Source of the DNA: Verrucomicrobiota bacterium
GTDB lineage: Bacteria > Verrucomicrobiota > Verrucomicrobiia > Limisphaerales > Palsa-1400
Direction: 5' to 3'
Assembly (NCBI GenBank): GCA_049510745.1
Contig: JBEKYR010000003.1
Coordinates: forward strand, 1-64,000
DNA length: 64,000 nucleotides
Shown in pieces: positions 1 through 64,000 of this stretch. The notes below the pieces were generated by a model. That model had not been told where the DNA came from, did no database searches, and saw nothing but the letters and a program-made list of their open reading frames with translations. The position numbers were made by a program, and so were the translations under genes. Position 1 is the first letter of the stretch. The number at the start of each line of letters is the position of its first letter.

Positions 1-114
1 GCAACTCAAGCAATTGGAGAGTCTTTCCCGTCGGATCATCTTCCAATCGACCCCAAATCCGCGCCGTCGCAAACGGTTGACGCAAAAGGTTTTAGGCACT
101 AACTAAGTGCCATT
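1..114 (+). mobile_element. Possible right end of an IS4-family element (ORF tail ending at TAA 104-106, followed by a TIR-like motif)
   Basis: Frame 2 is open from the window start (QLKQLESLSRRIIF...LGTN*). The stop lies inside AACTAAGTGCCATT (101-114), which resembles IS4-type AATGGCACT ends. The rest of the element is outside the window. Confidence 0.35.
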
Positions 115-601
115 CGGGTCAAACCCGGAAAGCTGAATTGGCGTTTGAGATAGGCCCGATAGGGGAGCAGGATGTGGGGGCGATGGCACGAAAGATTCGC
201 CTGGAATATGCGGGCGCGGTTTACCACGTCATGGCTCGGGAGAACCAGGGGCGCAGGATATACGCGGACGATTTGGACCGGCAATTGTGGCTGGAAACGC
301 TGGCGGAAGGGGGGTTGGCGGCGTTGGGGATGGAGGGGCTTGATTTGCGCCAACAGGTCAAGGGGATGGCGGAGAAAGAGGTCTTGGCTTGCTGGTTGAG
401 TCGGCGGACCACGGTGCGCCGGCGCCGGGTGAGTGAGCCATTGGGCATGGGGGATGAGTCGCGCGTGACGAAAGCGATCCGACGGGTTAAACAAGGCACT
501 GAACCAAGTCTGGCGAGATTGAAAAGGCAGATCGAAGAGCGAGCCGGCAGAGCCGCCCCGTCTTAATTATGAATACAATTCAGAATTCCGGGCTTGACCC
601 C
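115..601. mobile_element. Non-autonomous Y1/RAYT-type element bounded by 26-bp imperfect inverted repeats
   Basis: 115-140 CGGGTCAAACCCGGAAAGCTGAATTG matches the reverse complement of 576-601 (GGGGTCAAGCCCGGAATTCTGAATTG) at 22/26. The repeats enclose a transposase remnant. Confidence 0.7.
183..566 (+). pseudogene. Internally deleted REP-associated tyrosine (Y1/HUH) transposase
   Basis: The N-terminus MARKIRLEYAGAVYHVMAR is typical of RAYT/Y1 transposases. It joins directly to a C-terminal HTH-like part (LACWLSRRTTV...LGMG), with no HUH (NHxH) motif or catalytic Tyr region. Confidence 0.75.
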
Positions 602-3157
602 TTTACAAAGCCTTCTTCTTCTTCTTCTTCTTCTGCTTGCCTGATAATTACCGTGTTGGCTGCGCTGAGCCTATTCGCCGGTTGCAAACGTGCGGAGAAT
701 TCGCCGAATCCTGCTCAAACATCACCGCCGCAAAACGCCGGGCCGGCTGGCGCTCAGCCTTATTTCAAGACGTCATTTCAAGATGAATCTCAGTTCGTGG
801 TGGAAAATATCGTCACCGATATTGCGGAGATGCTCTGCTTTGCCCGCAACCGATCTTTGCCCAGCCCCAAGGCCGTAGTGGTGGATGCACGGGGAGCCGG
901 CGGTGATCCGGATGCCCCTGTTTACGACGTGACGGTTCAGACCGGCTCCGCGCCCGCGCTCCATGCAAAACTAACCGTTTCTGGTCCCATTTGGTCGGAG
1001 GCCGTCTATGCGGATTTAACCAGCGCTTTGGCTCACTCACTGCAATTGCCATCGCCGTCGAATGCTCCGGGCGAAGATATCTCCCTGCTGGGACGTTTAG
1101 CCGACGGCCTGCCGGAAACCATCGCCCGAGAGGACTTGGAGCTTTCTGCGCAATTGCAGAAAGACTTCAAAAGTCCTGGCTTGCATGAACAGGCGGCGGC
1201 GTTGCTGGGTGCCTTCGCCCTGCGGGAAAATTCTGGCCTCTTTTACGATATCCGCCTGCCGTTGTGCAGGATGACGGCCCATCTCGTGCTGGCCCGTTTT
1301 CTATCCGGGGATCATCCTCCTGGCCCGGTTGGCCATGTCGCTGATTGCATGCTTTTGACGTTAATGAACAACCAAGTTGAGGGAGTAAAGCAGATCGAAC
1401 ATCTCGATACCGCGCAGGAACCGGTCGCAATTTGGGCTCGCGTGCTGCGGGCTTACAACACCCTCGACTTCCGGCCTTTGGATGCCGCGACAAACGTGCC
1501 CGGAATCGAACAGATCGCGTGGTTTGCTGCTTATTCCGCAGCCAACAATCGTAACGTGGCCTGGAAAAGGGTGGGGCAAGCCGTTGAGCGCCAGCCGGAT
1601 TTTTGCCGCATCGCGGGCGCCCTGGGATACGGCGTCGAGATTGGCAATGTCATGTTGCAGAGCTGGCTTCCACTCGAATTCCGTGAGGTCAGCCAAGTTT
1701 GCAGATTGCTGCAAGGCCGGGAACTGCGAAAGGAGGACTTCATTGTTTCTTTGAATAGCGCGGAGGACCGCTGCTTTGTGCCCCAGCAGGAGGGGCCGCC
1801 CCAGGTGCGAGTGATTGGCTGGGGCCTCTGGGCTATGCAGTTGCAACATCATTTGTGCCTGGCAGTCACATCGGACTTTCATTCACTGCGTGATAAGCTG
1901 GATCTGCCTGAAGAATCCTGGCAATTTGCCAGCCAATCCGAGCAGCAGTTCGGTCATTTGCGGTTTTACGGATTTGTGCGCCGGCTCGACTGCACGAACG
2001 AAGCCACCTATCGCGCCTCCACAGACGAAGGCTGGGCCTTTGCCGTCCAATATCCCCATCTGGCGCCAGTAGCTTGGATGGACTACTTGTGCGGCAAGGT
2101 TTCTTTTGCGCCGCGATATATGCCGATTCCCAATCCCCATTGCAATGAATGGACTTCGCACAACCCGCTGCCCGGAACGGCTTACGACGTGGACGCGCGC
2201 CTAGATTATCCCAGTTTCACCGGCGGCGACCGCGGCATTAAAAAGGTTTTCAAAGTGCATGAGATGGCTCCCTACGATCTTGGAATCTGCAAGTACATCG
2301 GACGCTGGTACACGACCAACTGGACGTACGAAGCCGCAAATTCCACCTTTGGTCCCCTTCTGCCGTATTCGGCCGTGGCGGCTGCCTGTATTGCCGACTC
2401 ACAGGCCAACAATCCTGAGCAATACGAGAAATTCATGGAACTCGCGGTCAAATGGGATCCTTCTTTTTATCGGACTTTGGCCGAATACGAATGGAATCAC
2501 GGCAAGACGAACGAGGCCATGAGTCTTTACGAAAGGCAGGAGCAATCTGACCCGGATGCCGTCTCGCTGGCAAACTTGGCCGAGAGGCGCGTCAGGTATT
2601 ACCTGGCGACAGGCCAAAAACAAAAGGCCAAGGAAACGGCCGACTTCGCCGGCGAGGTCTATTCCGCGGGCGGCCTGGCGGCCAAGGCCGTTTATTTTGA
2701 GGAAACCGGCAATCTGGCGCGGGCTTTTGACTGGTTCGGCAAGATCGAGGAGCGCTACAGGGACGCCGATGAGCTGCTGTTTTTCTGCTGCCGCCACGTT
2801 GGAGCCAGCGGCGACGCCAATCTCGATAGGCGGATGGCCGACCGTCTGCAGACCTGGTACAACGAGAGGGAAAAAGCCAGCTTGAGCAGTTTCTCCGGCC
2901 CGCCGGCTGACGGTGTTTCGCTCTCAACCCCAGGCCCGGCACTTGAAAGACTGTCTGTCAAGAAAGGAGATATTATCGTCGCGGCCAGAGGAATACGCAT
3001 TCACAACATGACGCAGTTGAAGCTGGCGCGCGATATGGACCGCGCCCCCGAACTAAAAATAGTTTACTGGCAAGGGAGCGGTTACCGGGAGGCGACGGTT
3101 GCTCTGAACGCCGAGCATCGCTTGGGCGCAACCATGCTGAACTACGCCGCCAAGTGA
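569..3157 (+). CDS. Large putative lipoprotein with TPR-like repeats and a C-terminal PDZ-like domain
   Basis: 862-aa ORF with a hydrophobic stretch ending in lipobox LFAGC, helical TPR-like segments, and KKGDIIVAARGIRI (PDZ-like) near the C-terminus. The start is uncertain. Confidence 0.65.
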   Translation: MNTIQNSGLDPFTKPSSSSSSSACLIITVLAALSLFAGCKRAENSPNPAQTSPPQNAGPAGAQPYFKTSFQDESQFVVENIVTDIAEMLCFARNRSLPSPKAVVVDARGAGGDPDAPVYDVTVQTGSAPALHAKLTVSGPIWSEAVYADLTSALAHSLQLPSPSNAPGEDISLLGRLADGLPETIAREDLELSAQLQKDFKSPGLHEQAAALLGAFALRENSGLFYDIRLPLCRMTAHLVLARFLSGDHPPGPVGHVADCMLLTLMNNQVEGVKQIEHLDTAQEPVAIWARVLRAYNTLDFRPLDAATNVPGIEQIAWFAAYSAANNRNVAWKRVGQAVERQPDFCRIAGALGYGVEIGNVMLQSWLPLEFREVSQVCRLLQGRELRKEDFIVSLNSAEDRCFVPQQEGPPQVRVIGWGLWAMQLQHHLCLAVTSDFHSLRDKLDLPEESWQFASQSEQQFGHLRFYGFVRRLDCTNEATYRASTDEGWAFAVQYPHLAPVAWMDYLCGKVSFAPRYMPIPNPHCNEWTSHNPLPGTAYDVDARLDYPSFTGGDRGIKKVFKVHEMAPYDLGICKYIGRWYTTNWTYEAANSTFGPLLPYSAVAAACIADSQANNPEQYEKFMELAVKWDPSFYRTLAEYEWNHGKTNEAMSLYERQEQSDPDAVSLANLAERRVRYYLATGQKQKAKETADFAGEVYSAGGLAAKAVYFEETGNLARAFDWFGKIEERYRDADELLFFCCRHVGASGDANLDRRMADRLQTWYNEREKASLSSFSGPPADGVSLSTPGPALERLSVKKGDIIVAARGIRIHNMTQLKLARDMDRAPELKIVYWQGSGYREATVALNAEHRLGATMLNYAAK
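613..634 (+). repeat. (TCT)n microsatellite encoding poly-Ser
   Basis: ttcttcttcttcttcttcttct, about 7 units, in frame within the lipoprotein signal region. Confidence 0.85.
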
Positions 3158-3460
3158 AGTGAGTTTGCTTGGAGGCCGGTGTGGAAGCGGGGCGGAGAAA
3201 TTCGCATGAAACCAATGATCCCCTCAACAATCAACGGGGTGCGGGCGTTCGCTGTTATCTCGAGTCTTCTCCTTTGCGTTTTGTGCTGTCGTGGGCAGGC
3301 GCCATCATCAACGCCCCCGTCAGCAAACGTCGCCAATTCCATCAGCTACTCGATCGCCCAGCGCGGGGCGATGATCCCGGCCGCCGGGCGGAACGCAGAC
3401 GATGAAGGCGTGGATTTCCGGACTGGACTAAACCCCGCACCCGGGTCTATTTTAGTTCCA

Positions 3461-4042
3461 ATGCTCGGGCTTTTATCCCAACAGATCAACGCCACGGTCA
3501 GCGTTCTCGAAGCTCTGGAAAATCTTCAGCCGCAGATTGACCGGGCAACGCAGATGATTGTTTCCACGCTGAAGCAAGGAGGCAAGCTTCTCATCTGCGG
3601 CAATGGCGGGAGCGCGTCCGAGGCGGGTCATTTCGCCACCGAACTGGTGGGCCGTTTTTTTGAAAACCGCCGCAGCCTGCCTGGCATCAATCTCTCCGGA
3701 GACGCCTCTGTTGCCACCTGTATCGGCAATGACTTTGGCTTTGATAATACCTTTGCGCGGCAAATCGAAGGCCTTGGGAAGGAAGGCGACCTGGTCGTCG
3801 TCCTGACTTCCAGCGGCGACTCCGCCAATATCATCGAAGCTCTCAAGACATCCAGGCAGATGGGCCTTGCGAGCCTCTCCCTTCTCGGCAGAGGCGGAGG
3901 CAAGGCAAAAGGGCTTGCGACCTGCGAGATTATTGTTCCGGGAGACAGCGGTCGCGCCGCCCAGGAAGCCCACCTTTTTCTGATCCACTATTTCTGCGAA
4001 GCCATTGACAGAATCGAGCCCCCCAAGTTGTCCAAAGCCTGA
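3461..4042 (+). CDS. gmhA: Phosphoheptose isomerase (SIS domain)
   Basis: Motifs GGKLLICGNGGSASEAGHFATELVGRF, IGNDFGF, TSSGDS and QEAH. ATG 3461 is preceded by TGGACT-18-TATTTT. Confidence 0.9.
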   Translation: MLGLLSQQINATVSVLEALENLQPQIDRATQMIVSTLKQGGKLLICGNGGSASEAGHFATELVGRFFENRRSLPGINLSGDASVATCIGNDFGFDNTFARQIEGLGKEGDLVVVLTSSGDSANIIEALKTSRQMGLASLSLLGRGGGKAKGLATCEIIVPGDSGRAAQEAHLFLIHYFCEAIDRIEPPKLSKA

Positions 4043-4051
4043 GGCGCAGCC

Positions 4052-5566
4052 ATGCCTGCCGCGGAACAGATTCGCACTAAAGTCAGCCAGTTGCCGCACA
4101 AACCCGGGGTCTATCTGATGAAGGACCGTTTTGGCACGGTCATTTACGTCGGCAAGGCGCGCGACTTGCGCCAGCGTGTCGGCAGCTATTTTCAAGCATC
4201 GCGCCGGCGCGGGTGGGACTTGAAGTTCAACGCGTTGGTCGATGCCATCCACGATCTGGACACCTACACCGTGCGCACCGAGCCGGAGGCGCTTTTGCTG
4301 GAAGGGAAGCTGATCAAGGAATACCAGCCGCGTTACAACATCAGTTTTCGCGACGACAAACGGTTTCTGCTCATCAAGGTCAACCTCAACGACCCGATCC
4401 CGCGCTTCCTGCTGGCACGGGTGCGGCAGGAGGACGGGGCGCGGTATTTCGGGCCGTTCGTCCACGCGGCCTCGGCGCGGCACACGCTGACGCTGGCCCG
4501 GCGCAAATTCAACCTGCGCGGCTGCCGGCCCTTCACGCCCGGCGCGGAAGATTACAAGCATTGCCTGGACGGCCATCTCAGGTACTGCACGGCGCCGTGC
4601 ATCGGCAACATTTCGCAGGAGGACTACCGCCGGCAGGTCGAGGCCGCGTGCGAGTTTCTGGCCGGCCAGACCGGCGAAATGGAACGCGAACTGGAGGAGC
4701 AAATGAAAAAGGCGGCCGCGGCGGAGGATTTCGAGAAGGCCGCCCAATACCGCGATGCGCTGGATGATTTGCGGCGCACGACGGAAAAGCCCCGCAAATT
4801 TCCGCGCATTCCCTACACCCTGCCCGTGGCCCTGGACCCGCGGCGCGACCTGGCCGAACTGGCGGGCGCGCTGGACTTGCCGGCCAGCCCCGCGCGCATC
4901 GAGGGCTTCGACATTTCCAACATCAGCGGCACCTTTGCCGTCGCTTCGCTGGTCGCCTTTCGCGACGGCAAGCCCGACCGCTCCAATTACCGGCGCTTCC
5001 GCATCAAGACGGTGGCCGGGCAGGATGATTTCGCCTCGATGGCCGAAGCGGTCCGGCGGCGCTACGCCCGGGTCTTGCGCGAAGAGAAGGCGGCGTGCGC
5101 CGCCGGCCCGCCGGATTTAATTGTGATTGACGGCGGCAAGGGGCAGCTCAACGCGGCGAGGGAGGAATTGGCCAAGCTCGGCCTGGCGGGCGTGGCGATC
5201 ATCGGGCTGGCCAAGGAATTCGAGGAAATCCACCGTCCGGGCGTGAGCGAGCCGCTCCGTTTGAGCCAGGATTCCGGCGCGCTCAAGCTGCTGCAACGGG
5301 TGCGGGACGAATCCCATCGCTTCGCCAACACTTACAACGCGCAGCTTCGCCTGAAAAAACTTTCCGAGAGCATCCTGGATGAATTTCCCGGCATCGGCCA
5401 GCAACGCAAGGCGGCGCTGTTGAAAAAATTCGGCTCCGTGCAGCGGCTGCGCCTGGCGACGGTCGAAGCGATTGCGGCAGTGCCGGGTTTTGGCGGGAAG
5501 GCGGCGTTGGAATTGAGAAAATTCCTCGAGGCCCGCACCGTTGTTTCCGCGAAGCGACCGCTTTAA
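4052..5566 (+). CDS. uvrC: Excinuclease ABC subunit C
   Basis: GIY-YIG domain (PGVYLMKD...IYVGKARDLRQRV), UVR coil (EDFEKAAQYRD), RNaseH-like domain (IEGFDISN, DGGKGQL, RDESHRFA) and C-terminal HhH. Confidence 0.96.
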   Translation: MPAAEQIRTKVSQLPHKPGVYLMKDRFGTVIYVGKARDLRQRVGSYFQASRRRGWDLKFNALVDAIHDLDTYTVRTEPEALLLEGKLIKEYQPRYNISFRDDKRFLLIKVNLNDPIPRFLLARVRQEDGARYFGPFVHAASARHTLTLARRKFNLRGCRPFTPGAEDYKHCLDGHLRYCTAPCIGNISQEDYRRQVEAACEFLAGQTGEMERELEEQMKKAAAAEDFEKAAQYRDALDDLRRTTEKPRKFPRIPYTLPVALDPRRDLAELAGALDLPASPARIEGFDISNISGTFAVASLVAFRDGKPDRSNYRRFRIKTVAGQDDFASMAEAVRRRYARVLREEKAACAAGPPDLIVIDGGKGQLNAAREELAKLGLAGVAIIGLAKEFEEIHRPGVSEPLRLSQDSGALKLLQRVRDESHRFANTYNAQLRLKKLSESILDEFPGIGQQRKAALLKKFGSVQRLRLATVEAIAAVPGFGGKAALELRKFLEARTVVSAKRPL

Positions 5567-5595
5567 TGCCTTTTCAAGAAAAAATGGTCATCGCC

Positions 5596-5724
5596 TCAAC
5601 GCAGCCAGGCGGGGATTTTTTCCGCCTCCCACAACTCCTCCAGACGCTGGCGGCGGCGGACGACGGCGGCGCGGGCGCCACTGACCAGGACCTCGGCCGC
5701 CAGGGGGCGCGTGTTGTAATGCAT
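5596..5724 (-). pseudogene. 3'-terminal fragment of diaminopimelate decarboxylase (lysA-like), 42 codons
   Basis: Manual translation MHYNTRPLAAEVLVSGARAAVVRRRQRLEELWEAEKIPAWLR* matches the LysA C-terminal pattern (S)NYNxRPxxAEVLVxG...VRRR. The upstream part of the gene is absent. Confidence 0.7.
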
Positions 5725-5730
5725 GGCGTC

Positions 5731-5764
5731 AAATAAAAATCCCGCCGGCCCCGGGCCCGGCGGG
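5731..5764 (-). terminator. Probable intrinsic terminator of the repeat-protein gene
   Basis: CCCGCCGG-N8-CCGGCGGG stem followed on the minus strand by ATTTTTATTT, just downstream of the stop at 5782. Confidence 0.55.
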
Positions 5765-5781
5765 TCAGGTCAACAATAAAA

Positions 5782-8700
5782 TTACGGCTCGGCCAGGATC
5801 CTGGCGCGGGCGGCGTGATATTCCGCCGGACTGATCTCGTCGGCCCGATAGCGGCGGAGGAGGTCGGCCAGTTTTTGGTCCTTGGTCGTCTCCGCGCCGG
5901 TGTTTTGGGCCGGAGCGGCGGGCTTGCCCTGGGTTTCCGCCTGGGCCGTTTTTCCGGTTTCAGCCGATTTGGATTGAGCGGCGGCCTCCGGCCTGGCAAC
6001 CGCCGGTTTCTTTGCTTCCTCCGCTTTCTTCAATCGGGCGGCGGCCTCCTCCTGGGCCTTGGCCTCGCGGATGGCCTTGGCGGCGGCTTTCTTTGCCTCG
6101 TCGGCCTGCTTGAGGCGGGCGGCGGCGGCTTCGCGTTCCTGCTGGGCGCGAAGTTTCTCCTCGGCGGCTTTTTTCTCGGTCTCGGCGCGCTGCTGGCGGG
6201 CGGCTTCCGCTTGCGCGGCTTTCTCCGCGGCGGCCTTCTCCGCGGCAGCTTTCTTTTCCTCGGCCGCTTTCTTCTCGGCCTCGGCGCGCTGCTGGCGGGC
6301 GGCTTCCGCTTGCGCGGCTTTCTCTGCGGCGGCCTTTTCCTCGGCCTCTTTGCGGGCTTGAAGCTCTTGGGCTTTCAACTGCCTGGCCAATTCTTCTTTA
6401 CTCGGCTCAACCGGCTTCGGCTTGGCGGTTTCCTGGCGCAACGCTTCCAGCGCCTTCTCCTGACTCTCGGCAGGCGCGGGCGCTGGAGCGGCTACGGGCG
6501 TGGGCGCGGGCGCGACGGGCGCTTGCCCGTGTTCCGCCTGACGCAACGCTTCCAAGGCTTTCGCGTTTTCAGATTCAGCGGGCGCGGTTGGGGCGGGCTT
6601 TGCGACCGTTGCGGGAGCGGGGGCGGGGGTTTCCGGAGCCGCTGGGGTTGCGGGCGCGGTGGGTGCCTGTCCTCGTTCGGCCTGACGCAACGCTTCCAAG
6701 GCTTTCGCGTTTTCAGATTCAGCGGGCGCGGTTGGGGCGGGGGTTGCGACCGGTGCAGGAGCGGGGGCAGGGGTTTCCGGAACCGCAGGAGTTGCAGGCG
6801 CGACGGGCGCTTGCGCTCGTTCGGCCTCGCGTAACGCTTCCAAGGCTTTCGCGTTTTCAGATTCAGCGGGCGTGCTTGGCGCGGGGGTTGCGACCACTGC
6901 GGGAGCGGGGGCAGGGGTTTCCGGAACGGCAGGGGTTGCGGGCGCGGCGGGCGCTTGCGCTCGTTCGGCTTGACGCAACGCTTCCAAAGCTTTCGCATTC
7001 TCAGATTCAGCGGGCGCGCTTGGGGCGGGGGTTGCGACCACTGCGGGAGCGGGGGTTTCCGGAGCCACAGGAGTTGCAGGCGCGACGGGCGCTTGCCCGT
7101 GTTCCGCCTGACGCAACGCTTCCAAAGCTTTCGCGTTTTCAGATTCAGCGGGCGTGCTTGGCGCGGGGGTCGCGACCGGTGCGGGAGCGGGAGCGGCGGT
7201 TTCCGGAACGGCAGGGGTTACGGGCGCGGCGGGTGCTTGCCCTCGTTCGGCCTGACGTAACGCTTCCAAAGCTTTCGCGTTTTCAGATTCAGCGGGCGCG
7301 CTTGGCGCGGGGGTTGCGACCGGTGCGGGAGCGGGAGCGGGGGTTTCCGGAGCCACAGGAGTTGAAGGCGCGACGGGCGCTTGCCCGTGTTCCGCCTGAC
7401 GCAACGCTTCCAAAGCTTTCGCGTTTTCAGATTCAGCGGGCGCGCTTGGGGCGGGGGTTGCGACCGGTACGGGAGCGGGAGCGGGGGCTTCCGGAGCCGC
7501 AGGGGTTGCGGGCGCGACGGGCGCTTGCGCTCGTTCAGCCTCACGCAACGCTTCCAAGGCTTTCGCGTTTTCAGATTCAGCGGGCGTGCTTGGCGCGGGG
7601 GTTGCGACCGGTGCGGGAGCGGGGGCGGCGGTTTCCGGAGCCGCAGGGGTTGCGGGCGCGGCGGGTGCTTGCCCGTGTTCCGCCTGACGTAACGCTTCCA
7701 AGGCTTTCGCGTTTTCAGATTCAGCGGGCGCGCTTGGCGCGGGGGTTGCGACCGGTGCGGGAGCGGGAGCGGGGGTTTCCGGAGCCGCAGGGGTTGCGGG
7801 CGCGACGGGCGCTTGCGCTCGTTCGGCCTGACGCAACGCTTCCAAGGCTTTCGCGTTTTCAGATTTAGCGGGCGCGGTTGGGGCGGGGGTTACGACCATT
7901 GCGGGAGCGGGGGCGGCGGTTTCCGGAGCCGCAGGGGTTGCGGGCGCGGCGGGCGCCTGTCCTCGTTCAGCCTGACGCAACGCTTCCAAGGCTTTCGCGT
8001 TTTCAGATTCAGCGGGCGCGCTTGGCGCGAGGGTTACGACCGGTGCGGGAGCGGGAGCGGGAGTTTCCGGAGCCGCAACGGTTACAGGCGCGGCGGCCGA
8101 CGTGGTTTGAGCCGTAGTTGGAGCGGAGGCCTGCTGCCTGGCAACCGCCAGTTTCTTTGCTTCCTCCGCTTTCTGCAGTCGGGCGGCGGCTTCCTCCTGG
8201 GCCTTGGCCTCGCGGGCGGCCTTCTTTTCTTCGGTGGCCTGCTTGAGGCGGGCGGCGGCGGCTTCGCGTTCCTGCTGGGCGCGGAGTTTTTCCGCGGCGG
8301 CCTTTTTCTCGGCGTCGGCGCGCTGCTGGCGGGCGGCTTCGGCTTGCGCGGTCTTCACCGCGGCGGTCTTCACCGCGGCGGCTTTCCTGGCCTCCTGGTC
8401 TTCGCGGAGTTTGGCGGCGGCGGCCTGGACCTTGGCGGAATCCTCAGCGTCTTTCTTTTCCTGGGCGGCCTTTCTGGCTTCGCGGGCCTGGGCGAGCCAC
8501 GCGGCCGCTTCTTGAGCTTTCCGGGCTGCGGCCTCTTTTCGGGCCTGAATTCTTTGGGCTTTGGCTTGCGCGGCCAACTCCGCCTGGGTCGGTTCAGCCG
8601 GTTTTGGCATTGCCGCCGCCGGGGCCGCAGGAGTCGCGCTCACTGCGGGCGCGGGAGCGGCGGGCGCTTGTCCGCGTTCGGCCTGACGCAACGCTTCCAA

Positions 8701-8919
8701 CGCTTCTGCGTTGCCGGTTGCAGCGGGTGCGGTTGGGGCAGGGGTTTGAGGCGCTGCGGCTGCGGGAGCGGCGGGGGCTTGTCCGCGTTCGGCTTGGCGC
8801 AAGGCTTGCAGGGCCTTGTCTTGATCGTCAGAACCGCTGGCGGGAGGTTGTGTCTGGGCCAGAGCGCCCCAGCTCATGCCGACACAAAGCACCAAAATGC
8901 AAAGCTTCCGGTTTGTCAT
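5782..8919 (-). CDS. Secreted Ala/Pro-rich tandem-repeat protein with TolA-like coiled coils and a C-terminal SHOCT-like helix pair
   Basis: Signal peptide MTNRKLCILVLCVGMSWGALA, 11 repeats containing SENAKALEALR, and C-terminus KLADLLRRYRADEISPAEYHAARARIL. Confidence 0.8.
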   Translation of the reverse strand: MTNRKLCILVLCVGMSWGALAQTQPPASGSDDQDKALQALRQAERGQAPAAPAAAAPQTPAPTAPAATGNAEALEALRQAERGQAPAAPAPAVSATPAAPAAAMPKPAEPTQAELAAQAKAQRIQARKEAAARKAQEAAAWLAQAREARKAAQEKKDAEDSAKVQAAAAKLREDQEARKAAAVKTAAVKTAQAEAARQQRADAEKKAAAEKLRAQQEREAAAARLKQATEEKKAAREAKAQEEAAARLQKAEEAKKLAVARQQASAPTTAQTTSAAAPVTVAAPETPAPAPAPVVTLAPSAPAESENAKALEALRQAERGQAPAAPATPAAPETAAPAPAMVVTPAPTAPAKSENAKALEALRQAERAQAPVAPATPAAPETPAPAPAPVATPAPSAPAESENAKALEALRQAEHGQAPAAPATPAAPETAAPAPAPVATPAPSTPAESENAKALEALREAERAQAPVAPATPAAPEAPAPAPVPVATPAPSAPAESENAKALEALRQAEHGQAPVAPSTPVAPETPAPAPAPVATPAPSAPAESENAKALEALRQAERGQAPAAPVTPAVPETAAPAPAPVATPAPSTPAESENAKALEALRQAEHGQAPVAPATPVAPETPAPAVVATPAPSAPAESENAKALEALRQAERAQAPAAPATPAVPETPAPAPAVVATPAPSTPAESENAKALEALREAERAQAPVAPATPAVPETPAPAPAPVATPAPTAPAESENAKALEALRQAERGQAPTAPATPAAPETPAPAPATVAKPAPTAPAESENAKALEALRQAEHGQAPVAPAPTPVAAPAPAPAESQEKALEALRQETAKPKPVEPSKEELARQLKAQELQARKEAEEKAAAEKAAQAEAARQQRAEAEKKAAEEKKAAAEKAAAEKAAQAEAARQQRAETEKKAAEEKLRAQQEREAAAARLKQADEAKKAAAKAIREAKAQEEAAARLKKAEEAKKPAVARPEAAAQSKSAETGKTAQAETQGKPAAPAQNTGAETTKDQKLADLLRRYRADEISPAEYHAARARILAEP
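6440..8080 (-). repeat. Intragenic tandem repeat, 11 units of about 144 bp (48 aa)
   Basis: The motif gctttcgcgttttcagattcagcgggcg recurs at 144-bp spacing (one unit is 138 bp). Boundaries are approximate. Confidence 0.95.
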
Positions 8920-8956
8920 GTCACATCTTTAAAAGAAAACGGCGCGGGAATCAACT

Positions 8957-9988
8957 TCATTTCGGGGGTTCGTTTGGGCCGGCCTGGGCGCCGAGTTCCC
9001 GGTCCAGTTGGGCGCTCCAAGCGGCGGGCCAGGGATGGAGCAGGATGGAGCGCAGGATCAGGGAATAGACCTCCGGGCGGGTGATCTTCACGCGGCGGGT
9101 CGCGTCGAGGATGTTTTCCCGGCGCAGTTTCCGCAGCGTTCGCGCCCCAATCAACAGCGGCCAGGCGCAAGCCAGGCGCAGCCGGAACTGTCCCCTGGGA
9201 AGCCGTCCGGTGTATTCCCAGCCGGCGGCCAGATGGCCCGCGGCCCGCGCCAGGAAGGGATCGAAGACCGGGCGAAAGCGGGATTCGTTTTCCGCGGAGA
9301 GCAGATCGGCGGGAGTCAAATGCGCCGCGGCCAGGGCTGTGCGCGGAAGGTAGCAACGGCCCTGGCGCAAATCCCGGGGGAGATCGCGCAAGATGTTGAT
9401 CAACTGGAGGCCCTTGCCAAACCGGATGCCCTGGCACAAGAGCCAGCCGTCCTCGGCCGCCGCGTCTGTCAACGAGTGGGCGCGGCACATCCTCGTCCAA
9501 AACTCGCCCACGCAGCCGGCCACGCGGTAGGTGTAATCGTCCAGTTCCTCATCCGTTTCCAAGGCGACAATCCGCCCGGGGGTGGCGGCGGCAAATCGTG
9601 TCAAGTCCAATTCCTGGCCGCTGATGATGATGTCCAGCACGTCGCGCACGCGCCGGCGGTCGGCCTCCTCCAGGCCGCGCAACAATCCCAGGCTCTCGTG
9701 GCAGCGTTCCAGCAGGACCCGCTCGGCGGGCGGGGCCGGGCCGCCGCGCAACCGCGAAAAATCGGGCGGCGGGCCGCTCTCCGCGCGGATGGCCGTCCGC
9801 AACGCGGCCAGCGCCTCCAGCCGGGACTCGACCGGCGCCAGTTCCGTGTCGGCGATGGTGTCGGTGGTGCGGGCCAAAAGATAGGCGAGGCCGATCTGGG
9901 GGCGGACGGCGCCCGGCAGCGCCCGCAAAGTCAAGTAGAATGAGCGGGACACCTCGCGCAACAGCGATGTCAACAATGGGTCGGACAC
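8957..9988 (-). CDS. Squalene/phytoene synthase family protein (farnesyl-diphosphate farnesyltransferase-like)
   Basis: Motifs VSRSFYLTL, YLLARTTDTIAD, LDDYTYRVAGCVGEFW and LQLINILRDLPRDLRQGRCYLP. Confidence 0.9.
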   Translation of the reverse strand: MSDPLLTSLLREVSRSFYLTLRALPGAVRPQIGLAYLLARTTDTIADTELAPVESRLEALAALRTAIRAESGPPPDFSRLRGGPAPPAERVLLERCHESLGLLRGLEEADRRRVRDVLDIIISGQELDLTRFAAATPGRIVALETDEELDDYTYRVAGCVGEFWTRMCRAHSLTDAAAEDGWLLCQGIRFGKGLQLINILRDLPRDLRQGRCYLPRTALAAAHLTPADLLSAENESRFRPVFDPFLARAAGHLAAGWEYTGRLPRGQFRLRLACAWPLLIGARTLRKLRRENILDATRRVKITRPEVYSLILRSILLHPWPAAWSAQLDRELGAQAGPNEPPK

Positions 9989-10003
9989 AGGGCGGAAGGC
10001 CGG

Positions 10004-11410
10004 TCAGCCGCCGGCCAGGAGTCTTCGCCAGCGGGCCAACTGGCGGGCGACCTGTTGGGGGCCGGGCGCGCCGACGAGGTTGCGGCGGGCCATGGCCCGG
10101 TCCAGAACGAAGACGGCCGGAACGCCGGGGCCGAAGGCGGGGTCGATCTCCTTCCATTCGCCGGCGGTCAATTGGTTGAGCGGCTTGCCCAGCGCCTCGG
10201 CCGCGGCCACGGCGGCGCCGACCAGGCGGTGGGCCTTGCGGAAAGGCATTCCTTCGCGGACCAGGAAGTCGGCCAGATCGGTGGCCAGCAGGGCCGGGTC
10301 GGCGGCGGCGGCGCGGCAATTTTCAGTATTGACGCTGGTGTTTTCAATCATGGCGGCCGTCAGGCGCGTGGCGGCGCGGACGGTGTCGGCGGAGTCGAAG
10401 AGGCGCTCCTTGTCTTCCTGCAAATCGCGGTTGTAGGTCATGGGCAGGCCCTTGAGCACGGTGAGCAGCGCCATCAAATTGCCAAAGACGCGCCCCGCCT
10501 TGCCGCGGGTCAGTTCGGCCACGTCCGGGTTCTTTTTTTGCGGCATCAGCGAAGAGCCGGTGGTGTAGGCGTCAGCCAGGGTGACAAAGCAAAACTCGGC
10601 CGTGCTCCAGAGAATCCAATCCTCCGCCAAACGGGACAAATGGACGGCGATCAAAGCGGCGGCGGCGCAGAACTCGACCACAAAATCGCGGTCGCTGACG
10701 GCGTCCATCGAATTCTGGGTTAGGCGCGGGCGGCCCTTCTGATCGACGAAGCCGAGCAGGCGGGCGACCATCTCGCGGTCCAGCGGGAGGGTCGAGCCGG
10801 CGATGGCCCCGCTGCCGAGCGGACAGATATTGGCGCGGTGAAAACAATCCACCAGCCGTTCGCCATCGCGCTGGAACATTTCGACGTAAGCCAGCAAATG
10901 ATGCGCCAGGTAAACCGGCTGGGCGCGCTGCAAGTGGGTGTAGCCCGGGATAATGACGTCGGCGTGCCTGCCGCCCAGGGCCACCAGCGCCTTTTGCAGC
11001 GAGCGCAGTTCGCCGTCCAAATCGATGATTTCATCGCGCAGCCACATGCGGACATCGAGGGCGACCTGGTCGTTGCGGGAGCGGGCGGTGTGGAGTTTGG
11101 CGCCGGCGGGGGCGCGGCGGGTCAACTCGGCCTCGATATTCATGTGGACGTCCTCCAATTCCTCCTTCCAGGAAAAGCGGTCTTCGCAGATTTCCTGGGC
11201 GATGGTATTGAGGGCGCTCTCGATTTCGAGCCATTCCGCTTTGGTAAGCACGCCGATTTTTTGCAGCATGGCGGCGTGGGCGAGCGAGCCGAGAATATCC
11301 TGCTCCCACAAGCGCCAATCGAAGGAGACCGATTGGGTGAAGCGGGCGACGTCCGAGCCAGGGCCGCCGGCGAAGCGGCCGCTGCGCGAAACTGGAGAGT
11401 CGTGTTTCAC
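10004..11410 (-). CDS. argH: Argininosuccinate lyase
   Basis: Motifs EDVHMNIE, HTARSRNDQ, GYTHLQRAQP, GSSLMPQKKNPD and YNRDLQEDKE. GTG 11410 chosen as start. Confidence 0.97.
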   Translation of the reverse strand: MKHDSPVSRSGRFAGGPGSDVARFTQSVSFDWRLWEQDILGSLAHAAMLQKIGVLTKAEWLEIESALNTIAQEICEDRFSWKEELEDVHMNIEAELTRRAPAGAKLHTARSRNDQVALDVRMWLRDEIIDLDGELRSLQKALVALGGRHADVIIPGYTHLQRAQPVYLAHHLLAYVEMFQRDGERLVDCFHRANICPLGSGAIAGSTLPLDREMVARLLGFVDQKGRPRLTQNSMDAVSDRDFVVEFCAAAALIAVHLSRLAEDWILWSTAEFCFVTLADAYTTGSSLMPQKKNPDVAELTRGKAGRVFGNLMALLTVLKGLPMTYNRDLQEDKERLFDSADTVRAATRLTAAMIENTSVNTENCRAAAADPALLATDLADFLVREGMPFRKAHRLVGAAVAAAEALGKPLNQLTAGEWKEIDPAFGPGVPAVFVLDRAMARRNLVGAPGPQQVARQLARWRRLLAGG

Positions 11411-11477
11411 CTGACAGTGGACTGTGCGGTGAAAGGGCGCGGAAAACAAGGATGAAGGAGGAAGGCGGACGGCGCGT

Positions 11478-11906
11478 TTAGGATGGCAAATTCCTGCCGG
11501 TCGTGGTCACGGTGAGTTTGCCGTGTTTCACCCCCTTGGCGGCGATGAGTTCGTCGGCGATTTTTTTGATGACGGCCGCTTGTCCGCGCACCACCAGGAC
11601 TTCGAGGCAATTGTGATGATCAAGGTGGACGTGGATTGTGGAAATGACGACCTTGAAGTGGTCGTGCTGGATGTCGGTGAGGGTGGCCTGCAGGTGCGGC
11701 TTGTGATGGTCATAGACCAGCGTGATGGTGCCGGCGATTTGGCCCTGGCTGGTCTTCTGCCGGTGCTCGATCAATTGCGCGCGAATCATGTCGGCGATTG
11801 CTTGCGAGCGATTGGCGTAACTTTTTTCACGGCACATTTGGTCCCACTGCTGCAGCAACGCCGGCGCGAGGGAAACGCTGAAGCGTCTGACGGTTTCCTT
11901 TTTCAT
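11478..11906 (-). CDS. nikR: Nickel-responsive transcriptional regulator
   Basis: Ribbon-helix-helix N-terminus (RFSVSL...YANRSQAIADMIR) and ACT-like domain with Ni ligands (QHDH...IHVHLDHHNCLEV), plus KGVKHGKL. Confidence 0.95.
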   Translation of the reverse strand: MKKETVRRFSVSLAPALLQQWDQMCREKSYANRSQAIADMIRAQLIEHRQKTSQGQIAGTITLVYDHHKPHLQATLTDIQHDHFKVVISTIHVHLDHHNCLEVLVVRGQAAVIKKIADELIAAKGVKHGKLTVTTTGRNLPS

Positions 11907-11918
11907 GCGTCGAGTCCA

Positions 11919-12503
11919 TCAGGATTTTGGCGGAATGATCTCGATTTCAAAAAGCTTTTTCTCAGGCAATTCGCCGCACTCATGCGCAAGGGCTTCCAAT
12001 TCGTCGTCCGGGCGGGAACGGATTTTTTCCAGATATTCGGCGTTGGGCTTGAGAATGAGGACGGGGCCGGTCTTGTCCTTGCGCCGGGCGCTCACGTGAA
12101 TGTCCGCGACGGTCAGGACCTCCGCGAGCCGCAAATCAAGCCGGCCAATGCTGTTGCCCGTGCCCACGGCCAAGCCGTCCGCGATGCACGAATAAGGCGT
12201 TGCCAGCGGCACATGACAGACCACGTCTATTTCGTGCCCGCCCCATTTCGCATTGAGTTCGCGCAGGGCGGCCTTGCCCATGCGCCAGCCGAGGACGTTC
12301 CACGGGCCGACGTGGCCGTGCCCCTGTTTGATCTCGTTCCACCAGTTGGTCGGTTCCTGCGCCTGGTTCCAGAGGTTCGAGGCAGGCCGGGATTGAATGG
12401 CGGATGGGTCGTCGGGATGGGCATGGAGTTTCATGGTCGTCAAAAGGCTGAAGGTTAAGAAGGCGAGGCAAATGGGAATTGGACTTTTCATGGCTGGCAT
12501 CAT
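11919..12503 (-). CDS. FmdE-family (formylmethanofuran dehydrogenase subunit E-like) protein with predicted signal peptide
   Basis: GHGHVGPWNVLGWRMG and SCIADGLAVGTGNSIG FmdE motifs. Hydrophobic leader ending LHA-HPDD. ATGA overlap with the upstream gene stop at 12500-12503. Confidence 0.85.
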   Translation of the reverse strand: MMPAMKSPIPICLAFLTFSLLTTMKLHAHPDDPSAIQSRPASNLWNQAQEPTNWWNEIKQGHGHVGPWNVLGWRMGKAALRELNAKWGGHEIDVVCHVPLATPYSCIADGLAVGTGNSIGRLDLRLAEVLTVADIHVSARRKDKTGPVLILKPNAEYLEKIRSRPDDELEALAHECGELPEKKLFEIEIIPPKS

Positions 12504-13141
12504 GGGCTGCTGAACTGTGCTCCGTTGCGGGCGGCAAACCGCGCGATGACGCCGCCTTCCCCGATGCGGCGATACCAACTGTCGCTGCTCAACGGCGCGT
12601 AGGTGCCCAAGCTTCTGGCGCTGTTCGGCTGCGGACCCAGGCTCCAAATGACCCAGCGCACGGGACTGGTCCTGGCATCGGTGAAATAGGTTCCGCCGCC
12701 GCTCATGTCCGGCGCGTTGGTCGGAACCCACAGGGAATAGTTTCCGGCGGGCGCGCCGTTGAGCAGTTGCGGTCCGGGCGCGGCGTATTTGTAGGTATGG
12801 CCGGGATTGAACAGGTCTTCGAGGTCAGCCTCGAGTCCGCCCTGGCTCCCGTGCGGCAGATAATGTTCATTGGCCAGCTCGACCGGCAGTTCGCACCAAT
12901 GCGAAGCAAGGTCGGTGTTGCAATTGTCGCGCACCGGCGGAAGCCGTCCGCCGTAATCGGTGGAATACATGTCGAACGCCAGGCCGAGGGCGTTCAACTC
13001 GGCGTGGACTCTGGCCACTTTCGCCTTTTCCTTCCCCCAGGCCAGGGCCGGCAGCAACAGGGCAGCAAGAATGCCGATGATGGCGATGGCCGCCAGCAGT
13101 TCAACCAGCGTGAATGCGGCGTTGTTTTTGCGGGGTCGCAT
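12500..13141 (-). CDS. Prepilin-type N-terminal cleavage/methylation domain protein (pseudopilin)
   Basis: Class III signal MRPRKNNAA/FTLVELLAAIAIIGILAALLLPAL, and a GspG-like WVIWSLGP motif near the C-terminus. Confidence 0.92.
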   Translation of the reverse strand: MRPRKNNAAFTLVELLAAIAIIGILAALLLPALAWGKEKAKVARVHAELNALGLAFDMYSTDYGGRLPPVRDNCNTDLASHWCELPVELANEHYLPHGSQGGLEADLEDLFNPGHTYKYAAPGPQLLNGAPAGNYSLWVPTNAPDMSGGGTYFTDARTSPVRWVIWSLGPQPNSARSLGTYAPLSSDSWYRRIGEGGVIARFAARNGAQFSSP

Positions 13142-13171
13142 ATTTGAATGATCCGGAATTCCGGCAACAGA

Positions 13172-14350
13172 TCATTGCACGCGTTGCAACCGGAAAAATC
13201 TCTGTACGCCCGCCGGCTCCAGCACAACTGTGTTCAGCCCGTTGACCAAAACCGGCGCGTTTGTCACCGCCGCCCAGTTCGGGCTGGTCAACGAATCGCT
13301 GCTTTGCACCTGATAATTGGCCAGCGCCGCCGGCCAGGTGATGACCGGCTTGTTCGCCAGATTCAGCACCGCGCTGCTCGACGGGGTGATTTCCTGCGCG
13401 AACAATTCGTAACCGAACGTGCCGTCCGTGCCGGAGCCGGATTCCTGAAGGAAAACCCCGGTGGCGTCGAATTGGTTCGTCGGCGCCGGGCCGATGTCAT
13501 AGAGCGGATGGATCAGCGGGAACTGCCGGCCTTCGCCATCCGTCGCCGTGCAATAACGCGAACTCCAATCCGAATTGGTATTCCAGCCGTCGGTCGTGAC
13601 CAATGTCAGTCCGTTGATGCGCACGCGCATTCCTTGATAATACTCGCCGCCCGTCGCGCGCGTCGGATCGAAAATGTCGTAATGCCCCGTCGCGCTGAGA
13701 TTCGTGCTGATCACCGACGAGAGTGAAATCACTTGCGGCGATGGCAGGCCGAAATTGGACGAGACCAGCGAAATGGTAAAATCGTAGGCCGGGTCGGTGC
13801 TGTGTTCCTCGTTGATGTTTTGCATGCCGCCGTAGAAGAGCGAACCGTTGGCGGTGATCATGACCAGATCGCCCTTTTGAAACGCGTAACCGGTGGCGGG
13901 ATCGTGGCTCACGCGATTGACCTCGGAAGTCCAGGCGCTGTCATCGTAGCTGTCGCTTCCGTCGTGCGGTTCCCACGGAAGGTTGCCGTAATTCTGCGCC
14001 ATCCAGCACTCGACGCCGCCGCGGTCACTGCCGCCGATGACGGCCTGCACAAACACCTGCCACTGGCCGCCCAGTTCAAAGGCGCTCGCGCCATCATCCC
14101 ACGGAATGAAATCCGGCGTCGAGTCGAGCATTTCGTTCGGGTCGGTCAACAGGACGCCGACCAGGGTAATCGGGTAGCTCCCGTTCCACGTGCTCACACC
14201 GTTGGCGTCCACCGCCTCAAGATTGGAAAACGATTCCGCGCGCAGGGTCGCCGCCCACAGGCAAAGGCCCGCCACGAAATAGGCGGCGAGTTTCAAAAGG
14301 AAGCCCGCGGTTCGGGAAAGGTCCGGTTTGGTCAAACAAGGATCCATCAC
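13172..14350 (-). CDS. Secreted acidic protein of unknown function (possible OB-fold repeats) with a C-terminal surface-sorting-like tail
   Basis: Signal peptide ending TLRA, OB-like FQKGDLVMITA and YQGMRVRINGL segments, and tail ITWP...YQVQSSDSL...W...RFFRLQ. Confidence 0.75.
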   Translation of the reverse strand: MMDPCLTKPDLSRTAGFLLKLAAYFVAGLCLWAATLRAESFSNLEAVDANGVSTWNGSYPITLVGVLLTDPNEMLDSTPDFIPWDDGASAFELGGQWQVFVQAVIGGSDRGGVECWMAQNYGNLPWEPHDGSDSYDDSAWTSEVNRVSHDPATGYAFQKGDLVMITANGSLFYGGMQNINEEHSTDPAYDFTISLVSSNFGLPSPQVISLSSVISTNLSATGHYDIFDPTRATGGEYYQGMRVRINGLTLVTTDGWNTNSDWSSRYCTATDGEGRQFPLIHPLYDIGPAPTNQFDATGVFLQESGSGTDGTFGYELFAQEITPSSSAVLNLANKPVITWPAALANYQVQSSDSLTSPNWAAVTNAPVLVNGLNTVVLEPAGVQRFFRLQRVQ

Positions 14351-14365
14351 AAGTTGTTCAATTCG

Positions 14366-14393
14366 GTGTTACGAAATCATACAATCGTGTTTC
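14366..14393. promoter_or_regulatory. Candidate NikR operator overlapping the -10 element of the operon
   Basis: GTGTTAC-N14-GTGTTTC with inner dyad ACGA-N10-TCGT. TCATAC at 14377-14382, and TATGAT on the minus strand at 14376-14381, lie just upstream of the first gene of the nikR cluster. Confidence 0.5.
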
Positions 14394-14540
14394 ATGGCAA
14401 GCTGAAAATTGGTTTTCAACCGTCTTTTTTTGGCCTCCGGGAAAATGGTTTATCCGCGCCTCCAACTCCGCGCCGTGAAAGAATTGACGGGCAGCAATAT
14501 GAAGGTTTTCAATCCAGCCAGCGAAACGGCTGGGTTGCGG

Positions 14541-15731
14541 TCAGGTCAGCCAGTGTGCGGCCGGTTGGGAAAGGAATTCCTCCAAGGCGATGCCTTGCCC
14601 CCCGACCAGCAATTGGCGCCTGGGCTTGAATTGTCTGGCAAAGGCTTCCATGCCGGGAAGCGATTCGCGGCGGCCTCCGCTCTTGACTTCAATCGCAACC
14701 GTCGTCTTGCCCTTCTCCAAAATGAAATCGACTTCCTGGTTGCGTTCACGCCAGTAGGTGAGGCTGATGTTGGCGCCAAAGCTGGAATTGAACAGGTGCG
14801 CGCCGATGCTGGATTCGACCAGCCGCCCCCAATAATCACCGTCGCGTCTGGCTTCCGCGAGCGAGCGGTGATCCTGGGCGCTCATCAAGGCGGTATTGAG
14901 CGCTTGGAGTTTGGGGCTGGACCCGCGCTGACGCGCCCGGCCGCGAGAATACTTGGCCAGCCCGGCCAGCATTCCGGCGCCTTGCAGCAATTCCAGGTAA
15001 TGGGCCAGCGTGGTGGTGTTGCCGGCGTCGGCAAGCTGTCCGATCATTTTCTGATACGAGAGGATTTGCCCGGAATAGGCGCAACCGAGATAAAACACGC
15101 GGCGCAACAGCGCCGGCTTGTCCACGCGGTTTAACGAGAGGATGTCGCGCGAAATGGTGGTTTCAATCAGCGAATCCAGGATGTAACGCCGCCAGCGTTC
15201 CGGCTCTTCGATCAACCCGGCGGCGCCGGGATACGCGCCGTAGAAAATGTATAGCTCCAACGTCCAGCCGAAGGCCTGGCGCATCTCGGTCAATGACCAG
15301 TGCGGCACCGAAATGACTTCAAAACGTCCCGCCAGACTATCCGTCAGGCCGCTCTGGATCAGCAAGGGCGCGCAACCAAGCAAGACCACTTTGAGGGGGA
15401 CGCCGGAATGGGTGTCCGCGTCCCAAAGCAGCTTCACGACATTTGGCCAGTCGGTGATCTTTTGAATCTCGTCCAGGACCAGCAACGCGCCGGATTTTCC
15501 TTCGCCGGCTTTGAGCCGGGCAATGTCCCACTGCTGTTCAAGCCAGGTGCGGTCGCCGCGCAACGCCGGCTCGTCGGCGGAGGCGTAGTGGGCGGGCATC
15601 TGTGACGCCGCCATCACCTGACGGGCCAACGTCGTCTTGCCGGCCTGTCGCGGGCCTGCCAGCACCTGCAAGAAGCGGCGTTTTTCCATGAGCCGTTTCA
15701 ACAATTCGTCGTGGATGGCGCGCCGTATCAT
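14541..15731 (-). CDS. AAA+ ATPase with C-terminal PD-(D/E)XK-like domain (AAA_14 + DUF4143 type)
   Basis: Walker A GPRQAGKTT, Walker B LLVLDEIQ, DSLAGRF, and C-terminal YWRERNQEVDFI...AIEVKSG. Confidence 0.9.
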   Translation of the reverse strand: MIRRAIHDELLKRLMEKRRFLQVLAGPRQAGKTTLARQVMAASQMPAHYASADEPALRGDRTWLEQQWDIARLKAGEGKSGALLVLDEIQKITDWPNVVKLLWDADTHSGVPLKVVLLGCAPLLIQSGLTDSLAGRFEVISVPHWSLTEMRQAFGWTLELYIFYGAYPGAAGLIEEPERWRRYILDSLIETTISRDILSLNRVDKPALLRRVFYLGCAYSGQILSYQKMIGQLADAGNTTTLAHYLELLQGAGMLAGLAKYSRGRARQRGSSPKLQALNTALMSAQDHRSLAEARRDGDYWGRLVESSIGAHLFNSSFGANISLTYWRERNQEVDFILEKGKTTVAIEVKSGGRRESLPGMEAFARQFKPRRQLLVGGQGIALEEFLSQPAAHWLT

Positions 15732-15737
15732 ACAAAT

Positions 15738-15772
15738 TACTCAATATGCTGAGTATTTTTACTCAATACTCA
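15738..15772. promoter_or_regulatory. Array of four TACTCA hexamers (one inverted) immediately upstream of the AAA+ ATPase
   Basis: TACTCA at 15738, 15760 and 15767, and TGAGTA at 15750, forming two overlapping dyads. Confidence 0.5.
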
Positions 15773-16030
15773 TGGAAAAGCAAGCAGCGCTTTCAATGTG
15801 GACTTAATGGACTCGGTGGACGTGCCTGGGCGGACAAACCGGCCTTCATCCTTGTTCCTCTCCCCGCTGAATCAGGCTTTCCCTCATGCGGGATTTCAGG
15901 GGAACCCCGATTGCCGGGAATCAAGATTTGGGCCAAACTGTCTTCGTTGTTTGGGGGGATAATGAGACCCGGTTGGTGATTGGTTGCATCAGCCGGGTTT
16001 CCTCTTTTTTATCCGCGGTCCGGTGATGTA

Positions 16031-16270
16031 TTACTTTTTCCGCGTCCGTCGTGAATTCCCATTTCGCGCCGGCTGAAGGGCTTCGAGGCCGACGATGTGA
16101 AGGGGATCGAGATTCACCACATAGCCGCGTTGGTCCGCAATGACGACCGATCTTTGGACGACGAAGATGAAGTCCGGGTGCGGCACAGGATACTTGTGGC
16201 CGCTGGAAGTGACGACGGCAAAGGGTTTGAAGTTCCCTTCCATCCGCTCGCGAATATGGGCAACGTTCAC
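16031..16270 (-). CDS. Small hypothetical protein (79 aa)
   Basis: FKPFAVVTSSGHKYPVPHPDFI pattern. GTG start 6 nt downstream of TTGACA-17-CATAAT. Confidence 0.7.
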   Translation of the reverse strand: MNVAHIRERMEGNFKPFAVVTSSGHKYPVPHPDFIFVVQRSVVIADQRGYVVNLDPLHIVGLEALQPARNGNSRRTRKK

Positions 16271-16413
16271 AGTCGTATTATGTCGGCGGCGGCGCCTTCT
16301 GTCAACAGAGGGCCGCGTGGCGGATAAGGGCTTGACTCCGGGCGGGAGTTGATGCAGAACGTTCGCCAGACCCAGGCAATATGACTTGTTTAAACACCAG
16401 CAAAAGGACCGAT

Positions 16414-17151
16414 ATGAAATCTCTAATGATGCTCGCCACAACGCTTGCGGCTTCCACCACCCTCCTGGCGGCGGATGCCACCGGCACAAATGACGTGAAA
16501 AGCGCCGTGCAAAAACTCGCGGCGGCGGATAATTACAGTTGGACCACGACGACGGAAAGCTCGCGGTTCAGCCCCGGCCCCAGTCACGGCAAGACCGAGA
16601 AGGGGGGCTACACTTATGTCGATTTCTCGTTTCAGGACAATACCATCGAAACGATCATCAAGGGCGGCAAAGGGGCCATTAAAACCGAGGACGGCTGGCA
16701 ATCGTTGGAGGATGCCGCCAAGGACAACGGAGAGGGCGGTTTCAATCCGCGCATGTTCATGGCCCGCCGCATGCAAAACTACAAAGTCCCGGCTGTCGAA
16801 GCCGAGGATGTTGCCGGCAAGGCCAAAGACCTGGCCAAAGCCGACGACGCCTACGCGGGCGATCTGACCGAGGCGGGCGCCAAGAGTCTGCTGGCCATTG
16901 GCGGACGCCGCGGCGGCGGCCAGGCTCCGGAGATCAGCAACGCCAAAGGATCGGCCAAGTTTTGGATCAAGGACGGCGTTCTGACCAAATACCAATTCAA
17001 GCTGGAGGGCACCATGAAGAACCGCGACGGTGAGGACATGGAGATGGACCGCACGACCACCGTCGAAATCAAAGACGTGGGCACGACCAAAATCACCGTG
17101 CCGGATGAGGCCAAGAGCAAGATGTCCAGCCCGGCAGCCCCTCCGAAATAG
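16414..17151 (+). CDS. Secreted hypothetical protein (beta-rich, possibly LolA/LppX-like)
   Basis: AAGGA RBS, signal peptide MKSLMMLATTLAASTTLLA, and strongly GC3-biased codon usage. Confidence 0.75.
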   Translation: MKSLMMLATTLAASTTLLAADATGTNDVKSAVQKLAAADNYSWTTTTESSRFSPGPSHGKTEKGGYTYVDFSFQDNTIETIIKGGKGAIKTEDGWQSLEDAAKDNGEGGFNPRMFMARRMQNYKVPAVEAEDVAGKAKDLAKADDAYAGDLTEAGAKSLLAIGGRRGGGQAPEISNAKGSAKFWIKDGVLTKYQFKLEGTMKNRDGEDMEMDRTTTVEIKDVGTTKITVPDEAKSKMSSPAAPPK

Positions 17152-17152
17152 C

Positions 17153-18703
17153 TCAACTCAGTTGCACATAGGAGGAAAGGCCCTGCGCCCCGCCTTCCCT
17201 CCCGAAACCGCTCTCTTTGTAGCCGCCAAAGGGGCTGGCGGGATCGAATTTGTTGTAGCTGTTGGCCCAGACCACGCCCGCGCGCAACTGGCCAACCATC
17301 TTGAAAATCTTGCTGCCTTTGTCGGTCCAAACGCCGGCGCTTAATCCGTAAGGGGTGTTGTTGGCCCGTTCGAGGGCCTCCTCCGGCGTGCGGAAGGTCA
17401 TCACGCTCAAGACCGGCCCAAAAATCTCCTCGCGCGCGACGCGATGCGACATGGTGACGTTGGTCAGGAAGGTCGGCGGAAACCAATAGCCCCTGGCCGG
17501 CAGCGCGCAGGCGCTTTGCTCGACTTGCGCGCCTTCCTCCTCGCCGCTGCGCACCAACTCGCGGATTTTCTCCAGTTGCGCCCCGGAATTGATCGCGCCG
17601 ACGTCGGTGTTCTTGTCCAGCGGGTTGCCCACGCGCAAGGTCTGGATGCGGTCGCGCAATTTGCGGATGACGGCGGCAGCGACGCCTTCCTGAACGAACA
17701 GACGCGAGCCGGCGCAGCAGACGTGGCCCTGGTTGAAGTAGATGCCGGAGACGATGCCTTCGACCGCCTGGTCCACCGGAGCGTCCTCCAGGATGATGTT
17801 GGCCGCCTTGCCCCCCAGTTCGAGGGTCAGCTTCTTGCCCGTGCCCGCGCACACTTTGGCGATGATCTTGCCCACTTCGGTCGAGCCGGTGAAGGCAATC
17901 TTGTTGACATCGGGATGATGGTAGATCGCTTCGCCGGTGGCGGCGGGGCCGGTGACAATGTTGACGACGCCGCCCGGCAAGCCGGCTTCCTGGAAAATCC
18001 GGGCCAGGCGCAGGGCGGTGATGCTGGTGGTTTTGGAGGGCTTGAGGACGACGGTGTTGCCGCAGGCCAGGGCGGGGGCGATTTTCCACGCGGCCATGAG
18101 CAGGGGAAAGTTCCACGGGATGATCTGGCCCGCCACGCCGAGCGGCCGGGGCGTTTTGCCGGGGAAGGCATACTGGAGCTTGTCGGCCCAGCCGCCGTGA
18201 TAAAAGAAATGGGCGGCGACCATCGGCAGGTCGAAATCGCGGCTTTCCTTGATCGGCTTGCCGCCGTCCATGCTTTCCAGGACGGCCAGTTCGCGGGCCT
18301 TTTCCTGGACCAGGCGCGCCACGCGGAAGAGGTACTTGCCGCGGTCGCGGCCGGACATTTTGCTCCAGACCGTTTCGTAGGCGCGGCGGGCGGCTTGGAC
18401 GGCCCGGTCCACGTCTTCCGCGCCGGCCTGGGCGATTTCGCACAGCTTTTCTTCGGTGGCCGGGTTGATGGAATCGAAGTATTGGCCGGAACGCGGCGCG
18501 ACAAATTTGCCGTCAATAAACAATTCGTGGCGCGGATCGATCTTGACCGGCACGGTCTCCGGGGCGGGCGCGTACTCCCACCGCCCGCCAAAATGCAGGC
18601 GGCGCTGTTTGGCCGGCACGACGGGCTTGGCCTCGCGCAAGAAGGGAACCGGTTTGAGAACCGCGACGGCGGGGCGCGCTTTTTTCAAGGTCTTCGTTTT
18701 CAT
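17153..18703 (-). CDS. Aldehyde dehydrogenase (catalytic subunit, deoC-associated)
   Basis: Motifs IIPWNFP, FTGSTEVG, LELGGK, FNQGHVCCAGSR, EEIFGP and PFGGYKESGFGREGG. Confidence 0.95.
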   Translation of the reverse strand: MKTKTLKKARPAVAVLKPVPFLREAKPVVPAKQRRLHFGGRWEYAPAPETVPVKIDPRHELFIDGKFVAPRSGQYFDSINPATEEKLCEIAQAGAEDVDRAVQAARRAYETVWSKMSGRDRGKYLFRVARLVQEKARELAVLESMDGGKPIKESRDFDLPMVAAHFFYHGGWADKLQYAFPGKTPRPLGVAGQIIPWNFPLLMAAWKIAPALACGNTVVLKPSKTTSITALRLARIFQEAGLPGGVVNIVTGPAATGEAIYHHPDVNKIAFTGSTEVGKIIAKVCAGTGKKLTLELGGKAANIILEDAPVDQAVEGIVSGIYFNQGHVCCAGSRLFVQEGVAAAVIRKLRDRIQTLRVGNPLDKNTDVGAINSGAQLEKIRELVRSGEEEGAQVEQSACALPARGYWFPPTFLTNVTMSHRVAREEIFGPVLSVMTFRTPEEALERANNTPYGLSAGVWTDKGSKIFKMVGQLRAGVVWANSYNKFDPASPFGGYKESGFGREGGAQGLSSYVQLS

Positions 18704-18705
18704 CG

Positions 18706-19635
18706 TTAAGTGAGGGAGAAGTAGTCGGCGTTTTGGTAAGGGCCGTCCACGGTCTTGGCGATCTGCATCAGGACGTCGTTGAGCAGGGTGCTGGCGCCCA
18801 GCCGGAAGAGGTCCGGCGTCAGCCAGTCGTCGCCGAGGGTTTCCTTGACCATGACGAGGTAGGCCAGGGATTGCTTGGCGGTGCGAATGCCGCCGGCGGG
18901 TTTCATCCCGATGCGCACGCCGCTGGCCAGGAAATAGTCCCGGATGGCTTCGAGCATGACCAGCGTCACAGGGAGCGTGGCGGCGGGCTGGACCTTGCCG
19001 GTGGAGGTCTTGATAAAATCGGCGCCGGCCTCCATCGCGATCTGGCTGGCCAGTCGCACATTGTCGTAAGTGACCAATTCGCCGGTTTCCAAAATGACCT
19101 TGAGATGGGCCGCGCCGCACGCCTCTTTGACGGCCCCAATTTCGTCAAAGACTTTGCCGTGATCCCCGGCCAGAAACGCGCCCCGGTTGATCACCATGTC
19201 GATCTCATCGGCCCCGTCGCCGACCGCGCGCCGGGTTTCTTCGAGCCTGGTGCGCAACGGGTATTGGCCGCTCGGAAAACCGGTGGCCACCGAGGCGACA
19301 CGCACCGGCGACGATTGGCCGAGAAAGCGCCGTGCGTAACGCACCATGTTCGGATAGACGCAAACGGCGGCGCAGGAAGGGACTTCGTATTTCGGTTCGA
19401 TGGGCTGGAGGGCCTTGCGGCAGAGATAGGCCAGGCGGCCCGGCGTGTCTTTTCCCTCCAACGAGGTGAGGTCCATCATCGCCACGACCATTTTCAACCC
19501 GGCCAGCTTGGCGCTGGTTTTGATGCTGCGCCGGGTGAACGAGGCGGCCCGTTCTTCAATGGTCACCTGATCGACCGTCGGCACCGTCTCGCGCATTGAA
19601 TGAAAGCGCCGCGGCGTGTCGAGAGTTGGGTTCAT
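18706..19635 (-). CDS. deoC: Deoxyribose-phosphate aldolase
   Basis: Motifs AAVCVYP, GADEIDMV, LKVILETGEL, GADFIKTSTGK, GMKPAGGIR and FRLGAS. Confidence 0.95.
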   Translation of the reverse strand: MNPTLDTPRRFHSMRETVPTVDQVTIEERAASFTRRSIKTSAKLAGLKMVVAMMDLTSLEGKDTPGRLAYLCRKALQPIEPKYEVPSCAAVCVYPNMVRYARRFLGQSSPVRVASVATGFPSGQYPLRTRLEETRRAVGDGADEIDMVINRGAFLAGDHGKVFDEIGAVKEACGAAHLKVILETGELVTYDNVRLASQIAMEAGADFIKTSTGKVQPAATLPVTLVMLEAIRDYFLASGVRIGMKPAGGIRTAKQSLAYLVMVKETLGDDWLTPDLFRLGASTLLNDVLMQIAKTVDGPYQNADYFSLT

Positions 19636-19649
19636 GGCGATGAGTTGGT

Positions 19650-20525
19650 TTAAAAGCCGATGGGATGCCAGGCGGTTTTGAATTCGACCGTGTCGGCAAT
19701 CCAGTAGGCGTCCTCTCCGGCGGCGGTGAACCAATCTTCCGCCGAAAGCTTCCGCGCGGCGTAACGTTTGAGGTTGACGGCCGTGCCGCCCTGCAACGTC
19801 AGATGCGTCTCCGGCTCGGGGGCGGCGTTGACGATGGCGTTGATGTCCATGTGCCCGGCCAGGTGCGGCGCCAACTCGGCGCGCCTGCCGGTCAAAATGT
19901 TGATGACGCCCCCGGGAAGGTCGCTCGTGGCCAGGATTTCGGCGAAGGTCAGGGCCGGGAGCGGGAATTTCTCCGAGGCGAGGACGACGGCGCTGTTGCC
20001 GGTGAGAATGACCGGCGCGACCAGCGAAACCAGCGGGAGCAACGGCGGCTCGTCCGGCGCCACCACGGCGACGACCCCGGTGGGTTCCGGCGTGGTGAAA
20101 TTGAAGTGCGACGTGGCGACCGGGTTGACGGCCCCGAAAACCTGCGCGAATTTGTCCGTCCACCCCGCGAAATACACCAGCCGGTCGATGGCGAGATCGA
20201 CTTCCGCGCGGGCCTTGGCGGAGTCGGCGCCGGTGGAGCGCGAGATTTCCGCCGCCATGGCGCCGGCGCGGTTTTCGAGCATCTCGGCGGCGCGATAGAG
20301 GATTTGTCCGCGGAGATAGGCGGTTTTTTTGGCCCAACCCCCGGCGGCCGGCCGCGCGGCGGCGACGGCATCGCGAAGATCCTTGCGCGAGGCATGGCAG
20401 AAATTATCGAGCAGCAGTCCGGCGGGGTCGTGGGCCGGGAGCGAACGCCCGCTCTCGCTGCGGACGAAGTTGCCGCCGATGTAAAGCTTGTAAGTTTTGC
20501 GAATGTCCAGCCGCAATGCACTCAT
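19650..20525 (-). CDS. Short aldehyde dehydrogenase-family protein lacking the catalytic domain
   Basis: KTYKLYIGGNFVRSESGR, NAD-binding-like core DLPGGVINILTG, ends EFKTAWHPIG. No LELGG or catalytic Cys segment. Confidence 0.88.
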   Translation of the reverse strand: MSALRLDIRKTYKLYIGGNFVRSESGRSLPAHDPAGLLLDNFCHASRKDLRDAVAAARPAAGGWAKKTAYLRGQILYRAAEMLENRAGAMAAEISRSTGADSAKARAEVDLAIDRLVYFAGWTDKFAQVFGAVNPVATSHFNFTTPEPTGVVAVVAPDEPPLLPLVSLVAPVILTGNSAVVLASEKFPLPALTFAEILATSDLPGGVINILTGRRAELAPHLAGHMDINAIVNAAPEPETHLTLQGGTAVNLKRYAARKLSAEDWFTAAGEDAYWIADTVEFKTAWHPIGF

Positions 20526-20533
20526 GGTTTCAA

Positions 20534-20643
20534 TAATCCTAATCCTAACTCTTAATCCACCTCTTGCCCTTCCGCCTTCGCCAAAGCTATGGCGGACAGG
20601 CCGGGAAGACGATTAAGATTAGGAATAAGATTAAGATTAGGAA
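20534..20643. repeat. Hairpin of (GATTAR)n hexamer arms with a nested REP-like palindrome
   Basis: Left arm TAATCCTAATCCTAACTCTTAATC and right arm GATTAAGATTAGGAATAAGATTAAGATTAGGAA. The loop contains TCCGCCTTCGCCAAAGCTATGGCGGA. Confidence 0.75.
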
Positions 20644-20703
20644 ACAAAAACCGCAGCAAAAAAACGTCTTGCCCTAAGATGTGATCCCTTTCCCCTTCAC
20701 CGT

Positions 20704-23700
20704 TCACGGGCGCGTCTCTTTCCACGACTTGTCCGGAGTGGCCGGCGGAGGCGGAACAGTGACGGGTTCCTTTTTGATTTCCTCCCGGAGAAGATCGATG
20801 GCCTTTTTCAGTTGCGCATCTTCGCCCAGGTAAGTGGCGTGCGGAGGATTGTCCACGACGATGTCGGGGTCCACGCCGTGGCCTTCGATGAGCCATTTTC
20901 CTTCCGGCCCATAAACGCCGAATTCAGCCGCCGACGCGATGCCCTTGTCAACCAGCCAATTATCAAACGAGAGCCAGATCTCTCCGCCCCAGGTGCGCGT
21001 GCCGATCACTTTGCCCAGTCCGAGCCGCTTGAAGCCTTCGGTGAAGGCCTCGCCATCGGAGGCGGTTTGTTCATCGCACAAAACGACCACGTGCCCCCGA
21101 AAGGCGTATTGCATGTTCCAATAGGGCGAGCCGACCCGGCCCTGCCAATAAAACCAGGCCTTCCGCATGAGCCTTTCCAGAATCCAACTGTCAATGTTGC
21201 CGCCCCTGTTATGCCGCACATCCACGATCAGGCCCTTGCGTTGAAACACCGGGTAGTAATCACGCGCCCACTGCGCGATGTCCCGCCCGCCCATCGCCCG
21301 CAAATGCACATAGCCAAGCTCTCCCTTGCCAAGCTCCTCGACCCGCGTCCGCCTGGCATATTCCCATTCGTCGTAGCGCAAGTCGGCCTCCTCATCCGTC
21401 GTCATCGGTTTGACAACCACGTCGCGCGACGTGGCCGACGGCGGGGTCTTGATGCGCAACAATACCTGGCGCTGGGCCTGGTTGGCCAGAAGCGCCCCCA
21501 GATCCGGTTGCGATACCACGGCCACGCCGTTGATCATCTCCAGTATATCGCCCTCGTGAATGTCCACGCCCGGCCTGGCCAGCGGCGAGTTTCGTTCCGG
21601 GTAATCCGGGTCCGACGCGTAAATATGAGCGACACGGTAACCGCCAGCGGCCCGATCCCGGACCAGACGCGCCCCCAACGCCCCGACTTTGATTTTGTCC
21701 GCCGCCTGGCGTTCGTCCCCGCCGCGAACGAAGATGTGCAGGGCCGACAGCTCGCCTACCATCTCCGAGATGAGGTCGCTCAATTCCTCCCGGTCGGTGA
21801 CGCGGTCCACCAGCGGCAAATTCTTCCGCAGCACGGCCGGCCAGTCCACCCCGTGCATCTTCCGGTCGTAAAAGAAATCGCGCTCTAATCGCCACGCTTC
21901 GGTGAACATCTGGCGCCATTCCTTCCGCGGATTCAGCGGGAACGTCCAGTCGCTCAAGGGAACGTGCTTCTCCAGTTTCACCGGGGCGGAGGCGTCCGCG
22001 TCCAACACGTAGAAGTTGTCCTCCTTGCGCAGCAGGATCTTCTTCCGGTCGGCTGAGAGTTCGAAGCTCTTGACCTGTTCCGCCAGAGTCTTGAACTGTG
22101 GTTCTTTATTCGTGACCTCCAGCATCCGCAGCGTGACATTGGTCTGGCCTTCCAGTCCGGTGCCAGGCGACTGCAAGAAGAGCCGTCTTGAGCTCATCGC
22201 CAATCCGCGGTAATTACCCGTCGGGACGGGCACCGGCTCGACACGGGTTTGAATGCCGGGCAGATCAATCGTCACCACGGGCACGGCGTTCGTTTCGTCT
22301 CCCTTTTCTTTGGCGTCCTTCTTTTTCTCCTTCTCGGGGGGATGCAGTTCGTCTGGCGGCTCGAAGGGCGACCGTTGATCCTTGGCCAGGGCCACGTGAT
22401 ACAAGCCGACCGGCAAGTCAAAGAACGGTTCCGGTTGATGCGATCCCCAGGGCGAGGACACAGCCGACTCCAAATGGCGTTCGGACAGCAGATACATCCA
22501 TTTGCCATCCGGGCTCCAGACGGGGTTATAGCTGTTCACCCGGTCGCTGGTGAGCGCGGTTGCAGTACCGGTTTTGACCTCATAAAGCCAGATTTGCGCG
22601 TAGGTGTTGTCCGCCGCTCGCACGTACGCCAGCCATTGGCTGTCCGGTGACCAAGTCAGGTCAGAAAACTCGCCCATCTCAGAAGCGGCGACCCGCCGGC
22701 TCTTTTTTTCTTCCAGGTTCAAAATCCAAAGCTGCCAATCCTTGTCCCCATACGCCAACCATTTGCCATCCGGCGAAGCCACCCCATCGAACCGGAATAC
22801 TTTCCCGTCGGCGGTCAGTTGTTCGGGCTGGCCGACGCCGTTGGCGGGAATCCGGTAAAACTCCAGTTCGCCCGTGGCATCCGAGAGCGCGACCAGCGAT
22901 TTGCCATCCGGCATGAAGGACGCTCCGCGGAAGCGGACGCTGGCATCATGGGTGGCCTCCGCCAATCGTCCTTCCTCGGCCGGCGCCGTAAATACCTGGC
23001 CCCGCGCCGTCAAGACCAAACGGTCGCCGTCCGGCGACAGATGCGCCGTTGTCAAATAGTCCATTGGCTTCTGCACCCACTTTTCCCGCTCCTGATCCAG
23101 GTCGGTGGCCAGCGTAATGGGAATGAGCCGATCTGCCTTCGAGGCGATGTCCAACAGGCGCAAGTCCGCCCCGAGTTGATAAACGATGCGGCCTTCCGAC
23201 AGTGAGGGCGATTTCACGTCCCAGCTCTTATGCCGGGTCGCTTGCTGCAAATCCCCACCGGCGGCGCTCATCGACCATAGGTTCATCCAGCCGTCCCGGT
23301 CACTGACAAAATAAATGCGGCCTTGCCACCACATCGGCGCCTTGCTCGTGCCGGCGAAATCCTCCGTCAGCGGCACAGCTTCCGGCTCGCCGGCGGTGAA
23401 CTTCCACAAGTGCTGAATCGTCCCGCCCTGGTAACGCTTGGTGCTGCTGCCCTGAAACGGCAAGCGGACAAAGTAAAGGGTCTTCCCCGTCGGATCGAAG
23501 ACCCCCGCGCTCGCCTGGCTTAACGGCAGTACCGCCTGCTCGCCGCTCTTCAAATCGATCGTGGCCAGTTGTCGGTCGGGCAGGCCGGACAGGTGGGTGG
23601 TCGAGTACAGAACCTTTCCATCCGGCGTCCAACCCACGACTTCCGCCCCGCGCGCTCCAAAGGTCCGCCGGGTCGGCAGGCCGCCTTCCGCCGGCATCGT

Positions 23701-24015
23701 ATAGACCTCGGTGGGACCCTCGTATTCGGCTGAGAAGGCGAGCGTCTTCCCGTCCGGGGAAAAGGCGGCGTGCGACTCCGTCCCCAGATTGGAAGTCAGC
23801 CGTTGCGCCATGCCGCCCTGGACGCTCACCCGCCAGAGATCCCCTTCAGCGGTGAACACCACCGTATCGCCGTGGAGGGCCGGGAAACGGTAGTAACCCT
23901 GGGGCGCGCCGCCCTCTTCCTGGGCTGGCAGAGCGGGCGCCCAGAGCGCCGCGAGCGCCGCGCCCAAGCTCAGGCGGCGCAGGCAGAAGCGGGTTATTGC
24001 AAATGTTGGTTTCAT
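20704..24015 (-). CDS. Tricorn protease homolog (S41 family), secreted
   Basis: Signal peptide, YYRFPALHGDTVVFTAEGDLW and WSPD beta-propeller repeats, PDZ domain, GYVHLRAM, DVRHNRGG, TASDGE and GTRTWGG. Confidence 0.95.
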   Translation of the reverse strand: MKPTFAITRFCLRRLSLGAALAALWAPALPAQEEGGAPQGYYRFPALHGDTVVFTAEGDLWRVSVQGGMAQRLTSNLGTESHAAFSPDGKTLAFSAEYEGPTEVYTMPAEGGLPTRRTFGARGAEVVGWTPDGKVLYSTTHLSGLPDRQLATIDLKSGEQAVLPLSQASAGVFDPTGKTLYFVRLPFQGSSTKRYQGGTIQHLWKFTAGEPEAVPLTEDFAGTSKAPMWWQGRIYFVSDRDGWMNLWSMSAAGGDLQQATRHKSWDVKSPSLSEGRIVYQLGADLRLLDIASKADRLIPITLATDLDQEREKWVQKPMDYLTTAHLSPDGDRLVLTARGQVFTAPAEEGRLAEATHDASVRFRGASFMPDGKSLVALSDATGELEFYRIPANGVGQPEQLTADGKVFRFDGVASPDGKWLAYGDKDWQLWILNLEEKKSRRVAASEMGEFSDLTWSPDSQWLAYVRAADNTYAQIWLYEVKTGTATALTSDRVNSYNPVWSPDGKWMYLLSERHLESAVSSPWGSHQPEPFFDLPVGLYHVALAKDQRSPFEPPDELHPPEKEKKKDAKEKGDETNAVPVVTIDLPGIQTRVEPVPVPTGNYRGLAMSSRRLFLQSPGTGLEGQTNVTLRMLEVTNKEPQFKTLAEQVKSFELSADRKKILLRKEDNFYVLDADASAPVKLEKHVPLSDWTFPLNPRKEWRQMFTEAWRLERDFFYDRKMHGVDWPAVLRKNLPLVDRVTDREELSDLISEMVGELSALHIFVRGGDERQAADKIKVGALGARLVRDRAAGGYRVAHIYASDPDYPERNSPLARPGVDIHEGDILEMINGVAVVSQPDLGALLANQAQRQVLLRIKTPPSATSRDVVVKPMTTDEEADLRYDEWEYARRTRVEELGKGELGYVHLRAMGGRDIAQWARDYYPVFQRKGLIVDVRHNRGGNIDSWILERLMRKAWFYWQGRVGSPYWNMQYAFRGHVVVLCDEQTASDGEAFTEGFKRLGLGKVIGTRTWGGEIWLSFDNWLVDKGIASAAEFGVYGPEGKWLIEGHGVDPDIVVDNPPHATYLGEDAQLKKAIDLLREEIKKEPVTVPPPPATPDKSWKETRP

Positions 24016-24204
24016 GCCGGCCAATAGACCCCGCGCGAGCCGGATTTGCACGCGATTTTTTGGCCGGAGGGCCGGGAAAGTCCCGCAACCTCCCGCTCGC
24101 CGCAAGCTCAGGCGAACAAAGAAACAGTCAATAATCAGTTCCCGGCTTTTTCCCGCCGGAGAAACGGAGTGCTTTTGGGGCGGGGGTGTGGCAGGGATGG
24201 GGGC

Positions 24205-24573
24205 ATGGATGTGAAAAACCTTGGGGATGTGGCGGCGTTTGTCACGAAGGACGGATCGGAGATTCGTGAGTTGCTGGCGCATCGGAATTCGGCGATCCGC
24301 AATCAGAGCCTGGCGGAGGCGCGCCTGGCGCCCGGCGCGAGCACCCGGGAGCATTACCACCTCAAGACGGAGGAGATTTATTACATCACGCATGGGGCGG
24401 GACGAATTCGTATTGACTCGGAAGTCCGCGCGGTGGCCGGCGGAGATGCGATTGCGATTTTGCCGGGGCAGAGGCACAAGCTCTGGAACACGGGATCGGA
24501 GGTTTTGCGGCTGCTCTGCTGTTGCGCGCCGGGTTACGAGCATGAAGACACGGTGATTACCGACCGCGAGTGA
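24205..24573 (+). CDS. Cupin domain protein
   Basis: TKDGSEIREL, EHYHLKTEEIYYI and GDAIAILPGQRHKL cupin motifs. Confidence 0.9.
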   Translation: MDVKNLGDVAAFVTKDGSEIRELLAHRNSAIRNQSLAEARLAPGASTREHYHLKTEEIYYITHGAGRIRIDSEVRAVAGGDAIAILPGQRHKLWNTGSEVLRLLCCCAPGYEHEDTVITDRE

Positions 24574-24698
24574 CAGCGGAACCCATATGATCGGTCGGGA
24601 CGCGGTGCCCTGTCCACTGACGTCTCAGCCGCCGGCGGAACTCGTACCGCAGCAAGTTTCACCGTATTGGGCGCATCCCGGTTTTTGACAACCCTCTG

Positions 24699-24842
24699 GT
24701 TAATGAGAAATAATGGCTGGCCGCACTCAGGCGCAAAAGAATGACGAAGCCAAAACGACGCTGTTGGTCCATATTAGTCATTGAGTCATTTGCCCCGAAA
24801 GCATTCGGGGTTAGACATTGGAATTTCGTCATTCGTCATTTG
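24699..24842. repeat. Degenerate AATGAC/GTCATT short-repeat hairpin with nested CCCCGAA-AGCA-TTCGGGG palindrome
   Basis: GAATGACGAA at about 24739, multiple (T/C/A)GTCATT units from 24775 to 24841, and an 18-bp palindrome at 24793-24810. Confidence 0.6.
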
Positions 24843-24983
24843 CCCCGCTCGATTGAGGCTGGCGCTCCCGCGGCGTTGACGAGTGCTCAAGTAGTGAGAT
24901 GCGCCCTGCCGGAGAATTTCTTTCCCAATTTTCTTGAACCGCCTTCCCCCGCGGTTCAAAATACCGGTTTATTATCGGCGAAA

Positions 24984-26369
24984 ATGCAGACTGCCCAGCC
25001 AGTGAAAAAGCAGACCCCCCGGAAACCGCCGGCGGCGCGCATTGCCGGCGCGGCAGCCGTCGCGCCGGGCGCGGTCGTCGCGGAATTGGCCAAGCATATC
25101 CTGATCGATGGCTTCAAAGTGGTGGTCGATCTGGAAAAGAGCCGCGGGTCGAGACTGGTCGATGCGGCCACGGGAAAAAGCTTCGTTGATTTCTATTCGT
25201 TCTACGCCTCGATGCCGGTCGGGTTCAATCATCCCCACTTCGATTCCCCGGCGGTGCGGGCGGAGTTGCTGGCGGCGGCCAAGGTCAAGGTCGCCAGCGC
25301 GGATGTCTATTCGGTGGCTTACGCCACCTTTGTGCAAACCTTCGCGCGGGTCGCCGGCTTGCCGCCGCTGGAGCGTTACTTTTTCATCGACGGCGGCGCG
25401 CTGGCGGTGGAGAACGCGCTCAAGGCGGCCATGGACTGGAAGGTGCGCAAAAACCTGGCGGCCGGACGCGGCGAACGCGGCACGGAAATCCTCCATTTCG
25501 TCAGCGCGTTTCACGGGCGCACCGGCTACACCCTGAGCCTGACCAACACGGAACCCCGCAAGACCGATTTGTTCGCCAAGTTCCCGTGGCCGCGCGTGAG
25601 CAATCCCTTCCTCGATTTTTCACTGCCGGAGAACGAGCGTCTGCGCAACGTGCTGGAAAAGGAAAAGCAGGCGGAAGCCCAAATCCGGCGTTTCATTGCC
25701 GAGCGCGGCCCCGATCTGGCCGCCATCATCATCGAGCCGGTGCAGTGCGAAGGCGGGGACAATCATTTTCGCGGCGAATGGCTCCGCCTGCTGCGGCGCG
25801 TCTGCGATGAGAACGATCTTCTTTTGATTTTTGACGAGGTGCAAACCGGCATGGCGATGACCGGCAAGAACTGGTGTTGCCAGCATTTCGACGTGCTCCC
25901 GGACCTGCTCGTCTTCGGCAAGAAGGCGCAGGTCTGCGGCCTCATGGCCGGGCCGCGCCTGGATGAAGTCAAGGACAACGTCTTCCGCCTGCCCAGCCGC
26001 ATCAGTTCCACCTGGGGCGGCAATTTCTGCGATTTCGTCCGCTCCACTCATTTCCTCACGATCATCGAGCGGGAAAACCTGGCCGAAAACGCCCGCGCCC
26101 AAGGCGTGCGCCTGCTGGAGGAACTCCGGAAAATGTCCAAAAAATACCCGGCCCTGACCGCGGTGCGCGGGCGCGGCCTGCTGCTGGCCTTCGACCTGCC
26201 CAGCCGCGAATTGCGCGACCGCTTTTGGAGCGGCGCTTTTGAGCTCGGCCTCCTGGTTCTCCGCTGCGGCGAGCGCTCCATCCGTCTTCGCCCCGTGCTC
26301 GATCTCAAAGACGACAGCATCAACGATGCCCTGCGCGTTATGGATGCCGAATTCCGCCGCCTCTCCTGA
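24984..26369 (+). CDS. lat: L-lysine 6-transaminase (class III aminotransferase)
   Basis: Motifs FFIDGGALAVENALKAAMDWK, AFHGRTGY, IIEPVQCEGGD, IFDEVQTG, FGKK and RISSTWGG. Confidence 0.9.
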   Translation: MQTAQPVKKQTPRKPPAARIAGAAAVAPGAVVAELAKHILIDGFKVVVDLEKSRGSRLVDAATGKSFVDFYSFYASMPVGFNHPHFDSPAVRAELLAAAKVKVASADVYSVAYATFVQTFARVAGLPPLERYFFIDGGALAVENALKAAMDWKVRKNLAAGRGERGTEILHFVSAFHGRTGYTLSLTNTEPRKTDLFAKFPWPRVSNPFLDFSLPENERLRNVLEKEKQAEAQIRRFIAERGPDLAAIIIEPVQCEGGDNHFRGEWLRLLRRVCDENDLLLIFDEVQTGMAMTGKNWCCQHFDVLPDLLVFGKKAQVCGLMAGPRLDEVKDNVFRLPSRISSTWGGNFCDFVRSTHFLTIIERENLAENARAQGVRLLEELRKMSKKYPALTAVRGRGLLLAFDLPSRELRDRFWSGAFELGLLVLRCGERSIRLRPVLDLKDDSINDALRVMDAEFRRLS

Positions 26370-26370
26370 C

Positions 26371-27915
26371 ATGAAGAAAACCGCGCCATCCCCGTCCGCC
26401 ATCTTGAAGAAACTCGGCTTGCGCGCCGACAACGCGGGCGTCTTCCAGGGAGAATGGTTTGGCGGCGGCCCGGCGCTCAAAAGCGTTTCTCCCATTGACG
26501 GAAAACTTCTCGCCACGGTGCGCACTGCCACCGCCGCCGATTACGAGCGCGTCGTGGAACGGGCGCAGGCGGCGTTCGCCCGCTGGCAAACCGTCCCGGC
26601 CCCCAAGCGCGGCGAAGTCATCCGCCAATTTGGCAACGCCCTCCGCGCCGCCAAATCGGACCTGGGCCGCCTGGTCACGCTCGAATCCGGCAAAATCCTC
26701 GCCGAAGGCGAAGGCGAGGTGCAGGAAATGATTGACATCTGCGATTTCGCCGTCGGACTCTCGCGCCAGCTCTACGGCCTGACCATTGCCTCGGAACGGC
26801 CGCAGCACCGCATGATGGAGCAATGGCATCCGCTGGGGGTCGTCGGCATCATCTCGGCTTTTAATTTCCCGGTGGCCGTCTGGGCCTGGAACAGCGCGCT
26901 GGCCGTGGTCTGCGGCGACGCGACCTTGTGGAAACCGTCGGGCCAGACGCCGCTGTGCGCCATCGCCACGATCAAAATCGCCGAGCGCGTTTGCCGGGAC
27001 AACGGGGCCGATCCGGCGCTCTTCAGCCTGGCCATCGGCGGGCGCGAAGCGGTCGGCGAGAAAATGGCCGGCGATCCGCGGTTGCCGCTCATTTCCGCGA
27101 CCGGCTCGACGCGGATGGGCCGCGACATCGGCGAAAAAGTGCAGCGCCGCCTGGGCCGCGCGCTGCTCGAACTGGGCGGCAACAACGGCCTGATCGTCGC
27201 CGCCTCGGCCAATCTCGACCTGGCGGCGCGGGCGATCCTGTTCGGCGCGGTCGGCACGGCCGGACAGCGTTGCACCACGACCCGGCGCCTGTTCGTTCAC
27301 CGGTCGCTGGAAAAAGAACTTACCCAACGCCTCATCGCCGCCTATCGGCAGGTGCCGATCGGCCATCCGCTGGACCCCCGGACCTTGATAGGACCGCTCA
27401 TCAGCGTGGGCGCGGTCGAGGCGATGCAGCGGGCGTTGCGGCGGCTGCGGGAGGAAGGCGGGGAAATCCTTTACGGCGGCGAGCCGCTGGCGGGTGCGAA
27501 ATATCCCGGCGGCCGCTACGTCACTCCCTGCCTGGCAAAGGCCGGGCCGCAATCGGAGATCGTCCGCGAGGAAACCTTCGCGCCAATTCTATATTTGACT
27601 CCGTTCGAGGAAATCGGGCAGGCCATCGCCTGGCACAACGCCGTGCCGCAGGGCTTGAGCAGCGCCATCTTCACCAACGACCTGCGCGAAGCGGAGCTGT
27701 TCCTGTCCAGCCGCGGCAGCGATTGCGGCATCGCCAACGTGAACCTCGGCACCAGCGGCGCGGAAATCGGCGGCGCCTTTGGCGGGGAAAAGGAAACCGG
27801 CGGCGGACGCGAAAGCGGCAGCGACGCCTGGAAAAACTACATGCGCCGCCAAACGGTGACGATCAATTACTCCGCCGCCCTGCCGCTGGCCCAAGGTATC
27901 CGGTTCGGAGGATAG
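26371..27915 (+). CDS. Alpha-aminoadipic semialdehyde / piperideine-6-carboxylate dehydrogenase (ALDH7)
   Basis: Motifs GEVQEMIDICDFAVGLSRQL, AFNFPVAVWAWN, GTAGQRCT and GAEIGGAFGGEKETGGGRESGSD. Directly follows lat. Confidence 0.93.
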   Translation: MKKTAPSPSAILKKLGLRADNAGVFQGEWFGGGPALKSVSPIDGKLLATVRTATAADYERVVERAQAAFARWQTVPAPKRGEVIRQFGNALRAAKSDLGRLVTLESGKILAEGEGEVQEMIDICDFAVGLSRQLYGLTIASERPQHRMMEQWHPLGVVGIISAFNFPVAVWAWNSALAVVCGDATLWKPSGQTPLCAIATIKIAERVCRDNGADPALFSLAIGGREAVGEKMAGDPRLPLISATGSTRMGRDIGEKVQRRLGRALLELGGNNGLIVAASANLDLAARAILFGAVGTAGQRCTTTRRLFVHRSLEKELTQRLIAAYRQVPIGHPLDPRTLIGPLISVGAVEAMQRALRRLREEGGEILYGGEPLAGAKYPGGRYVTPCLAKAGPQSEIVREETFAPILYLTPFEEIGQAIAWHNAVPQGLSSAIFTNDLREAELFLSSRGSDCGIANVNLGTSGAEIGGAFGGEKETGGGRESGSDAWKNYMRRQTVTINYSAALPLAQGIRFGG

Positions 27916-27964
27916 GCGCGGCACAGGCCCGCGAATTCACTGGCGGCAAGAGTGCGGGAATCCG

Positions 27965-28003
27965 CAATTGCAAATTGAAAATTTTCAATTCCCAATTTTC
28001 AAT
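27965..28003. repeat. Short AAATTG/CAATT repeat hairpin
   Basis: gcaattgcaaattgaaaattttcaattcccaattttcaat, an AT-rich self-complementary patch in a GC-rich intergenic region. Confidence 0.5.
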
Positions 28004-28078
28004 CCCGGCGTTCATTTGGCCGCCTCGTCTGAGAATCGTCTTGGCACGGCGCGGTGATGGCGGGACAATTCCCGGCGC

Positions 28079-29710
28079 ATGACCTTTCTGCCTGTCGTGG
28101 AGCGGGAATTGCGGGTGGCGGCGCGCCGGCGCGGCACCTATCGCAGCCGTTTCCTGGCGGCTGTGGCCGCCTCGGTCATCACCGCGTGGGTTTTGATGGC
28201 CACCAGCGATTCCAGCGAGGAGACCGGCGCCGTTCTGTTCAAGTTCCTGGCCTCGCTGCTTTTTCTTTACACCGGAATCGTCGGAACCCAGGTGACCAGC
28301 GATTGCCTGAGCGAGGAAAAACGGGAAGGGACCCTCGGATTGCTATTCTTGACGGACTTGAAAGGCTACGACGTGGTTTTCGGCAAACTGGCCGCGACCT
28401 CGCTCAACGTGCTTTACGGAATGCTGGCGGTGGTGCCGGTGCTGGCCATTCCCCTGTTGCTGGGCGCCGTCAGCCGCGCCGAGGTGCTCCGCGTGGTTTT
28501 CCTGTCGGTCAACCTTTTGTTTTTCTTCCTCAGCCTGGGGCTGGCCGCCTCGGCCCTCTGCCGCCAGGACCACTCGGCGATGGGACTGTCAATCATTGTG
28601 GCGGTGGCGCTGCTGGCGGGGTGGCCGCTGGCGTCCCAACTCCGGATTCACCCGGATCCCAATCCCCACGCCGCCCTGCTTTCCAGCCCGGCCTACGGCT
28701 GTTTCCTCGCCTTTGACGACCCCGCCAACCCGAATAAGCAAGCCGACTTCTGGCCAAATGCCCTCGTCACACAGTTCTATTCCTGGATTTTTTTCGGGCT
28801 GGCCTGCTGGTGGACGCCCCGCTCCTGGCAGGATGCGACCGCCGGGAACAGGGCCGGTTCGCGGCCCGGCGGGTGGAGCGAAAGCGCCGCCGCCAGGCGC
28901 GCGCGCGCGCGGGCGGACTTGCTGGCGCAGGAACCGTTTTTGTGGCGGGCGTCCCGGCCGGAAACCAGGCGGGCCTGGGTCTGGCTGCCCGTGGCGCTGG
29001 GGGGGATGTTCTGGTTCTGGACCGGCCGTGTCTGGATGGACGAGATGTTTGAACCGGCGCGCGACCTTCTGGTTCTCGCCGTGACTGGCACGATTCTCAA
29101 ATGCTGGCTTGCTGTGGCCGCCAGCCGCACTCTGGCCGAAGACCGGCGCACCGGCGGCTTGGAACTGCTTTTGAGCACGCCGCTGGACGAGAAACAGATC
29201 GTGCGCGGGCAGCGTCTGGCCCTGCGGCGCCAATTCGCCGCGCCGGTGCTGACGCTCCTGCTGGCCAACGTCATCTTCCTGATCATGGAATTGCAGAAGC
29301 TCGCGGGCGAAGATCGCCAGGGCTTGGTCTGGCTGCATCTTTTTGTCGGCGCGTTTCTCGTGCTGGACATGCTGGCCCTGAGTTGGGCGGGGATGTGGCT
29401 GGGATTGATCAGCCGCAAACCGAATCGCGCCGCCATCCTCGCGATCTTCAAGATTTTGGCGCTGCCGTGCCTGCTCTTTGTCATCGGACTGTCCCTTTAC
29501 GTCATGGCCGCGTCGTGGTGGACCCCGGATTGGCCCGGAGTGCTGATCTTTCCGAGTTTGCTGGGACTGGGCACCAACCTCTTCTTCTCGTTGGAAGCCC
29601 ATGCGAAACTCTCCGGCCAGTTCAGGACCGTCGTGTCCGAGGGGCCGGCCCGCCGGCGCCCGGCGCAACCCCGGCCGCCCTCCGCTCCCGCCCTGGCCGA
29701 GGTGGAATGA
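28079..29710 (+). CDS. ABC-2-type transporter permease
   Basis: MTFLPVVERELR start, DCLSEEKREGTLGLLFLTDL...VVFGK, a second EDRRTGGLELLLSTPL motif, and many TM helices. Confidence 0.85.
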   Translation: MTFLPVVERELRVAARRRGTYRSRFLAAVAASVITAWVLMATSDSSEETGAVLFKFLASLLFLYTGIVGTQVTSDCLSEEKREGTLGLLFLTDLKGYDVVFGKLAATSLNVLYGMLAVVPVLAIPLLLGAVSRAEVLRVVFLSVNLLFFFLSLGLAASALCRQDHSAMGLSIIVAVALLAGWPLASQLRIHPDPNPHAALLSSPAYGCFLAFDDPANPNKQADFWPNALVTQFYSWIFFGLACWWTPRSWQDATAGNRAGSRPGGWSESAAARRARARADLLAQEPFLWRASRPETRRAWVWLPVALGGMFWFWTGRVWMDEMFEPARDLLVLAVTGTILKCWLAVAASRTLAEDRRTGGLELLLSTPLDEKQIVRGQRLALRRQFAAPVLTLLLANVIFLIMELQKLAGEDRQGLVWLHLFVGAFLVLDMLALSWAGMWLGLISRKPNRAAILAIFKILALPCLLFVIGLSLYVMAASWWTPDWPGVLIFPSLLGLGTNLFFSLEAHAKLSGQFRTVVSEGPARRRPAQPRPPSAPALAEVE

Positions 29711-31230
29711 CTTTCCTGCCCATAGTCGAACGGGAACTGCGCCTGGCGGCCCGCCGCAAATCCACTTTCGCCATCCGCGGCGCCGTCGCTTTGCTCGCCA
29801 GCGTCATTGGCGGCCTTTTTCTCCTGTTTTCCGCCTTGGACAGCAGGTCGGCTCACCAAGCCGGAGCGATGGTCTTTATCACCCTCTCCTGGTACACCCT
29901 GATTCTCTCGTTGCTGGCCGGGGTTTTTTTGGCGTCCGATTGCCTGAGCGAGGAGCGGCGGGAAGGGACGCTCGGGTTTTTATTTTTGACGGATTTGAAA
30001 GGCTACGACGTGGTCCTGGGCAAGTTCGCCGCGGTGGCGCTCAACGCCTTCTACGGCTTGCTGGCGGTGCTGCCCGTGCTCAGTCTCTGCCTGCTGGCGG
30101 GCGGCGTCACGGGCGCGGAGTTCTGGCGCATGTGCCTGGCGCTGGTCAACACGCTCTTCTTTTCCGTGGCCCTGGCGATCTGGGTGTCGGCCAACTGCCA
30201 GTCCGCCTACCGCGCCATGTCGGCGACTATCGCCCTGCTGGTCGCGTTCCTCGCGCTGACCGGCATCGCCTCAGCTTTGGCATCGGTGATGACCCTGTTT
30301 TCGACGGCGCTGTTCTATGTTGGCGCCGTCAGTCCGGTGGCGGCCTTCCTGCGGGCGCCGGACGCGGGCTTCTCGCATCAAGCCGGCGTATTTTGGACCT
30401 CGCTGGGCGTATCGCACCTGGCGGGCTGGACGTTCCTGGGGTTGGCCAGTTGGCGGCTGAAGTTCTTCACCGAAACGGCCCGGAGCAGCGGCGTCTGGCA
30501 GCGAGTTCTGACGCGGAACATCCTGGCCGGCAAATCCGCAAGACGGTCCGAGCTGCTGGAGATCAACCCGGTTCTCTGGTTGCTGGACGATTCCCGGCGG
30601 CTGCGCTGGGTGGCCTGGGGTGTGGCGCTGGCAGGCGCAGTCGCATTAATCCTCGTCGCTTCAAAATCATGGGAGATGGCCTCGATTGGCAGCCTCTTCC
30701 TGGCGTGGCCGTTTTACTTCCTGCTCAAACTCTTTTTCGCCGTTCAGGCCTGCCGTTTTTTCAGCGAAGCGCGCCGCACCGGATCGCTGGAACTGTTGTG
30801 CTGCACCCCCATCACCATGAAGACCATGATCCGCGGCCAATGGCTGGCCTTGCGCCGGCTCTTTATGTGGCCGGTCATCGTCCTCATCGTCGCGCAATTG
30901 CTTTGCGTGGGCGTATCGTTGTTCTTTTTCGCCTCCGCCCATCGCCGGATTCCTGTCTTCAACGCCGCGTGGTTTCCCCTTTTGACGCTGCTGCAAATTG
31001 TCCCGGACTTTTTCGCACTCGGCTGGTTCGGCATGTGGAGCGCCCTCTCGTTCCGCAAGCCGGGTACGGCGGCGGGCCTGACCATTCTTTACGTGCTCAT
31101 TCTCCCGAGGATTTTATCGTGCATTCCCATGCTCTCGCTGGTGACCGACGCCATTTTCATCGGCGTCGGCTGTTCCAAACTCCAGGAAGACTTCCGCCGC
31201 CGGCCAGTGGACTGGAGCGCATCGAGATGA
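29707..31230 (+). CDS. ABC-2-type transporter permease (paralog of the preceding gene)
   Basis: MTFLPIVERELR, DCLSEERREGTLGFLFLTDLKGYDVVLGK and EARRTGSLELLCCTP. ATGA overlap with the upstream gene. Confidence 0.85.
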   Translation: MTFLPIVERELRLAARRKSTFAIRGAVALLASVIGGLFLLFSALDSRSAHQAGAMVFITLSWYTLILSLLAGVFLASDCLSEERREGTLGFLFLTDLKGYDVVLGKFAAVALNAFYGLLAVLPVLSLCLLAGGVTGAEFWRMCLALVNTLFFSVALAIWVSANCQSAYRAMSATIALLVAFLALTGIASALASVMTLFSTALFYVGAVSPVAAFLRAPDAGFSHQAGVFWTSLGVSHLAGWTFLGLASWRLKFFTETARSSGVWQRVLTRNILAGKSARRSELLEINPVLWLLDDSRRLRWVAWGVALAGAVALILVASKSWEMASIGSLFLAWPFYFLLKLFFAVQACRFFSEARRTGSLELLCCTPITMKTMIRGQWLALRRLFMWPVIVLIVAQLLCVGVSLFFFASAHRRIPVFNAAWFPLLTLLQIVPDFFALGWFGMWSALSFRKPGTAAGLTILYVLILPRILSCIPMLSLVTDAIFIGVGCSKLQEDFRRRPVDWSASR

Positions 31231-31297
31231 CCCTTCCCGCCGGCCAGTCCTTCTTGCTGGGCGTGTGCCCCGTTCAATAAGCCGCCCGACCACGTCC

Positions 31298-31477
31298 TCA
31301 CCAAGTCTCGACGGAATCCGCCGCGAAGATTTTCTCCAGCAATTCCCTGTAATCCGGCCCGGGCCGGGTCAAATCCGCCACCTCGATTTCATTCTCCGGC
31401 CGGATCTTCTGGCGCGCGATGACCTCCCGCGCCAAAGCGTCATCCGGGCGGGTGAGGATGTGCAAGACGCGGCGCAT
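31298..31477 (-). CDS. Small DsrH/TusB-like protein (59 aa; below the ORF-track cutoff)
   Basis: Manual translation MRRVLHILTRPDDALAREVIARQKIRPENEIEVADLTRPGPDYRELLEKIFAADSVETW*. LHIL start and DY..L...I......TW end as in DsrH/TusB. Starts 2 nt after the dsrF-like stop. Confidence 0.7.
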   Translation of the reverse strand: MRRVLHILTRPDDALAREVIARQKIRPENEIEVADLTRPGPDYRELLEKIFAADSVETW

Positions 31478-31479
31478 GT

Positions 31480-31830
31480 TCAGAAGCGGATGACACAGCT
31501 CCGGCTGGCCGCCAGATCGGCCAATTGGGCGTCGGAAATTTCCTCAAAGGGCAGGGCGGCCTGGCCGAGCCGCGCCAGCCCCGGCGCGCCTTGTTGCACA
31601 TAGACCGGACGGCCTGCCTCCCCCAAAACCGGCAAATAGCGCGCGTAATTCTCCTCGTCCACCAGTTCCTCCGTGTTTTCGGCCAGAACCAGCACCGCCG
31701 CGCCGCGCAGATAGACGGAGACCTGGACCTTTTTCCACGCGCCCACGCCGGCGGCCAGGCGCACCGCTTCGGCCGGGCGGCCGCTGGCGCGGGGGTCTTC
31801 GGTGATGAGAAAAAGCGCGGTGGGATTCAT
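31480..31830 (-). CDS. DsrF/TusC-like protein (DsrE superfamily)
   Basis: ALFLITEDP...AEAVRLAAG, VSVYLRGAAVLVL, and C-terminal LADLAA...VIRF. Confidence 0.75.
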   Translation of the reverse strand: MNPTALFLITEDPRASGRPAEAVRLAAGVGAWKKVQVSVYLRGAAVLVLAENTEELVDEENYARYLPVLGEAGRPVYVQQGAPGLARLGQAALPFEEISDAQLADLAASRSCVIRF

Positions 31831-31839
31831 CGGCCGGGT

Positions 31840-32157
31840 TCAGTTGAAACTGAGAAAGCGGTCCGTGGCCGCCATCAAATCGCTCAACGAAGCCAGGCCG
31901 GCGAAGGCGGCTTGATCGTTCCGCTCGAGGTGGCGGCGGCGCGCGCCGTAAGCGCAGGCGAAGAGCTTGAGGCCGCGGGCGGCCAGCGATTGCAGGCGCG
32001 GATCGCCCAGGCCCCGCACCGCTTCATCGACGCAATAAACATAAACCTCCACCCCTTCTTCCAGCGCGGTTTCCGCCAGACGCAAGGCGTGCTGAAAGGC
32101 GGGCTGGCCGGGCGGGGTGGAGAGCAAAAGTCCGAGTTTCTTGCCACGCAAGGACAT
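31840..32157 (-). CDS. DsrE/TusD-like sulfur-relay protein
   Basis: LLLSTPP...ALRLAETAL, YCVDEAV, conserved Cys in LFACAYGARRR, and GLASLSDLMAATDRFLSF. Confidence 0.85.
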   Translation of the reverse strand: MSLRGKKLGLLLSTPPGQPAFQHALRLAETALEEGVEVYVYCVDEAVRGLGDPRLQSLAARGLKLFACAYGARRRHLERNDQAAFAGLASLSDLMAATDRFLSFN

Positions 32158-32164
32158 CGCCGGC

Positions 32165-32193
32165 AGGCTAGGTCAGGCGGCGGCGGCTGTCAA
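32165..32193 (-). promoter_or_regulatory. Sigma70 promoter of the dsrE-like operon (leaderless geometry)
   Basis: TTGACA-17-TAGCCT, with the ATG 7 nt downstream of the -10 and no SD sequence. Confidence 0.7.
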
Positions 32194-32258
32194 CCTGGCC
32201 CAAAATAATCCCCCATCGTTTTCCTTTACGGCAGCAAATTTTAGCCTATACTGCCGAC

Positions 32259-33377
32259 ATGGTGCCGATTGAGGACAATAAGCTGTTTAAAGAACTTACG
32301 CCCGCCGAACTGCAACTACTGCGCGGGGCCACTCGTGAAATCAACTTCGCCGCCAATCAATTGATCTTCAAGGAAGGCGACCCCGGCAACGGCATCTACT
32401 TCGTCAAAGACGGCATGGTGCAGATTTCGGCGGTGGTGGGCTACGGGGATTTGAAACTGTTGACGCGCATTCCGCCGGGGGACTTGTTTGGGGAAATGGC
32501 GGTGCTGGACAATCAGCCGCGCTCGGCCAGCGCCACCGCCGAGGAAGCCACCACGGTCTATTTCATCACGCGGGAAGACTTGCTGCATCTGCTGGAACGC
32601 ACCCCGCGCCTGGCGGCGGCCCTGGTGCGCGAGATCAGCCGGCGGTTGCGCGAATTCAACAGCAAGTACGTGCGCGAAGTGCTCGAATCCGAACGGCTGG
32701 CGTTGGTCGGCCGCTTCGCCAGTTCCATCGTCCACGATTTGAAGAATCCGCTCAACATCATCGGCATTTCAGCCGACATGGCCTGCATGGCCGGCGCCAC
32801 CACGGAGTCGCGCCAGGTGGCCAAAGTGCGCATTCGCAAGCAAGTCGAGCGCATCACCAACATGGTCACTGAACTGCTCGAGTTCACCCAGGGTTCCCAC
32901 ACCAATTTTGTCCTGGCCCAGGTCGATTTCAAAAGCTTCACCGAGCAACTGATCGAGGAAATCCGGGCCGAAGTGGCCCTCAAATCGGTCACAATCGAAT
33001 ACCTCAACGCCCCGCCCGCCATCCCGGTGCGCATCAATCCCCAGCGTCTCTGCCGGGTCTTTCACAATCTCATCGCCAACGCCGCCGACGCCATGGCCGG
33101 GGGCGGGGCGGTCAAACTGCGGTTCACCGTCAGCGGGGCCGAAGTCATCACGGAACTGGAAGACACCGGCAAAGGCATCGCGCCGCAAATCCTGGACCGG
33201 CTCTTTCAGGCCTTTGCCACTTACGGCAAGGCCAACGGCACCGGTTTGGGCCTTTCCATCTGCAAAAAGATCGTCCAGGACCATCACGGCAGAATCTACG
33301 CCCGCAACGTCCCCGGCGGCGGCGCCCTTTTTGGTTTCACCCTGCCTGTTCCGAACGTTGAATCCAAGCCGGCGTAG
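32259..33377 (+). CDS. Cytoplasmic histidine kinase with N-terminal cyclic-nucleotide-binding domain
   Basis: IFKEGDPG...FGEMAVLDNQPRSASA (cNMP), HDLKNPL (H-box), NLIANA, DTGKGI and GTGLGL. Confidence 0.93.
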   Translation: MVPIEDNKLFKELTPAELQLLRGATREINFAANQLIFKEGDPGNGIYFVKDGMVQISAVVGYGDLKLLTRIPPGDLFGEMAVLDNQPRSASATAEEATTVYFITREDLLHLLERTPRLAAALVREISRRLREFNSKYVREVLESERLALVGRFASSIVHDLKNPLNIIGISADMACMAGATTESRQVAKVRIRKQVERITNMVTELLEFTQGSHTNFVLAQVDFKSFTEQLIEEIRAEVALKSVTIEYLNAPPAIPVRINPQRLCRVFHNLIANAADAMAGGGAVKLRFTVSGAEVITELEDTGKGIAPQILDRLFQAFATYGKANGTGLGLSICKKIVQDHHGRIYARNVPGGGALFGFTLPVPNVESKPA

Positions 33378-33395
33378 TCGCTTCGCCCGCCGAAG

Positions 33396-35234
33396 ATGAA
33401 CCGCATCCGTCTGCTGCCCGAGCAGGTGGCCAACCAGATCGCCGCCGGCGAGGTGGTCGAGCGCCCCGCCAGCGTGGTCAAGGAACTGGTCGAGAACGCC
33501 CTCGACGCCCAGGCCACCCGCCTGACCATCGAAATCCAGGCCGGCGGCCGCAGCCTCGTGCGCGTGACCGACGACGGGGCGGGCATGAGCCGGGACGACG
33601 CGCTGCTTTGCCTGGAGCGCCACGCGACCAGCAAGATCACGCGCGCCGAGGATTTGAGTTCGATTGCCACGATGGGCTTTCGCGGCGAAGCCCTGCCCAG
33701 CATCGCCAGCGTCAGCCGTTTCACCCTCACCACCCGCGAGCGGGACAGCGCCACGCCCGAAGGCACCCAGGTGGTCGTCACCGGCGGCAAGATCGTGGCC
33801 GTCAAAGCCTGCGGCAGCGCCCCGGGCGCCAGCGTCGAAGTCCGCCAGCTTTTTTTCAATCTGCCCGCGCGCCGAAAATTCCTGCGCACGGAGGAAACCG
33901 AGTCGGCCCACATCCAGCATTACTTGACGCTGGCTGCCCTGGCTTTTCCCGGCGTCGCGTTTGAGTTTTTCAAGGAAGGCCGGGCCGTCTGGCAATTGCC
34001 CGCCGTGAAATGCCGGGACAAACTGGAGGCCTTGCGCGAACGTCTGCGCGCCCTTTCCGGCCATGACGAAAAGTTGTTGGCCGTCGATTTTTCCGCCGAT
34101 CTGCCGGCGGCGGTTGAAGAGGAGGAGACGGCGGCGGCGGAGCCGGCGCGCTTTGCCGTTTGGGGATTCATCGGCGCGCCCGGGGTTTCGCGGGCCACGC
34201 GGGAAGAACAGCATGTCTTCGTGAACCGGCGGCCGGTGGAAAACCGCGGGGTCAATTTCGCGCTGCTCGAAGGCTACCACACCGCCCTGATGAAAGGCCG
34301 CTACCCCGTCTGCTGCCTGTTGATCGAGGTCAATCCCGCAGAGGTGGATGTCAACATTCACCCGGCCAAACGGGAAATAAAGTTCCACCGGGAAAAGGCG
34401 GTGCGGGGGTTGCTCGCCCGCGCGGTGTCGGAAACGCTGCTCAAGTTCCACGCCCCGGCGAATGTCCGTCCCCCGGTTCCGCCCGCCGCGCCGCCGCCGG
34501 CTCCGGCGCCCCGGCCCGAACCGGTGGAGTTGCCGGAATTTGGCGGGCTTTCCACGCCGCCGCCCGTGCGCCCGGCTTTCGCGCCGCCGCCGCTGGCCGT
34601 CGCGCCTCCGCCCGCGCCGCCCGCCGCGCCGCACCCGTCGGCTCTCCTGCAAGTGCCGCTGCGTCTGGTCGGCGTGATCGGCAAATTATATGTGGTGCTG
34701 GAGTCGGACCGGGGACTGGTGCTGCTGGACCAGCACGCGGCGCACGAGCGGGTTTTGTTCGAGCAGATGCTCCGCCGGCTGGAGGAAAGCGGAACCGCGC
34801 CGTCGCAACGGCTGCTGTTGCCGGAAACGGTCGAACTGAGCGCGCGCGACGCGCAGTTCCTGCGGGAGCAACTGCCGGCGCTGACCCGTTTGGGGGTCGG
34901 TCTGAGCGAATTTGGCGAGCAGACCTTTCTGCTGGACGCGCTGCCGCCGTTCGTCAAGGCCGGCCAGCCGCGCCGGTTCATTTTGGAGCTGGTGGATGAA
35001 CTGAAAGCGGCGGGACAAGGCATCAACGCCCTGCGTTTGGGCGAGCACACCATTGCCAAAACCGTCTGCCGTCACGCCGTCAAGGCCAACGATCCGCTGG
35101 CCGGACCGGAATTGGAAAACCTGGTCGAGGCCCTGCGCCACTGCGCGATGCCCTACACCTGCCCGCACGGACGCCCGACGCTGATCGAGATGAATTTCCG
35201 CGAATTGGAAAAAAAATTCGGGCGGGCGCAGTGA
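33396..35234 (+). CDS. mutL: DNA mismatch repair endonuclease MutL
   Basis: NQIAAGEVVERPASVVKELVEN, GFRGEAL, DVNIHPAK, endonuclease motif DQHAAHER, and CPHGRP. Confidence 0.97.
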   Translation: MNRIRLLPEQVANQIAAGEVVERPASVVKELVENALDAQATRLTIEIQAGGRSLVRVTDDGAGMSRDDALLCLERHATSKITRAEDLSSIATMGFRGEALPSIASVSRFTLTTRERDSATPEGTQVVVTGGKIVAVKACGSAPGASVEVRQLFFNLPARRKFLRTEETESAHIQHYLTLAALAFPGVAFEFFKEGRAVWQLPAVKCRDKLEALRERLRALSGHDEKLLAVDFSADLPAAVEEEETAAAEPARFAVWGFIGAPGVSRATREEQHVFVNRRPVENRGVNFALLEGYHTALMKGRYPVCCLLIEVNPAEVDVNIHPAKREIKFHREKAVRGLLARAVSETLLKFHAPANVRPPVPPAAPPPAPAPRPEPVELPEFGGLSTPPPVRPAFAPPPLAVAPPPAPPAAPHPSALLQVPLRLVGVIGKLYVVLESDRGLVLLDQHAAHERVLFEQMLRRLEESGTAPSQRLLLPETVELSARDAQFLREQLPALTRLGVGLSEFGEQTFLLDALPPFVKAGQPRRFILELVDELKAAGQGINALRLGEHTIAKTVCRHAVKANDPLAGPELENLVEALRHCAMPYTCPHGRPTLIEMNFRELEKKFGRAQ

Positions 35235-35353
35235 CTGCCACGGTGATATTGGTCAACGGATGATCATGAAAGATTTGTTGCGGCTGTTATGCAGCCTTCG
35301 GACCGGCGGGGTGAACCATCCTTTGTAAGGGCAGTTGAGCAGGTGCTGCAAAA

Positions 35354-35472
35354 CTGGCTCATGAAGACCCTTCTGCGCCCCGGACGCGCGGCAGCGCGTC
35401 CCTACCACCCGAAAACCGGTAGGGACGCGCTGCCGCGCGTCCGGGGGTTCCCTAAAAGGTTTCATGAGCCAG
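35354..35472. repeat. REPIN-like doublet: perfect 29-bp inverted GTAG-type REP pair inside an outer 12-bp inverted repeat
   Basis: 35378-35406 is the exact reverse complement of 35418-35446 (GGTAGGGACGCGCTGCCGCGCGTCCGGGG). CTGGCTCATGAA (35354) pairs with TTCATGAGCCAG (35461). Confidence 0.85.
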
Positions 35473-35482
35473 CCGTGCGCCT

Positions 35483-36190
35483 CTACCGGGGTTCGGGATC
35501 GGAGAGGCCGTTGTTGCCGAATTGCTGGCCGTTGCCCTCCGCGTCCGATGGCGGCGGCTCGGTTGGGGCGGGGGCCTGGCCGGCTTCAGTGGACGGCGGA
35601 ACGGCGCCGGTCTCGGAGGCGCGCGGGTTCCTGGCGCGCTTGGCCCGGGGCAGGGGGCTGAGCATGATGTTGATGCCCTTGCCAATCAGCTTGGCCGGGG
35701 CGTCGGGATGGCCGAAGAGGGTGAGGCACTTGACGAGTTTTTCGACTTGCTGGAAACCAAATTCCTTGTGCGCCATCTCGCGGCCGCGGAAGCGCAAGGT
35801 GACCTTCACCTTCATGTCTTCGCACAGGAAATCAATGGCGTGCTGGAGTTTGACGCCAAAATCGTGCGGGTCGATGTTGGGGCTGAGTTGGATTTCCTTG
35901 ACCTTGTTGGCGTGCTGGTGTTTGCGGGCTTCCTTCTCCTGCTTGGCTTGTTCGTAGCGGAATTTTCCGAAATCGACCAGCCGGCAGACCGGCGGCGTGG
36001 CGTTGGCGGCAATCTCAACCAAATCAACCCCCCTGGCACGGGCCATGCTAATGGCTTCGCCCAAGGGCATGACGCCCAGGTTTTTTTGATCGTCGTCGAT
36101 CACCCGGACTTCGCGGGCACGAATCTTGCCGTTGACACGCGTGAACGAGGCGGGCGGGGAAAAATTACGGGGAGAGAAAGGGCGACTCAA
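35483..36190 (-). CDS. infC: Translation initiation factor IF-3 with Pro-rich C-terminal tail
   Basis: RVNGKIRAREVRVID, DLVEIA...PPVCRLVDFGKFRYE, KEIQL and KVKVTLRFRGRE. TTG start. Confidence 0.96.
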   Translation of the reverse strand: MSRPFSPRNFSPPASFTRVNGKIRAREVRVIDDDQKNLGVMPLGEAISMARARGVDLVEIAANATPPVCRLVDFGKFRYEQAKQEKEARKHQHANKVKEIQLSPNIDPHDFGVKLQHAIDFLCEDMKVKVTLRFRGREMAHKEFGFQQVEKLVKCLTLFGHPDAPAKLIGKGINIMLSPLPRAKRARNPRASETGAVPPSTEAGQAPAPTEPPPSDAEGNGQQFGNNGLSDPEPR

Positions 36191-36410
36191 GAGGCCCTCA
36201 CGGGTTGGAGTATGTTCATGTACGCTTCAACTATTTTTCACCTGCCGGGCATGGCCCGACTAAGGATAGAATAAGCCTGTTTGCGGGGTTTTCGCAAGTC
36301 AAAAATTTGTCACAAAAACCCGCCGTCCCAAAGCGGGGGTTCCCGGAGCCACCCAATATCCGGTCCGGCCGCTTGCCTTTGGCGGCGCGGCCCATTATTT
36401 TCGCGCCTCG

Positions 36411-37625
36411 ATGGCTGATATTTCACCGTTTGCCGCAGTGCGCCCGAAGCCCGAACTGGCGGGCAAGATTTGCGAATTGCCTTATGACGTCATGTCCGCG
36501 GCCGAGGCGCGCGCCCTGGCGCGGGGCAACCCGTGGAGTTTCCTGCGCGTGAGCAAGCCGGAAATCGACCTGCCCGAAGACATCGCTCACGACGACCCGC
36601 GAGTCTATGCCAAGGGCCGCGAACACTTTGCCCGGCTCCTGGCGGAAGGGGCCTTGGCGCGGGATTCCCAGCCGGCGTTCTATTTCTACCGCCAGATCAT
36701 GGGCCGCCACCGCCAAACCGGCCTGGTCGCCGCCGCCAGTTGCGAGGATTATCTCCGCGGCGTCATCAAGAAACACGAACTCACCCGCCCGGACAAGGAA
36801 GACGACCGCGTGCGCCACATCGAGGCGCTCAACGCGCAGACCGGTCCCGTCTTCCTGGTTTATCGCGCCAGCCGACAGATGGACGAGTTGACGGCGGCCC
36901 ACACCGCGCAGGCGCCCGACACCGATTTTACCGCCGCCGACGGCGTGCGGCATACCTCCTGGACGGTGCGCGACGCGGGGGCCATTGCCGCCATCCGCGC
37001 CGCCTTTGCCGCGATGCCGTTTCTGTATATTGCCGACGGCCATCATCGCAGCGCGGCGGCGGCGCGTGTTTATCAAACGCGCCAGGGGGCGGGCGGGAGC
37101 GGCTATTTTCTGAGCGTCATTTTTCCGCACAACCAGACGCAAATTCTTCCCTACAACCGGGTCTTGAAGGAATTGAACGGCCTGAGCGAAGCGCAACTGC
37201 TCGAAAAGATGGGGGCGTTCTTTGTCATCTCGGACGGCGGCCCGCCGCAGCCCGGGGCCAAGCATCAATTGGGCTTTTATCTGGCCGGACGCTGGCGCTC
37301 GCTGCGCTTCCGGCCGGAATTGACGGCGGGCCTGAGCGGGATCGAGGGGCTGGACGTGACGCTGCTGCAGAAGCTGGTGCTGAAACCGGTCTTTGGCATA
37401 GACGACCCGCGCACCAGCCGGCGGATCAACTTCGTCGGCGGCATCCGCGGGGCGGGCGAGCTGGAAAAGCTTGTCAAGACCAAGGAATACGCCTGCGCCT
37501 TCGCGATGTTTCCGACCAGCATCGAGGACCTGATGGCGATTGCCGACGCCGGGGGCCTCATGCCGCCCAAGAGCACGTGGTTCGAGCCAAAGCTGCGCGA
37601 CGCGATGTTTTGTAACGTGATTTAA
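36411..37625 (+). CDS. DUF1015 family protein
   Basis: Motifs LPYDVM, IKKHELTRPDKEDDR, YIADGHHRSAAA and MPPKSTWFEPKLR. Confidence 0.9.
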   Translation: MADISPFAAVRPKPELAGKICELPYDVMSAAEARALARGNPWSFLRVSKPEIDLPEDIAHDDPRVYAKGREHFARLLAEGALARDSQPAFYFYRQIMGRHRQTGLVAAASCEDYLRGVIKKHELTRPDKEDDRVRHIEALNAQTGPVFLVYRASRQMDELTAAHTAQAPDTDFTAADGVRHTSWTVRDAGAIAAIRAAFAAMPFLYIADGHHRSAAAARVYQTRQGAGGSGYFLSVIFPHNQTQILPYNRVLKELNGLSEAQLLEKMGAFFVISDGGPPQPGAKHQLGFYLAGRWRSLRFRPELTAGLSGIEGLDVTLLQKLVLKPVFGIDDPRTSRRINFVGGIRGAGELEKLVKTKEYACAFAMFPTSIEDLMAIADAGGLMPPKSTWFEPKLRDAMFCNVI

Positions 37626-37626
37626 G

Positions 37627-40434
37627 TCACAAATGAGGCAGCGCCCCGGCCAGCACTTCCGCCAGATGGAGCGGGTGGCACTCGGAAAGGTGTTCGATCT
37701 GGTGGCGGCAACTGGCGCCGGAGGCGGCCACAATCGTTCCCGCCGGTTGGGCGGCGAGGCGCGCCAGCAACGGTTGCGCGACCTGGAGCGACAATTCGTA
37801 TTTGTCCGCCAACGCGCCGAAGGCCCCGGCCATCCCGCAGCAGCCGGTGTCGAGCACTTGGGCCGTCCGCCCCGGCAGCCGCTCGGCCAGGCGCTTCATA
37901 AAATTGGTGTTGACGAGCGATTTGGCGTGGCAATGGGCGTGGATGGCGACCGTTTGCCGCGCCGCCTGAAAGGCGATGGCCCCCGGTTCGCGCGCCAGCA
38001 GGTTCTCCACAAATTCCTCGAAAAGGAAACAGCGTCCCCGGACTTTTTCCGCGCCGGGCAGCTTCAATTCCAGGTAATCCTCCACGAACATCGAGTAGCA
38101 GGAGGGTTCCAGGAAAAGGATCGGCGCGGAGGAATCCGGCGCTGTCAATAATTGCAGATTGTGGCGGCCCAACGCCGCCGCCTGGTCCAGGCAGCCCTGG
38201 CTGAAGGCCGGGCGCCCGCAACACTTTCGCCCGACGGCCAGCGCCACGGAAAATCCCGCCGCCTCCAGCACCGCCACCGCCGCCCGCCCAATCCGCGGCT
38301 CGTGGTAGCGCACAAAGGTGTCGTCCCAAAGAATCACCGGCCCGCGCGCCGCGCCGCGCCGGGCCGGGCGCCGGGCAAACCAGCGGTCAAATCGCTCCGG
38401 CGCGTAGGGCGGCAACGGACGGCGCGCGGAGATGCCCAGGGCGCTTTCCATCCAGCGGCGCAGCGGCGGCGTTGACAGCAGACGATTGGCCACCGACGGC
38501 GCCACGCAACCGAGCCGGCCCATTAGATCCACCGCGCTGAAGAGCCGTTCCCGCGCGGAAATTCCATGGCGCCGGTGGCGCGCGTGCAACAGCTCGGCTT
38601 TGAGCAGGGCGAGATTGACATTGGACGGGCACTCGGTGGTGCAGGCTTTGCAGGAGAGACAATTGCCCAGGGCCGCCTCCATTTCCGCGCCGCGCAACGG
38701 ATCGGATGTCCCCCGCAATTCCAGCGCCGCCCGGATGGCGTTGGCGCGGCCGCGCGTGGACATGATTTCCTCCCAGGTGGCCGGAAAGGTCGGGCACATG
38801 GTGGGCGTTTCTTTGCGACAGCCGCCGCAGCCGTTGCACTGTTCAAGGTTGGCGGTGAAGGAGCCGTCCTTGGCGGCGAACGCCAGGACGGGGGCAAAGG
38901 GCAACTCCAGCGGGCGGTCCGGCGGCTGGCGCAGCCGGGTGTCGATCTTCCACCGGCCATCGGCAATGATCTTCCCCGGATTGAAGCGGTTGGCGGGGTC
39001 AAACATATCTTTTATCCCGCGCATCAAGTCCAGCAGGCTCGGGCCAATCTGCCCGGCCAGGTACTCGGTGCGGGCGATGCCCACGCCGTGTTCGGCCGCC
39101 AGCGAGCCTTTGAACTGCCGCACCAGCGCCGCCACCTCATCGGCCACCTCGCGGAATTTTTTCAAATCGCCCGGCTGCAGCAAGTTCAGCACCGGGCGCA
39201 CGTGCAAGAGGCCGGCGGCGGCGTGGCCGTAAAAGGAGGCCTCGATTTGCCGCGCCCGCAAAATCCGCGACAGCCCCGCGACGTAGTCCGGCAACTGGCG
39301 GGGATCGACGGCGGTGTCCTCGATGCCGGTGGCCGGTTTGGCGTCCCCTTTGCAGCCTGTCAACAAGGACAAGCCGGCCTGGCGCATGGCCCAGACGCAA
39401 GCCATGTCCGGGGCGTCCCGCAGGAGCAGCGCGCGCCGGCCGAGTTTTTTGCGGGAGACGGCTTCGAGGCGGCCGCCGTCGTCGTCAAAGAACTCGACCA
39501 GCAGGAGCGATGGGCAGGGGTGGGCGTCCAGTTCGAGCAAATCGCGCGCCGCCTTGAACTGCAACTGGCCGCGGGTCTGGTCGAAGAGCACCTGGTCCAC
39601 GTGCTCGATGGCGGCGGGCTGGAGATCGAGCAACTCGACCGTCGCGCGCATCGCCTCGGCGACGGAGGCGAAAAAGATCACGGCCAGACTCTTGCGCCGG
39701 GGCAGCGGCACAATCTTCAACTCGGCGGAAAGGACGGCGGCCAGGGTGCCCTCGCTGCCGGCCAGCAAATGACTGGCGTTGGGGTCGCGCAAATAGCGGT
39801 CCACGCCGTAGCCCGGCCAGCGTTTGAGGAGGCGGGCGGGCATGCGGCCGGCAATTTCATCCGCGGCGGCGGCAACCATTCTGGCCAGTTCGGGCCGCGG
39901 CTCCCGGCTCAGGGTTTCGATCCGCCCGTCGGCTCTCACGACTTCGAGCGAGCGGACATGATCGGCGGTGCAGCCATAAACCGGAACGTGGGCGCCGGAG
40001 GAATTATTGGCGATCATCCCGCCCAGGGTCGCGCGCGAACTGGTCGCCACGTCCGGCCCGAAGCCATAGCCGTGCGGCTTCAAAAAGGCGTTCAACTGAT
40101 CGAGCACGACGCCCGCGCCCGCGCGCACGGTTTGTTGTTCGAGGTCCAGCCCGGTGATGCGGCGGTTGAAGCGGGCGAAATCGAGAATCAACCCGTCGCC
40201 AATCGCGCCGCCGGCCAGTCCGCTGCCGGCTCCGCGCGGAGTCAACGAGATTTCCGCTTCCGCCGCCGCGGTGATGGCCGCGGCCGCCTGCCGGGCGTCG
40301 CGCGGAAACGCCACCGCCGCGGGTTCCACCTGGTAAATCGAGGCGTCGGTGGCGTAAAGCTGGCGGGTCAGATTGTCGAAGGCGATGTCGCAGCCGGCTT
40401 TTTCGAGGAGGGCGCGTTGGCGGGCGGAGAGCAT
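37627..40434 (-). CDS. FAD-binding / Fe-S oxidoreductase (GlcD-GlcF fusion, YdiJ / D-2-hydroxyacid dehydrogenase-like)
   Basis: YATDASIY, RGAGSGLAG, GSEGTL, AEHGVG, CNGCGGC and CLSCKAC ferredoxin motifs, and two CCG domains. Confidence 0.92.
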   Translation of the reverse strand: MLSARQRALLEKAGCDIAFDNLTRQLYATDASIYQVEPAAVAFPRDARQAAAAITAAAEAEISLTPRGAGSGLAGGAIGDGLILDFARFNRRITGLDLEQQTVRAGAGVVLDQLNAFLKPHGYGFGPDVATSSRATLGGMIANNSSGAHVPVYGCTADHVRSLEVVRADGRIETLSREPRPELARMVAAAADEIAGRMPARLLKRWPGYGVDRYLRDPNASHLLAGSEGTLAAVLSAELKIVPLPRRKSLAVIFFASVAEAMRATVELLDLQPAAIEHVDQVLFDQTRGQLQFKAARDLLELDAHPCPSLLLVEFFDDDGGRLEAVSRKKLGRRALLLRDAPDMACVWAMRQAGLSLLTGCKGDAKPATGIEDTAVDPRQLPDYVAGLSRILRARQIEASFYGHAAAGLLHVRPVLNLLQPGDLKKFREVADEVAALVRQFKGSLAAEHGVGIARTEYLAGQIGPSLLDLMRGIKDMFDPANRFNPGKIIADGRWKIDTRLRQPPDRPLELPFAPVLAFAAKDGSFTANLEQCNGCGGCRKETPTMCPTFPATWEEIMSTRGRANAIRAALELRGTSDPLRGAEMEAALGNCLSCKACTTECPSNVNLALLKAELLHARHRRHGISARERLFSAVDLMGRLGCVAPSVANRLLSTPPLRRWMESALGISARRPLPPYAPERFDRWFARRPARRGAARGPVILWDDTFVRYHEPRIGRAAVAVLEAAGFSVALAVGRKCCGRPAFSQGCLDQAAALGRHNLQLLTAPDSSAPILFLEPSCYSMFVEDYLELKLPGAEKVRGRCFLFEEFVENLLAREPGAIAFQAARQTVAIHAHCHAKSLVNTNFMKRLAERLPGRTAQVLDTGCCGMAGAFGALADKYELSLQVAQPLLARLAAQPAGTIVAASGASCRHQIEHLSECHPLHLAEVLAGALPHL

Positions 40435-40443
40435 CGCGTGGCC

Positions 40444-41337
40444 TCACGCGCCGGGCGCCAGGCGCAGGTTGCGCAGGACTTGCGCCGTCGAGCGCGCTTT
40501 GTTCAGGGTGTAAAAGTGCAAGCCGGGCGCGCCGCCGCGCAGGAGTTCCTCGCATTGCCGGGTGGCGTATTCGATGCCGAACTCCGCGCAGGCTTCGTCG
40601 TTCTCGACGTATTTCTCCAGGCTGGCCAGCAAGGGCGCCGGCAGCGCCGCCCCGCACAGGGCGGTGAACCGTTGGATCTGGGAGGCGCTCAAAATCGGGA
40701 TGATTCCGGGGCAGACCGGCACGGTCACGCCCTTCTTGGACAGGTAATCGCGAAAGCGGAAGAAATCCGCGTTGTTGAAAAAAAGCTGCGTCAAGACGAA
40801 ATCCACCCCGGCGTCGATCTTCGCCTTCAGGCGGTCCCAGTCCACCTCGCGCCCTTCCTTGCAGGCGACGTGCCCTTCCGGGAAGCCGGCGGCGCCCACG
40901 CAAAAGCCGCCCATTTCGCGGATGAACCGGACCAGTTGCCAGGAAAACTCGAAGCCGCCGGCGGCGGGTTTGAAGCCGCCGCCGCCCGGCGGATCCCCGC
41001 GCAGGGCAAGGATATTCCGGATGCCCAGTTCCCGCGCCTGGAGCAGCACCGCGCGCAATTCGTCCGCCGTGGCGTTGACACACGTCAGATGCAGCATGGC
41101 GGTGAGTTGGTGCCGGCGCTGGATGCGATCGACGATCATAAGCGTCTTCTCGCGCGTGCCGCCGCCGGCGCCGTAAGTCACCGAGCAATAGTCCGGCCCC
41201 AGTTGTTTGAGGGCGGGAATGGTTTTTTCCAAAAGAGTGCGGTCACCCTCGTCGGTTTTGGGCGGAAAAAACTCGAAGGAGACGACCGGCTGGCGCAAGG
41301 CCGCCTTTTTCGCATGAATGTCCCGGATCAATTGCAT
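40444..41337 (-). CDS. metF: 5,10-methylenetetrahydrofolate reductase
   Basis: Motifs SFEFFPPK, SVTYGAGG, HLTC, LALRGDPP, TQLFF and GLHFYTLN. Confidence 0.96.
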   Translation of the reverse strand: MQLIRDIHAKKAALRQPVVSFEFFPPKTDEGDRTLLEKTIPALKQLGPDYCSVTYGAGGGTREKTLMIVDRIQRRHQLTAMLHLTCVNATADELRAVLLQARELGIRNILALRGDPPGGGGFKPAAGGFEFSWQLVRFIREMGGFCVGAAGFPEGHVACKEGREVDWDRLKAKIDAGVDFVLTQLFFNNADFFRFRDYLSKKGVTVPVCPGIIPILSASQIQRFTALCGAALPAPLLASLEKYVENDEACAEFGIEYATRQCEELLRGGAPGLHFYTLNKARSTAQVLRNLRLAPGA

Positions 41338-41342
41338 GGGGC

Positions 41343-41371
41343 AGAGTAAGTGGAAGCCGGACTAAAGGCAA
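41343..41371 (-). promoter_or_regulatory. Sigma70 promoter of metF (leaderless geometry)
   Basis: TTGCCT-17-TACTCT, with the ATG 5 nt downstream. Confidence 0.6.
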
Positions 41372-41565
41372 ATAGTGGAATCAGTTTGGCGGATTTCAGG
41401 GTTTGAATTTTTTTTCGGAAAATCGTTGCCAAAGCAACGGTTTGGCTTACACTCCCTTCCCGATGGTCGGAACATTCCGGTCGGACGTGAAAAAATTGAC
41501 CATTTCATTCCTCCACGTTTGGCCGGGGAAAGCGGCAGCATAAAGGCTGCGGCAATGTCGTGTGG

Positions 41566-42276
41566 ATGAGCGTTCCCGTTTGCTTTTTTGCGGAGACCCA
41601 GTTGCAATTCGTATGGGGCCGGGCCACTATCGAGGCCCGCTTCATCATCTTTTTCCTCATCATCTTCTCCATCTTCGCCTGGTACATGATGGTGTCCAAG
41701 GGGCTGCAGATGCTCCGCGCCAAAAGGCTCAACCAACACTTCGAGTTCGAGTTTCGGCCGCAGAAACATGTCCTGGCCATCTTCGACCGCCGCCTGGAGG
41801 TCTCCGGCTGCCCGATGTTCGCCGTCTATCAGGAGGGGTGCGTGGAGTTGGACGCGCGCCTCAGACAGGACAACGGCGAGGTCCGCCGCAACTGGGTCTC
41901 GCTCAAGAGCATGGAACATATCAAGCGCACCCTGGAAGGGGCCGTGGCCCGCGAGTGCCTCAAATTGGAATCGGGCCTGATCCTTCTGGCCATCGCCGTC
42001 AGTGGCGCTCCTTTTCTGGGCCTGCTCGGCACGGTCTGGGGCGTGATGGACACCTTTGCGCAAGTCGGCCAGATGGGGCGGGCGGACTTGCCCACCATGG
42101 CGCCGGGCGTGTCGGCCGCCTTGATCACGACCGTCGCCGGTTTGTTGGTGGCCATTCCGTCGATGTTCGGCTACAACTGGCTGGTGCATACCTTGCGCGT
42201 GCGAACGGTGGAGTTGGACAATTTTGCGCAGGATTTGGTGTCGAAGATGGAAACGGAGTATTTGAAGGAAGAATGA
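41566..42276 (+). CDS. tolQ: MotA/TolQ/ExbB proton channel protein
   Basis: APFLGLLGTVWGVM and APGVSAALITTVAGLLVAIP. First gene of the tol-pal cluster. Confidence 0.9.
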   Translation: MSVPVCFFAETQLQFVWGRATIEARFIIFFLIIFSIFAWYMMVSKGLQMLRAKRLNQHFEFEFRPQKHVLAIFDRRLEVSGCPMFAVYQEGCVELDARLRQDNGEVRRNWVSLKSMEHIKRTLEGAVARECLKLESGLILLAIAVSGAPFLGLLGTVWGVMDTFAQVGQMGRADLPTMAPGVSAALITTVAGLLVAIPSMFGYNWLVHTLRVRTVELDNFAQDLVSKMETEYLKEE

Positions 42277-42698
42277 GGCGCTTTTCCCAACGCAATTCGC
42301 TGGTGACGCTCAACGAGATCAACATCACGCCGCTGCTGGACCTGGCGTTTGTGCTCTTGATCATCTTCATCATCACCCGGCCCTTGCTGGAGGGAAGCGT
42401 CGATATGCAATTGCCGCAAAACATGGGCAAGCCCGACACGCGCAACATCGACCGCCACAATATCCGGGTGGTGGAAATCAGCCCGCGCGGCGAATACTGG
42501 CTGCAAGGCCGGCGCCTCTCGCTGGCGCAGTTGGAGGGGGAACTGGCGCGCACCCACCGCGAAAACCCAAGGCTCATCGTCGATATCCGCGCCGACAAAC
42601 GCACCCAATGGGACTATGTCATCGCCGTGATTGACTCCTGTTTGCGCAACAGCATCACCCAGTTTTCGGCGCGCACCGCGCCCACCCAGCACCCATGA
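42273..42698 (+). CDS. tolR: ExbD/TolR protein
   Basis: EINITPLLDLAFVLLIIFII and IRADK. ATGA overlap with tolQ. Confidence 0.9.
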   Translation: MRRFSQRNSLVTLNEINITPLLDLAFVLLIIFIITRPLLEGSVDMQLPQNMGKPDTRNIDRHNIRVVEISPRGEYWLQGRRLSLAQLEGELARTHRENPRLIVDIRADKRTQWDYVIAVIDSCLRNSITQFSARTAPTQHP

Positions 42699-43564
42699 CG
42701 CGCCTGCAAAAAAAGTGTTTCGTCTTTTCCGTCGGCCTCCACGGCCTGCTGGCGGCGATTATCATTTTCAGCGCCGGCTTCCGCACCCGGCCCGCGGAGA
42801 CCGGCCTGGAGGTTCTTTCCATCATCCCGGCCAACATCCTGGACCGCGCCGGTGCCCGCGGCGGCACACCGGCGGCCGTTCCGCCCCGGCCGCAGGAGCC
42901 AATCATGCGGACTGAAGTCGTCGGCCGCGTCGAACATGCCAAGCCCAAGGAAGAAGAGCAGGAGGTCCGCCCCCTGCCAGCGCCGAAGCGCATTGAAACC
43001 CCGGTTGCGCAACGTGAAACCCCGGTCGCAAAGCCCTCCGCCAAGCCCACCCCGCGGCACGAAATCCACCCCTCCTACACCCCCGCCACAGGCGTGACGA
43101 ACAACAAAAAAACGACCGAGACCACCGAAGCGGCCCAATCCGCCTCCGCGGCTGAAGCCAAGCGGCTCAGACAGGTGGAGCAGTCTCTTTCCCAGTTATC
43201 GTCCGTCGTGCAAAGCAGCGCCGCGGAGAAAACGACCGTCGATGTTCCGGGAATTGGCGGCGGAGGGGAGGTTTTTGCCGGTTACAACGAAGTCGTCAAG
43301 AGCATCTATTACCGCGCCTGGATCACCCAGGACAGCGTGGCGGACCGGGTGGCCGCCCCGGTGGCCCGCATCGTCGTGGCCCGCGATGGCACGATCGTTT
43401 CGGCGGAATTGGTCACCCCTTCGGGCGACGATTCGCTGGACAAATCCGTGGACCGGGCGTTGCGGAGGGTGACCAAGTTGCCGCCTTTCCCCGCCGGCGC
43501 GCATGACGAGGAACGGACTTTTCGGATACGATTCAGTTTGGACGTCAAGAAAGCATCGGGATGA
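42695..43564 (+). CDS. TolA/TonB family protein
   Basis: N-terminal TM with SVGLH motif, Pro/Lys-rich linker, and C-terminal VARDGTI...SGDDSLDKSV TonB/TolA domain. Confidence 0.85.
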   Translation: MTRLQKKCFVFSVGLHGLLAAIIIFSAGFRTRPAETGLEVLSIIPANILDRAGARGGTPAAVPPRPQEPIMRTEVVGRVEHAKPKEEEQEVRPLPAPKRIETPVAQRETPVAKPSAKPTPRHEIHPSYTPATGVTNNKKTTETTEAAQSASAAEAKRLRQVEQSLSQLSSVVQSSAAEKTTVDVPGIGGGGEVFAGYNEVVKSIYYRAWITQDSVADRVAAPVARIVVARDGTIVSAELVTPSGDDSLDKSVDRALRRVTKLPPFPAGAHDEERTFRIRFSLDVKKASG

Positions 43565-44718
43565 GCACGAAATTCAAAGGAATTATCACCATAATAACGA
43601 CGGCCCTCTGCGCGATGAGCGCGCTGGCGGACGAAGTTCTTGATATTCACAAGGAGGCGGCCCGATTGATCCGCGTTTCGGTCAGCGGGTTCAGCGGGGA
43701 AGCCGATTCCGTCTTGAAATTCGACCTTTCCGTCCTGGGCATGGAGATCACGCCGCCCGAGAACGCGGAATATCTGGTCAGCGGCCGCGAAAATGGCCGG
43801 ATCGAGGGCAGCCTGAGCGCGGCCGGCAACAGCCGCCCCTTGTGGACGCGGGCCTACGCCGGCGGCGCGCCCCGCTCGCAAGCCCACGCCTTCGCCGACG
43901 ACATCGTGAAGGAGATACGGCAAACGCTGCCGATCTTCCAGGGCCGGATCGCTTTTCGCCTACAGTCGGGGAGCGCGACGGAGATTTGCGTGTCCGATTT
44001 CGACGGGTTTAATCCCGTGGTGCTGACCCATGACGGCGCGCTGGTCAACGGCCCCTCCTGGGCGCCAGGCGGACACGTATTGTTTTACACCTCCTGGAAG
44101 AACGGCGGCACGGAAATCCTGGAACACAACCTCGCCGCCGGCTCGCGCCGCGTTTTCGCCGGCTTTCCGGGGGCGGACCTCAGCCCCGAAGTTTCGCCCG
44201 ACGGCCAAAAAGTGGCGATGATTTTGAGCAAAGGGGGCAGCCCCAACTTGTATGTGTGCGACAGGGACGGCGGCAACCTCAGACAGTTGACGCGCACCCG
44301 CGACGAGGATTCCTCCCCAACCTGGTCGCCGGACAGCCGGAAGATTTGCTTTGTCTGCCGGAGCGGACGGGCGGGGTTGCAGACGATCAGCGTCGAGGGC
44401 GGGCTGGCGCAGCCCCTCCGGGCGGCGGGCGTTTACAACAACCTCACCTCGCCGGACTGGTCGCCCGACGGCCAGAAGATCGCCTTCACCAGCGGCAGCG
44501 TCAGTTTCACCATTTGCGTGATGCCCGCCGAGGGGGGCGAAGCGCAGAAATTAGTTGCGGGAGAAGACCCGTGCTGGGCGCCCAATTCCCGCACGATCCT
44601 CTTCACCCGCCGGGCAAATAACAAACGAATCCTATGTTTGCTTGACGTACCCACCAAACACGTCAAGGATGTCAGGCAACTTTCGGGAAGCTGTTCGGAG
44701 CCTTCGTGGGCAAGGTGA
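43561..44718 (+). CDS. tolB: TolB beta-propeller protein
   Basis: Signal peptide, AHAFADDIV, repeated P.WSPDG (PD40) motifs, and operon position. Confidence 0.9.
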   Translation: MSTKFKGIITIITTALCAMSALADEVLDIHKEAARLIRVSVSGFSGEADSVLKFDLSVLGMEITPPENAEYLVSGRENGRIEGSLSAAGNSRPLWTRAYAGGAPRSQAHAFADDIVKEIRQTLPIFQGRIAFRLQSGSATEICVSDFDGFNPVVLTHDGALVNGPSWAPGGHVLFYTSWKNGGTEILEHNLAAGSRRVFAGFPGADLSPEVSPDGQKVAMILSKGGSPNLYVCDRDGGNLRQLTRTRDEDSSPTWSPDSRKICFVCRSGRAGLQTISVEGGLAQPLRAAGVYNNLTSPDWSPDGQKIAFTSGSVSFTICVMPAEGGEAQKLVAGEDPCWAPNSRTILFTRRANNKRILCLLDVPTKHVKDVRQLSGSCSEPSWAR

Positions 44719-44750
44719 ACAACGGCTTTCCTGTCAACGAATTGAGAAAG

Positions 44751-45353
44751 ATGAAAAAACAAAATTTAGTCGCAACGTTCGTTCTAAGCATCGGTTTGCT
44801 GGCCAGTGTCACCGGTTGTCAGCACAAACCCGTCAACACGACCCAGATTCCCGAGGTCCGCAACAAGCCGGCCGTCAACACGCCTCCCTCCGAAGATCAT
44901 ACCGGGACGCTCCCCAACCCCAATCCCGTGGAAGTCTCGCCCCTGGCGGAGAATTACGGCCCCTACACCAATCTCTTTGATAACCCGCACAACGAAGACC
45001 GGGAGAAATTCAAAGCCGACACCATCTATTTCGAATTTGACAGCGCGACCATCAAGGCGTCGGAAGAGGCCAAACTCCAGGATCTGGCCGCGTATTTCAA
45101 AGGCAACGAGAAGCGCGAGGCGCTGGTTGTGGAAGGCAACTGCGACGAGCGCGGCACGGAGAAATACAACCTTTCCCTTGGGGAACGCCGCGCCCTGGCC
45201 GCGCGCGAATACCTCGGCAACCTGGGGGTCGATGTCCACCGCATCAAGACCGTCACGTTCGGCGCCGCCATGCCCGTTGAAGCCGGCCACAACGAGGCCG
45301 CCTGGAAGAAAAACCGCCGCGACGATTTCGTACTGATAACGCCCAAACAATAA
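44751..45353 (+). CDS. pal: Peptidoglycan-associated lipoprotein (OmpA family)
   Basis: Lipobox VTGC, IYFEFDS, EGNCDERGTEKYNLSLGERRA and KNRR. Confidence 0.93.
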   Translation: MKKQNLVATFVLSIGLLASVTGCQHKPVNTTQIPEVRNKPAVNTPPSEDHTGTLPNPNPVEVSPLAENYGPYTNLFDNPHNEDREKFKADTIYFEFDSATIKASEEAKLQDLAAYFKGNEKREALVVEGNCDERGTEKYNLSLGERRALAAREYLGNLGVDVHRIKTVTFGAAMPVEAGHNEAAWKKNRRDDFVLITPKQ

Positions 45354-45431
45354 GTTTGGGCGGCAAGGCGCCGGCCGCGCCGGCCGCGGAAATGGGCTTG
45401 CATTGCGCGCCCGCAGAGACGAAAACTTTCC

Positions 45432-46214
45432 GTGGAAATGGAAACACCGTTGGACTTCCGCTTTGAACTCCCGCGGCCGCCCGGCGGACCGCTGCTGGAG
45501 GTTTCATCGCTGGAAATGGAGAAGTTCCTGCTCAAACGGCTCGACGAGGCCGAGACGGACCCGACCCAGGCCCTCTGGCAATTGGCCCAGTTTTACAAGC
45601 AAACCCGCCAGCCGGACAAGGCGCTGGCGCGCCTCCAGCAGTTGATCGAGTGGCTGCCCGCGCCCGAAGAGCGGGCCAGGTGCTTCCTGAGCATGGGCCA
45701 GGCCATGGAACTGGCGCGCGATTTCCCGGCCGCCGCCGGCTATTACACCAGAGCTTTGGCGCTGGAGCCGATGCACACCTCGACCTGGTATTTTATCAAT
45801 AACAACCTCGGCTTCTGCCTCATTGCGCTGGACCGCTTTGCCGAGGCGGAGAATTACTGCCGCAAGGCGATCGAAACCGATCCCAACCGCCCCAACGCCT
45901 ACAAAAACCTCGGCGCCGCCCTCTCCGGCCAGGGCCAATACCGCGACGCCGCGCAATGTTTTATCGCCGCCACCCAGCTCAACGCCGCCGATGACCGCGC
46001 GTATCTTCTCCTGCGCGAGTTGTTGCGGGAACATCCCGAACTGGAATTCGAGTTCGAAACCGCCGCCGCCTGCTGCCAAAAAGCCGTCGAGGCCGCCGCC
46101 CGCAAGATCGAGCAGATGAAGCCGGCTGTGCTGCGGGGCTGGAGAAAACACCTCATCCTCTTTCGCGCAAGAGTCCGGGCGCTGATTCGGCGTTTATGGA
46201 CCGGCTCCCTGTAA
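45432..46214 (+). CDS. Tetratricopeptide repeat protein
   Basis: TPR patterns NNLGFCL...AENYCRKAIETDPNRPNAYKNLG. No signal peptide. Confidence 0.85.
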   Translation: MEMETPLDFRFELPRPPGGPLLEVSSLEMEKFLLKRLDEAETDPTQALWQLAQFYKQTRQPDKALARLQQLIEWLPAPEERARCFLSMGQAMELARDFPAAAGYYTRALALEPMHTSTWYFINNNLGFCLIALDRFAEAENYCRKAIETDPNRPNAYKNLGAALSGQGQYRDAAQCFIAATQLNAADDRAYLLLRELLREHPELEFEFETAAACCQKAVEAAARKIEQMKPAVLRGWRKHLILFRARVRALIRRLWTGSL

Positions 46215-47620
46215 GGCCGCCGCCGGCGCCGGCCTGGCCCGCTTTCCTCCGTCAAATCGAATCGGCCATTCTGGCCCGCAACCTTCTGCGCCACGGCCGG
46301 AAAATCCTTGTCGCCGTTTCCGGCGGATTGGATTCGATGTTGCTCCTTCATGGCTTGCGCGACCTGGCCCAAACTCATCGCTGGCAATTGACCGTCGCCC
46401 ATTTCAACCACCAATTGCGCGGAGCCGCCGGCAAGGCCGATGAACGCCTGGTGCGCCAAACCGCCCGCGCCCTTAAACTGCCCGTCGTCGTCGGCCGCGG
46501 CAATGTCCGCCAAGCCGCCCGCCGGGCCGGCATTTCCCTCGAAATGGCCGGACGCGCCTTGCGGCATGAGTTTCTGGCGCGCGCCGCCCGCCGCCGGCGC
46601 ATTCCGGTCGTGGCCCTGGCCCATCACGCCGATGACCAGGTGGAATTGTTTTTTTTGCGGCTCCTGCGCGGAACCGGCGCCCAGGGACTGGCCGGCATGA
46701 AATGGAGCAACCCCTCCCCGAGCGATCCTACGATTCTTCTGGTCCGCCCGCTCCTCAACCAATCCAAGGCCGCCCTGGCCGGGGCCGCGCGGGCCGCCGG
46801 CGTCCCCTTCTCCGAAGACGCGACCAATTCCTCCCTCGAAATCGAGCGCAACCGGGTCCGGCATGAATTGATTCCGCTGTTGCGCAAAAAATATCAGTCC
46901 GCCCTGACGGAAACGGTGCCGCGCCTGATGGAACTGGCGGGCGCCGAGGCGGAGGTCGTGACGGCCGCGGCGGAGACTTGGTGGCGCGCCCGCCGGCGGG
47001 TTGAGTTTGGACGCCTGGCGATCGCCGTGCAGCGCCGGGTCATCCAACTGCAATTATTTCAACTGGGTCACGCGCCTGATTTTGACCTCGTGGAACGGTT
47101 GCGCGCCGCGCCCGGCGAGCCGTTTGCCGTCAATCCCGGGCAAACGATTTCCCGCGACGCCCGCGGTTTGCTTCACTTGCGGAAAATCCAGGCCCCGAAG
47201 TTCGATCCTGCCCGGCGGCGGGTGCTTTTGCGGGGCGGCAAAGGGCGGGCGAGCTTCGATGGTTTGACCCTCTGCTGGAACATCGACCGGGCCGCCGGGG
47301 CGAGTTTCAGCCGGGAGCCAAACGTGGAATACTTTGATGCCGACAAGGTTGGCAGGACGATTTGGCTGCGGCATTGGCAGCCCGGCGACCGTTTCCAGCC
47401 GATTGGGTGCGAATCAGCCCGGAAACTCCAGAATCTGTTCGTCAACATGAAAGTCCCTCGCGCCCAGCGGCGGCGCCGGATCGTGGCGGCGGCCAGCCGC
47501 GGCGAAATCTTCTGGGTCGAGGGCCTGCGCATGGCGGAGCGCTTCAAGCTGGAGCCAGCCACCCTCCGCCGCCTGAAGTGGCAATGGCGGCGCGAATCTC
47601 CCTCGCCGCCATCAGATTGA
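46196..47620 (+). CDS. tilS: tRNA(Ile)-lysidine synthase
   Basis: PP-loop VAVSGGLDS, AHFNHQLR, LAHHADDQVE, RPLL, RNRVRH and a C-terminal TilS domain. The start is uncertain. Confidence 0.95.
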   Translation: MDRLPVRPPPAPAWPAFLRQIESAILARNLLRHGRKILVAVSGGLDSMLLLHGLRDLAQTHRWQLTVAHFNHQLRGAAGKADERLVRQTARALKLPVVVGRGNVRQAARRAGISLEMAGRALRHEFLARAARRRRIPVVALAHHADDQVELFFLRLLRGTGAQGLAGMKWSNPSPSDPTILLVRPLLNQSKAALAGAARAAGVPFSEDATNSSLEIERNRVRHELIPLLRKKYQSALTETVPRLMELAGAEAEVVTAAAETWWRARRRVEFGRLAIAVQRRVIQLQLFQLGHAPDFDLVERLRAAPGEPFAVNPGQTISRDARGLLHLRKIQAPKFDPARRRVLLRGGKGRASFDGLTLCWNIDRAAGASFSREPNVEYFDADKVGRTIWLRHWQPGDRFQPIGCESARKLQNLFVNMKVPRAQRRRRIVAAASRGEIFWVEGLRMAERFKLEPATLRRLKWQWRRESPSPPSD

Positions 47621-47753
47621 TTCACTCACTCGCTGACCCGGTTCAACGGGCGCGCGGAATCAAAGGTCTCCAAGGCGCATCGAAGCAGGACAAAGTTATG
47701 TGGCATGAGTTTCAAGGAAATCTTTCAACGCCCGGCGCGGAGAGCGAACAATT

Positions 47754-48040
47754 TTTTTCTTCGCTATCACCGCGAAGAAATCTGCTGGAGTTGAAGCCCA
47801 GCGCCATCGGCGCGACATCTTTGTAGAAAACCAATCTCAAAAGAAAACCCAGCCCCGTCGGGGCGGCATATTCCGGAAATCACTCCTGACCAGAGACAAT
47901 GCCGGACATGATTTTTCTTCGCTATCACCGCGAAGAAATCTCCCGGAGTTGAAGCCCAGCGCCATCGGCGCGACATCTTTGTAGAAAACCAATCTCAAAA
48001 GAAAACCCAGCCCCGTCGGGGCGGCATATTCCGGAAATCA
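47754..48040. repeat. Direct repeat of 129 bp (47754-47882 and 47912-48040; 2 mismatches) carrying REP-like palindromes
   Basis: Both copies read ttcttcgctatcaccgcgaagaaa...cagcgccatcggcgcgacatctttgtagaa...agccccgtcggggcggcatattccggaaatca, offset 158 bp. Confidence 0.92.
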
Positions 48041-48584
48041 TTCCTTGTTGGTTTTGAAAATGTATTGTGGGTCGTATTCCACGCCGAATTTCTCCAGCAG
48101 CGCAACGTATTCCTCGCGGAATGATTTCCTGGCATGATGTTTTTGCTGGTTCTCAATGTAACGGATAACCGTGCCCAGTTGTGAGCGCGAATAGGAAAAC
48201 GCACCGAACCCTTCCTGCCACGAAAATCTTCCCATCATCCAACGCTTCTCGTTGATGAATTTTGAAGAACCCGCTTTCACATCGCGCACCAAATCTGAAA
48301 GCGCCATGTCCGGCTTCATGCCGACGACCAAGTGCAAGTGATCCGGCATATTGTTGATGGCAATCAATTTTTGTTTCTGACCAGAGACAATGCCGGTGAT
48401 GTATTTTTGAAGTTCGTCGTTGTGTTCTGGTTTGATGAGGTTTTGCCGACCTTCGACGGCGAACACGACATGGAGATAGATTTGCGTGTAGGTATTGGCC
48501 ATAAGCCGAAGATGCCGCTCCTGACGGAGCTTGAAAATCCTTTTCTTGTTTTGGTTCTACAAAGATGTCGCGCCAATGGCGCTG
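47957..48584. mobile_element. IS200/IS605-type Y1 transposase locus flanked by inverted REP-like arrays (REPtron-like)
   Basis: 47957-48030 is an imperfect inverted repeat of 48509-48584, sharing CAGCGCCATYGGCGCGACATCTTTGTAGAA and AGCYCCGTCRGGRGCGGCAT-like units. Confidence 0.8.
48038..48502 (-). CDS. tnpA: IS200/IS605 family transposase TnpA (Y1, HUH)
   Basis: YLHVVFAV, HUH motif PDHLHL, FSWQEGFGAFS, catalytic Tyr in YIENQ. No tnpB alongside. More AT-rich than its neighbours. Confidence 0.93.
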   Translation of the reverse strand: MANTYTQIYLHVVFAVEGRQNLIKPEHNDELQKYITGIVSGQKQKLIAINNMPDHLHLVVGMKPDMALSDLVRDVKAGSSKFINEKRWMMGRFSWQEGFGAFSYSRSQLGTVIRYIENQQKHHARKSFREEYVALLEKFGVEYDPQYIFKTNKE

Positions 48585-48596
48585 CCAGCGACAAGC

Positions 48597-48755
48597 TCAA
48601 TTCCACAGGTGATCGGTGAGTGTGTATTTGTCCGGCACATCGGGGTCGAGGATGCTGGCAAGTTTCGGCCCTTCGGCGGGAAATTCCGGGAACGCGAACG
48701 CGCGCCCCGGCTTGAATCCGACAAGGAAGATGCGTTGACGGTGGTGCGGCACGAC
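48597..48755 (-). pseudogene. Internal fragment of a Dcm-like DNA (cytosine-5) methyltransferase
   Basis: VVPHHRQRIFLVGF (motif VIII, PQxRxR) followed by LASILDPDVPDKYTLTDHLWN*, resembling the Dcm variable region. Motifs I-VI and IX-X are absent. Confidence 0.7.
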
Positions 48756-48890
48756 AGAAATCTGAAATCTGAGATCGCCTCCCGCGCCGGCCCCGCCAAA
48801 AACCGGGACATGCCCCGCCGGAGCCGCCAAAATGTTGGGGGTTGCGGGCCGGGCCGCTTCGTATTATAGTGCGGCACAATTATTTGACGA

Positions 48891-50942
48891 ATGCCCGAGC
48901 CAAACAGAGCCAACGAACCGGATAAAAACGACAAACGCAATAACGAACTGCGCCTGCCCCCGCGCACCATCCTGCTTTGGATCGGCATCGTCGCCGTCGT
49001 CAGCGTCCTGGCCCTGGTCCGCAACGGCTCGGAAACGCCCGTCGAGGATATGGGGTCGTTCGCGGACTTGACGGGCAAGCTGACCAACAACCTGATCGTG
49101 CCCGGCAGCGGCCGCATCGTTTACGGCCTGCAATCGCCCGACATCAAGCGCATCACCGGCCGCTATTACAAAACCGACGATCACGGCAAAATCCTGGGCG
49201 CCGAGGGCAAAAAAGTCGAGGTCCCCTTCAAGCTCGAAACCCCGCTGACGGAGAAAAAGACCGACCTGCTGATCGACACGGGGGAATTCAAGGCCGTCAA
49301 TAACAGCAACCTGATGTTGAGCGTGTTCTTGAACACGTTCCTGCCCTTTCTCCTCATCCTGGGCGCCGTTTACTTTTTCATTTTCCGCCAAATCAAAATG
49401 GCGGGCAAAGGGGCGATGAGTTTTGGCAAAAGCCGCGCCCGCATGTTGAACAAGGAGAAAAACAAGATCACCTTCAAGGACGTCGCCGGCGTCGAGGAGG
49501 CCAAGGAGGAGGTTTCCGAGCTGGTCGAGTTCCTCAAAGACCCCAAGAAATTCCAAAAGCTGGGCGGCCGCATCCCCAAGGGCATCCTGATGGTCGGCGC
49601 GCCGGGCACCGGCAAGACCCTCCTGGCCAAGGCCATTGCCGGCGAGGCCGACGCCTCCTTCTTCAGCATCAGCGGCTCGGATTTTGTCGAGATGTTTGTC
49701 GGCGTCGGCGCCAGCCGCGTGCGCGACATGTTCGAACAGGCGCGCAAAAACGTCCCCTGTTTGATTTTCATCGACGAAATTGACGCCGTCGGGCGCAGCC
49801 GCGGCCACGGCTGGGGCGGCGGCAACGACGAACGCGAACAAACCTTGAACGCCCTGCTCGTGGAAATGGACGGCTTCGACACCCAGGACGGCATCATCAT
49901 CATCGCCGCCACCAACCGGCCCGATGTGCTCGACCCGGCGTTGCTGCGGCCGGGGCGTTTCGACCGGCAAATCATGGTCAGCCTGCCGGACGTGCGCGGG
50001 CGCGAAGCCATTCTGAAGGTCCACGCCCGCAACGTGAAGCTCGACCCGTCGGTCAACCTGGGCGTGATTGCCCGCGGCACACCCGGTTATTCCGGCGCCG
50101 ATCTGGCCAACCTCTTGAACGAAGCCGCCTTGCTGGCCGCGCGCCTGAGCAAAAAATCCATCGGCATGGCCGAGTTGGAGGAGGCCCGCATCAAAGTCCG
50201 CATGGGCCGCGAGCGCCGCAGCATGGCCATGTCCGAAGAAAACAAGAAATGCACCGCATGGCATGAAGCCGGCCACGCCCTGGTCAACGTCTGTCTCGAA
50301 CACACCCATCCCCTGCACAAAGTCACCATCATCCCCCGCGGCCAGACCCTCGGCTCGACCATGTCCCTGCCCCTGGAGGACGTCCTCAATCATCGCCGCA
50401 AAGAAATGCTCGACCTCATCGCCGTCATGATGGCGGGCCGCATCGCCGAAGAAATCATTTCCGGCGATATTTCCAGCGGCGCGGCGGGCGACATCCAGCA
50501 GGCCACCTCCATCGCCCGGGCCATGGTCTGCCAGTGGGGCATGAGCGACATCCTCGGCATGGTGCAATACGGCAACGACCAGGACCAGCTCTTCCTGGGC
50601 CGCGACATGGTGCAACGCAAGGATTACAGCGAATTCACCGCCCAGGAGATCGACACCGAGGTCAAGCGCATCATCAACGAAGCCTACGACCGCTCCAAGG
50701 CCCTCATCGACACCCATCGCGACAAATTGGAAATCATCGCCAACGCCTTGCTCGAATACGAAACGCTCGACGGCGTGCAAGTCAGTGAAATCGTCAAGAC
50801 CGGCGCTTTCACCCCGCCGCCGCCCGCCCCGAAAGTCGAGCCTCCCTCCGGCGCGGTCGCGGCCACGCCGCTGCCCGAAGTGCCCAAACCCCTTCCGCCA
50901 AAACTGCCCGGCTTCGGCTCGCCGTCGCCGGCGCCTGTTTAA
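48891..50942 (+). CDS. ftsH: ATP-dependent zinc metalloprotease FtsH
   Basis: Two TM helices, [28 protein letters not shown] and HEAGH. Confidence 0.97.
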
Positions 50943-50965
50943 ATTTTTGCACGATAAATGATCGC

Positions 50966-50994
50966 TTGAATTCAATGCCGCCCGGGCATATTCT
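50966..50994 (+). promoter_or_regulatory. Sigma70 promoter of the toxin-antitoxin pair (leaderless geometry)
   Basis: TTGAAT-17-TATTCT with the GTG start 6 nt downstream. The palindrome TTGAATTCAA overlaps the -35. Confidence 0.65.
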
Positions 50995-51000
50995 TTCCGG

Positions 51001-51189
51001 GTGAGTTTGGCTGAATTAAAGGACACTGTAATCGCGCTGCCGGAAAGGGAGCGCCACGATTTTGTGGTGTGGGTTAATCGCTTGGAACAGAATTACGGCG
51101 ATGTGTCGGCCGAAGCGCTGGCCCAACTGGCCGCCGAAATTTGGGACGAAGACGACCGCCATGCCCCTCCCGTCCATCCAGCGCGGTGA
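51001..51189 (+). CDS. Putative antitoxin (62 aa, acidic)
   Basis: Small acidic ORF (MSLAELKDTVIALPERER...EIWDEDD) overlapping the downstream toxin start. Confidence 0.65.
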   Translation: MSLAELKDTVIALPERERHDFVVWVNRLEQNYGDVSAEALAQLAAEIWDEDDRHAPPVHPAR

Positions 51190-51502
51190 ACTCTGGCTTG
51201 TGGATCTGGGTTACTTGGGCAAGGTCCGCCCCGTTGCGGTAGTCAGCATCCCATTTCTCGACTACGAACGCACGCTCTGCATTGTCGTTCCTCACACCAC
51301 TTCGGTCCTCGGCACTCGCTTTGAGATTTCCCTCATCCATCCGGCCTTGGCAGCGGGTGTGTTTGACGTCCAACAAACCGCGGCGGTTCCTGCCATCAAA
51401 TTTGTCAGGCGTTTGGGAAGATTGGACGCGGGCCAGATGCAGGCTCTCGAAGCGCCGCTGGCTCAAATACTCGGCCTAAAACTTGCAATCACTTCGCGTT
51501 GA
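51161..51502 (+). CDS. PemK/MazF family toxin
   Basis: RGELWLVDLG...KVRPVAVVS, VVPHTT, and DVQQ...RRLGRL. Confidence 0.88.
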   Translation: MPLPSIQRGELWLVDLGYLGKVRPVAVVSIPFLDYERTLCIVVPHTTSVLGTRFEISLIHPALAAGVFDVQQTAAVPAIKFVRRLGRLDAGQMQALEAPLAQILGLKLAITSR

Positions 51503-51626
51503 GTCGAGAGAAAAACGCCCCGGACACGATTGCGGCCAGATGAGGACGACGAGCAACGCCAGAGAGGGCCGGCGGGCGGAAATGGCGGGGTTGCCGCGAG
51601 CGCATCGGAGCGATAGGATTGGCGGC

Positions 51627-52205
51627 ATGGAAAACGATGGAACACGCATTGCCCGCATCCTGGTTTTATACTTCAGCCGGGACGGGCACACGAAGATGAT
51701 GGCGGAGCTGGTCGCCGAAGGCGCCGGCAGCGTTCCGATGACCGAGCTGCGGCTCAAGACGGTCGCGCAGGCTGCCGCCGAGGACTTGATTTGGTGCGAC
51801 GGCATCGCCGCCGGATCGCCCACGCACATGGGGACGATCCCGTGGGAGATGAAGCAATGGTGGGATGTGACCGCACAACCGCTCTGGCCCAAGGTGGACG
51901 GAAAGATCGGGTGTGCGTTCACCTCCTCCGGCGGACTTGCCGGCGGAGGCGAACTGACCTGTCTGGCATTGCAAATTGTGATGATGAATTACGGGATGCT
52001 GGTCTTTGGCGTTCCGGATTATGTCGCGCCGGGACAAACGCTCCATTATGGAGCGATTTGCGCCGGAAGGCCCCGCAACGAAGGCGACCGCGAAGCCTGC
52101 CGCCGCCTCGGACGACGACTTTGCGAATGGGTCCAGACGCTGATTTGCCATCGCCCCGAGTATTCACCATTAAAGACGAGCTATCCGAGATTTCCGCCGG
52201 AGTGA
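51627..52205 (+). CDS. Flavodoxin / WrbA-like NAD(P)H:quinone oxidoreductase
   Basis: VLYFSRDGHTKMMAELVAEG, GSPTHMG and GKIGCAFTSSGG. Confidence 0.88.
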   Translation: MENDGTRIARILVLYFSRDGHTKMMAELVAEGAGSVPMTELRLKTVAQAAAEDLIWCDGIAAGSPTHMGTIPWEMKQWWDVTAQPLWPKVDGKIGCAFTSSGGLAGGGELTCLALQIVMMNYGMLVFGVPDYVAPGQTLHYGAICAGRPRNEGDREACRRLGRRLCEWVQTLICHRPEYSPLKTSYPRFPPE

Positions 52206-52386
52206 GATCCTACTCTGAGAAAGCTGACCGCCACTTCGCCCTCCTCAACGGCCGCAAAGTCAGGGTCGTCGGCGCCCAAAAAGGCCGTCATCGGTCTCAT
52301 CGATGCTCTCATGCCCTTCTTGGCTATTGCATCCACGCCCGGCTTGCGCGACTCTACACCGCGAGCGCGCTTGAGCGCGCTCGACT

Positions 52387-53091
52387 ATGACTGAGGCTGC
52401 CGCCCCGCAAATCGTTATGGCTCCGTCCCTGCTGGCCGCGAATTTCGCGCGCCTGGGCGCCGAGGTTGCGCGCCTCAACCGCTCCGGGGCCGACTGGCTG
52501 CACCTCGACATCATGGACGGCCATTTCGTTCCCAACATTTCCTTCGGCCCCGCCGTGGTCGAGACCCTTCGGCCGTTGAGCCGGCTGACCTTTGACGTGC
52601 ATTTGATGTGCGCGCGCCCGGAAATCCTCCTCGAACCGTTTGCTAAAGCCGGCGCCGACCGCCTGACCATTCACGTCGAACTCGACGGCCAGGTCGTCCC
52701 CCTGATTTGGAAAATCCGTTCCCTGGGCAAGCAGGTCGGATTAGCCCTCAACCCGCCCACCGCCATGGCCAGCGTCGAGCCGCACCTGGAGCGGATTGAT
52801 TCGCTTCTGGTCATGAGCGTCAATCCCGGTTTTGGCGGCCAGGAATTCATCACCGAATGTTTGACAAAAATCCAGCAGGCGGCGGCCTGGCGGGAAAAAC
52901 TCGGCTTGAACTATCGCATTGCCGTCGATGGCGGCCTGGATGGCGCGACGGCCGCCAGTTGCGCGGCCGCCGGCGCCGACACCTTCATCAGCGGCACCGC
53001 CCTCTTCGGGCAAAAAAACCTCAAAGCCGCCGTGGCCCGGATGCGCAAGCTCACTTGCGCCGCGCGCCCGGACTTAAACAAGCCGGCTTAA
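52387..53091 (+). CDS. rpe: Ribulose-phosphate 3-epimerase
   Basis: APSLLAA, HLDIMDGHFVPNISFG, DVHLM, MSVNPGFGGQ and VDGG. Confidence 0.96.
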   Translation: MTEAAAPQIVMAPSLLAANFARLGAEVARLNRSGADWLHLDIMDGHFVPNISFGPAVVETLRPLSRLTFDVHLMCARPEILLEPFAKAGADRLTIHVELDGQVVPLIWKIRSLGKQVGLALNPPTAMASVEPHLERIDSLLVMSVNPGFGGQEFITECLTKIQQAAAWREKLGLNYRIAVDGGLDGATAASCAAAGADTFISGTALFGQKNLKAAVARMRKLTCAARPDLNKPA

Positions 53092-53108
53092 CAGGCTGGT
53101 TTCAGGCG

Positions 53109-54167
53109 TTACGCTGTCGTCATCAAAAAGGGGAGGCGGACTGTGACCGTGGTGGACTTTCCCGGCGCGGAAGCAATTTCAATGGAGCCGCCATGCGCCG
53201 TCACGATCCACTGCGCGATGCTCAGCCCCAGGCCGCACCCTTCCACCGCGCTGCTGTGCGCCGGATCACCCCGGAAAAACCGGTCGAAGACCCGCGGCAG
53301 GATGTCCGGCGCGATCCCCGGACCGCTGTTCGCCACGGTCAATTCCGCCGTTTCACCCGCCCGCCGCAACGCCAGCCTCACCCACCCTTGCGGCTGGTTA
53401 TACTTGATGGCATTGTCAAGAATATTCAATAGAAGCTGCCGCAGACGATGGGCGTTGCCCGCCACCGTCACGGCTGGCAATTCGCCGCATTCCACCCGCA
53501 GCCCCAGCGTCTCGGCCAGAATCTGCGCGTCCGCGAAACTGTCGCGCGCCAGGTCGTCCAGGCGCACCGGGGCCAGCTCCAGCGGCACCAGCCCGGCGTC
53601 CGCCTTGGTCAACAGCGTCAGCCCATCGACGATGCGCGAGAGGCGGCGCAATTCGTCCAGGCGGCTGGCGGCCCTCTCCCGTTGCGCGGGGGACAGCGAC
53701 TCGTCCCGCAGTTCGGTCTCCGTTTCGCCGCGCAGAATGGTCAGGGGAGTCTTGAGCTCGTGCGAAGCGTGCAAGGTGAACTCGCGAACGCGCGCAAACG
53801 AGCCGTCCAGCCGCGCCGTCATGCCATTGAGAACTTCCGCCAGCCGGTCCAGCTCGTCGCCGTTGCCGGTGCGGGGCAGCGGCTGGCTGAGATTGAATTC
53901 GTTGATCCGTTCGGCGGCGCGGCTCAACGCCGTGACGGGGGCCAGCGCCTTGCGCATCAGCCACCAACCGCCGCCAATGCTCAACAAGACGGCCGGGACG
54001 CCGATCCAGAAGGTAATCTCGATGATTTCCTCCATGCCCCGTTCCGCAGCGCGCGGCCTCCGTTCGTGCCGTTCGTGCAATTCCGCCAGAGACAAAACGG
54101 CGATGAGCACCAGCGAGCACAACAACAGGGCCGCGTTGCACCAGGTCACTCGCGCGCGAATCGTCAC
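53109..54167 (-). CDS. Sensor histidine kinase with HAMP domain and very short periplasmic loop (CusS-like)
   Basis: Two TM helices, HAMP (GDELDRLA), HASHELKTPL, NILDNAIKY, FDRFFRGD and GLGLSI. Confidence 0.92.
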   Translation of the reverse strand: MTIRARVTWCNAALLLCSLVLIAVLSLAELHERHERRPRAAERGMEEIIEITFWIGVPAVLLSIGGGWWLMRKALAPVTALSRAAERINEFNLSQPLPRTGNGDELDRLAEVLNGMTARLDGSFARVREFTLHASHELKTPLTILRGETETELRDESLSPAQRERAASRLDELRRLSRIVDGLTLLTKADAGLVPLELAPVRLDDLARDSFADAQILAETLGLRVECGELPAVTVAGNAHRLRQLLLNILDNAIKYNQPQGWVRLALRRAGETAELTVANSGPGIAPDILPRVFDRFFRGDPAHSSAVEGCGLGLSIAQWIVTAHGGSIEIASAPGKSTTVTVRLPFLMTTA

Positions 54168-54838
54168 GGCATCTCCTTCATCACGTAGCCGGAGCCGCGC
54201 ACGGTGTGGAGCAATTTCGGCCCCAGCCCGGCGTCGATCTTTTCCCGCAGCCGCCGCACGTAAACGTCCACCAGGTTGGTGCCGGGATCAAAGTCGTAGT
54301 CCCAGACCTTTTCCAGGATCATCATTCGTCCGCAGAGCCTGCCGCCGGAGCGCATGAGGAATTCCAGCAGCCGGTACTCGCGCGTCGTCAGGGTGATGGC
54401 CTGGCCGCCGCGTTGCGCCTGCCGCGTCAGCGTGTCCAGCAATAGATCGCCCACGCGCAACATGGTGGATTTGTTCTCGCCCCCGCGCCGGGTCAAGGCG
54501 CGCACGCGGGCGATCAGTTCGGCCAGTTCAAACGGCTTGGGCAGGTAGTCGTCCGCCCCGGCGTCCAATCCTTCCACGCGCTCGTTGACTTCGCCGCGCG
54601 CGGACAACAGCAGCACCGGCGTCGCGTTTTTGCCTTTGCGCAACTGCCGCACCACGCTCAATCCGTCCCGTCCCGGCAGCATGATGTCCAGCACGATCAC
54701 ATCGAAGGGCGTGCTCTGCGCCAGGGCCAGCGCGTCGTCTCCGTTCCCGCACGTGTCCACCGCAAACCCTTCCGCCTGCAGCGCCTTGCGGATGAACGAC
54801 GCCGTCTTCCTTTCATCTTCGACCACCAGAATGCGCAT
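54164..54838 (-). CDS. OmpR-family response regulator (CusR/CopR-like)
   Basis: MRILVVEDE, LDIMLP, GADDYLPKPF, VWDYDFDPGTNLVDVYVRRLR and TVRGSGY. Confidence 0.95.
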   Translation of the reverse strand: MRILVVEDERKTASFIRKALQAEGFAVDTCGNGDDALALAQSTPFDVIVLDIMLPGRDGLSVVRQLRKGKNATPVLLLSARGEVNERVEGLDAGADDYLPKPFELAELIARVRALTRRGGENKSTMLRVGDLLLDTLTRQAQRGGQAITLTTREYRLLEFLMRSGGRLCGRMMILEKVWDYDFDPGTNLVDVYVRRLREKIDAGLGPKLLHTVRGSGYVMKEMP

Positions 54839-55036
54839 AACAAAGGCAGTTTAAACCAACGCCGGCGAAATCCCAATGATGATCTGGGTTGCTCTCCCTT
54901 CCGCGCCCGCCGCGCCGGAGGGCGCCGGCCATTTCGTCATCCCGTAAACAAGAATTTTAAGGCGACCCGCAACCAGCCGGGGCCGCCGCCGCCTCAAACC
55001 TGGCCGGGCCAGGGTGGCATCTGCCTGTCGTTTGGT

Positions 55037-55396
55037 CTAATCGTTGTCTTTCTTCTTCCCCTTGCCCGCGTCTTCGGCCCGTTCTTTATCCTGGTCCTTG
55101 GGCGTTTCCTTCGCCACGGAAACCACGGCGCCGGTGATGGCATCCACATTCACCTCCGTGATGTCCTTGGACCCCGGCGTGGCGATGTCGAACGACCAGA
55201 TCAATCTGCCCTTTTCCTTTTCCAATTCGCCTTCCTTGACGGTGCCGTTGGGGGCCTGGGCCAGGGCGGTGGCTTGGGCGTCGGCCTTGCTGACCTTGGC
55301 CTGCGCCGCAAGCCGGGCTTGTTCCTTTTGTTCGGATTCGCAGCCGGCGAGCACGACGGCGGCGAGGGTTAAAACCATTATGGTTCGCACTTTCAT
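55037..55396 (-). CDS. PepSY-domain lipoprotein
   Basis: Lipobox LAGC and ELEKEKGRLIWSFDI...EVNVDAITGAVV. Confidence 0.88.
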   Translation of the reverse strand: MKVRTIMVLTLAAVVLAGCESEQKEQARLAAQAKVSKADAQATALAQAPNGTVKEGELEKEKGRLIWSFDIATPGSKDITEVNVDAITGAVVSVAKETPKDQDKERAEDAGKGKKKDND

Positions 55397-55469
55397 TGTT
55401 TCTCCTTTTGTTGGTCAAGCATTCGGGCGCAATGCTACCCGTTCCGCATGAACCTCACATAAACCCAAC

Positions 55470-55485
55470 ATGACAGTTTTGTCAT
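55470..55485. promoter_or_regulatory. CusR/CopR-type box upstream of the PepSY gene
   Basis: Perfect dyad ATGACA-GTTT-TGTCAT about 32 bp upstream of a minus-strand TAGCAT -10 (55432-55437). Confidence 0.65.
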
Positions 55486-55504
55486 CTTCCGGCTCGCCGT
55501 GGAT

Positions 55505-55837
55505 TTAGCGCCGGCCAAACTGGATGAGCAGCCCGCCGGCCAGAATGAGCGCCAGCCCAATCCACGTCGAGGGCGGCACCGTTTCCCTGAAAACAAAGCG
55601 CCCGCAGAGAATGCTGACCAGCGCAAAAAACCCGACGTACACCCCCAGCAACTTGGAGAAATCCCACGGCACGGAATTGACCAGCAGCGCGTACCCCGCC
55701 AGCAGCGCGCATCCCGCCAGGATGGATAGAACGCCGCCGCCCCGCAAACCGCGTCGCACCGCCGCGTCGCCCGCGACTTCCAGCGACGCCGCCATGACGA
55801 AAATCACCCACGCAAACCTGTTCATCAAATCATGCAT
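55505..55837 (-). CDS. Small 4-TM membrane protein (YnfA/SMR-like)
   Basis: AASLEVAGD with an intramembrane Glu, four hydrophobic helices, and FSKLLGVYVGFF. Confidence 0.7.
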   Translation of the reverse strand: MHDLMNRFAWVIFVMAASLEVAGDAAVRRGLRGGGVLSILAGCALLAGYALLVNSVPWDFSKLLGVYVGFFALVSILCGRFVFRETVPPSTWIGLALILAGGLLIQFGRR

Positions 55838-55867
55838 AATACTCCGCTTCCCGAGGCGCCGCCCGGT

Positions 55868-56170
55868 CTAATCCCCAAAGAGTTTCTTCAACTTGTCGCG
55901 GGCGGCGTCTTCGCGCGGGTTGTGGTCGGTCTTGGGGACAAAGGCGCGCCGGAAAAAATCGAAGTATTCGCAGAAATTTCCCGCGGCTTTTTCCATCACC
56001 GGCTCGGCCCGGCGGTCGCGGCATTGATGGGCGAAGCGCGGATCGTAGCTGGCGCAGTTGAGGCAGACACGCAAGTCCGCGTTGCAGCGGTCGCAGGTAT
56101 CGCCGCGTCCGGGGAAACCGGGCCTTGCCCACTCCCACCCGCAATTGTGGCAATGTCGAGTCTCAGTCAT
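55868..56170 (-). CDS. Small Cys-rich putative metal-binding protein
   Basis: CHNC, CDRC and CLNC plus two further Cys (QCR, FCEYF) in 100 aa. Confidence 0.8.
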   Translation of the reverse strand: MTETRHCHNCGWEWARPGFPGRGDTCDRCNADLRVCLNCASYDPRFAHQCRDRRAEPVMEKAAGNFCEYFDFFRRAFVPKTDHNPREDAARDKLKKLFGD

Positions 56171-56380
56171 TCCCCTCCATTATATCGGTTTTCAGGGCGG
56201 ACGCCAGACCGGGTTGCGGGAAAAACGGGGGCGAAGCCGAACGTGTTCCGGCGCAAATGCAACTTAAAAATTTGGCAAATTGCACTTTTACATCTGGACG
56301 GCGCAATCGGTTGTGGCCTACAAGAAGTAAGCCCGGGCTGACCTGAAGCGGCTTGGGGAAAATTCAAATGTCCGAGTTGT

Positions 56381-57061
56381 GTGAGGCCAATCGAAAAGAG
56401 CGCGCGCCCGGTCGGGACGGGACCGGAGATCGCACCGAGTGAAGCGGCAAATCTGCTGGGCGATTTTTCCGCCCTCTTGCAGCAGATTGGCTCGCCCGTT
56501 GTCAGCGCCGCGCTTCCCAGCCCGAAGGGCGGCGCAACCCCCGGGGAATTCCCGGCCCTGCAAGAGTTCCTGGAGGCTTACCTGTCGGAAATCCTCCTGC
56601 CCTTGGAATTGCCGGCCATCGTCGAGGCTTGCGGCCACGCCCGGCGCGGTGAACTGCGCGAATTGATCGCCCAGGATCAGCGCTTGAACGCGCCCCTGCG
56701 CCTGACGCCCTTCGCCGGGCCGAGCCGGCAGATTGGACGGCTGCAATTGACCCGAATGCGTCCCTTGCGCGATGATCGCACGGTGCAACGCTACCTGGCG
56801 GCGGTCGAATCAGGCCACGCCCACGGCTGGCACACGGTGGTCTATGGGTTGACTTTGGCCGTGTATTCGCTGCCCTTGCGCCAGGGGCTGCTCTACTACG
56901 CGCAGGAAACGCTTGCCGGACTGGCGGGCGCGGCGGCCCGCGGGGCCGGCGGCGCGCAATCCGACTTGTCCCGCGCGCTGGAGGATTTGCTGGCACGGGT
57001 GCCTGCCGCCGTCGAAGCCAGCCTGGCCGGGAACGGGGCGCCGGGCGCCGGGCCGGAGTAA
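56381..57061 (+). CDS. UreF-like (urease accessory) protein
   Basis: All-helical, with QDQRL...PSRQIGRLQL and GHAHGWHTVVYGL...L resembling UreF (S.q.G..l; H..v.fG). Divergent N-terminus. Confidence 0.6.
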   Translation: MRPIEKSARPVGTGPEIAPSEAANLLGDFSALLQQIGSPVVSAALPSPKGGATPGEFPALQEFLEAYLSEILLPLELPAIVEACGHARRGELRELIAQDQRLNAPLRLTPFAGPSRQIGRLQLTRMRPLRDDRTVQRYLAAVESGHAHGWHTVVYGLTLAVYSLPLRQGLLYYAQETLAGLAGAAARGAGGAQSDLSRALEDLLARVPAAVEASLAGNGAPGAGPE

Positions 57062-57105
57062 ATTCATTTGGCATCCTCCCGCCCCCCGGCTGTATCCTCG
57101 CGCGC

Positions 57106-58698
57106 ATGGCGACGGCACCCTCCAGCTTTCTGAACACGGCGGATTGGGCCGTTATTCTTTTTTACATGGGGGGCATCATTGTTTTGGGGAGCTGGTTCGG
57201 CAAGGACCAGCACAATACGCGCGACTATTTTCTCGGCGGCAAGGACATTCCGTGGTGGGGCATCGGGCTGTCGATTGTCGCCGCGGAGACCAGCGCGCTG
57301 ACGATCATCGGGGTTCCGGCCATGGCCTACGCCAGGAACGGGAACCTGGCCTTCATTCAATTGATCATCGGTTACGTCATTGCCCGCGTCATTTTGGCGG
57401 CGGTGATGGTGCCCTATTATTTCAAGGGGGAAATCTACTCGCCTTACCAACTCTTTTCCGGCGCCTTTGGCGAAAGTGCGCGCAATACCGCCGCCGGGCT
57501 TTTTCTTCTGAACGGCGCGCTTTCGGCGGGAGTGCGCGTGTATGTCGCCTGCATTCCCATCTCCTTGATGTTGGGCCGGAACGCGCTGGGCGCGTTCGGC
57601 GGCGGGGACCCGGTCCTGGGCGCCATTGTGTTGTTCGTCGTGCTTTCGCTGCTCTACACCTACGTGGGCGGCGTCAAGGCGGTGATCTGGACCGATGCGG
57701 TTCAATTCGGGCTTTTCCTGCTGGGGGGCGTCTTCGCCTTGTGTTATATCCCGCACCTCTTCGCGGGAGGAGCGCGCGAAGCCTGCCATCTGGCGGCGGC
57801 GGGCGGAAAACTCCGTTGGTTCAACGCCTCCGTCTCGTGGACCTCGCTCTGGCAGGAACCGATGAATATCTGGATGGGCGTCATCGGCGGCACGGTCATG
57901 GTCATGTCCTCCCACGGCGCCGATCAATTGATCGTGCAGCGGGTGCTGGCCTGCAAAACGGTGCGCGACGGCCGGTGCGCGTTGATTTTAAGCGCGGTCG
58001 TCATTCTCCCGCTCTTTTTGATCTTCCTGCTCGTCGGAGCGATGCTTTGGGCTTATTACCAGAAATTCCCCATGCTCATTCCCCTGCCGGAAGTCAGACC
58101 CGGCAGCGGAATCAAGGCCAATGATTACATCTTCCCAATTTTCATCATGTCGGTCGTGCCGCACGTTTTGAAAGGGCTGCTCATCGTGGCCATCCTCTCG
58201 GCCGCCATGTCGTCGGTCAGCTCGGCCCTGACCTCGCTGGCCTCGGTTTCGACGATGGATTTTGGCAGGAAGTTGTTGCCGGGCAAACCGGAGGCCTTCT
58301 TTCTGCGGTTCAGCAAGATCTCGACCGTGCTGTGGGCCGCGGTGCTCATTGTGGTGGCCTTCTTGAGCCGGTATTCCCCGCGGGTGCTCGACACGGCTTT
58401 TTTGTTGCGCGGCCTGACCAGCGGCGGGCTGCTGGGGGGATTGTTTCTGGCGCTGTGGTGGAAACGCGGCTCGGCCAAGCCGGTCATTCTGGGCATGCTT
58501 TCCTCGGTGGCCGTGATGACCTGGCTCTGCCGTCCGCACGGGGGGTTTCTCCTCTATTGGCCGTGGCAGACGATGATCGGCTGCGCGGTGACGCTCCTGG
58601 TGGCGATTCTCACACGGCGGCTGCTGCCCTCCGCCGCCGGGCGCTTATCAGTGCCGTCGGGAGCCAAGCCTCAAGCCACCGGGGAAAATGACGAATGA
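57106..58698 (+). CDS. Sodium:solute symporter family protein
   Basis: DYFLGGK, SIVAAETSA, GGVKAVIWTD, DQLIVQRVLA and AILSAAMSS. Confidence 0.93.
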   Translation: MATAPSSFLNTADWAVILFYMGGIIVLGSWFGKDQHNTRDYFLGGKDIPWWGIGLSIVAAETSALTIIGVPAMAYARNGNLAFIQLIIGYVIARVILAAVMVPYYFKGEIYSPYQLFSGAFGESARNTAAGLFLLNGALSAGVRVYVACIPISLMLGRNALGAFGGGDPVLGAIVLFVVLSLLYTYVGGVKAVIWTDAVQFGLFLLGGVFALCYIPHLFAGGAREACHLAAAGGKLRWFNASVSWTSLWQEPMNIWMGVIGGTVMVMSSHGADQLIVQRVLACKTVRDGRCALILSAVVILPLFLIFLLVGAMLWAYYQKFPMLIPLPEVRPGSGIKANDYIFPIFIMSVVPHVLKGLLIVAILSAAMSSVSSALTSLASVSTMDFGRKLLPGKPEAFFLRFSKISTVLWAAVLIVVAFLSRYSPRVLDTAFLLRGLTSGGLLGGLFLALWWKRGSAKPVILGMLSSVAVMTWLCRPHGGFLLYWPWQTMIGCAVTLLVAILTRRLLPSAAGRLSVPSGAKPQATGENDE

Positions 58699-58801
58699 CG
58701 AAAACCTAATGACGAAGGAATGCTCAAATGACTCAATGACGAAACCTTCGTCATTCGTGCTTCGTCATTCTTTAGTCATTCGGTTTTCGTCATTAGTCAT
58801 T
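58687..58801. repeat. Large imperfect hairpin (about 55-bp arms) built from AATGAC(G/T)AA units
   Basis: The left arm AATGACGAATGACGAAAACCTAATGACGAAGGAATG matches the reverse complement of the right arm (AATGACTAATGACGAAAACCGAATGACTAAAGAATG). It overlaps the symporter stop codon. Confidence 0.9.
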
Positions 58802-58880
58802 CTTGTCAAGAACCGGGACGCGCCATCCGCCGCAAAGAACGAACATTGAACCCGGAAAGAATCTTTGCAACACTGGCCTC

Positions 58881-59489
58881 ATGGCCATCACGCCCAGACA
58901 ATTCGAACAACTCCAGGCCCGGTTGGGCGGCCCGAAACGTTCGCCCGTCCCGGTTTTCGAGAGCGCGCTGCGGCCGCTCTCCGCCAAGGCCCGGATCATC
59001 ATTGGTGTTGACCCGTCGATGCGGGCCACCGGTTACGGCGTCATCCAGACCGGAAAACCCGCCCCGCGCGCCCTGGCGCACGGCACCATTGTCTGTCCCG
59101 CCGGCTGGGAGCGTTCCCGCTGCCTGGCCAGGATCGCCCAGACGTTGCGGGACCTCGTCGCCCGGCACCGCCCGGCGGCGTGCGCGATCGAGGGCCTGTT
59201 TTACGCGCAAAACCTGCAAACCGCCCTGATCATGGGCGAAGCGCGCGGCGCGGCGCTGGCGGCCCTGGGCGAAGCGGGAGTGGAGATTTATGAAATTGCC
59301 CCGCGCAAGGTCAAGCAGGCGATTGTCGGCTACGGCGCGGCCCAGAAAATAGCGGTCGCCAAAATGGTGCAGCGCCTCCTGCAACTGCCCAAGCCGCCCG
59401 CGCCGGACGCCGCCGACGCCCTGGCCGTCGCCTTGGCCTACGCGCAGGAATCGGGCCGCTACAGCCTGGGCGGGCTGAAGAAGATTTGA
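58881..59489 (+). CDS. ruvC: Holliday junction resolvase RuvC with N-terminal extension
   Basis: IIGVDPS...TGYGVI, AIEGLF, GEARG, VKQAIVGYGAAQK and DAADALAVA. Confidence 0.93.
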   Translation: MAITPRQFEQLQARLGGPKRSPVPVFESALRPLSAKARIIIGVDPSMRATGYGVIQTGKPAPRALAHGTIVCPAGWERSRCLARIAQTLRDLVARHRPAACAIEGLFYAQNLQTALIMGEARGAALAALGEAGVEIYEIAPRKVKQAIVGYGAAQKIAVAKMVQRLLQLPKPPAPDAADALAVALAYAQESGRYSLGGLKKI

Positions 59490-59509
59490 GGAATTATCCG
59501 CGCGATCTG

Positions 59510-59729
59510 GGGTCACATCTAAACCGGAACGATGCAGAAGGATTGGGGAGCGCGGGCGTCCTCGCCTGCAGCCTTCGGCGTCTCGCCGAAGGCATTCGAT
59601 CCCGGAGGACTTGGCGGTCACATCCAAACATTCGACATTTTGCTTTAGAGGACAGGCCGTACGGGTGAACGGCACGGCTTCAATTTCCGGAACCGGCAGC
59701 CAAAATGTAGAATGTTTAGATTTGACTCC
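59510..59729. repeat. Composite REP/MITE-like structure with 29-bp imperfect inverted repeats and an internal palindrome
   Basis: GCGGTCACATCCAAACATTCGACATTTTG (59614-59642) matches the reverse complement of 59701-59729 at 24/29. An extra partial copy GGGGTCACATCTAAAC is at 59510, and GCCTTCGGCG-TCT-CGCCGAAGGC at 59571-59593. Confidence 0.75.
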
Positions 59730-59880
59730 GATTCACATGACCAAGAAACTCAGCGGCTACGACCACCTTTGGTCTGTCCGCATCAACGAGCAATATCGCG
59801 CCATAGGCGAACGCCACGGCGACACCATGGTCTGGGTTTGGGTGGGCACGCACAACGAGTTCGACAATCTCTTCGGTTGA
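59730..59880 (+). pseudogene. 5'-truncated ParE/RelE-like toxin
   Basis: KKLSGYDHLWSVRINEQYRAIG...VWVWVGTHNEFDNLF* is the C-terminal half of a RelE/ParE-like toxin. The N-terminal half is replaced by the repeat. Confidence 0.72.
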
Positions 59881-59904
59881 GTGAACCCTGACAGAAGCAG
59901 AGGA

Positions 59905-60303
59905 TCATTTCGCTTTCCGTTCCCGGTCTTCCCTTTCAACAATCATTTTGTAAGCGGGCCAACGGGCGACCATCTTCCCCAGTGCTTCGTTGTGAGCCTC
60001 CGAATAGGCGCATTTGGGCCCGTTACGAAAGGTGAATGGTGAATATTCGGACGGACCGAGGGGACAATGCATATTTGTCGAGAATGGGCCACCCATGAAT
60101 TGCCACAAATCCGCTTGGCTGATCGGCGTATCAACTGAAAGACTCGCCTCCAACATGTGCGACCGCGCCATATCCCAGAGCATCCCCATTTGCTGCACGC
60201 ACTTTGTCTCCATTGCAGCCCTTCTATGGAGATTGATCCCCGCTACTGTCAGGGCCGCGATGGATGGCAGGCCGACGATCGCCAAAATGAGTTTACCGCG
60301 CAT
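59905..60303 (-). CDS. Hypothetical membrane-anchored protein, pilin-like Cys pattern
   Basis: N-terminal hydrophobic helix, then KCVQQM...CPLG..Y...PKC. Lower GC than flanking core genes. Confidence 0.55.
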   Translation of the reverse strand: MRGKLILAIVGLPSIAALTVAGINLHRRAAMETKCVQQMGMLWDMARSHMLEASLSVDTPISQADLWQFMGGPFSTNMHCPLGPSEYSPFTFRNGPKCAYSEAHNEALGKMVARWPAYKMIVEREDRERKAK

Positions 60304-60542
60304 AATTAACTCTCAATCCGATGTCCTCAACCGTAATCCGTCGGCACTTCCGATTCAACCGGTGATTCGCGCTGCTGTGAACAACTGCACAACTGGGGTC
60401 ACCCAGAGTTTGTTTTTTTGCTCTGGTCCAAACTTGGTTGACATGCGATTTCCCGCCGGGTCATCGCCATTTATGTGGAGTTCCACATAACGCCGTGACT
60501 ATTCAATGTGTGCGGTTGAGCGGCCCCGTCAAGAGATGCCTT

Positions 60543-61034
60543 TCAGCCAAGGCTCAGCACGGCCAGCACCACCAGGTTGACGTAAACGGCCGCCAGCACG
60601 TCGTCCACAGTCACGCCCAGCCCGCCGGGCAGGCTCTGGCTTTGGCGCACGGGCCACGGCTTGGCCACGTCGAAAAGGCGGAAGAGGATGAAGACACTGA
60701 TAGTTGACAGCCAGTGCGCGCAGAAATACCCGGGACCGGGCCAGCGGTGCTCCCGGAGGCAAATCACGGCCAGCCAGCCGGTGAAGCAGAGGGGCATGGC
60801 GACGATTTCATCCAGCACCACGCAGCCGGGGTCCTTCCGGTTGAGGGTCCGTTCCGCCGCGCCGCACAGCCAGATGGAAAGGGCGATGGCGGCGGCGTTC
60901 GCGCCCAGGAAGAGCGGCCAGGAGGGCAGTGTCAAGAGCAGGGCCAGCCAGCCCAAACCGACGAGCGACCCGAACGTTCCCGGCGCCACCGGAATGCGGC
61001 CCACGCCGAAGCCCTGGGCAATCCACAGCTTCAT
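60543..61034 (-). CDS. pgpA: Phosphatidylglycerophosphatase A
   Basis: APGTFGSL, KDPGCVVLDEI, FRLFDVAKPWP and GVTVDDVLAA. Confidence 0.93.
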   Translation of the reverse strand: MKLWIAQGFGVGRIPVAPGTFGSLVGLGWLALLLTLPSWPLFLGANAAAIALSIWLCGAAERTLNRKDPGCVVLDEIVAMPLCFTGWLAVICLREHRWPGPGYFCAHWLSTISVFILFRLFDVAKPWPVRQSQSLPGGLGVTVDDVLAAVYVNLVVLAVLSLG

Positions 61035-61618
61035 AAATCCATCATGTAGAGCTTGCGATTGCGCCAGAGATAAATCCCGCCGGAGGTGAAGGTCAGAACC
61101 ACCGCCACCCAGAGGGAAAGAGTCGTAAACCAGTTGACCCAGGGTTCCCCGAAGAGATCGATGCCAAACGGTTCGCCCACCACTCCCACCTGCCGGTAGG
61201 AGTGCAACACCAGCACGGAAAGGATGGCCACGATTTGCGAAATCGTCTTGTGTTTGCCGAATCGTTCCGCCGCCAGGACCAGGTTCTTGGACGCGGCCAG
61301 CAGGCGCAGCCCAGTGATGGCCAATTCCCGCGCCACCACCACGACCACCATCCAGGCCGGCATCCAGCCCCGGCCCACGAACGCGATGAACGCCGAGCAA
61401 ACCAGGATTTTGTCCGCCAGCGGGTCCATCAAAATGCCAAAATTGGTGATCAGATTGTCGCGGCGCGCGATCTTGCCGTCAAAATAGTCGGTCAGGCTCG
61501 CCGCGCTGAAAAGCAGCAGCGAGAGGGTCTCGTAATAGGGCGCTCCGGTGAAAATGACGGCCAGGAACGCTCCGGTCAGGACAAAGCGAGAGAGGGTCAA
61601 TTTGTTCGGAACGTTCAT
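61031..61618 (-). CDS. pgsA: CDP-diacylglycerol--glycerol-3-phosphate 3-phosphatidyltransferase
   Basis: MNVPNKLTLSR and the CDP-alcohol motif TDYFDGKIARR...FGILMDPLADK. Confidence 0.95.
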   Translation of the reverse strand: MNVPNKLTLSRFVLTGAFLAVIFTGAPYYETLSLLLFSAASLTDYFDGKIARRDNLITNFGILMDPLADKILVCSAFIAFVGRGWMPAWMVVVVVARELAITGLRLLAASKNLVLAAERFGKHKTISQIVAILSVLVLHSYRQVGVVGEPFGIDLFGEPWVNWFTTLSLWVAVVLTFTSGGIYLWRNRKLYMMDL

Positions 61619-61906
61619 TCAGGCTTCAGATACGAAGCCGATATAAAGACAGATTCCGTCCGCGAAGCAAAGCAATTCCGCATGGCAATTCCGAATGGGA
61701 CGCATGCGGGGGCCAAAAATAAAGGGCCAAAAATAAAGCTTGCATTTTGGCGGGGAACGGGGCAGGTTTCGGTCAGCTTTAGATTGCGTTGTCCAATTCC
61801 AACATGGTGAATCTTCAAGTGAACTTGGTTCAGTGATGATTTGAAACCCGACAGACGGGAACAGTTCCGGGAAGCCGCCAGCGATTCTAAAACCATTAGA
61901 AGACAA

Positions 61907-62218
61907 ATGAATACGAAATTGTACGTGGGAAATCTTTCCTTCGACACCACCGAGAACGATCTGCAAGATCTGTTCCAGCAGCATGGCCCCGTTTCCGAGG
62001 TGAATCTTATCACCGACCGCATGAGCGGCCGCTCGCGCGGCTTCGCCTTTGTGACCATGGCCACGCCGGAAGGCGCCCAGGCCGCCATTCAAGCCCTGGC
62101 GGGCAAGGATGTGCAGGGCCGCGCCTTGACCGTCAATGAAGCGCGTCCGCGCGAAGAGAACGCCCCTCCCCGAGGCGGTGGTGGCGGCGGCCAGCGCCGT
62201 CAGTACTCACGCCGTTAA
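61907..62218 (+). CDS. RRM (RNP-1) RNA-binding protein with Gly-rich tail
   Basis: RNP2 KLYVGNL, RNP1 RGFAFVTM, and [12 protein letters not shown]. Confidence 0.95.
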
Positions 62219-62377
62219 TCCGGCTTTTCGCCGGCCTGACCGTTTGCGCGGCCAGGCCGGTCCTCTCCCTGTTTCGCATTTTTCGGGCCGTCGCGCCCGT
62301 TCCGCCCGTTATCCAGACACGCCTCCGGCTTAACTTGGGGATTGTCACCCCGCGCCGGGCCTTGTAAGGCTGCATCC

Positions 62378-64000
62378 ATGAACGTGGATTGGCCTGATGC
62401 CCGCGAGAGCTTTGACCGCTGGTTTTCGGCCGGGCGCCTCCTGCTGCTCCTGGGGCTGATGCTCCTGATCTTCTTCCCGGACATCGTTCTGGGCACCCAT
62501 GCTTTCTTTTACCGGGACGCGGGCCTTTTCAGCTATCCGGTGGCCTATTATTTGCATGACAGTCTGCGGAGCGGGCAATGGCCGCTGTGGAACCCCTTCA
62601 ACAACTGCGGCCTGCCGTTTCTGGCCCAATGGAACACGCTGGCCCTGTATCCGCCGTCCATTCTTTATCTCCTGTTTCCCCTGCCTGGGTCGCTCAATGT
62701 CTTCCTGCTGGCGCATGTGTTTCTGGCCGGCGCCGGGATGTACGCGCTGGGGCGGCGCTGGTTCGGGACGCGCTTCGGCGCCAGCGTGGCGGGGCTGGCG
62801 TTTGCCTGGAACGGGCTGACCTTGCATTGCCTGATGTGGCCGTGCCACATCGCCGCCCTGGCCTGGATGCCGTGGGTCATTCTGTGGTGCGACCGGGCGG
62901 CGAAGGAAGGCGGACGGGCGCTTGTTTGGGCCGCGCTGTGCGGCGCCTGCCAGATGACGACCGGCTCGCCCGAACTGATCCTGTTCACCTGGCTGATCGC
63001 CGCCGCCAATTTTTTATGCGACACCGTTTGGCGGAAGGGGAAATTCCTGGCCGGCGCCGGGCGGCTGGTGTTTCTGGTGTTGATGGTCAGCGCGCTCAGC
63101 GCCGCCCAACTGCTGCCGTGGCTGGAGTTGCTGGCACAGGGCGACCGCTCCAGTTCTTTCGGCGGAGGCGACTGGTCCCTGCCGCCGTGGGGCCTGGCCA
63201 ATTTTCTCGTGCCGCTCTTTCACTCGCAAGGCTCCGTGACGGGGGTCTTCATGCAGGGGGAGCAGCAATGGACCTCGTCGTATTACGTCGGCATCCTGCC
63301 CCTGCTCCTGGCGCTGCTGGCGGCGGCGAGGTGGCGGCGGGAACGGGTCGCGCTGCTGGCCGCGCTGGCGCTGGGCGGGGTTCTGCTGGCGTTCGGCGAC
63401 GCCGGGGTTCTTCTTGACATTCTCAGGCGCGCCTGTCCGCTGCTGGGCTACATCCGCTACCCGGTGAAATTCATCGTCCTGACCGTCTTTTGCCTGTCGT
63501 TGCTGGCCGGGGCGGGCGCGGCCTGGCTGCAAAGCCAGCCGTTCCCGGCCGGGCGCCGCGGCCTGGCGTTGCCGGGCGCGTGGCTGGCCCTGGGGATCCT
63601 GCTGGTCCTGGCGGTCGGCGTCCGCTTCCCGTTTCCGTCCGATTCCACGAGCGCCCTCCGGCTCAACGCGCTGGGGCGGCTGCTTTTTCTGGCGGCGGGA
63701 ATTTTGGTGTTGACGTTAATGGGCGGAACGGCCCGGCCGTCCCTGCGCATCCTGGCGGCGTTCGCATTCCTGGTCTTGACAGGAGTGGACGCCGGCACGC
63801 ACGCGCCGCGGCAGAATCCGACCGTGGTGGCGCGGGCCTACGACGATTACCCGCCGCCCATGAGCCGGCTGCCGCGCCTGGGCGAGTCGCGCGCCATGCT
63901 CAGCCCTGCCGCGGAGGAGACGATGGAGCACCTGGTCAATCCCGACCCGCTTCGTTTCTACCTGGGGCAGCGGGCCGAGCTGTTCAGCGATTGCAACCTG
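62378..64000 (+). CDS. YfhO-like multi-pass membrane protein (GT-C type glycosyltransferase), truncated by the window end
   Basis: Manual translation MNVDWPD...FFYRDAGLFSYP...GQWPLWNPFNNCGLPFLAQWNTLALYP. Appears open to the window edge, so it is absent from the ORF track. Confidence 0.8.
   Translation, partial: MNVDWPDARESFDRWFSAGRLLLLLGLMLLIFFPDIVLGTHAFFYRDAGLFSYPVAYYLHDSLRSGQWPLWNPFNNCGLPFLAQWNTLALYPPSILYLLFPLPGSLNVFLLAHVFLAGAGMYALGRRWFGTRFGASVAGLAFAWNGLTLHCLMWPCHIAALAWMPWVILWCDRAAKEGGRALVWAALCGACQMTTGSPELILFTWLIAAANFLCDTVWRKGKFLAGAGRLVFLVLMVSALSAAQLLPWLELLAQGDRSSSFGGGDWSLPPWGLANFLVPLFHSQGSVTGVFMQGEQQWTSSYYVGILPLLLALLAAARWRRERVALLAALALGGVLLAFGDAGVLLDILRRACPLLGYIRYPVKFIVLTVFCLSLLAGAGAAWLQSQPFPAGRRGLALPGAWLALGILLVLAVGVRFPFPSDSTSALRLNALGRLLFLAAGILVLTLMGGTARPSLRILAAFAFLVLTGVDAGTHAPRQNPTVVARAYDDYPPPMSRLPRLGESRAMLSPAAEETMEHLVNPDPLRFYLGQRAELFSDCNL

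Follow-up and report, generated by a model that had tools for sequence, protein, structure and literature searches.

Within the window (the whole stretch of 64,000 nucleotides that was analyzed, from a Verrucomicrobiota bacterium), four adjacent genes raise the question of why the nickel-responsive regulator NikR should be encoded together with three proteins that carry export signals, one of them a prepilin, at a locus whose flanking genes include no NikABCDE, NikMNQO, NiCoT or HupE/UreJ importer. The answer that we consider probable is a NikR-repressed system for nickel capture and relay, made up of an exported OB-fold protein, a dedicated pseudopilin, an FmdE-family protein and a separate importer. 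The features concerned are as follows.

14366..14393, no strand assigned: single NikR-type operator, an inverted repeat of 7-14-7 layout lying 16 nt ahead of the first gene
13172..14350, minus strand: exported protein of 392 aa with tandem OB folds, a putative nickel binder at the surface (start GTG, or ATG at 14347)
14237-14350, minus strand: Sec-type signal peptide of the 392-aa protein, residues 1-38
13802..13819, minus strand: near-invariant N-x-N-E-x-H motif of the 392-aa protein (N178, N180, E181, H183), candidate metal ligands
13175..13354, minus strand: C-terminal tail of the 392-aa protein, ~60 aa, likely sorting signal
12500..13141, minus strand: cognate class III prepilin, 213 aa, with a GspG-like pseudopilin fold (Cys74, mature Cys65, at 12920-12922)
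11919..12503, minus strand: exported FmdE-family protein (PF02663), 194 aa, putative periplasmic nickel chaperone
11478..11906, minus strand: NikR nickel-responsive regulator (NF003381), 142 aa
~11415..16325, no strand assigned: segment missing in the same-genus genome G501, comprising the module, an AAA_14/DUF4143 gene and a small ORF

All four open reading frames lie on the minus strand (11478..14350) and are tightly spaced (30 nt, a 4-nt overlap and 12 nt), just as the initial annotation described them. Signal peptides were assigned by eye and from homologues. Scanning the coding strand for sigma-70 promoters gave none. Contigs from another peat run (X4) bridge the argH-nikR junction, contigs from runs X4, X6 and X7 span the junction between the OB-fold and ATPase genes, and those from X4 and X6 span the junction near 16325, in each case with zero differences, so the arrangement is not a misassembly. 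DNA of this hydrogenase-bearing bacterium is present in peat metagenome runs.

The regulator was correctly recognized as a NikR with intact nickel ligands: it scores 194 bits against NF003381 (cut-off 105), has RHH and NikR_C domains, and its H81, H92, H94 and C100 align with the ligands of solved NikRs, which we take to be H76, H87, H89 and C95 in E. coli numbering. The gene at 11478..11906 is the only nikR copy found in the genome. The FmdE-family protein matches PF02663 (E 8.5e-14, 52.2 bits against a cut-off of 22.9), and phmmer against the PDB returned zero matches for it. Solved FmdE binds Zn/Ni through His-His-Cys-Cys, and the parts of Axelrod et al. (2010; PMC2954224) drawn on here describe an HxH plus Cys site common to the family, mixed Zn/Ni occupancy and most genes lying beside metal transporters. 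The protein studied here has candidate ligands for such a site (H62, H64, C106) and adds a signal peptide and a conserved mature N-terminal His (H29); of 21 stand-alone homologues that could be read, 18 have a His directly after the predicted cleavage site. The residues originally proposed as ligands, an N-terminal His with HGH and Cys, are all present, but Gly replaces Cys19 of the solved site, as judged by motif mapping only. The FmdE of some loci carries a fused nucleoside-hydrolase-like domain.

The second gene indeed encodes a class III prepilin (N_methyl, PF07963, E 7e-8). It has the hallmarks of type IV pilins and pseudopilins, namely a class III signal (x|FTLxE), a long N-terminal helix and a pilin head fold, and its fold is nearest to EpsG (Z 7.4, rmsd 2.5, 98 aligned) and PulG. 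It resembles the type II secretion (T2SS) major pseudopilins GspG, EpsG and PulG in signal peptide and fold; unlike them, it is solo, stands outside a secretion operon, is paired 1:1 with a cognate protein and carries an invariant Cys. It falls short of GspG by TIGR01710 (36.7 bits against a cut-off of 88.85), and T2SS genes are not adjacent. Nor does it belong to the DUF1559/H-X9-DG class: no PF07596 or H-X9-DG model matched at E ≤ 1, and the motif is absent. The cysteine patch, first given as C-x7-HWC, is actually C-x6-HWC. Its first Cys (Cys74) is invariant (88/88) and is the sole Cys of the pilin head in four homologues; the H is kept in 65, the W in 60 and the C in 58 of the 88, and the HWC patch is lineage-specific.

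The 392-aa protein had been described as an acidic signal-peptide protein with a tail resembling a surface-sorting signal, and this description stands. It contains 41 D/E and 16 K/R residues, and its last ~60 aa are common to hundreds of unrelated proteins in the order, with Atlas matches to this tail only in Verrucomicrobiota clusters. In 66 of 113 distant homologues (regex count) the tail is swapped for PEP-CTERM-like tails, and in some for dockerin-like ones; Pfam finds PEP-CTERM in 34 of 77 homologues and not in the window protein. Because the tail is both common to unrelated proteins and replaceable in homologues, a sorting function is supported. One OB homologue (P0124) is fused to domains with a match to CorA, a copper-binding family (E 1e-7); a PDB sequence search with this homologue returned nothing.

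For the body of the protein, a Pfam and NCBIfam profile search gave zero family matches. Its AlphaFold2 model (pLDDT 94.1) is a tandem OB-fold that aligns with OB-fold structures (Z 11.0, rmsd 2.4, 93 aligned), and Foldseek with this model returned nothing at E ≤ 0.001. DUF5689 (PF18942) is detected weakly in homologues (26/77 at E ≤ 0.1, best E 3.2e-7); the window protein has no match, and the homologue scores shown lie below the cut-off of 28.6 (best shown 27.8). From these matches, DUF5689 OB-repeat proteins are distant kin of the family. Three residues are nearly invariant, N178 (147/148), E181 (146/148) and H183 (147/148), and the near-invariant polar residues of the family are Asp, Asn, Glu, Gln and His, plus two Arg. 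The Asn/Glu/His motif differs from a classic nickel site.

In the structural comparison the closest matches were OB folds that bind DNA, among them RPA, MCM and HIN, which raises the possibility that what the OB protein and the pilin bind or take up is a nucleic acid or nucleoside-like ligand, in a competence-like manner, or else a metal other than nickel. The FmdE fusion noted above would fit such a ligand, and the CbiM, NiCoT and ZnuA-like families found near related modules also carry Co, Zn or Mn. We nevertheless regard this explanation as very improbable: the protein is strongly acidic and has no basic DNA-binding face among its near-invariant polar residues, the periplasmic OB proteins YgiW and CcmE match as well, no Rfam riboswitch was found in the nine loci scanned, and the module is tied to NikR by an operator box and by co-occurrence.

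To characterize the box, an operator matrix was learnt de novo and without a seed from 32 other loci, with the window site held out. The motif contains 22.0 bits of information, against 10.5-11.3 in five shuffles. The held-out window box scored 16.5 and ranked second in the 5.6-Mb genome; its half-site-only score is 11.7, just below the threshold of 12. A box scoring at least 12 precedes the OB gene in 82 of 110 scorable loci and in 51 of the 78 outside the training set, compared with 6 of 330 shuffles. The spacer is 14 bp in all 62 non-planctomycete loci with a box and 13 bp in 18 of the 20 planctomycete ones; of 43 planctomycete loci, 23 yielded no box. This architecture matches the N13/14 NikR box given in the consulted parts of Rodionov et al. 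(2004; PMC545781), and the window site is a 7-13/14-7 inverted repeat upstream of the operon as in a NikR regulon, degenerate in this copy. The genome's highest-scoring box (C5:181235) is out of range of any gene start, and we took it for a chance match. Close relatives have two boxes, the second of which overlaps the apparent start codon, as expected for repression. The window copy has a single box whose left half-site deviates where T is found in 98% of sites, so NikR regulation of this copy may be weak.

To assess whether the genes belong together, we compared 114 non-redundant loci (from 124 examined) in Verrucomicrobiota and Planctomycetota, using tblastn; neighbor counts are lower bounds, with flanks of at most 8 kb. 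A pilin homologue lies downstream of the OB gene in at least 99 of 114 loci (108 counting any prepilin motif) and was not found in 15. At least 52 loci have nikR, at least 44 have FmdE, and at least 64 have a metal importer nearby (ZnuA-like ABC 41, CbiM 19, NiCoT 3, DsbD_2 1). Among loci with the same gene order, 13 of 15 are beside cbiMQ or NiCoT, and close relatives have a CbiM-PDGLE/CbiQ/ATPase importer whose operator region is also that of the module. In a comparison of 200 genomes from the order, 32 of 33 carriers and 20 of 167 non-carriers encode NikR, and 29 of 33 and 44 of 167, respectively, encode HypD; the four carriers lacking HypD have Lar_N matches (counted within carriers only). 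These counts overstate independence because the genomes are related (the 33 carriers fall in 18 families). The linkage is conserved, and the module co-occurs with NikR and nickel enzymes.

The proposed absence of a canonical transporter holds at this locus only and is not a property of the system: relatives have cbiMQ(O), NiCoT or cluster A-I ABC importers and this genome encodes a HupE/UreJ permease elsewhere (contig C13), with no box among the top 30 genome matches. CbiM, NicO, ZnuA and SBP_bac_5 were not found in this 94%-complete genome. A DsbD_2 gene on contig C36 was rejected as a nickel permease, as its neighbors look like cbb3-oxidase genes. The genome has genes for two [NiFe] hydrogenases and LarA-like enzymes.

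Alternatively, this copy could be an orphaned fragment of the relatives' divergon, acquired horizontally, that no longer has its importer, has largely escaped NikR and has little function left. Of 18 same-family genomes one has the module, and neither of two same-genus genomes does (89 and 91% complete); in G501, the sole same-genus genome compared at this place, argH and the next conserved gene lack the ~4.9-kb segment between them. Its best homologues (80-86%) come from loci with cbiMQ, its GC3 (0.74-0.77) is below that of the flanking argH and deoC-like genes (0.82-0.83), and its one box is degenerate. A 14-nt inverted repeat at 11445/15843 was rejected as marking element ends, the core occurring 45 times in the genome. 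We think this reading unlikely, however, given that the four frames are intact and keep the family-invariant residues, that no importer lies next to seven further close homologues whose upstream flanks are long, and that the genome needs nickel and has HupE/UreJ. The difference could equally have arisen by loss in G501 or by gain in this genome.

A complex of the OB protein with the pilin head was predicted with a score of 0.76, against 0.00 for the best of three controls, and so passed. Of 157 solved pairs 116 attained the pass mark, as did 2 of 215 mismatched ones (figures that are only approximate with our own alignments). The runs agree in at least 95% of contacts, with partner pLDDT of at least 86, and the predicted interface contains OB E182 and H183 and pilin Cys74. 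We know of no solved OB-pilin complex. Inter-protein coevolution over 88 paired sequences (Neff 59) placed none of its 100 best-scoring pairs in the predicted interface. The leading pairs resemble phylogenetic noise, and the mean Z of the 17 predicted contacts that could be scored was +0.8.

The pilin might instead be just a dedicated export or anchoring adaptor, or an inner-membrane-tethered periplasmic accessory like NikK/NikL, with the OB protein binding nickel alone and the nickel crossing the outer membrane through porins or TonB receptors, as proposed for ZepA. The regulatory and linkage evidence fits this equally; the hydrophobic end segment of PEP-CTERM tails could tether homologues, the genome has four TonB-receptor matches over the cut-off, and periplasmic accessory components were proposed for NikMQO in the sections of Rodionov et al. 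(PMC545781) cited here. Such an adaptor, however, has no obvious need for an invariant Cys (88/88) in a predicted interface with an invariant His, and a TonB receptor was found in just 1 of 114 loci, a CbiM locus (single query, a weak test). We consider this reading rather unlikely.

In the open-access papers that we searched, we found no description of such a module. The NikR-repressed nik(MN)QO and nikKMLQO importers of delta-proteobacteria share NikR and a 27-28-bp inverted-repeat box with a 13/14-bp spacer, but the portions of PMC545781 used here describe neither an OB-fold surface protein nor a pilin, and no importer adjoins the module in the window. Zur-ZepA (Sarasa-Buisan et al. 2024; PMC10957091, in part) is likewise a metal-repressor-linked exoprotein of PVC bacteria, with a signal peptide and PEP-CTERM tail, near metal importers. 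By its description it is set apart by Zn/Zur, an Ig-like domain A plus domain B, and TonB-receptor neighbors, whereas here we find Ni/NikR, a tandem OB-fold and a dedicated pseudopilin; the word 'pilin' is absent from the main text of that paper. Pilins have been implicated in acquisition of a metal or glycan in Synechocystis (PilA1, PMC5634550) and Akkermansia (MUL2, PMC13174399), and the 1:1 pairing of pilin and cognate protein was not found in the excerpts of these papers considered. We consider the set likely to be a previously undescribed step of nickel capture at the cell envelope. Nickel capture and relay, as first suggested, is supported by the linkage, the NikR box, the co-occurrence with NikR and nickel enzymes and the predicted complex; what does not survive is the framing without a transporter.

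In the mechanism we propose, low nickel would release NikR from the box at 14366-14393. The signal peptide would export the OB protein and the tail sort it, while the prepilin would be cleaved and built into a pilus or pseudopilus, presumably by machinery encoded elsewhere (the genome has four secretins, seven PilT-family ATPases and about 60 prepilins by regex count). The OB domains are predicted to dock on the pilin head. We favor hand-over of the metal at the interface because the invariant His183 and Cys74 both fall in it. Periplasmic FmdE would then take the metal via His62, His64 and Cys106, with His29 perhaps replacing the missing fourth ligand. To bring the metal into the cytoplasm, relatives would use Nik(MN)QO, NiCoT or an ABC importer, and this bacterium probably HupE/UreJ; the nickel would supply the hydrogenases and LarA-like enzymes. 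More tentatively, as a possibility that we doubt but take seriously, the nickel-loaded OB protein at the surface may dock on the pseudopilin, whose invariant Cys would complete the site and which would be drawn in through a secretin by a retractile shared pilus, a TonB-independent nickel route across the outer membrane.

PVC genomes contain dozens of solo prepilin genes without an assigned role. If the TonB-independent route is true, these would be substrate-specific import adaptors, each with its own surface receptor. For one branch of prepilins, the module points to a regulator, a probable substrate and a predicted partner, and to specific residues (OB His183 and Glu181, pilin Cys74, FmdE His29), so that the question of whether pilins act as import adaptors becomes testable with purified proteins. 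It also bears on the nickel supply of hydrogenase-using bacteria.

The module comprises four minus-strand genes (14350-11478) encoding, in order, a 392-aa exported protein (the OB protein), a prepilin or pseudopilin (the pilin), an FmdE protein and NikR. The initial annotation described these genes, their spacing and their families correctly. It was also right that the pilin carries a Cys/HWC patch, with the spacing corrected to C-x6-HWC from C-x7-HWC. The names attached to homologues suggest that the host belongs to Verrucomicrobiota (Limisphaerales-like). Near-identical DNA is present in peat and wetland metagenome runs, and contigs from other samples bridge the junctions of the module.

We compared 124 loci with homologues of the OB protein: 34 from 33 of 200 genomes of the order, 9 from the phylum, 80 kept from 166 GTDB matches and 1 from the family. 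Removal of 10 duplicates left 114 for counting. A homologue of the window pilin is encoded next after the OB gene in 99 loci (67 of 71 verrucomicrobial or other loci and 32 of 43 planctomycete loci). Counting neighbors inside the fetched flank only, and assigning importers from Pfam and NCBIfam, we found a metal importer in 64 of the 114 loci, nikR in 52 and FmdE in 44. The linkage on which the initial proposal depended is thus kept across relatives. Because the importer type varies while the OB-pilin pair persists, we regard the pair as the conserved unit. Fifteen loci share the window's order OB-pilin-fmdE-nikR; 10 of them adjoin cbiM/cbiQ, 3 a NiCoT gene and 1 a divergent methyltransferase, and 1 has no upstream sequence. 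Class I SAM methyltransferase genes (e.g., L046:8390-9064 (+) and L034:9253-9903 (+)) lie in the flank of 37 of the 114 loci, mostly divergent from the same NikR boxes. ZnuA-like binding proteins adjoin the pair in 41 loci (L044:5962-6789 (-) and homologues). They share a Cys-Pro-Gly-His motif (6 of 6 sequences inspected), fall far short of the AztC cut-off and are possibly an undescribed nickel-type cluster A-I importer.

The absence of a canonical transporter had been proposed as a trait of the system, which these importer counts do not bear out. Since relatives have importers beside their modules and G000, the genome carrying the window, encodes a HupE/UreJ permease elsewhere, the missing transporter is a local feature; seven other close homologues share it. 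No NikR box was detected near the HupE/UreJ gene, and searches of the 94%-complete G000 assembly did not find NicO, CbiM, ZnuA or SBP_bac_5. G000 encodes two large subunits of [NiFe] hydrogenase, with HypA/HypB close by, as well as HypD and Lar_N proteins. The genome also encodes 4 secretins, about 60 prepilins and, over the cut-offs, 7 PilT-family ATPases and 4 TonB receptors; we consider pilus-driven nickel import possible but doubtful.

Among 18 genomes of the same family, one carries the module. In a same-genus genome (G501), argH is directly followed by the counterpart of the window gene at 16381, which means that roughly 11415-16325 was either gained in G000 or lost in G501. That the module in G000 is an orphaned copy seems improbable to us. 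The nikR end lies only ~30-70 nt ahead of argH (11410-11478), and argH may therefore be transcribed from the module promoter in G000. Other features of the region are:

14541-15731, minus strand, AAA_14/DUF4143 ATPase, inside the lineage-specific segment that also contains the module
16031-16270, minus strand, 79-aa ORF, within that same segment
5782-8919, minus strand, secreted protein of 1045 aa that contains numerous repeats rich in Pro and Ala and a conserved helix motif at its end, apparently with two much shorter copies at same-genus locus L165

A seed-free operator search of 32 upstream regions, with the window left out, settled on a palindrome of 28 bp with 22.0 bits of information; five shuffles gave 10.5-11.3 bits. 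This palindrome agrees with the NikR box of Rodionov et al. (PMC545781). The held-out window site (14366-14393) scored 16.5, ranking second in 5.6 Mb. A second scan used half-sites only (spacer 13 or 14, threshold >=12). Boxes reached the threshold at 82 of 110 scorable loci, including 51 of 78 beyond the training set, versus 6 of 330 shuffles; 23 of 43 planctomycete loci fell below it, as did the window box (11.7). Of the two boxes present in close relatives, the second overlaps what appears to be the start codon; the window retains one box. The third-best NikR-like box in G000 (C1:76464, score 15.5) precedes the gene for a secreted protein of 947 aa that has a similar C-terminal tail; this is possibly a second regulon member or a chance match.

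Among the 200 genomes of the order, NikR occurs in 32 of 33 carriers of the OB protein versus 20 of 167 others, and HypD in 29 of 33 versus 44 of 167; the carriers represent 18 families, and kin are not independent in these counts. All four HypD-less carriers show Lar_N matches, a rate for these four alone.

At E<=0.001, one search yielded 666 homologues of the OB protein; a second search yielded 883 clusters. The protein matched no Pfam or NCBIfam family. Its AlphaFold2 model (148 sequences, pLDDT 94.1) predicts a body of two OB folds. The best structural match is an MCM OB (Z 11.0, rmsd 2.4, 93 aligned); YgiW also matches (Z 8.8), and two-domain RPA structures match across residues 1-288. 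OB-fold resemblance by itself does not reveal what the protein does. We think it very unlikely that DNA or something else is the ligand of the OB protein and pilin. D109, N178, N180, E181, H183, E236 and Q302 are near-invariant. The tail is interchangeable: one form is a ~60-aa domain common to many proteins of the order, and distant homologues have PEP-CTERM, with or without dockerin-like repeats. Three more tail-bearing secreted proteins in G000 (C13:30155, C35:16926 and C47:18227), each directly 5' of its own solo prepilin gene, suggest further receptor-pilin cassettes; similar extra cassettes occur at L032, L038 and L053. In one OB-protein homologue (P0124, 967 aa), three repeats rich in His and Trp, with a CorA copper(I)-binding match (E 1e-7), precede the homologous part.

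The pilin model (pLDDT 93.6) is closest to EpsG (Z 7.4) and PulG (Z 6.8), and by profile the pilin is neither GspG nor DUF1559. Its Cys74 is invariant (88 of 88). The OB domains and pilin head cleared a complex prediction test (0.76 vs 0.00 for the best control) whose mark was attained by 116 of 157 solved pairs and 2 of 215 mismatched ones, rates that are only approximate in the present setting. At least 95% of contacts agree between runs, and partner pLDDT is at least 86. The predicted interface takes in OB His183 and the pilin loop bearing Cys74, a residue pair that is absent among the 25 predicted contacts listed. The prediction supports, but does not show, binding of the two proteins. The main rival, that the pilin merely exports or anchors its OB partner, we judge unlikely.

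The FmdE protein retains HxH and the distal Cys, with Gly at the third ligand of the Zn/Ni site in the solved FmdE structure (PMC2954224). Of 21 readable stand-alone FmdE homologues, 18 have a His directly after the predicted cleavage site. An exported nucleoside-hydrolase-like/FmdE fusion, whose mature form begins with His, adjoins cbiMQO at L037:9261-10829 (+), L056, L059, L095, L097 and L122 and may handle a nickel-chelate or nucleoside-like ligand.

We conclude that the module is a real system; the open-access papers searched, in their main text, held no description of an OB-pilin-FmdE-NikR system. In the reading we favor as probable, NikR would repress the module, a complex of OB protein and pilin would capture nickel, the FmdE protein would relay it onward and an unlinked permease would import it. 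The genes, box, folds and linkage in this reading come from sequence and the OB-pilin binding is predicted; we infer nickel specificity, localization and transfer order. The module would work similarly to Zur-ZepA (PMC10957091), from which it would differ in handling nickel and in having a cognate pseudopilin. By its box it would belong to the NikR regulon, yet it is not itself an importer operon.
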